Virus record (IMG/VR): IMGVR_UViG_3300008262_000099
DNA from: an uncultured virus (IMG/VR IMGVR_UViG_3300008262_000099)
Taxonomy: Duplodnaviria; Heunggongvirae; Uroviricota; Caudoviricetes
Reading direction: 5' to 3' (one strand)
Length of the DNA: 20,000 nt
Shown here: piece by piece, positions 1-20,000 of the stretch
Layout of the letters: every line of letters starts with the position of its first letter
How positions within the stretch are numbered: position 1 is the first letter of the stretch
Translations under genes and position numbers: made by a program
Notes under the pieces: generated by a model
The model's input: only the letters and a program-made list of their open reading frames with translations
Told to the model about the DNA's origin: nothing
Databases searched by the model: none

Positions 1-516
1 GAAGAGAATAAAGTTCCTACTGGGGCTATCGGTCAAAAAGAGTTTAAGCAAATTACTGCTAGACAGCAAAGAGAAGACGAGGCAGACGCCGCTGTCAAAG
101 CAGCTAGAGCAAAAGCTGATGAGTCAAGAGCTCCACTTCCTGGACAATACATGTTTAATTTCCAAGATCCTGCAAAACCTGGCGCTATGATTAGTCGTCA
201 GTTACTTGGGGGAACTATTCGTCCTCTAACAGATGCAGAAGCCTCTGTTGAACAGAGCGGTTGGAATACCGTTCGTGGTATGAACCCACGAGGTATTAAA
301 GATCGTCCTACTCAACAAACCCCACCTAGTTCTGGTACCGCACCTCAGGTTAATAAAGGTGAAAGACTGGTTCGTAGTGGAGATGTTGAAACTGGTCAAG
401 AAGGTATTGCAGTTGTAGGTAGTGATAAAAAAACTGGAGACACCGCTGTACGACGACTTAAGGGGCCTAAAGAATCTGTTCGTAACGAAAGAAATGCTGG
501 CAAGAAGAGAAGCTGA
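1..516 (+). CDS. Hypothetical phage protein, 5'-truncated
   Basis: Frame 1 is open from base 1 (EENKVPTGAIGQKEF...) through the listed ATG at 151 to TGA 514-516. The stop overlaps the next ATG (TGATG). Confidence 0.75.
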   Translation, partial: EENKVPTGAIGQKEFKQITARQQREDEADAAVKAARAKADESRAPLPGQYMFNFQDPAKPGAMISRQLLGGTIRPLTDAEASVEQSGWNTVRGMNPRGIKDRPTQQTPPSSGTAPQVNKGERLVRSGDVETGQEGIAVVGSDKKTGDTAVRRLKGPKESVRNERNAGKKRS

Positions 517-695
517 TGAGCAGAAAGTCAAGCTTTAAACAAAAAGCTTCGAAGCCCTCGGTTTTTAAGTCTTTACGGAATAATGCTAGGGAAGCCGCTG
601 AATACATCAGCGGTATTCCTTATACCCCAAAATACGACAAAGATATTGAGGTTCGTACTCCAGGCCGAGGCATGAATGGCGAATCGAGCAATTAA
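516..695 (+). CDS. Small basic hypothetical protein, 59 aa (MSRKSSFKQKASKPSVFKSLRNNAREAAEYISGIPYTPKYDKDIEVRTPGRGMNGESSN)
   Basis: Absent from the ORF track. It fills the gap exactly, with a TGATG overlap upstream and a TAATG overlap downstream. Confidence 0.7.
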   Translation: MSRKSSFKQKASKPSVFKSLRNNAREAAEYISGIPYTPKYDKDIEVRTPGRGMNGESSN

Positions 696-997
696 TGCCA
701 CGTGGAAAAAGAAAACCTACTTATTACGGTACTAGAGCTTTACGGCAGGTAATCGTAGATAGAACTTCTAAAGAAGCTAGACCTTGGAACCATAAAGGTG
801 TAGTAGACGCCTCTATTACTCATGGGGTTTCTTTTGGAAGTTACAAAGAAGTAGCTAGATTTGAAAATATGCTTGAAGGTCGTGGAGATCTGGAAGCAAA
901 AGACAGACATACCTGCGGATCATGCGATAAACTCGTTGGGTTCGCAAAAAACCCGTCAGACAAATTCTTATGCACTTGTGGAGAAAACAATGGCTAA
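695..997 (+). CDS. Hypothetical protein with C-terminal Cys cluster (possible Zn ribbon)
   Basis: TAATG-coupled start; CGSC...CTC at the C-terminus; basic N-terminus. Confidence 0.7.
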   Translation: MPRGKRKPTYYGTRALRQVIVDRTSKEARPWNHKGVVDASITHGVSFGSYKEVARFENMLEGRGDLEAKDRHTCGSCDKLVGFAKNPSDKFLCTCGENNG

Positions 998-1250
998 AAC
1001 AGCAGCTTGGCAACGTAAAGAAGGTCAGAACCCAGAAGGAGGCCTAAATGCTAAAGGTCGTGCTTCTGCTAAAGCACAAGGACATAATTTAAAACCACCG
1101 GTATCAGCTAAGCAAGCAAAAAAGTCTAAAAAAGCAGCGGCACGCCGCAAATCTTTCTGTGCTCGTATGGGTGGTATGCCTGGTCCTATGAAAGATGCTA
1201 AAGGACGACCAACTCGTAAGGCATTGGCCTTACGTAAATGGGATTGCTAA
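990..1250 (+). CDS. Small Lys/Arg-rich phage protein (DUF6321-like)
   Basis: GGAG RBS precedes ATG 990. AWQRKEGQNPEGGLNAKGRAS...RRKSFCARMGGM...LALRKWDC is a recognisable conserved phage family. The ORF-track start at 861 is too long. Confidence 0.8.
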   Translation: MAKTAAWQRKEGQNPEGGLNAKGRASAKAQGHNLKPPVSAKQAKKSKKAAARRKSFCARMGGMPGPMKDAKGRPTRKALALRKWDC

Positions 1251-1402
1251 TGTGCGAGCACGTCTATAAAGATATGGGTGCAGATATTTGCCCAAAGTGC
1301 GGAAAAGACACTCATCGCACAAACTGGGAATACCAGCATCAACTTCACAGAGATTGGATTGCAAGCGGTAAAGCGGAATTACAAGGATGGTGGTCAATAT
1401 GA
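1250..1402 (+). CDS. Small hypothetical protein, 50 aa, putative Zn-binding (MCEHVYKDMGADICPKCGKDTHRTNWEYQHQLHRDWIASGKAELQGWWSI)
   Basis: TAATG overlap upstream, ATGA overlap downstream; CxH...CPKC motif. Confidence 0.7.
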   Translation: MCEHVYKDMGADICPKCGKDTHRTNWEYQHQLHRDWIASGKAELQGWWSI

Positions 1403-1539
1403 GTTCTGGCAAGTACAAAACTAAGCATCCATTTAATAAAACTCAAATTAAAGATGGCTGGGTTGTGCGCTTACGTAAAAACGGCACTATAGCCGCTAAG
1501 CTTGAAAAATACCCTAGAGAGAAAAAACATGGCCACTAA
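1399..1539 (+). CDS. Small basic hypothetical protein, 46 aa (MSSGKYKTKHPFNKTQIKDGWVVRLRKNGTIAAKLEKYPREKKHGH)
   Basis: ATGA-coupled start; fills the gap and overlaps the next gene's start. Confidence 0.65.
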   Translation: MSSGKYKTKHPFNKTQIKDGWVVRLRKNGTIAAKLEKYPREKKHGH

Positions 1540-1828
1540 GAAAAAAGTCGTAGCTAAGGGTAAAGAGTACGAAGGCTCTAAACAAAACGGTGGTCGCAAG
1601 ATTATCGTAGAGCACTACAAAGATTCAAAAGGTCATTGGCGTACTACTTCCCACAATGCTGCTCGCTACAAGTACCAAAAGAAACACGGCAAACTTTCTA
1701 GAGATACTGACGTAGATCACAAGAATAATAACCACGATGATGATCGTGATGGAAATTTAAGGCCGTTAAGACACGGCAAGAATACTGCTAAAGAGAATAA
1801 ACGTAGAGCAAGAAAAAAGGCCCGGTAA
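1529..1828 (+). CDS. HNH endonuclease-like protein (HNH_3-type motif)
   Basis: ARYKYQKKHGKL...DVDHKNNNHDDDRDGNLRPLRHGKN resembles the VDH-x-N...NL...N core. ATG 1529 follows GAGAG. Confidence 0.65.
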   Translation: MATKKKVVAKGKEYEGSKQNGGRKIIVEHYKDSKGHWRTTSHNAARYKYQKKHGKLSRDTDVDHKNNNHDDDRDGNLRPLRHGKNTAKENKRRARKKAR

Positions 1829-1843
1829 CCCGGGCCCTTTTCT
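1811..1843. terminator. Bidirectional intrinsic terminator between convergent genes
   Basis: GGCCCGG-taac-CCGGGCC stem with an A-tract on the left and CTTTTCT on the right, at the junction of the convergent genes. Confidence 0.75.
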
Positions 1844-2375
1844 ATTGTTGCGGGAATTTATCCAGCCATTGTTCAATTTTAGGTTCTGAAGAACTGCCAT
1901 CATAGGCGTTGGGACCATATCCCCAAGAACCCCAGTTAGTGCCTTTAGCCGTCATATAGAAGGCTGCTTTAGCGTTTTCTACTGGATCGAATAGCTCAGT
2001 ATTCTTTTTTATGCCGAATTTTTTTCTGCGGTCTTCTCCCAAAGAACCAAGCATATTAATCTGGAATATCCCATAAGAATCGTCTCCCGTAGAGATATTG
2101 TCATTGTGCGCCTTTGGTCGTCCATTAGACTCTTTTTTAGCTACGGCCCAAGCTATCTTAAGAGCTTTTCCCTCAAACCCAACTAAAGACAATACCTCAA
2201 CAAGCTCTTTGTCTGAGAGCTCTTTAGCGTTTCTGTATTTATCTAGTGGATCTACAGTAGTAGCTACTGTCACTGTAGCCCCATCTGTTTGGTTTGCTAA
2301 TGCTGCAGGTATACCTGCTAGCAGCAATGCTGCTATCCAAGGTGCTATATAGCGGTGTTTTTCATGTTTCTGCAC
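1842..2375 (-). CDS. Secreted lysozyme-like lytic transglycosylase (SLT-like)
   Basis: Signal-peptide-like N-terminus (basic, hydrophobic, ALA). Catalytic ES motif (AKKESNG), SYGIFQIN and DPVENAKAA motifs. AGGAG RBS upstream of GTG. Confidence 0.85.
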   Translation of the reverse strand: MQKHEKHRYIAPWIAALLLAGIPAALANQTDGATVTVATTVDPLDKYRNAKELSDKELVEVLSLVGFEGKALKIAWAVAKKESNGRPKAHNDNISTGDDSYGIFQINMLGSLGEDRRKKFGIKKNTELFDPVENAKAAFYMTAKGTNWGSWGYGPNAYDGSSSEPKIEQWLDKFPQQ

Positions 2376-2519
2376 TCGTTCTCCTAGGCTAGAGAGCCAG
2401 TCCTAACTTCGTATACCTGTCACCTATACTAAGCAACTTGGCCTCTTTCTGCCAAGTTCGGTCTGCAACCCTTTTGTTACGGAGGTGCTGATGGCCAGAT
2501 TTCTCTGGCCATAGGGACT
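2376..2519 (-). ncRNA. Candidate structured cis-regulatory 5' leader RNA (family not recognised)
   Basis: Five consecutive hairpins at 2491-2512, 2465-2488, 2435-2458, 2406-2434 and 2384-2400. The first has a GAAA tetraloop; the last abuts the SD. Confidence 0.6.
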
Positions 2520-2550
2520 ACCATACCAGTAAATACACACGTACTGTCAA
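2520..2550 (-). promoter_or_regulatory. Housekeeping-sigma-type promoter for the transglycosylase gene
   Basis: Minus strand TTGACA (2550-2545), 19-nt spacer, extended -10 TG-G-TATGGT (2525-2520). Predicted +1 is about 2512. Confidence 0.6.
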
Positions 2551-2555
2551 CTGCA

Positions 2556-2606
2556 ACCCGATATAATATTATTTATCGAATCGTTATAGAAAATGGACTA
2601 TGATTA
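2556..2606 (+). promoter_or_regulatory. Possible divergent promoter for the packaging operon
   Basis: TATAAT at 2562-2567 in an AT-rich intergenic stretch; no clear -35. Confidence 0.3.
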
Positions 2607-2882
2607 ATGAGAATTGAACGTATTGCTACAAAACAGGGACATCCGGTTCCTGAAGCAGCTTCTTATGCTAAAGGACCTTTTCCTCAGGAACTATTTCAAA
2701 GACCTGAAGTTGTAGTAGATTATGAGCCCTATGATGGTGGAAGCGAAACAGCTGTAGGCGGAACCGTTCAAAATAATTTTACTCCGTTAAAATATTTTAA
2801 ATGCAGAGATTGTCAGGAAGTAATGACCGAACGGGAGACTCATGAGCACATCTGCCAGGTTGATAATGGCGAAACCGCGTAG
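2607..2882 (+). CDS. Hypothetical protein with C-terminal Zn-finger-like motif
   Basis: FKCRDC...HEHIC (CxxC...HxC) motif. Confidence 0.7.
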   Translation: MRIERIATKQGHPVPEAASYAKGPFPQELFQRPEVVVDYEPYDGGSETAVGGTVQNNFTPLKYFKCRDCQEVMTERETHEHICQVDNGETA

Positions 2883-3174
2883 TATCAAATCTGTATACTG
2901 GCACCCGCTTATCTATCCTATAAAGCCGCCAGTATTGTGGGAACCTGCAGAAACACAGGAGATTGAAGAGCCGTATCGCTTTGGAAAGGGATATGCGGTA
3001 AGATTACCGCTTACTAGAGTTGCTTTAGTGGTTGGAAAGTGGCGATCACGTTTTAGTGAAAGTCAAGCACTAACTAATGCCATACGTGGCAGAATGATGA
3101 TGGAAGACGAGGTGGATTGGGATTATGTTCGGTTTGGGGGGCAAAAAGATCAAACAGGAACGTCAGAAGACTAG
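2866..3174 (+). CDS. Hypothetical phage protein
   Basis: ORF 2842-3174; ATG 2866 (after AGGT) is the more likely start. Confidence 0.7.
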   Translation: MAKPRSIKSVYWHPLIYPIKPPVLWEPAETQEIEEPYRFGKGYAVRLPLTRVALVVGKWRSRFSESQALTNAIRGRMMMEDEVDWDYVRFGGQKDQTGTSED

Positions 3175-3373
3175 AGTAGAGAAAAGAGTCGACTCTTTAC
3201 CTACATCTGAACTTCTACAATGGGCAGAACAAGCTCTATACCCAATTGGAAGAAACTTATCATCTTGGCAAAAATCTAATGAAGAAGTTTATTTAGAAGA
3301 AGCCAGAATGAACGCTGAAGTGGTGTACACAATAGTAGAAACAATAGCAAAGAGACAAAATGCAAAATTTTGA
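3125..3373 (+). CDS. Hypothetical helical protein immediately upstream of terminase
   Basis: GAGGTGG RBS before ATG 3125; overlaps the terminase start. Confidence 0.7.
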   Translation: MFGLGGKKIKQERQKTRVEKRVDSLPTSELLQWAEQALYPIGRNLSSWQKSNEEVYLEEARMNAEVVYTIVETIAKRQNAKF

Positions 3374-4946
3374 AGATGATGAGCGTTTTGAGGAGCTTGA
3401 AGAAGAGTTTGAAGACGAAGAAGATGGCGGCGATCTTCCTGAAGAAGAGGAAGAACTAGATGAGTTGTCTAGGGAGTTTGTAAACGCCCTAATAGAAAAA
3501 ATAATCCAATTTATGGAAATGTTGGTGGGACATACTTTACACCCATACCAAATGCCACTAGCTCGCAGGGTAATCGAATCTGTAATCATAAACGATGGTG
3601 AAGAAGTTACTGCCTTAGCAGCTCGTCAGTCAGGTAAATCAGAAACAATTGCAAATACGGTTGCAACCTTGATGGTTATTCTTCCTAGACTTGCAAAGAT
3701 GTACCCAGATCTACTTGGTAAGTTTGGTGATGGAATCTGGGTAGGTATGTTTGCTCCCATTCAATCCCAGGTTGAAACCCTTTATGGCCGCACTGTTTCT
3801 AGATTGACTAGTCCACGTGCACTAGAAGTTTTGGGGGACCCAGAAATTGATGACATACCTACAAAGACTCCAGGTATTGTTAAAAACATAAAGTTAAAGA
3901 ATTCTGGCTCCACCCTAATGATGATGACAGCAAACCCTCGTGCAAAGATTGAATCTAAATCTTTTCATCTAATTATTATTGATGAGTGCCAAGACGCAGA
4001 TGACTTTGTAGTATCTAAGTCTATTGCACCTATGGGTGCATACTACAACGCTACTTTAGTTAAGACTGGAACACCAACAACTAGTAAAAATAACTTTTAT
4101 AAAGCTATTCAGCTAAACAAACGTCGTCAAACTAGCCGATCTGCTAAGCAAAACCATTTTCAATGGGATTGGAAAGACGTAGCAAAGTTCAACGCCAACT
4201 ATGAAAAGTTCATTAAGAAAGAGATACTAAGAATCGGGGAGGACTCAGATGAGTTCCAGCTATCGTACAATTGCAAATGGCTTTTGGAAAGGGGCATGTT
4301 TGTTACCTCGTCTATTATGGACAACCTTGGTGACACGTCCCAAGAATTGGTTAAAAGCTGGCATCGTTCACCGGTGGTGGTCGGAATCGACCCCGCAAGA
4401 AAGATGGACTCTACAGTTGTTACTGTTGTCTGGGTCGATTGGGATAGGCCTGATGAATTTGGTTATTATGATCATCGTGTTCTTAATTGGTTAGAGCTAC
4501 AGGGTGACGACTGGGAAGAACAGTATTTTCAGATAGTAAACTTTTTAGAAAATTACGATGTATTGGCTATTGGCGTAGATGCCAACGGTGTTGGAGATGC
4601 AGTTGCACAGCGTATGAAGATCTTGATGCCTAGGGCTGAGGTTATATCTATTTCTTCTAGCGCTACCGAGCAGTCTAGGCGCTGGAAGCACCTACAGGCT
4701 TTAATTCAACGTCAAATGGTTTCTTGGCCGTCCCATGCAAAAACACGACGGTTGAGAATATGGAAGAAGTTTTACCAGCAAATGTCGGACGCTGAGGTGA
4801 AATATAAGGGGGCTAATTTCACGGTGGCAGCTCCTGATGAGGCCCATGCCCACGATGATTTTGTGGATTCTTTAGCCCTTGCCTGCTCTTTAACACAGGA
4901 TATGGTTATGCCTACGGTAGAGGTTAGCTCTTCGCCGTTTTTTTAA
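3360..4946 (+). CDS. terL: Terminase large subunit
   Basis: LHPYQ Q-motif, Walker A ARQSGKS, Walker B LIIIDE, coupling motif TGT, RNase H-like nuclease motifs GIDPA and HDDFVDS. Confidence 0.95.
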   Translation: MQNFEDDERFEELEEEFEDEEDGGDLPEEEEELDELSREFVNALIEKIIQFMEMLVGHTLHPYQMPLARRVIESVIINDGEEVTALAARQSGKSETIANTVATLMVILPRLAKMYPDLLGKFGDGIWVGMFAPIQSQVETLYGRTVSRLTSPRALEVLGDPEIDDIPTKTPGIVKNIKLKNSGSTLMMMTANPRAKIESKSFHLIIIDECQDADDFVVSKSIAPMGAYYNATLVKTGTPTTSKNNFYKAIQLNKRRQTSRSAKQNHFQWDWKDVAKFNANYEKFIKKEILRIGEDSDEFQLSYNCKWLLERGMFVTSSIMDNLGDTSQELVKSWHRSPVVVGIDPARKMDSTVVTVVWVDWDRPDEFGYYDHRVLNWLELQGDDWEEQYFQIVNFLENYDVLAIGVDANGVGDAVAQRMKILMPRAEVISISSSATEQSRRWKHLQALIQRQMVSWPSHAKTRRLRIWKKFYQQMSDAEVKYKGANFTVAAPDEAHAHDDFVDSLALACSLTQDMVMPTVEVSSSPFF

Positions 4947-4964
4947 AGGTTTAGATACCTAAAT

Positions 4965-4990
4965 GACCTAAATAGGTCGATACTTTTACC
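4965..4990 (+). promoter_or_regulatory. Putative phage promoter (CTAAATA-N3-C-GATACT)
   Basis: Matches the upstream element at 19829-19845 (CTAAATAACCCTATACT) and overlaps the inverted repeat GACCTA-aa-TAGGTC. Confidence 0.4.
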
Positions 4991-5028
4991 TGAGGAACCT
5001 CAACTCAAAACCCTATAGGAGAAATAAT

Positions 5029-5436
5029 ATGGCAGTGAATAACATCGCACCAGCCCCTCAGTTCCCTGAGAAGGTTGGCGCAAATTATGAGCGCAAAATG
5101 TCTCCTGCAACTCCAGGAATGCGTGGTCCGCTACGCTTTGAAGAAGGTGTTGCAACAGACACGGATATCCCAAATGACTTTCAAGTAGGATTGGATCAAG
5201 GCTACGACGTACCAGCCGGACGTCCTAACCACAACATGAACGTTATGGAAAAATATCCTGAGGAGACAATGAAGCAACGTGCTCACGTCGGCTCAGCCGC
5301 ATGGGTAGAAGCTCCAGTATATGTCGCTGAATTTTCACAAGGCGGCTATGGAGATCATTCTCAGGTCGAAATTGAAGAAGCTATTCGTTCAGGTGCTCGC
5401 TATCAGCGTGTAAACCCTGCACAGGTAGCTGACTAA
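5029..5436 (+). CDS. Hypothetical protein between terminase and portal
   Basis: Strong TAGGAGA RBS; 135-aa ORF; followed by a hairpin. Confidence 0.85.
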   Translation: MAVNNIAPAPQFPEKVGANYERKMSPATPGMRGPLRFEEGVATDTDIPNDFQVGLDQGYDVPAGRPNHNMNVMEKYPEETMKQRAHVGSAAWVEAPVYVAEFSQGGYGDHSQVEIEEAIRSGARYQRVNPAQVAD

Positions 5437-5449
5437 TACAGTAGACTAC

Positions 5450-5491
5450 GGGTACCCCAGCCTCGTATTCCCTTCTCCGGGGCTGGGGCCC
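5450..5491 (+). terminator. GC-rich hairpin (terminator or mRNA-processing structure)
   Basis: CCCCAGCCTCG / CGGGGCTGGGG stem with a 12-nt pyrimidine-rich loop; weak U-tract. Confidence 0.55.
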
Positions 5492-5521
5492 TACTAATAT
5501 TTAATAAATAAGGATGAGGTA

Positions 5522-7228
5522 ATGGCTGGCGGAATAGATTTTTCACCCCCGAGTTATAGAGCAGCATCCTCTGACTTAACAATCTCTATTTCTCCACTTG
5601 GATTAGTGGAGTTAGCAGACGAAGAATTTGAAGTTCACGGCCCACGTCTAAATCGCTACTCTCTTAATTGGGCAATGTATTTAGGTCATCACTGGTCATA
5701 TCGTCGTGAGATTGGCGAAGCTCAGATGGTGTATAACTATTACCGAGCATTTACAGATTACATTATTAATTTTACTTTTGGCAGAGGCGTGCAATTTAGA
5801 AGCCCAGCATCTACTGAGGCAATTATCCCCGACGTATTAAAACGTGTATGGGAAGTAGATAATGACAAGGCTTCTATCCTTTGGGAAATGGGACAACAAG
5901 GCGGAGTTTCTGGGGATTGCTTTGTTAAGGTAGCATATGAAGAAGCATATGTAGATCCTGTTGGTCGTCCTAATCCAGGCAAGGTTCGTATCCTTCCTTT
6001 AAACTCATCATTTTGTTTTCCAGAATTTCACCCACACGACCGTTCCCGCCTTATTCGTTTTAAATTGAAGTATCGTTTTTGGGGAACTTCAGCAGAGGGA
6101 ACACGTCAGGTATATACCTACACAGAAATTCTTACAGACGATCGTATTGAAGAATATATCAACGATGAGATGATTGATTCTCGTCCTAATCCTATTGGCG
6201 TAGTGCCTATCGTACATATTCCAAACGTACGTATTTCTGGATCCCCTTGGGGATTGGCAGATTGCCACGATATTATCGTTTTAAATAGAAACTACAATGA
6301 AGTAGCTACAGATATTGCGGATATCATTAACTACCACGCTGCGCCAGTTACGGTTATTACTGGTGCTAAAGCCTCCGCCTTAGAAAAGGGCCCTAAGAAG
6401 GTTTGGGGCGGCCTTCCTAAGGATGCACAGGTATTTAATCTAGAAGGTGGCGGACAGGGCTTAGCGGGAGGATTACAGTATCTAGAGACCGTTAAAAGAG
6501 CTATGCATGAAATGGTCGGTGTCCCAGAAACAGCTCTTGGTCAAGTTCAGCCGATTTCTAATACTTCTGGTGTTGCGCTTGCAATTCAATACCAGCCATT
6601 GATGAATCGCTATCACCAGAAGCTAATTCAATACGGCGAGGGTCTGCAAAAAATCAATAGCCTAGTTCTTAAAACTTTAGCGTTTAAAGAACCTGAAGTA
6701 TTTGTGTACAACCCTGTAGTAAACGGACCTATCAAAAACTATCAACTTCCTGTATTAGATCTTAATAGCCCAGTAACTTTTGAATCAACCGTTCATTTCC
6801 CACAACCATTGCCTTTAGATAAGCTCATTGTTTTGAGTGAAATTGCACAAAAGATGCAGATGGGACTTGAAAGTCGAGAAGGTGCTTTGCGTCAACTTGG
6901 TGAGGAATTCCCAGACGAAAAGCTAGAAGAAATTAGATCCGAACTTATTTCGGATGCAAAGGCAGATGGAGCTATCCAATTGGTGAAGAACCAGATTGCA
7001 GCTTCAATTGCCTCATTAACCGGCATACTTCCAGGGGGGGAGGCTCCTCCAGGAGCTACTCCAGGAGACGGAGTTGGACCTGGTCCATTCGGTCAACCGG
7101 GGGTCATAAGCCCTATGGAAGGCGCTGTGTTAGAAGAGCTTGCTCAGGTTCAAGCTGAATTAGTAACCGAAGCTTATGGCACTAAGATGCCGCAGCGTCG
7201 TACACCTGATTCAGATAAGCCAGAGTAG
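5522..7228 (+). CDS. Portal protein (SPP1 gp6-like)
   Basis: Size and position between terminase and scaffold; NPIGVVPIVHIPN...PWG and NTSGVALAIQYQPL motifs typical of this portal family. Confidence 0.9.
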   Translation: MAGGIDFSPPSYRAASSDLTISISPLGLVELADEEFEVHGPRLNRYSLNWAMYLGHHWSYRREIGEAQMVYNYYRAFTDYIINFTFGRGVQFRSPASTEAIIPDVLKRVWEVDNDKASILWEMGQQGGVSGDCFVKVAYEEAYVDPVGRPNPGKVRILPLNSSFCFPEFHPHDRSRLIRFKLKYRFWGTSAEGTRQVYTYTEILTDDRIEEYINDEMIDSRPNPIGVVPIVHIPNVRISGSPWGLADCHDIIVLNRNYNEVATDIADIINYHAAPVTVITGAKASALEKGPKKVWGGLPKDAQVFNLEGGGQGLAGGLQYLETVKRAMHEMVGVPETALGQVQPISNTSGVALAIQYQPLMNRYHQKLIQYGEGLQKINSLVLKTLAFKEPEVFVYNPVVNGPIKNYQLPVLDLNSPVTFESTVHFPQPLPLDKLIVLSEIAQKMQMGLESREGALRQLGEEFPDEKLEEIRSELISDAKADGAIQLVKNQIAASIASLTGILPGGEAPPGATPGDGVGPGPFGQPGVISPMEGAVLEELAQVQAELVTEAYGTKMPQRRTPDSDKPE

Positions 7229-7337
7229 CTTTAGGCAGACAAACTATAAAAAATTTGCCAGCCTACTACCACCAATAAATCCGCAGGTCATCGTGGCACT
7301 AAATCGGACAACGACCTCCAAAACCTAAGGGACAATC

Positions 7338-8111
7338 ATGGCAGAAACAACGAATATCGTTGATGCCCCGGCAGTTCAAGAAGCATTCTTGGCTGACGTT
7401 CCAGCAGCAACGGAAAGTAAAGCAGAACCCGTAATTGATCAAGTTACGGAAAAAACATATACCGAAGTAGATTTGAAGAAGGTTCGTGAGCAGGAGAAAT
7501 CCAAGCTTTACCCTCAAATTGATTCGCTTAAAGAAGAGCTCACCTTGCTTAAGAAGGAACGAGAAGAGCGATTGGCAGAAGCAGAACGTGCAAAGGCTGA
7601 AGCAGAGGCTGAAGCAAAGCGCAAAGCTGAGTCAGAAATGGATGTACGCCAACTTCTTGAAGCTAAGGAAAAAGAGTGGGCGCAAAAGCTCGAAGAAGAA
7701 AAACTAGAGCGTGAACGCACATTTGCACTACTCCAACGAGAGCGTCAGTATGCAGAACTCACTGAGTATCGCAATCGCCGCCTCGAAGAAGAGCGGGACA
7801 ACATCATCCCAGAGCTCGTAGACCTAATCTCAGGAAATACTCCTGATGAGATTGAAAATAGTATTACAGGGTTGCGTGAAAGATCTTCACGGATTCTGGA
7901 ATCGGCGCAATCTGCTATGCAGACTGCACGTAAAGAAATGACTGGCAGCCGGGTAACCGCGCCGCCTACCGGACCGATGGACACTAATTTGGAGCAAAAT
8001 CAGTTAACGGCAGAACAAATCTCTGCCATGTCGGTTACCGAATACGCAAAACACAGATCTAAGCTTCTTGGAAAAGCAGCTAACGATCGAAATAAGGGAA
8101 TCTTCGGATAG
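7338..8111 (+). CDS. Capsid scaffolding protein
   Basis: E/K/A/R-rich coiled coil directly upstream of the MCP; C-terminal ISAMSVTEYAKHR helix typical of scaffolds. Confidence 0.8.
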   Translation: MAETTNIVDAPAVQEAFLADVPAATESKAEPVIDQVTEKTYTEVDLKKVREQEKSKLYPQIDSLKEELTLLKKEREERLAEAERAKAEAEAEAKRKAESEMDVRQLLEAKEKEWAQKLEEEKLERERTFALLQRERQYAELTEYRNRRLEEERDNIIPELVDLISGNTPDEIENSITGLRERSSRILESAQSAMQTARKEMTGSRVTAPPTGPMDTNLEQNQLTAEQISAMSVTEYAKHRSKLLGKAANDRNKGIFG

Positions 8112-8154
8112 TAAATCCCCAATAACAACTTAATAACTAAGGAGAAAACCGACT

Positions 8155-9231
8155 ATGGCATCAGCCGTAACAGGTACCGGCAATTTAGCTGCCGCACCTA
8201 CAGCGTACTCTGGCTCTAACAGCCAGCTAACGCAAGCAATCCAGACGATCTGGTCTAAGGAAATTCTTTTCCAGTCGATGCCAATCCTCCGCTTCGAACA
8301 GTTCGCTGTTAAGAAGACAGAGCTTGGCGTTGCACCTGGTCTCCAGATCAACTTTATGCGTTATAACAACCTTGGTTTTGCAGGAGCACTTGTTGAAGGT
8401 GTTCGTATGCAGACCAATGCATTGACAGCACAGCAGTTCTCAATCACAGTCGCAGAGCATGGCTATGCAATTGCTGTTTCTGAACTTCTACTCAATGCAT
8501 CATTCGATGACGTGATGGCTTCTGCTTCACGTCTTCTTGGCCGTAACATGGCCCTTTATCTCGATGGCCAGGCTCGTGACACCCTCATGGCAGCGTCTTC
8601 CGTTATTTACGGTTATGATCGTTCTGCTAACGTTGCTGTTAACGACTGGTATACAAACGGTACAGTAGGTACTTCACGTGCTTCTCTTACCGGTAACTTC
8701 AACCTTACAACCGCTGTTGTTAAGGACGCTGTCGAGACACTATCAACCAAGAACATTCCACGGCTTGGCGAGACCTACGTGGCATTCGTTCACCCACACC
8801 AGAGCCGTAAGCTTCGTGACCTCCCAGAGTTCATTGAAGTAACTAAGTACGCTGCTCCTGGTAACTTCATGCTCGGTGAAATCGGCCGTCTATATGACAC
8901 AGTATTCATTGAGACCACTCAGATTGAGAAGGTCACAAATGGTGCTGGTGCTGGTTACACTACCGACACTGCAGTAGCTGCAGGCTCAATTGTTTACCCA
9001 ACTGGTGGAGGTTATACATCTCCAGTAACAAAGACTGGTAACGGTAACAAGGATCGCTATACAGCTATCTTCATCGGTGACAATGCATTTGGTCACGCGA
9101 TCTCACTTCCAGTCGAACTCCGCGATGGCGGTATTCTTGACTTCGGCCGTGAGCACGCTCTTGCTTGGTATGCTATCTACGGTCTTGGTCTTATTACTGA
9201 CCAGTCTGTAGTCTTGGCAGAAACCAACTAA
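8155..9231 (+). CDS. Major capsid protein (N4-gp56-like, HK97 fold)
   Basis: 358 aa; LRFEQFA, LVEGV, YVAFVHPHQ, GEIGRLYDTVFIET and DFGREHALAWY motifs; strong AAGGAG RBS; biased codon usage. Confidence 0.93.
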   Translation: MASAVTGTGNLAAAPTAYSGSNSQLTQAIQTIWSKEILFQSMPILRFEQFAVKKTELGVAPGLQINFMRYNNLGFAGALVEGVRMQTNALTAQQFSITVAEHGYAIAVSELLLNASFDDVMASASRLLGRNMALYLDGQARDTLMAASSVIYGYDRSANVAVNDWYTNGTVGTSRASLTGNFNLTTAVVKDAVETLSTKNIPRLGETYVAFVHPHQSRKLRDLPEFIEVTKYAAPGNFMLGEIGRLYDTVFIETTQIEKVTNGAGAGYTTDTAVAAGSIVYPTGGGYTSPVTKTGNGNKDRYTAIFIGDNAFGHAISLPVELRDGGILDFGREHALAWYAIYGLGLITDQSVVLAETN

Positions 9232-9244
9232 TTTAAGCAACACA

Positions 9245-9268
9245 TGGGGGCGGGGAAACCCGCCCCCA
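9245..9268 (+). terminator. Stable hairpin after MCP (terminator, attenuator or 3' stabiliser)
   Basis: TGGGGGCGGG-GAAA-CCCGCCCCCA, a perfect 10-bp stem with no long U-tract. Confidence 0.7.
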
Positions 9269-9295
9269 CTTAAAACCTATAGGAGAACAATAATC

Positions 9296-9664
9296 GTGGC
9301 AAAAGCAAAAGTAACTGACGTCACTGGACGTCAACGCGAAGAGCAACTAAAAGCTCACGCAGAAGAACTAGCACAACGTGCTAATGAGATGTCTATGGCA
9401 ACTGCTACCGCAGCAGCTCGTCTTGAGACTGAAGTGGTAGATGTAAGTAAAAACCCAGATACACCAACAGTAATTGATGAGATTGAATCTGTAGGAGTCA
9501 GCATGGCTGATGATACGCAGATCGTTCGTTTGGCAGAAGATCTAGAGCACGTAACTATCGGCGTAGGAAAGCACTATTCCTTTAAAGCTGGACAAAAGTA
9601 CAAAGTGCCTAAGCATGTGGCACAACACCTTCAAGAAAAGGGTTATTTGTACGAACGTCTCTAG
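9296..9664 (+). CDS. Hypothetical protein downstream of MCP (possibly head-associated)
   Basis: TAGGAG RBS with GTG start; position after the MCP. Confidence 0.8.
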   Translation: MAKAKVTDVTGRQREEQLKAHAEELAQRANEMSMATATAAARLETEVVDVSKNPDTPTVIDEIESVGVSMADDTQIVRLAEDLEHVTIGVGKHYSFKAGQKYKVPKHVAQHLQEKGYLYERL

Positions 9665-9678
9665 TCTAATATAAGAGT

Positions 9679-9727
9679 GCCCACTCCGACGAAGACACGC
9701 CCTCCTAGTCGGAGTGGGTCTTTATTT
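9679..9727 (+). terminator. Intrinsic terminator with a large loop
   Basis: GCCCACTCCGAC / GTCGGAGTGGGT stem, 17-nt loop, followed by CTTTATTT. Confidence 0.7.
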
Positions 9728-9794
9728 ACCCTGTATATTTTCGGTCTCTTTGAGATTATAGGTTGCCGGTTTTATTGGATAGATACGAGGACAA

Positions 9795-10871
9795 GTGGCG
9801 ACGTTATCAGGACTTAGTGATCGTCTACGGGTAGAGATAGGCGATATAAACAGGACCTTTGTCGAAGAATTTCGTGGAGACGGGGTTAACAAGCGTTTTC
9901 AGCTTACCGAAGCTCCAGTAAATGCTACTTCCCTATCTATCAAAGTAAATGGCGTTGAAGTATCAAACGCAGCTAGTGTTGAAGAAGTTATGGGTATGGT
10001 CACTTTAGGATCAATACCTCCAGTAGACGCATCCGTGATTATTTCCGGAATTGCACATAAATATTTTACAGATGCTGAAATTCAATATTATGTTAATACC
10101 GCGTTTGTAGAGCATTCAGCTCGTGCTACAGATAGCAGCGGTTCTAGAGTAACCATAGCTACTATGGCAGGTATTGATGAATATCCGGTGGTGCTTTTAG
10201 CGTCAACTATGGCTTTATATACCTTAGCCACTGACTCAGCATTTGATATTGATATTATTTCTCCGGATGGGGTTTCTATCCCTCGTTCAGAACGTTTTAG
10301 GCAGCTTTCAGACATTATTGCGCAACGCAAAGAACAATACCGTGAACTCTCTATGTTGCTTGGAACTGGTCTTTATAAAATCGACGTGTTTAATTTACGT
10401 CGTATTAGTCGTCGTACAAACCGTTACGTACCTATCTATCGTCCACAAGAAATAGATGACGGATCACTTCCACAACGTGTATATCTGGCTATGCCAGATT
10501 ACGGAGATATTACTCCTGCAAGCCCCGTAGTAAACAGAGATCTATCTCTTTACTCTGGAGATAACTTTAGTATTCAGCTTAAATTCTCTGTGGATCTTGC
10601 TGGTTACACTCCGCTTTCACAGATTCGTTTATTCCCAACTTATCCAAACAATCAAGTTGGGCCAATTATTCTTGCTACCTTTACCATCGTAAAAAGTGCT
10701 TCCATTGTCGGTGGTCCACTAGATACACTGACCCTATCCCTAACTAGCGCCCAAACAGATGCTCTTCCACGTACCGCATATTACGACATTCAATTGACAA
10801 ATAATTCAACTGGAGCTGTTAAAACCTATCTAGAAGGCAAAGTGTTTACTAAGCCTCAGATTTCGGAGTAA
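9795..10871 (+). CDS. Putative head-tail adaptor/neck protein with inserted beta domain and C-terminal BppU-like Ig domain
   Basis: LRVEIGD...[10 protein letters not shown] adaptor-like helical motif; C-terminal [10 protein letters not shown]...[13 protein letters not shown]...YYDIQLT...YLEGKV pattern; GAGG RBS. Confidence 0.6.
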
Positions 10872-10873
10872 TC

Positions 10874-13078
10874 GTGACAGATCCAGAGATCATACAAATT
10901 ATTGAGCAAAGCCCTGAAATTGTAGTCTTTGGTCCTGATACAGCTGGTCCTGCAGGAGCTATGGGACCTACTGGTCCAACAGGACCGACAGGAGCAGCAT
11001 CAACTGTAACTGGACCTACTGGAGCAACTGGTGCAACTGGTCCTATGGGAGCTACTGGTGCAACAGGACCAACAGGTGCTGCAAGCACAGTTGTGGGTCC
11101 CACTGGTCCGCAAGGAGCTACTGGTCCTGCTGGTCCTAAAGGATCTACTGGTCCACAAGGACCTACTGGCCCAATTGGTGCAACAGGACCTGCCGGTGAA
11201 CAAGGAGTTACTGGCCCACAAGGTATTCAAGGACCTATGGGGGCAACTGGACCGACAGGTTCTAGGGGTGCAACAGGTCCAACCGGATCTCAAGGTATTC
11301 AAGGACCAACTGGTCCTGCCGGTACTGGAGTTACTATTCAGGGAACACTTCCCAATGAAAGTGAACTTCCAGAAGTTGGTTTGCCTGGAGATGCATATTT
11401 AATCGATGGTGATCTTTACGTTTGGGATAATGCAAATACCATCTGGGAAAATGTTGGAAATATTCAAGGACCTACTGGTCCACAAGGAGCAACGGGCGCA
11501 ACAGGTCCACAAGGTCTTCAAGGTTTTCAAGGTTTAGCTGGTGCAACTGGCGCACAAGGACCTACTGGACCTACAGGTGCACAAGGCGCAACTGGTCTTC
11601 CAGGACCAACAGGTCCTCAAGGTGAGCAGGGTCTAACTGGAGAGCTTGGACCAACTGGTCCACAAGGCGCAACTGGTCCTACGGGAGCACAAGGACCAAC
11701 AGGTGCCGCATCTAATGTTCCTGGACCTACAGGTCCTACTGGTGCTACGGGTGAAACAGGTTTACCTGGTGTACAGGGTATTCAAGGACTTCAAGGTGAA
11801 CAAGGTATTCAAGGAGAAACCGGTCCTACTGGCCCACAAGGTTTACAAGGTGAGGTCGGACCTACTGGACCTACCGGTGCAACTGGTCAAGGCTTAAATG
11901 TTTTAGGTGCATTAAACAACTCTGGTGAATTACCTGCATCAGGTAGTCCAGGAGATGCGTACATTATCTCTGGAGATTTATATGTTTGGAGTAGCAACTC
12001 TTCTTCTTGGGTAAACGTAGGAAGAATTGAAGGGGCTACTGGTCCAACAGGAGCGCAAGGTGATATAGGACCTACTGGACCACAAGGTGAAACTGGACTT
12101 ATTGGTCCTACTGGACCACAAGGTGAGCAAGGTTTAGCAGGTCTTGAAGGTGATCAAGGTCCACAAGGTGAAGTCGGACCAACTGGTCCACAAGGTGCGG
12201 CTGGACCTACCGGACCTACTGGTCCAATGCCATTTAACTATGTTGGTGCGTATGACAATGGTGCTGATTATTACCCTGGCATGGTTGTTTCATATTCAGG
12301 ATTTTTATGGATTCGTATTGGTGAAGCAAACCCAGGCTATCCACCATATGAAGGAAGTCCTTATTGGTCACTATTTTTAGGCGCAACAGGTGCACAAGGT
12401 GAGACTGGTGCAACCGGTCCGCAAGGAGATGCAGGTCCAACAGGACCAACCGGTCTAACTGGAGATATTGGACCTACTGGTCCACAGGGAGATCTTGGAC
12501 CTACGGGACCTCAAGGTGAAGTTGGACCAACTGGACCAACAGGACCTGAAGGTAAGTCTTTTGTAGTAAGAGGGACTTTAAGTTTAATAGCAGATCTTCC
12601 TACTACAGGAAATATTTTAGGAGACGCCTATGTAGTACAAGAAGATGGTGGACATCTTTGGGTATGGGATGGAACAGAGTTTGATGACATAGGACAAGTA
12701 GTGGGGCCAACAGGTCCTACAGGTCCAACTGGTCCAGAAGGTGTTTCAGGTCCTACCGGACCAACAGGTAAGTTTGCATATACTTCAGAAACACCGCCTG
12801 TTGGTGCAGCAAATGGAGATGCTTGGTTTAACCCTACAGATGGTTCTGCGTATATCTGGTATGATAATTATTGGATTGAGGTTGGTGCGGCTCCTCTAGG
12901 ACCTACCGGACCTACAGGACCTGCGGGTCCTATTCAAGACATTATTCCAGTTATTGTTTCTGCCTTTGACCATGCGAATCATCAAGGCCTTACAGTAACC
13001 TATGATGAAGCATCAGAAGAAGTACGCATCATTTCCGATGTTGCGTTTATTGAAGCAGTAGCCTTAGCGGCTTTGTGA
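10874..13078 (+). CDS. Collagen-like fibre protein (Gly-X-Y, GPT-rich) with interspersed globular domains
   Basis: Long [10 protein letters not shown] tracts interrupted by GDAY...LYVW domains and a CBM5/12-like domain. Confidence 0.9.
10949..12932 (+). repeat. Degenerate 9-nt coding repeats (GGW CCW ACW) of the collagen tracts
   Basis: Directly visible ggacctact/ggtccaaca-type repeats. Confidence 0.9.
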
Positions 13079-13088
13079 GGAGACAATA

Positions 13089-13775
13089 GTGCCGATTAAT
13101 CCCGACTTCTCTGCTCTAGAAGCCATTATTACAGCAAAAGTAGAGTCCGTAGCTACTAACATTGATAATAAAGACCTTCTAATTCAGATGAAGGCTCTTG
13201 AAGCTGCAGTAGCAAACCTAGCATTGACTAGGGTTATTGCCGAGGGTACTTACCAACAAGGTCAGGTAACTAACAGTGCAACCTCAGCCATTACAACTTT
13301 AAATGCTGGTGTAACAACCGCCCAAACAAACTTAAACAACATCGTATCTACAGCAACAACAAACTTAAACACCGCAGCAACAAATGCAATCGATGACTTT
13401 AATGATGTAGCGACCCCCGTCATTGCAACTATCAATGAACTGCTTGCTGATCTAGGAGAAACCAATACACAAGATATTATCGATCTTGTTACCGCTTCTT
13501 TAGGTCAAATCACTACCGCAGCTAATAACGCCACCTCTACCATAACTCAAGCTCAGTCTGATGCAGTAACTGTCATCTCAACTACTGGAACCTCCGCTAT
13601 TGGCAATATTACTGATACCAGAGACACAGCCTTGACAATTTCGGCTATTAATACCGCAAGAGATGCTGCAGTAGCCGCTGTTAGCGCCTCTGGAGACGTA
13701 ACCAACCAGATCAATTTCTTAAGAAACGACCGTTGGCTTGGCCTAAACATATTTGGGCCAAGTTCAGGAAGTTAA
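13089..13775 (+). CDS. Ala/Thr-rich coiled-coil virion fibre-like protein (11-residue periodicity)
   Basis: GAGGAG RBS with GTG start; repeats AQTNLNNIVST/ATTNLNTAATN; AACAAACTTAAACA repeated 33 bp apart. Confidence 0.75.
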   Translation: MPINPDFSALEAIITAKVESVATNIDNKDLLIQMKALEAAVANLALTRVIAEGTYQQGQVTNSATSAITTLNAGVTTAQTNLNNIVSTATTNLNTAATNAIDDFNDVATPVIATINELLADLGETNTQDIIDLVTASLGQITTAANNATSTITQAQSDAVTVISTTGTSAIGNITDTRDTALTISAINTARDAAVAAVSASGDVTNQINFLRNDRWLGLNIFGPSSGS

Positions 13776-13789
13776 GGATTTAAAATGAA

Positions 13790-13813
13790 GAATTCTACCT
13801 ATACTAGCTTACT
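13790..13813 (+). promoter_or_regulatory. Putative promoter (-10 TATACT)
   Basis: CCTATACTagCTTACT matches CCTATACTgtCTTACT at 19838-19853. Confidence 0.5.
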
Positions 13814-13840
13814 GGGTACCGCCCTCGAAGGAGATAACTA

Positions 13841-14500
13841 ATGCCATCCTACTCAGCGCTTAATACGCAAATAGATGCAGTAAAGTCCGAAATTACTGCT
13901 TCTCTTGCTGCAAGCACCTATACTGCTCAAGACTTGGTATATATTGCCAAGACGCTTGAGACACTTGGCAATCTACTTGGCATTAACGACCTAGTAGCTG
14001 CCTCAGCCGATGCTCAAGATGCTTTGAATGATCAACTTGAAGCAATTTTAGACGGAACTGCTCCAGCTAACGTAGGTAAGTTGTACGTTGGTGCAGAAGC
14101 GCAAAGCTTTGAAACTTCAGCCGGTCTTCAAGATCCAGCAATTATTGCAAGTATTGATACTCCAGACTATGCACAGATTGCTTTCCAAAATAAGGGTGGA
14201 GCAGCAAACTCATCTACAGACTTTATTGCCTACGCTAACAACGGAACTGATGACTCCGGATACATCGACATGGGTATTACGTCTGGAGCATTTGCAGACC
14301 CAGACTTTACTATTACTGGGCCAAACGACGGTTACATATTCTTCGAAGCTCCAAGAGTTTTAACATCGACTGTTAACGGAAAATCTTTAACAAATAACGT
14401 AGCAACCCTTACTACTCCAACCGCACACGGATTCCGTGTTGGTATGCCTGTAGTTATTACTGGTGTAGATGGTATTTTTAACGGAACCTACACAATTTGA
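13841..14500 (+). CDS. Tail fibre/virion structural protein, N-terminal part (ends at a frame break)
   Basis: AAGGAG RBS; beta-rich fibre-like sequence; ends abruptly at GIFNGTYTI-TGA within a domain. Confidence 0.75.
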   Translation: MPSYSALNTQIDAVKSEITASLAASTYTAQDLVYIAKTLETLGNLLGINDLVAASADAQDALNDQLEAILDGTAPANVGKLYVGAEAQSFETSAGLQDPAIIASIDTPDYAQIAFQNKGGAANSSTDFIAYANNGTDDSGYIDMGITSGAFADPDFTITGPNDGYIFFEAPRVLTSTVNGKSLTNNVATLTTPTAHGFRVGMPVVITGVDGIFNGTYTI

Positions 14501-15074
14501 AAATAAGATTATATTTGCTGCTGGCGGTCTTGCGTCTGACAATACACAGATGGTTATTATTCCAGATCAAACAGTACATGTTGAGATTGCAACACAATCG
14601 ACATCTACAACCACCGGAGCTCTTGTAGTAGCTGGTGGTATGGGCGTTACCGGTGACGTAAATATTGGCGGTGACGTAAATATTACGGGTACTATCTCCT
14701 TTACTGGTGGTGGCACAACTGTTGAAACTGAAAATATTTCTATCGTTGCTCCTATGATCTTTACCGCACAGGACAACCCATCAAATCTTCTTGATTTTGC
14801 TTTTGTTGGTGAATACAATGTTGGTGGATCAGACAAGTGGACAGCATTCTCAAAGGATGCGGACACAGGAGTTTGGTCACTAGTATCAAATATCACAACA
14901 AAGCCAAGCACAACAATTAACTACTCTCAAGCTGGACTTGTCTATGACAAGCTTAAGCTAGATCAAATAGTGCTTGTCTCTGCTCCAACTGCAAATGATA
15001 ATGCAACAACAAAACTATACGTAGATACACAACGTGCTCAAAATGAGCTCGCACAAGTTATGGGGATTTTCTAA
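14499..15074 (+). CDS. Tail fibre/virion structural protein, C-terminal part (+1 frame continuation of 13841-14500)
   Basis: No convincing RBS for ATG 14469. Fibre motifs STSTTTGALVVAGGMGVTGDVNIGG and APTANDNATTKLYVD. Confidence 0.7.
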   Translation, partial: ENKIIFAAGGLASDNTQMVIIPDQTVHVEIATQSTSTTTGALVVAGGMGVTGDVNIGGDVNITGTISFTGGGTTVETENISIVAPMIFTAQDNPSNLLDFAFVGEYNVGGSDKWTAFSKDADTGVWSLVSNITTKPSTTINYSQAGLVYDKLKLDQIVLVSAPTANDNATTKLYVDTQRAQNELAQVMGIF

Positions 15075-15118
15075 CCCACCGGGTAAGAACTAATAGTTAC
15101 TTAGGAGGTAACAAATAA

Positions 15119-15421
15119 ATGGCAAATACAGTAAAGAAGCTGTTCCGAGGAAGCGTAGCTACCTCAGCAGCTGACGTATACACAGTTCCTGCAGCAACAA
15201 CTGCTGTAGTAACTAACATTGTGCTAACTAATACAACAGCTAACGTATTAACTGGTACAGTAAAGCTAGCAACACATGAAGTGCTATCCGCAGTAACAGT
15301 ACCTGCAAATGGTATTTTTGCTCTAGACCTTAAGCAAGTTCTAGATGCATCAGAAACTATAAATGCTGATGGATCAGCTGCTGGTTTGAAGCTTCACATC
15401 TCAGGGATGGAGATTAACTAA
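15119..15421 (+). CDS. Small beta-sandwich virion protein (putative fibre adaptor)
   Basis: AGGAGG RBS; VYTVPAATTAVVTNIVLTN...LHISGME pattern common in aquatic phage fibre modules. Confidence 0.75.
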   Translation: MANTVKKLFRGSVATSAADVYTVPAATTAVVTNIVLTNTTANVLTGTVKLATHEVLSAVTVPANGIFALDLKQVLDASETINADGSAAGLKLHISGMEIN

Positions 15422-15423
15422 TC

Positions 15424-18270
15424 ATGGGTGCACTAGTATATCCTTCAACTTCTGGTCAAGGCGTAGGTGCGTTAACCTATAGCTTTGCTGCTGTTCCTGG
15501 AGCCGAATACAACACTACAGAGCTTAATGCTAGTAGTATTTATGAATTTCGTGCTCAAGAAGAGCGAATTACAGTTGCCATTTATGCGGTAGGAAACTTA
15601 ACTACTCCTATTGAAACAATTTCTCTTGTAAAAGGAAAAGCGTTTACACACAATGGAACTATTGCTCGTATCCGTATTCTAACTGCAACTTCTGGTGGAA
15701 ACACCGCAGGTACTGGTTCTACTCTTTTAATTATTAAGTACAGCTCATCTATTCCAGCCCGTACGGGATCTTCTATTGACGGTCTTGGCGAAGTATACGC
15801 ACATACCGAAAAGTCAACTGACTGGTTTGCTTACGAAGGTTATGGTATGAATACCTCCCGTAACCCAATGACAGCTCGTCTTGATGGAACTGCAAATACT
15901 GCTGCATGGGTGTGCTGGACATATGATTCTACAGGAACTGGTGTATATCGCTTCCGTAACACCCCATCTGCAGGTCAAGGTATTGGAACCTCTTCAACAA
16001 CCTTCTCAGGTATTGCTGGAAACTTCTTCTACAAGGCGCTTAATAACACAACTAATACTTGGACTCGTCTTGCAGATATTCCACTTCCCCCACAGTCTAC
16101 TGAAAATGCAACTACATTTGTTGAGCAACGTCTTCGTCGTGCAGTAATGTGGGACACAGGAGCAGATATTATTGTTTGGTTCCGATGCAACGACAACCGT
16201 ACACAGACAATCAACTCAGTTGTTTATACCTCTGTTGATACCTATCTTTACACATACACAAAAGCCACAGATACTTGGACTTTTATTGGCGCATGGAACC
16301 TAGGCGCTACAGGTTACAACTCATATGTTGATGGTCCACAGATGTCCTTTACTCACACCATTTCTGGTGTTCGTTATTGGTACAACTGGCAGCAGGAGCG
16401 TTCAGGTAACGGCTTTGTTAGGTATAACCTTTCCAACGGTGTACGAGACACAATCCAAACAGCTACCGATACTTGGCACGAAGGTTCTTATGTAAACAAT
16501 TACTTCCTTGCTAGCCCAACTCAGGGTATTGGTAACACTGATGGCGGTACAACTGACTATCAGATTTATGATCCAACTAACAACGTGTGGGCAAAAGTAA
16601 CGCCCCCATCTCGTACAAACGAGGCATCTACTTGGTTCCGTGGCGGTCAAATTTTCCGCTATAGCAACACAGCGTTTGGTGTTATTGGTCGTCGTACCTA
16701 TACAACTAACGCTACCGCCCCATCCAACACAGATCGTTATTGGGGTCGTCGTCTCTATATCTATGACACAGCTACTCAATCTCTTGATCGTTGGCTTGAT
16801 AAATCAGAAGATATGGGTGACTTCTACCCACTAGCAATGCGTCCAGGAAACGATACTTATGGCTCAACCTTTATTTGGCAGCCAGCGGACTCCTCTTGGA
16901 ATGGTCGTTTCTGGCGCTTCCGCAATAACTATGGTGGTTCTGCGTTAACTCGTTATAACCACGATTATGTTGATACTCAAAAGCCTAAAAAAGTTGAGTA
17001 CATTGGTAACTATCGTCCACGTGGCGAAATGGCTGTAGGTTTAAATACAGTTTTTGCTTTCGGCTATCACAGAAACCCATTTGCTGCTCCGGTAACTTAC
17101 GCAGGCTATAGCGACTGGAACGTCGATTCTGAAGTAATTGGTGGAAACAGCACGGGAGATACCGTAAGCACATCAACTCGTACAAGACATTCATTTGAGA
17201 CTTGGGGTGGTGAGATGATTACTACTGCTGGTGAAGTTTATCCAGTGTTCCAAGAAATCACCATTAATCAAGCTATTTATGACCCTCAGATGCGACGCTA
17301 CTACGTAACTGGTCTTATGCCATCTCGTCTTGGAGTTCTATGGAATGATGGTAACTATAACTTTGCTACCTACAACCGTAACCCATGGCGTGCAGTATCG
17401 GGAATTCTTGAAGAAGATACTGGAAGATTCTGGTACCAGGATCAAGGATTTACCGGTGATCAGGGCGGTGATTCACACGACCCAACTATGTGGGATCGTG
17501 CCGGACAAACTTCTGGTTTGCAGGATCCAGGTGAACTAGCTATTTATGCAGCTGGCAGAGCTTACAAACCAGGCGTACACTTCATGCGTCCATACGATGC
17601 TAACCAGTACGAGGTATATAACATCTGGAATCAGTTTAACCGTCAATACGGTCGTAACTATCGCTGGACAAACTATACTTGGTATAGTTCCTCATACCAA
17701 GGTGCTGGTCAAGTCCCACAAGGATATACGCTAGGGCATGATGCTATCGATAACCGTTATGTACAGGTAGTAAAGTTTGGATCTGGTCGCTTAAACGCCA
17801 TCAGTATTCCAGAAGGAACTATTTTCTGGGATGGACGTACTCTAGTTCAGTATAGCCGTGAACAAGGTGTTTCACCATTTACTGCTACTCAAACTGGATG
17901 GCGCCGTCTACACACGACGTCTAGCCCATACTGGACCGGTGACACCACCATGCTTCGTGCTCCTCACGTATGGTATGACGGTCGGTATGCAATCTGTGAA
18001 AAACCAGATGGAACGGGATATTACGTATTTGATATGGATAATCTTGCGTCAGAACCAAAAATTATCTCATCTCACATTCCTATGAACTCTCGTTCTACAC
18101 CCTCATATGTAGGAGCATCGTCTGGAACAATAGGAAACAACTGGTCTAACTTCTCCTACAACAAGGCTTGCCTTGGTGGAGTAGAAATTATTGCCGGTGG
18201 TTCTGAAGCAGATGGTGTACGTACTTGGAGAAATACCGCATACTTTTTAGTGAGAGCGAAGGAAGTGTAA
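15424..18270 (+). CDS. Large putative receptor-binding/tail protein with Kelch-like beta-propeller repeats
   Basis: 948 aa, rich in W/Y/T/G/N; blade-end motifs NNTTNTWTRLADIP, YTKATDTWT, YDPTNNVWAKV and YDTATQSLDRW. Confidence 0.65.
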   Translation: MGALVYPSTSGQGVGALTYSFAAVPGAEYNTTELNASSIYEFRAQEERITVAIYAVGNLTTPIETISLVKGKAFTHNGTIARIRILTATSGGNTAGTGSTLLIIKYSSSIPARTGSSIDGLGEVYAHTEKSTDWFAYEGYGMNTSRNPMTARLDGTANTAAWVCWTYDSTGTGVYRFRNTPSAGQGIGTSSTTFSGIAGNFFYKALNNTTNTWTRLADIPLPPQSTENATTFVEQRLRRAVMWDTGADIIVWFRCNDNRTQTINSVVYTSVDTYLYTYTKATDTWTFIGAWNLGATGYNSYVDGPQMSFTHTISGVRYWYNWQQERSGNGFVRYNLSNGVRDTIQTATDTWHEGSYVNNYFLASPTQGIGNTDGGTTDYQIYDPTNNVWAKVTPPSRTNEASTWFRGGQIFRYSNTAFGVIGRRTYTTNATAPSNTDRYWGRRLYIYDTATQSLDRWLDKSEDMGDFYPLAMRPGNDTYGSTFIWQPADSSWNGRFWRFRNNYGGSALTRYNHDYVDTQKPKKVEYIGNYRPRGEMAVGLNTVFAFGYHRNPFAAPVTYAGYSDWNVDSEVIGGNSTGDTVSTSTRTRHSFETWGGEMITTAGEVYPVFQEITINQAIYDPQMRRYYVTGLMPSRLGVLWNDGNYNFATYNRNPWRAVSGILEEDTGRFWYQDQGFTGDQGGDSHDPTMWDRAGQTSGLQDPGELAIYAAGRAYKPGVHFMRPYDANQYEVYNIWNQFNRQYGRNYRWTNYTWYSSSYQGAGQVPQGYTLGHDAIDNRYVQVVKFGSGRLNAISIPEGTIFWDGRTLVQYSREQGVSPFTATQTGWRRLHTTSSPYWTGDTTMLRAPHVWYDGRYAICEKPDGTGYYVFDMDNLASEPKIISSHIPMNSRSTPSYVGASSGTIGNNWSNFSYNKACLGGVEIIAGGSEADGVRTWRNTAYFLVRAKEV

Positions 18271-18273
18271 TAA

Positions 18274-18558
18274 ATGGCTAAAACTATTGACGTTACAAAT
18301 AAAGTTGTAACTATTAAAACAGAAGAAGGTGGAGTTTATTTAACTCAAACCTTTGATCCAAGAGAAGAAGGGTTCACACCCTTTGAATCTAACGCAGATG
18401 CTCAAGCCTGGGCAGAAGCTTGGGTAGCAGCTGATGAGGCCGAACTAGTAGCCCGCGCTGAAGAAGAGGCAGCTAAAAAAGCTGCTTTTGAAGCGGATCA
18501 GGCTAAGCTTCTTGAAGAAGCAACTGCAGAGGTGCCTTCAGATCAGCTGGAGTCTTAA
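18274..18558 (+). CDS. Small acidic protein, putative tail-fibre assembly chaperone
   Basis: Follows the large tail protein; QTFDP...PFESNADAQAWAEAW motif; A/E-rich tail. Confidence 0.6.
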   Translation: MAKTIDVTNKVVTIKTEEGGVYLTQTFDPREEGFTPFESNADAQAWAEAWVAADEAELVARAEEEAAKKAAFEADQAKLLEEATAEVPSDQLES

Positions 18559-18572
18559 AAAGTACTGATAGG

Positions 18573-18606
18573 ATAGGCGGGTCTATATGACCCGCCTATT
18601 TTATTT
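18573..18606 (+). terminator. Rho-independent terminator
   Basis: ATAGGCGGGTC-tatat-GACCCGCCTAT perfect 11-bp stem followed by TTTATTT. Confidence 0.85.
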
Positions 18607-18616
18607 GGAGCGCTAA

Positions 18617-19288
18617 ATGAAGAAAGTACTGATTGCTACAAGTTCTCCCACACCATTTTCCTCTATTTTTTATGCAAAAGCTTTAGCGGAAACTTATGCT
18701 AAGGGTATAGAAAACTCCATAGAGTTTGAATTTTTTTGGTCACCAAATGCCGAAGTGTATAGAAATGAAGCGGTAGAGTATCTATTTGAGAATAAATTTG
18801 ATACATTAGTTCTTATAGAGCCCCATATTCAATGGGTTGCGGATCATCTAATATCTATGATTAAAAATGACTCTCTTGTAGAAGCCGTACCTACTAAAAA
18901 TTTTTATTCGCCAAACGATGAATATAACGTAGTTTTAAACCCAATTAATGTAGATTCAGAAATAACCGCTAAGTTTATAGATTTTGATTTTGCTAAAATT
19001 GAAAAAGAAGTATTTACTCGTATAAAAGACTTTGTATTGACCGTTAATTTTCAAGATAATGATAAAACTTTAAATCAAACCACCATGTATTGGTATGCAA
19101 CTTCTGGTGAATATGGTCCAAAATCACAAGATATAAACTTTTGTGAGGCTCTTGATAAAGCAGAGATACCTATAGTGGTACCAGTAGACCCATCTATTTG
19201 GGAACATATGTGGTCTCCGTATAAAACGCATTTAGGCAAACAATTAGTTCGTAATTTTGTAGAAAAAGGGTTTCAAGAAGTTGAGTAG
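18617..19288 (+). CDS. GT-A fold glycosyltransferase-like protein with degenerate catalytic motifs
   Basis: KVLIATS, RNEAVEYL, DTLVLIEPHIQW (DxD position reads EPH), FAKIEKEVF, SQDINFC (normally S/GED.xFC). Confidence 0.65.
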   Translation: MKKVLIATSSPTPFSSIFYAKALAETYAKGIENSIEFEFFWSPNAEVYRNEAVEYLFENKFDTLVLIEPHIQWVADHLISMIKNDSLVEAVPTKNFYSPNDEYNVVLNPINVDSEITAKFIDFDFAKIEKEVFTRIKDFVLTVNFQDNDKTLNQTTMYWYATSGEYGPKSQDINFCEALDKAEIPIVVPVDPSIWEHMWSPYKTHLGKQLVRNFVEKGFQEVE

Positions 19289-19814
19289 ATTTTATAGTGA
19301 GGCAGGACAAGACCTATTTGCCTTAACCATTTCTGACTTTAAAGAAAACGGTACCTATTTAGAGGTGGGTGCTGGACATTCTAGGACTATGTCTAATACG
19401 TTTCTTTTAGAAAAAGATTACGGCTGGAAAGGCCTATCCATAGAGAAGTATGAAAAACGAGTGTATGAATTTAACTCTAATCGATCTAATGAGTGCATAA
19501 AGGCGGACGCCCTTACGCTTAACTATCAAGAGTTATTAGATAGTAAAGGGTTTCCTAAGGAAATAGATTACCTATCTTTGGATATAGAGCCGGCTCCTCA
19601 AACCTTACAGGCCTTAAAAATGCTGTTAGCTACCGACTACATATTTAAGGCAGTTACTTTTGAGCACGATCTATACGTTATGAAAGCAAATGATGCGGTT
19701 AAAAAAGAGTCTCACGCATTATTTTTAAGTGCTGGATACTCTCTCTATAAAGAGAACGTGTGTATAAATAACAACCCAAAAAGAGTCTTTGAGGACTGGT
19801 GGGTTTACATTTAG
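19281..19814 (+). CDS. FkbM-like (Methyltransf_21) SAM-dependent methyltransferase
   Basis: YSEAGQD, GTYLEVGAG, SNTFLLE..GWKGLSIE, IDYLSLDIE, TFEHD and FEDWWV motifs. Confidence 0.85.
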   Translation: MSRFYSEAGQDLFALTISDFKENGTYLEVGAGHSRTMSNTFLLEKDYGWKGLSIEKYEKRVYEFNSNRSNECIKADALTLNYQELLDSKGFPKEIDYLSLDIEPAPQTLQALKMLLATDYIFKAVTFEHDLYVMKANDAVKKESHALFLSAGYSLYKENVCINNNPKRVFEDWWVYI

Positions 19815-19828
19815 GCTAAAAAAACTGT

Positions 19829-19853
19829 CTAAATAACCCTATACTGTCTTACT
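19829..19853 (+). promoter_or_regulatory. Putative promoter for a leaderless transcript
   Basis: TATACT at 19840-19845 lies 8 nt upstream of ATG 19854; there is no SD. Confidence 0.55.
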
Positions 19854-20000
19854 ATGGCCATAGATTTTCCAGACTCCCCCGTTCTTGATCAACAGTTCAC
19901 TGTTGGTGAGACGACCTGGTATTGGAACGGCTCTGTTTGGCGCCTTCTTATTTCAGAAGGTGTTCAAGGAGATTTAGGACCTACAGGACCAGTCGGGCCG
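19854..20000 (+). CDS. Second collagen-like fibre protein, 3'-truncated ([49 protein letters not shown]...)
   Basis: Absent from the ORF track; open to the window end; FP.SP...W.W.G..W N-terminal motif followed by Gly-X-Y. Confidence 0.85.
   Translation, partial: MAIDFPDSPVLDQQFTVGETTWYWNGSVWRLLISEGVQGDLGPTGPVGP

Follow-up and report, generated by a model that had tools for sequence, protein, structure and literature searches.

The Lysozyme-Like Gene and Its Surroundings

The window, that is, the whole stretch of 20,000 nucleotides of uncultured virus DNA analysed here, carries the genes for the large terminase, the portal, the major head protein, and a collagen-repeat tail fibre on its plus strand. 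The lysozyme-like gene 2375–1842 is oriented opposite to these structural genes. On its 5′ side lies a divergent intergenic region of 231 bp (2376–2606), and the leader described below occupies this space just upstream of the packaging genes. The positions of all features are collected in Table 1.

The product of the gene was matched by PF18896 (SLT_3; E 4.5e-17) and PF01464 (SLT; E 8.2e-07) and aligns with the catalytic region of C-type lysozymes (lysozyme C), KESN...DSYGIFQIN. Its N-terminus, MQKHEKHRYIAPWIAALLLAGIPAALA, resembles a signal peptide when the translation is inspected by eye. The NCBIfam search gave no matches for this gene or for its three upstream ORFs, and the family searches gave no family match for the neighbouring small ORFs. 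No match to isolated phages was obtained by blastn with the region 1800–2900, and no tRNA or tmRNA was found in the window. An earlier note on this DNA had read TTGACA, TG, TATGGT, CCUCC (2485–2481), AGGAG (2385–2381), and a GUG start on the minus strand, and all of these elements are present there. As the promoter, the leader, the gene, and the terminator follow one another, they make up a self-contained single-gene unit. The hairpin of the terminator, which spans 1836–1813 together with its six U, was also listed for the plus strand by the program scan.

The closest of the records compared is a virus genome of 104,454 bp, rated 100% complete (G001), which contains one copy of the leader motif. 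Two of its proteins belong to the WhiB family (E 4e-20 and 3e-19). The terminase is 51–52% identical to those of the 112–116-kb Streptomyces phages such as BRock, and the GC content is 38–46%. Taken together, the WhiB genes, the terminase, and the GC content point to a low-GC freshwater actinobacterial host; the phage is probably an actinophage, and the actinobacterial setting assumed in the earlier note is plausible. Bacterial genomes were searched in one order, where the motif was seen in 1 of 151 Saccharimonadales genomes. The contig in question (17 kb) is syntenic with the phage, and we read it as a probable mis-binning and do not regard Saccharimonadales as the host.

Table 1. Features of the window that are referred to in the text.
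Feature	Position	Strand	Basis
Intrinsic terminator 3′ of the lysozyme-like gene, GGCCCGG-GUUA-CCGGGCC followed by six U	1812–1837	minus	sequence reading
Gene putatively regulated by the leader: 177 aa, GUG start, signal-peptide-like N-terminus, SLT_3/lysozyme-like domain	1842–2375	minus	
Leader (5′ UTR of ~135–140 nt) before the lysozyme-like gene	2512–2373	minus	
3′ tail: internal-loop strand CUAGCCUA 2392–2385, SD GGAG 2384–2381, spacer AACGA 2380–2376, GUG 2375–2373	2373–2392	minus	
3′ strands: H2 GGAC 2403–2400, H1 UGGCUCU 2399–2393	2393–2403	minus	
P4 hairpin, invariant loop core GUGACA (loop GUGACAG)	2406–2434	minus	covariation
P3 hairpin AACUUGGC-AGAAAGAG-GCCAAGUU, conserved 8-nt loop AGAMAKAS	2435–2458	minus	covariation
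5′ strands: H1 AGGGUUG 2472–2466, bulge CA 2465–2464, H2 GACC 2463–2460	2460–2472	minus	
One side of the conserved internal loop, GUAACAAA	2480–2473	minus	
5′ linker CAGCACCUCCGUAACAAA; GCAC 2488–2485 and anti-SD CUCC 2484–2481 as predicted 5′ strand of P0	2473–2490	minus	MFE, duplex energy
P1, 5′-terminal hairpin AUGGCCAGA-GAAA-UCUGGCCAU	2491–2512	minus	covariation
Promoter: −35 TTGACA 2550–2545, TG 2528–2527, −10 TATGGT 2525–2520	2520–2550	minus	sequence reading
Large terminase	3360–4946	plus	
Portal	5522–7228	plus	
Major head protein	8155–9231	plus	
Collagen-repeat tail fibre	10874–13078	plus	

Collection of the Relatives and Their Link to the Gene

A protein search of viral contigs gave 593 relatives of the lysozyme-like gene among 600 candidate stretches, and the best 80 of the 593 were retained. 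The leader was found by blastn in 8 of these best 80 loci, and the covariance model gave 9 matches in 81 sources, the window included; the other 72 of the 80 closest homologues have no such leader. In other clades, the same gene is preceded by different leaders, either a short hairpin with CCUAACUGAGAGGAG or another sequence of ~150 nt. When model R1 was run with its filters off on the leaders of other SLT homologues, the only match was a marginal one to a hairpin (E 0.038).

The relatives of the leader itself were collected from viral contigs by means of two DNA patterns that represent separate parts of the motif. Either pattern gave at least 119 stretches, and both together gave at least 99 distinct copies, these counts being lower bounds; 98 distinct rows entered alignment A4, and model R1 recovers all 99 distinct copies at 91–166 bits. 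The 126 listed matches of the first pattern comprise 118 full copies, 7 unrelated sequences, and 1 copy (L189) cut by the end of its locus. Because sequence patterns were used, the invariance of the pattern regions is partly a matter of ascertainment, although for each region one of the two samples was collected with no constraint on it. AGCCTAGGAG was seen in 118 of the 119 motif-like sequences listed for the pattern that does not include it, the exception being the truncated L189.

Among the matches listed, all 118 copies carry AGGAGA, four further bases, and GTG, and the downstream ORFs that are complete and distinct, 53 in number, all proved homologous to the window gene (171–183 aa, 39–100% identity, E ≤ 6e-37). 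As the proteins diverge to this extent while the RNA core stays nearly invariant, the RNA core is far better conserved than the protein. The divergent upstream gene was a homologue of the window ORF 2607–2882 in 82 of the 83 listed loci with enough flank, indicating one syntenic phage lineage rather than a roaming cassette. The motif is accordingly tied, among the matches listed, to one gene family and one phage lineage, not to several linked genes or taxa. These data bear out the proposal of the earlier note that a structured leader is located in cis to a phage-encoded gene for a secreted lysozyme-like (SLT) protein, and they show that this arrangement is conserved across the relatives.

The search of Rfam 15 with cmscan gave no matches at the gathering score on the whole window and none at E ≤ 10 on the region 2200–2750; on the motif in seven related loci, nothing was found at E ≤ 1. 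The leader therefore matches none of the Rfam families, ydaO included.

Promoter and Transcription of the Leader

The promoter in Table 1 does not appear in the list from a simple consensus scan owing to its 19-nt spacer. A hexamer TAnnnT precedes the first paired base of P1 by 3–8 nt (mode 6) in all 98 relatives, and TG stands at the extended −10 position in 86 of them. The fixed distance between TAnnnT and P1 would place +1 at or adjoining A2512, in agreement with the start near 2512 that had been called from the promoter elements. The spacer contains a conserved element, CTGTAKTTACTG, which is locus-specific and has one good copy in G001. We rejected it as a general phage promoter, as it occurs once in the window and only one weaker second site is present in G001. 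An internal promoter-like site at 2455–2426 was rejected as well, since it falls within stems that covary and its sequence is not conserved.

The leader stretch is contained in 19 rows from RNA libraries. In three of the four freshwater metatranscriptome runs that were compared with the window, the contigs 1844–2501, 1883–2499, and 1851–2499 join the leader with the coding sequence and end at 2499–2501, just inside the predicted 5′ end, and 2502–2540 has no RNA contig cover in these three runs; in the fourth run, a contig runs through from 1522 to 2990. Contigs show neither true ends nor strand, and RNA libraries can contain DNA; the contig ends give a weak hint that the 5′ end is near P1, and the same contigs are better evidence that the leader and the gene belong to one transcript. 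Where no RNA contig covers the window, this was not taken as a sign of silence.

No U-run follows P1, P3, or P4, and the sole minus-strand terminator lies 3′ of the gene. A termination mechanism is unlikely, since none of the leader hairpins leads into a U-run.

A leaderless uORF starting from the AUG at the beginning of P1 was also considered and rejected by eye as a feature of the family. It comprises 11 codons, the UAA within GUAAC serving as its stop, both in the window type and in those relatives that combine a CACUA linker with an AUGGCC-type P1. It stops earlier in the relatives L002 and L003, and relatives with a UAGGGG/UAGAGG-type P1 lack the AUG.

The Conserved Fold of the Leader

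The 146-nt leader has a minimum free energy (MFE) of −52.4 kcal/mol with a z-score of −3.67, and none of 200 shuffled sequences was as stable; it folds better than chance. The earlier note drew five hairpins, of which P1, P3, and P4 are strongly supported by compensatory changes. The other two give way to a long-range helix, H1.

In P1, 70 distinct sequences occur, yet every one of the 98 relatives keeps a hairpin with no fewer than 4 bp there. Both sides change in all 9 of its pairs, and the loop is of the GNRA type in 53 of the 98. In P3, both-side changes were seen in 7 of 8 pairs, with 98.6% of the alignment cells paired, and the corresponding values for P4 are 7 of 9 pairs and 98.9%, one pair taking six pair types. 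The core of the P4 loop, GTGACA in the DNA, is invariant also in A2, a set that was not selected on GTGACA. The loops AGAMAKAS of P3 and GUGACAG of P4 share GAMAG.

The second hairpin of the note (GCACC..GGUUGC) corresponds in place to the local MFE hairpin P2, GUAAC/GUUGC. We rejected P2, as 23, 6, and 1 cells are unpaired at three of its pairs; in a second, pattern-independent sample, 43 of 118 listed copies are variant at P2. The variants that break P2 preserve the pairing with UGGCUCU, which leads to H1 (2472–2466 with 2399–2393). The local hairpin P5 (CUGGCU-CUCU-AGCCUAG) is invariant and therefore uninformative; the 5′ half of this hairpin pairs with AGGGUUG instead and so belongs to H1.

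All 686 cells of H1 are paired. Changes on both sides were counted in 34 cells compared with 9.7 in shuffles, none of 500 shuffles reaching 34, and the pairing falls to 19–61% when the partner is slid. The covarying pairs are 49:130 (GC 66, AU 28, GU 4), 51:129 (GC 91, AU 6, GU 1), and 54:126 (GU 92, AU 6). As A4 was fitted to a model containing the rejected hairpins, this support for H1 is conservative. After the CA bulge, H2 (GACC 2463–2460 with GGAC 2403–2400) continues the stem with fewer informative changes, one of them in L096, where a mismatch is turned into two Watson–Crick pairs. Together, H1 and H2 close a three-way junction with P3 and P4, and on the other side of H1 lies a nearly invariant 8 × 8 internal loop, GUAACAAA/CUAGCCUA. 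A candidate tertiary pair, 75:120 in A4, is canonical in 92%.

For the revised structure as a whole, 90.2% of the cells in the 98 relatives are paired (75.2% in shuffles), 739 cells are changed on both sides (254 in shuffles), and covariation scores 0.475 (0.208 in shuffles). None of 500 shuffles reached any of these values, so the covariation among homologues that the earlier note had called for is present. Sliding the partners by one to three columns leaves 28–44% paired. Both sides change in 28 of the 46 pairs, and the leader combines covarying helices with a conserved unpaired core in an aptamer-like manner. In H1, P3, and P4, G–U occurs in 600 cells and A–C in 7, which means that the pairing works only in the RNA read from the minus strand, i.e., in the sense of the gene. 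We conclude that a functional conserved RNA is almost certainly encoded on the minus strand.

By nearest-neighbour energies, the local hairpins are preferred: when H1 is imposed as a constraint, the folds lie 1.2–11 kcal/mol (mean 6.3) above the MFE, and H1 is present in the MFE structure of 6 of the 98 sequences. The lower stability of the H1-constrained folds in the energy models is mainly due to the penalty on the 8 × 8 internal loop. P2 and P5 compete with H1 in these models, P2 is not conserved, and no alternative conserved conformer was found.

Two further contacts suggested by the earlier note gained no support from the comparison. For the kiss between the AGAG and CUCU loops, 79.6% of the cells are paired as against 79.5% in shuffles, a level reached by 306 of 500 shuffles, and 52 of the 98 sequences break a pair. 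As to the closure of the whole domain by AGUCC and GGACU, the AGUCC upstream of P1 is not conserved in alignment A1, and the GGAC of GGACU is assigned to H2.

Predicted Pairing of the Ribosome-Binding Site

In the MFE structure of the window, GCACCUCC pairs with GGAG...GUGC; this pairing is referred to as P0. The SD is predicted to be paired with a probability of 0.96, and the start codon with 0.89. Three types of linker were seen in the relatives. Type A, to which the window belongs, combines GCAC:GUGC with a perfect anti-SD, CUCC:GGAG (duplex −10.3 kcal/mol). Most relatives have type B, CACUA:UAGUG (−6.9/−4.7 kcal/mol), and type C has CACGC:GUGUG (−9.7 kcal/mol). The stretch CACCUCC in the linker of the window is a copy of the 16S anti-SD.

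No classical covariation was found for P0 in the 98 rows of A4, the pairs on the SD side being either invariant or broken. The perfect CUCC:GGAG is present in 20 of the 98 sequences, and the pair 34:143 is unpaired in 23. The duplex of linker and tail has a z-score of −1.0 relative to shuffled linkers. When the prediction is averaged over 97 sequences, the SD reaches a pairing of 0.72 and the start one of 0.67, of which pairing with the linker only makes up 0.22 and 0.34, respectively. Occlusion of the SD and start by an upstream segment of the leader, of the kind found in T4 gene e, is predicted for the window and is weaker in the other types. Judging from these folding models, it is reasonably likely that the leader acts in cis on translation initiation and that occlusion of the SD and start is its output.

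Possible Mode of Action

The explanation that we prefer, tentatively and at somewhat under even confidence, is a 5′ leader with a sensor-type fold that would control translation as a riboswitch-type OFF switch. The comparison of sequences suggests a sensor-type translational leader, and the status of a riboswitch is to be taken only as the best reading. The linker behind P1 would form pairs with GGAG of the SD and with the start codon GUG, so that the folded leader would limit the access of ribosomes. A factor binding to the conserved core (the three-way junction, the loops, and the internal loop) would then set how firmly P0 and H1 form. Were this factor a small molecule, the result would be an OFF-type translation switch similar to the c-di-AMP riboswitches of actinobacterial cell-wall hydrolase genes, with the 8 × 8 internal loop as a candidate binding pocket. 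The aptamer-like anatomy and the precedent of the c-di-AMP riboswitches at actinobacterial wall hydrolases are what suggest a small-molecule effector, which we regard as possible, with the chances lying on the lower side of even. A still more specific version appears rather doubtful, namely a new class of phage riboswitch in freshwater Actinobacteria that senses a small molecule of host wall or growth metabolism, e.g., a cyclic dinucleotide or a peptidoglycan precursor; in that case, ligand binding in the internal loop and the core of the three-way junction would gate the translation of the secreted muramidase.

The occurrence in one gene family, one lineage, and one copy per genome is atypical for metabolite riboswitches, and a distribution this narrow fits better with a leader that is operated by a protein or is purely structural. 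A protein-operated leader would be a translational operator at which an RNA-binding protein of the phage or the host times the translation of the lysozyme-like gene, either repressing or activating it. Phages commonly use translational repressors, e.g., T4 RegA, gp32, and the coat proteins of RNA phages. The covariation and the conserved unpaired nucleotides fit such an operator in the same way as they fit the OFF switch; the GAMAG common to the loops of P3 and P4 could suit a dimeric RNA-binding protein, and confinement to one gene of one syntenic lineage is as expected for a lineage-specific pair of protein and RNA. We nevertheless regard an operator as a serious but less likely rival, because no candidate protein is at hand among the neighbouring small ORFs, which have no family match, and because typical operators are simpler than this fold of several helices, one of them long-range. 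An equally serious rival, of about the same probability, is a leader that works with no effector at all. In that case, P1 would stabilise the mRNA and the closed fold would keep the level of a dangerous secreted muramidase low, in keeping with the fact that P1 coincides with the predicted 5′ end whatever the type, with the predicted pairing of the SD and start in the window, and with the different leaders in other clades of the gene, which suggest a general need to damp it. Simple occlusion would not, however, need hairpin loops and an internal loop whose nucleotides stay near-invariant across proteins only 39% identical. In a variant resembling T4 gene e, long transcripts would be silent and a second start inside the leader would give translatable mRNA later. 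The hexamer TAGCCT (2390–2385, of the form TAnnnT), kept just before the SD in 97 of 98 relatives, could serve as such a start; against this, it has no TG and is only 10 nt from GUG, the site 2455–2426 is not conserved, and the RNA contigs cover the leader up to 2499–2501, joined to the coding sequence.

It is very improbable that the region is not a cis-acting mRNA leader but a DNA element, i.e., a packaging signal or operator by the terminase module, or a trans-acting small RNA. Its place between divergent genes, just before the packaging genes, would be suitable, and at the start of transcription P1 provides a perfect inverted repeat of 9 bp. DNA sites, however, have no need of pairing that works in one strand, as the ratio of G–U to A–C cells demands, and the sequences of the helices change freely with the pairing kept. 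Moreover, the contigs join the leader with the coding sequence, no terminator separates them, and the SD and start codon belong to the conserved block.

If the leader of our preferred reading senses a ligand or a protein, it would represent a new class of regulatory RNA in abundant uncultured freshwater actinophages, and it would control a secreted cell-wall enzyme at a step deciding host lysis or wall remodelling. Should it be a riboswitch, the phage would read the physiology of its host through RNA to time or dose the attack on the wall; to our knowledge, phage-borne elements of the riboswitch type are few. Even as an orphan motif, the corrected fold and the covariance model can be used to annotate hundreds of viral contigs. 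As it is defined by 98 distinct variants that covary strongly, and as lake metatranscriptomes contain its transcripts, the motif is ready for probing and reporter tests.

Comparison with Known Systems

The earlier note had called the RNA possibly undescribed. This stands as far as Rfam is concerned, and it is qualified by a catalogue from 2023 of 10,006 candidate structured viral RNAs from IMG/VR (PMC10690425), whose summary tables contain unnamed short entries upstream of similar genes. The entries DNAVirus_8156 (39 nt, 1 covarying base, 196 sequences, of which 176 come from freshwater), DNAVirus_322 (83 nt, 3 covarying bases, 23 sequences), and DNAVirus_6238 (61 nt, 4 covarying bases, 122 sequences) lie at most 25 bp upstream of LT_IagB-like, Lys, SLT, or lyz_i genes and are mostly from freshwater (PMC10690425). 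In these summary tables, by which alone they were compared with the 140-nt motif, they are described with neither a function nor a full fold. A fragment of the motif may therefore already have been catalogued with no fold or function assigned, and apart from these possible unnamed entries, as they appear in the tables of PMC10690425, we found no description of the motif in the literature.

Among known riboswitches, the c-di-AMP riboswitch (ydaO/yuaA, RF00379) offers the closest setting: a long multi-helix leader before a secreted peptidoglycan-cleaving enzyme in Actinobacteria, with a likely OFF action. It precedes rpfA in Streptomyces. Control of a cell-wall peptidase gene (nlpC) by the c-di-AMP riboswitch in Corynebacterium is mentioned in PMC9960051. 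The leader studied here is not a ydaO riboswitch, as the RF00379 model gave no match to it; at most, it would act in a similar way. It has a three-way junction and a long-range helix, with no pseudo-twofold symmetry seen, and, unlike the actinobacterial cases of RF00379, it is encoded by a phage and linked to a single gene family.

In its architecture, the leader resembles the three-way-junction aptamers of the purine, TPP, and glycine riboswitches, with two conserved-loop hairpins on a closing helix, a conserved junction, and a link to the SD. It differs from them in having no Rfam match, in that the loops of P3 and P4 are not complementary to each other, and in its extra 8 × 8 loop and 5′-terminal hairpin.

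The gene e of T4, which codes for lysozyme, has an inhibitory leader that pairs the ribosome-binding site with an upstream complementary segment. This element is a simple local hairpin and is bypassed by a late promoter inside it. The two systems have in common a lysozyme-like phage gene and, by prediction in the window, an SD and start paired with a segment of their own leader. In contrast to T4 gene e, no conserved internal promoter was demonstrated here, TAGCCT alone being conserved, and a conserved core of ~95 nt with covarying helices is inserted between the anti-SD and the SD.

A Possible Short ORF and Recurrent Sequence Elements in the Leader RNA

If transcription starts at A2512, the 5′ end of the RNA is AUG, which opens a leaderless ORF of 11 codons that stops at the UAA within GUAAC. 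The same arrangement was found in the relatives with the CACUA linker that carry the AUGGCC-type 5′-terminal hairpin (P1), and in two loci, L002 and L003, the ORF is shorter. The relatives with P1 of the UAGGGG or UAGAGG type are without it.

The loops of P3 and P4, two hairpins of the three-way junction, have the sequence GAMAG in common, which lies within AGAAAGAG or AGACAGAC in the P3 loop and within GUGACAG in the P4 loop. GAMAG could be a repeated recognition element.

The hexamer TAGCCT, which fits TAnnnT, directly precedes the SD sequence and is kept in 97 of the 98 distinct motif sequences of the alignment. It is without a TG extension and stands 10 nt from the GUG start codon. A second transcription start, skipping the leader, may be set by this hexamer. 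The coordinates of these elements and of the surrounding genes are listed in the table.

Features of the leader and of the surrounding genes in the window
Feature	Coordinates	Strand	Size	Remarks
Leaderless ORF (if TSS = A2512)	2512-2477	-	11 codons	
P3 loop	2450-2443	-		
P4 loop	2424-2416	-		
TAGCCT	2390-2385	-		
Three small overlapping ORFs	2607-3373	+	91, 110, 82 aa	immediately upstream of large terminase
DUF6321 protein	861-1250	+		downstream of SLT gene, opposite strand
HNH-like ORF (weak)	1502-1828	+		downstream of SLT gene, opposite strand
Tail-fibre-like protein	10874-13078	+	734 aa	collagen triple-helix repeat, eight matched stretches, E 1e-51

Neighbouring Genes and Related Genomes

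Beside the motif, the first of the three small ORFs is conserved in 82 of 83 loci. No family was found for the three in Pfam, PHROGs or NCBIfam, and they may encode a small terminase or a packaging accessory protein. Of 70 related loci, 46 carry a homologue of the HNH-like ORF.

The 104-kb genome of the nearest related virus, G001, encodes two WhiB-family proteins (C1:58076-58297 and C1:67914-68102). Arranged as in the window, the motif also lies with the SLT, terminase, and portal genes on a 17-kb contig (L200; contig 18 of G002) that was binned in a Candidatus Saccharimonadales MAG. This MAG measures 1.6 Mb, compared with 0.6-1.2 Mb among the relatives listed, and L200 is probably a mis-binned phage contig.

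Other Leaders of SLT Homologues

In one clade of SLT homologues (L010, L014, L015, L017, L020, L038), a short leader was observed ~100 nt upstream of the start codon, in which a TTGACA promoter is followed by a GAAA-loop hairpin, CCUAACUGAGAGGAG, and ATG. This leader looks like P1, the linker, and the SD without the 94-nt core; the covariance model of the motif, R1, matched it marginally, with an E-value of 0.038, skipping the core.

A different leader of ~150 nt was seen ~170 nt upstream of the start in a second clade (L023, L024, L031, L039). It gave no match with R1. Its promoter is similar (GTTGCTGACCC...TATGGTAA), and it has the short strings GGGUUGGCUAG and CCUAACAAAGGAAAA in common with the motif; it may represent a second leader family of the same SLT gene.
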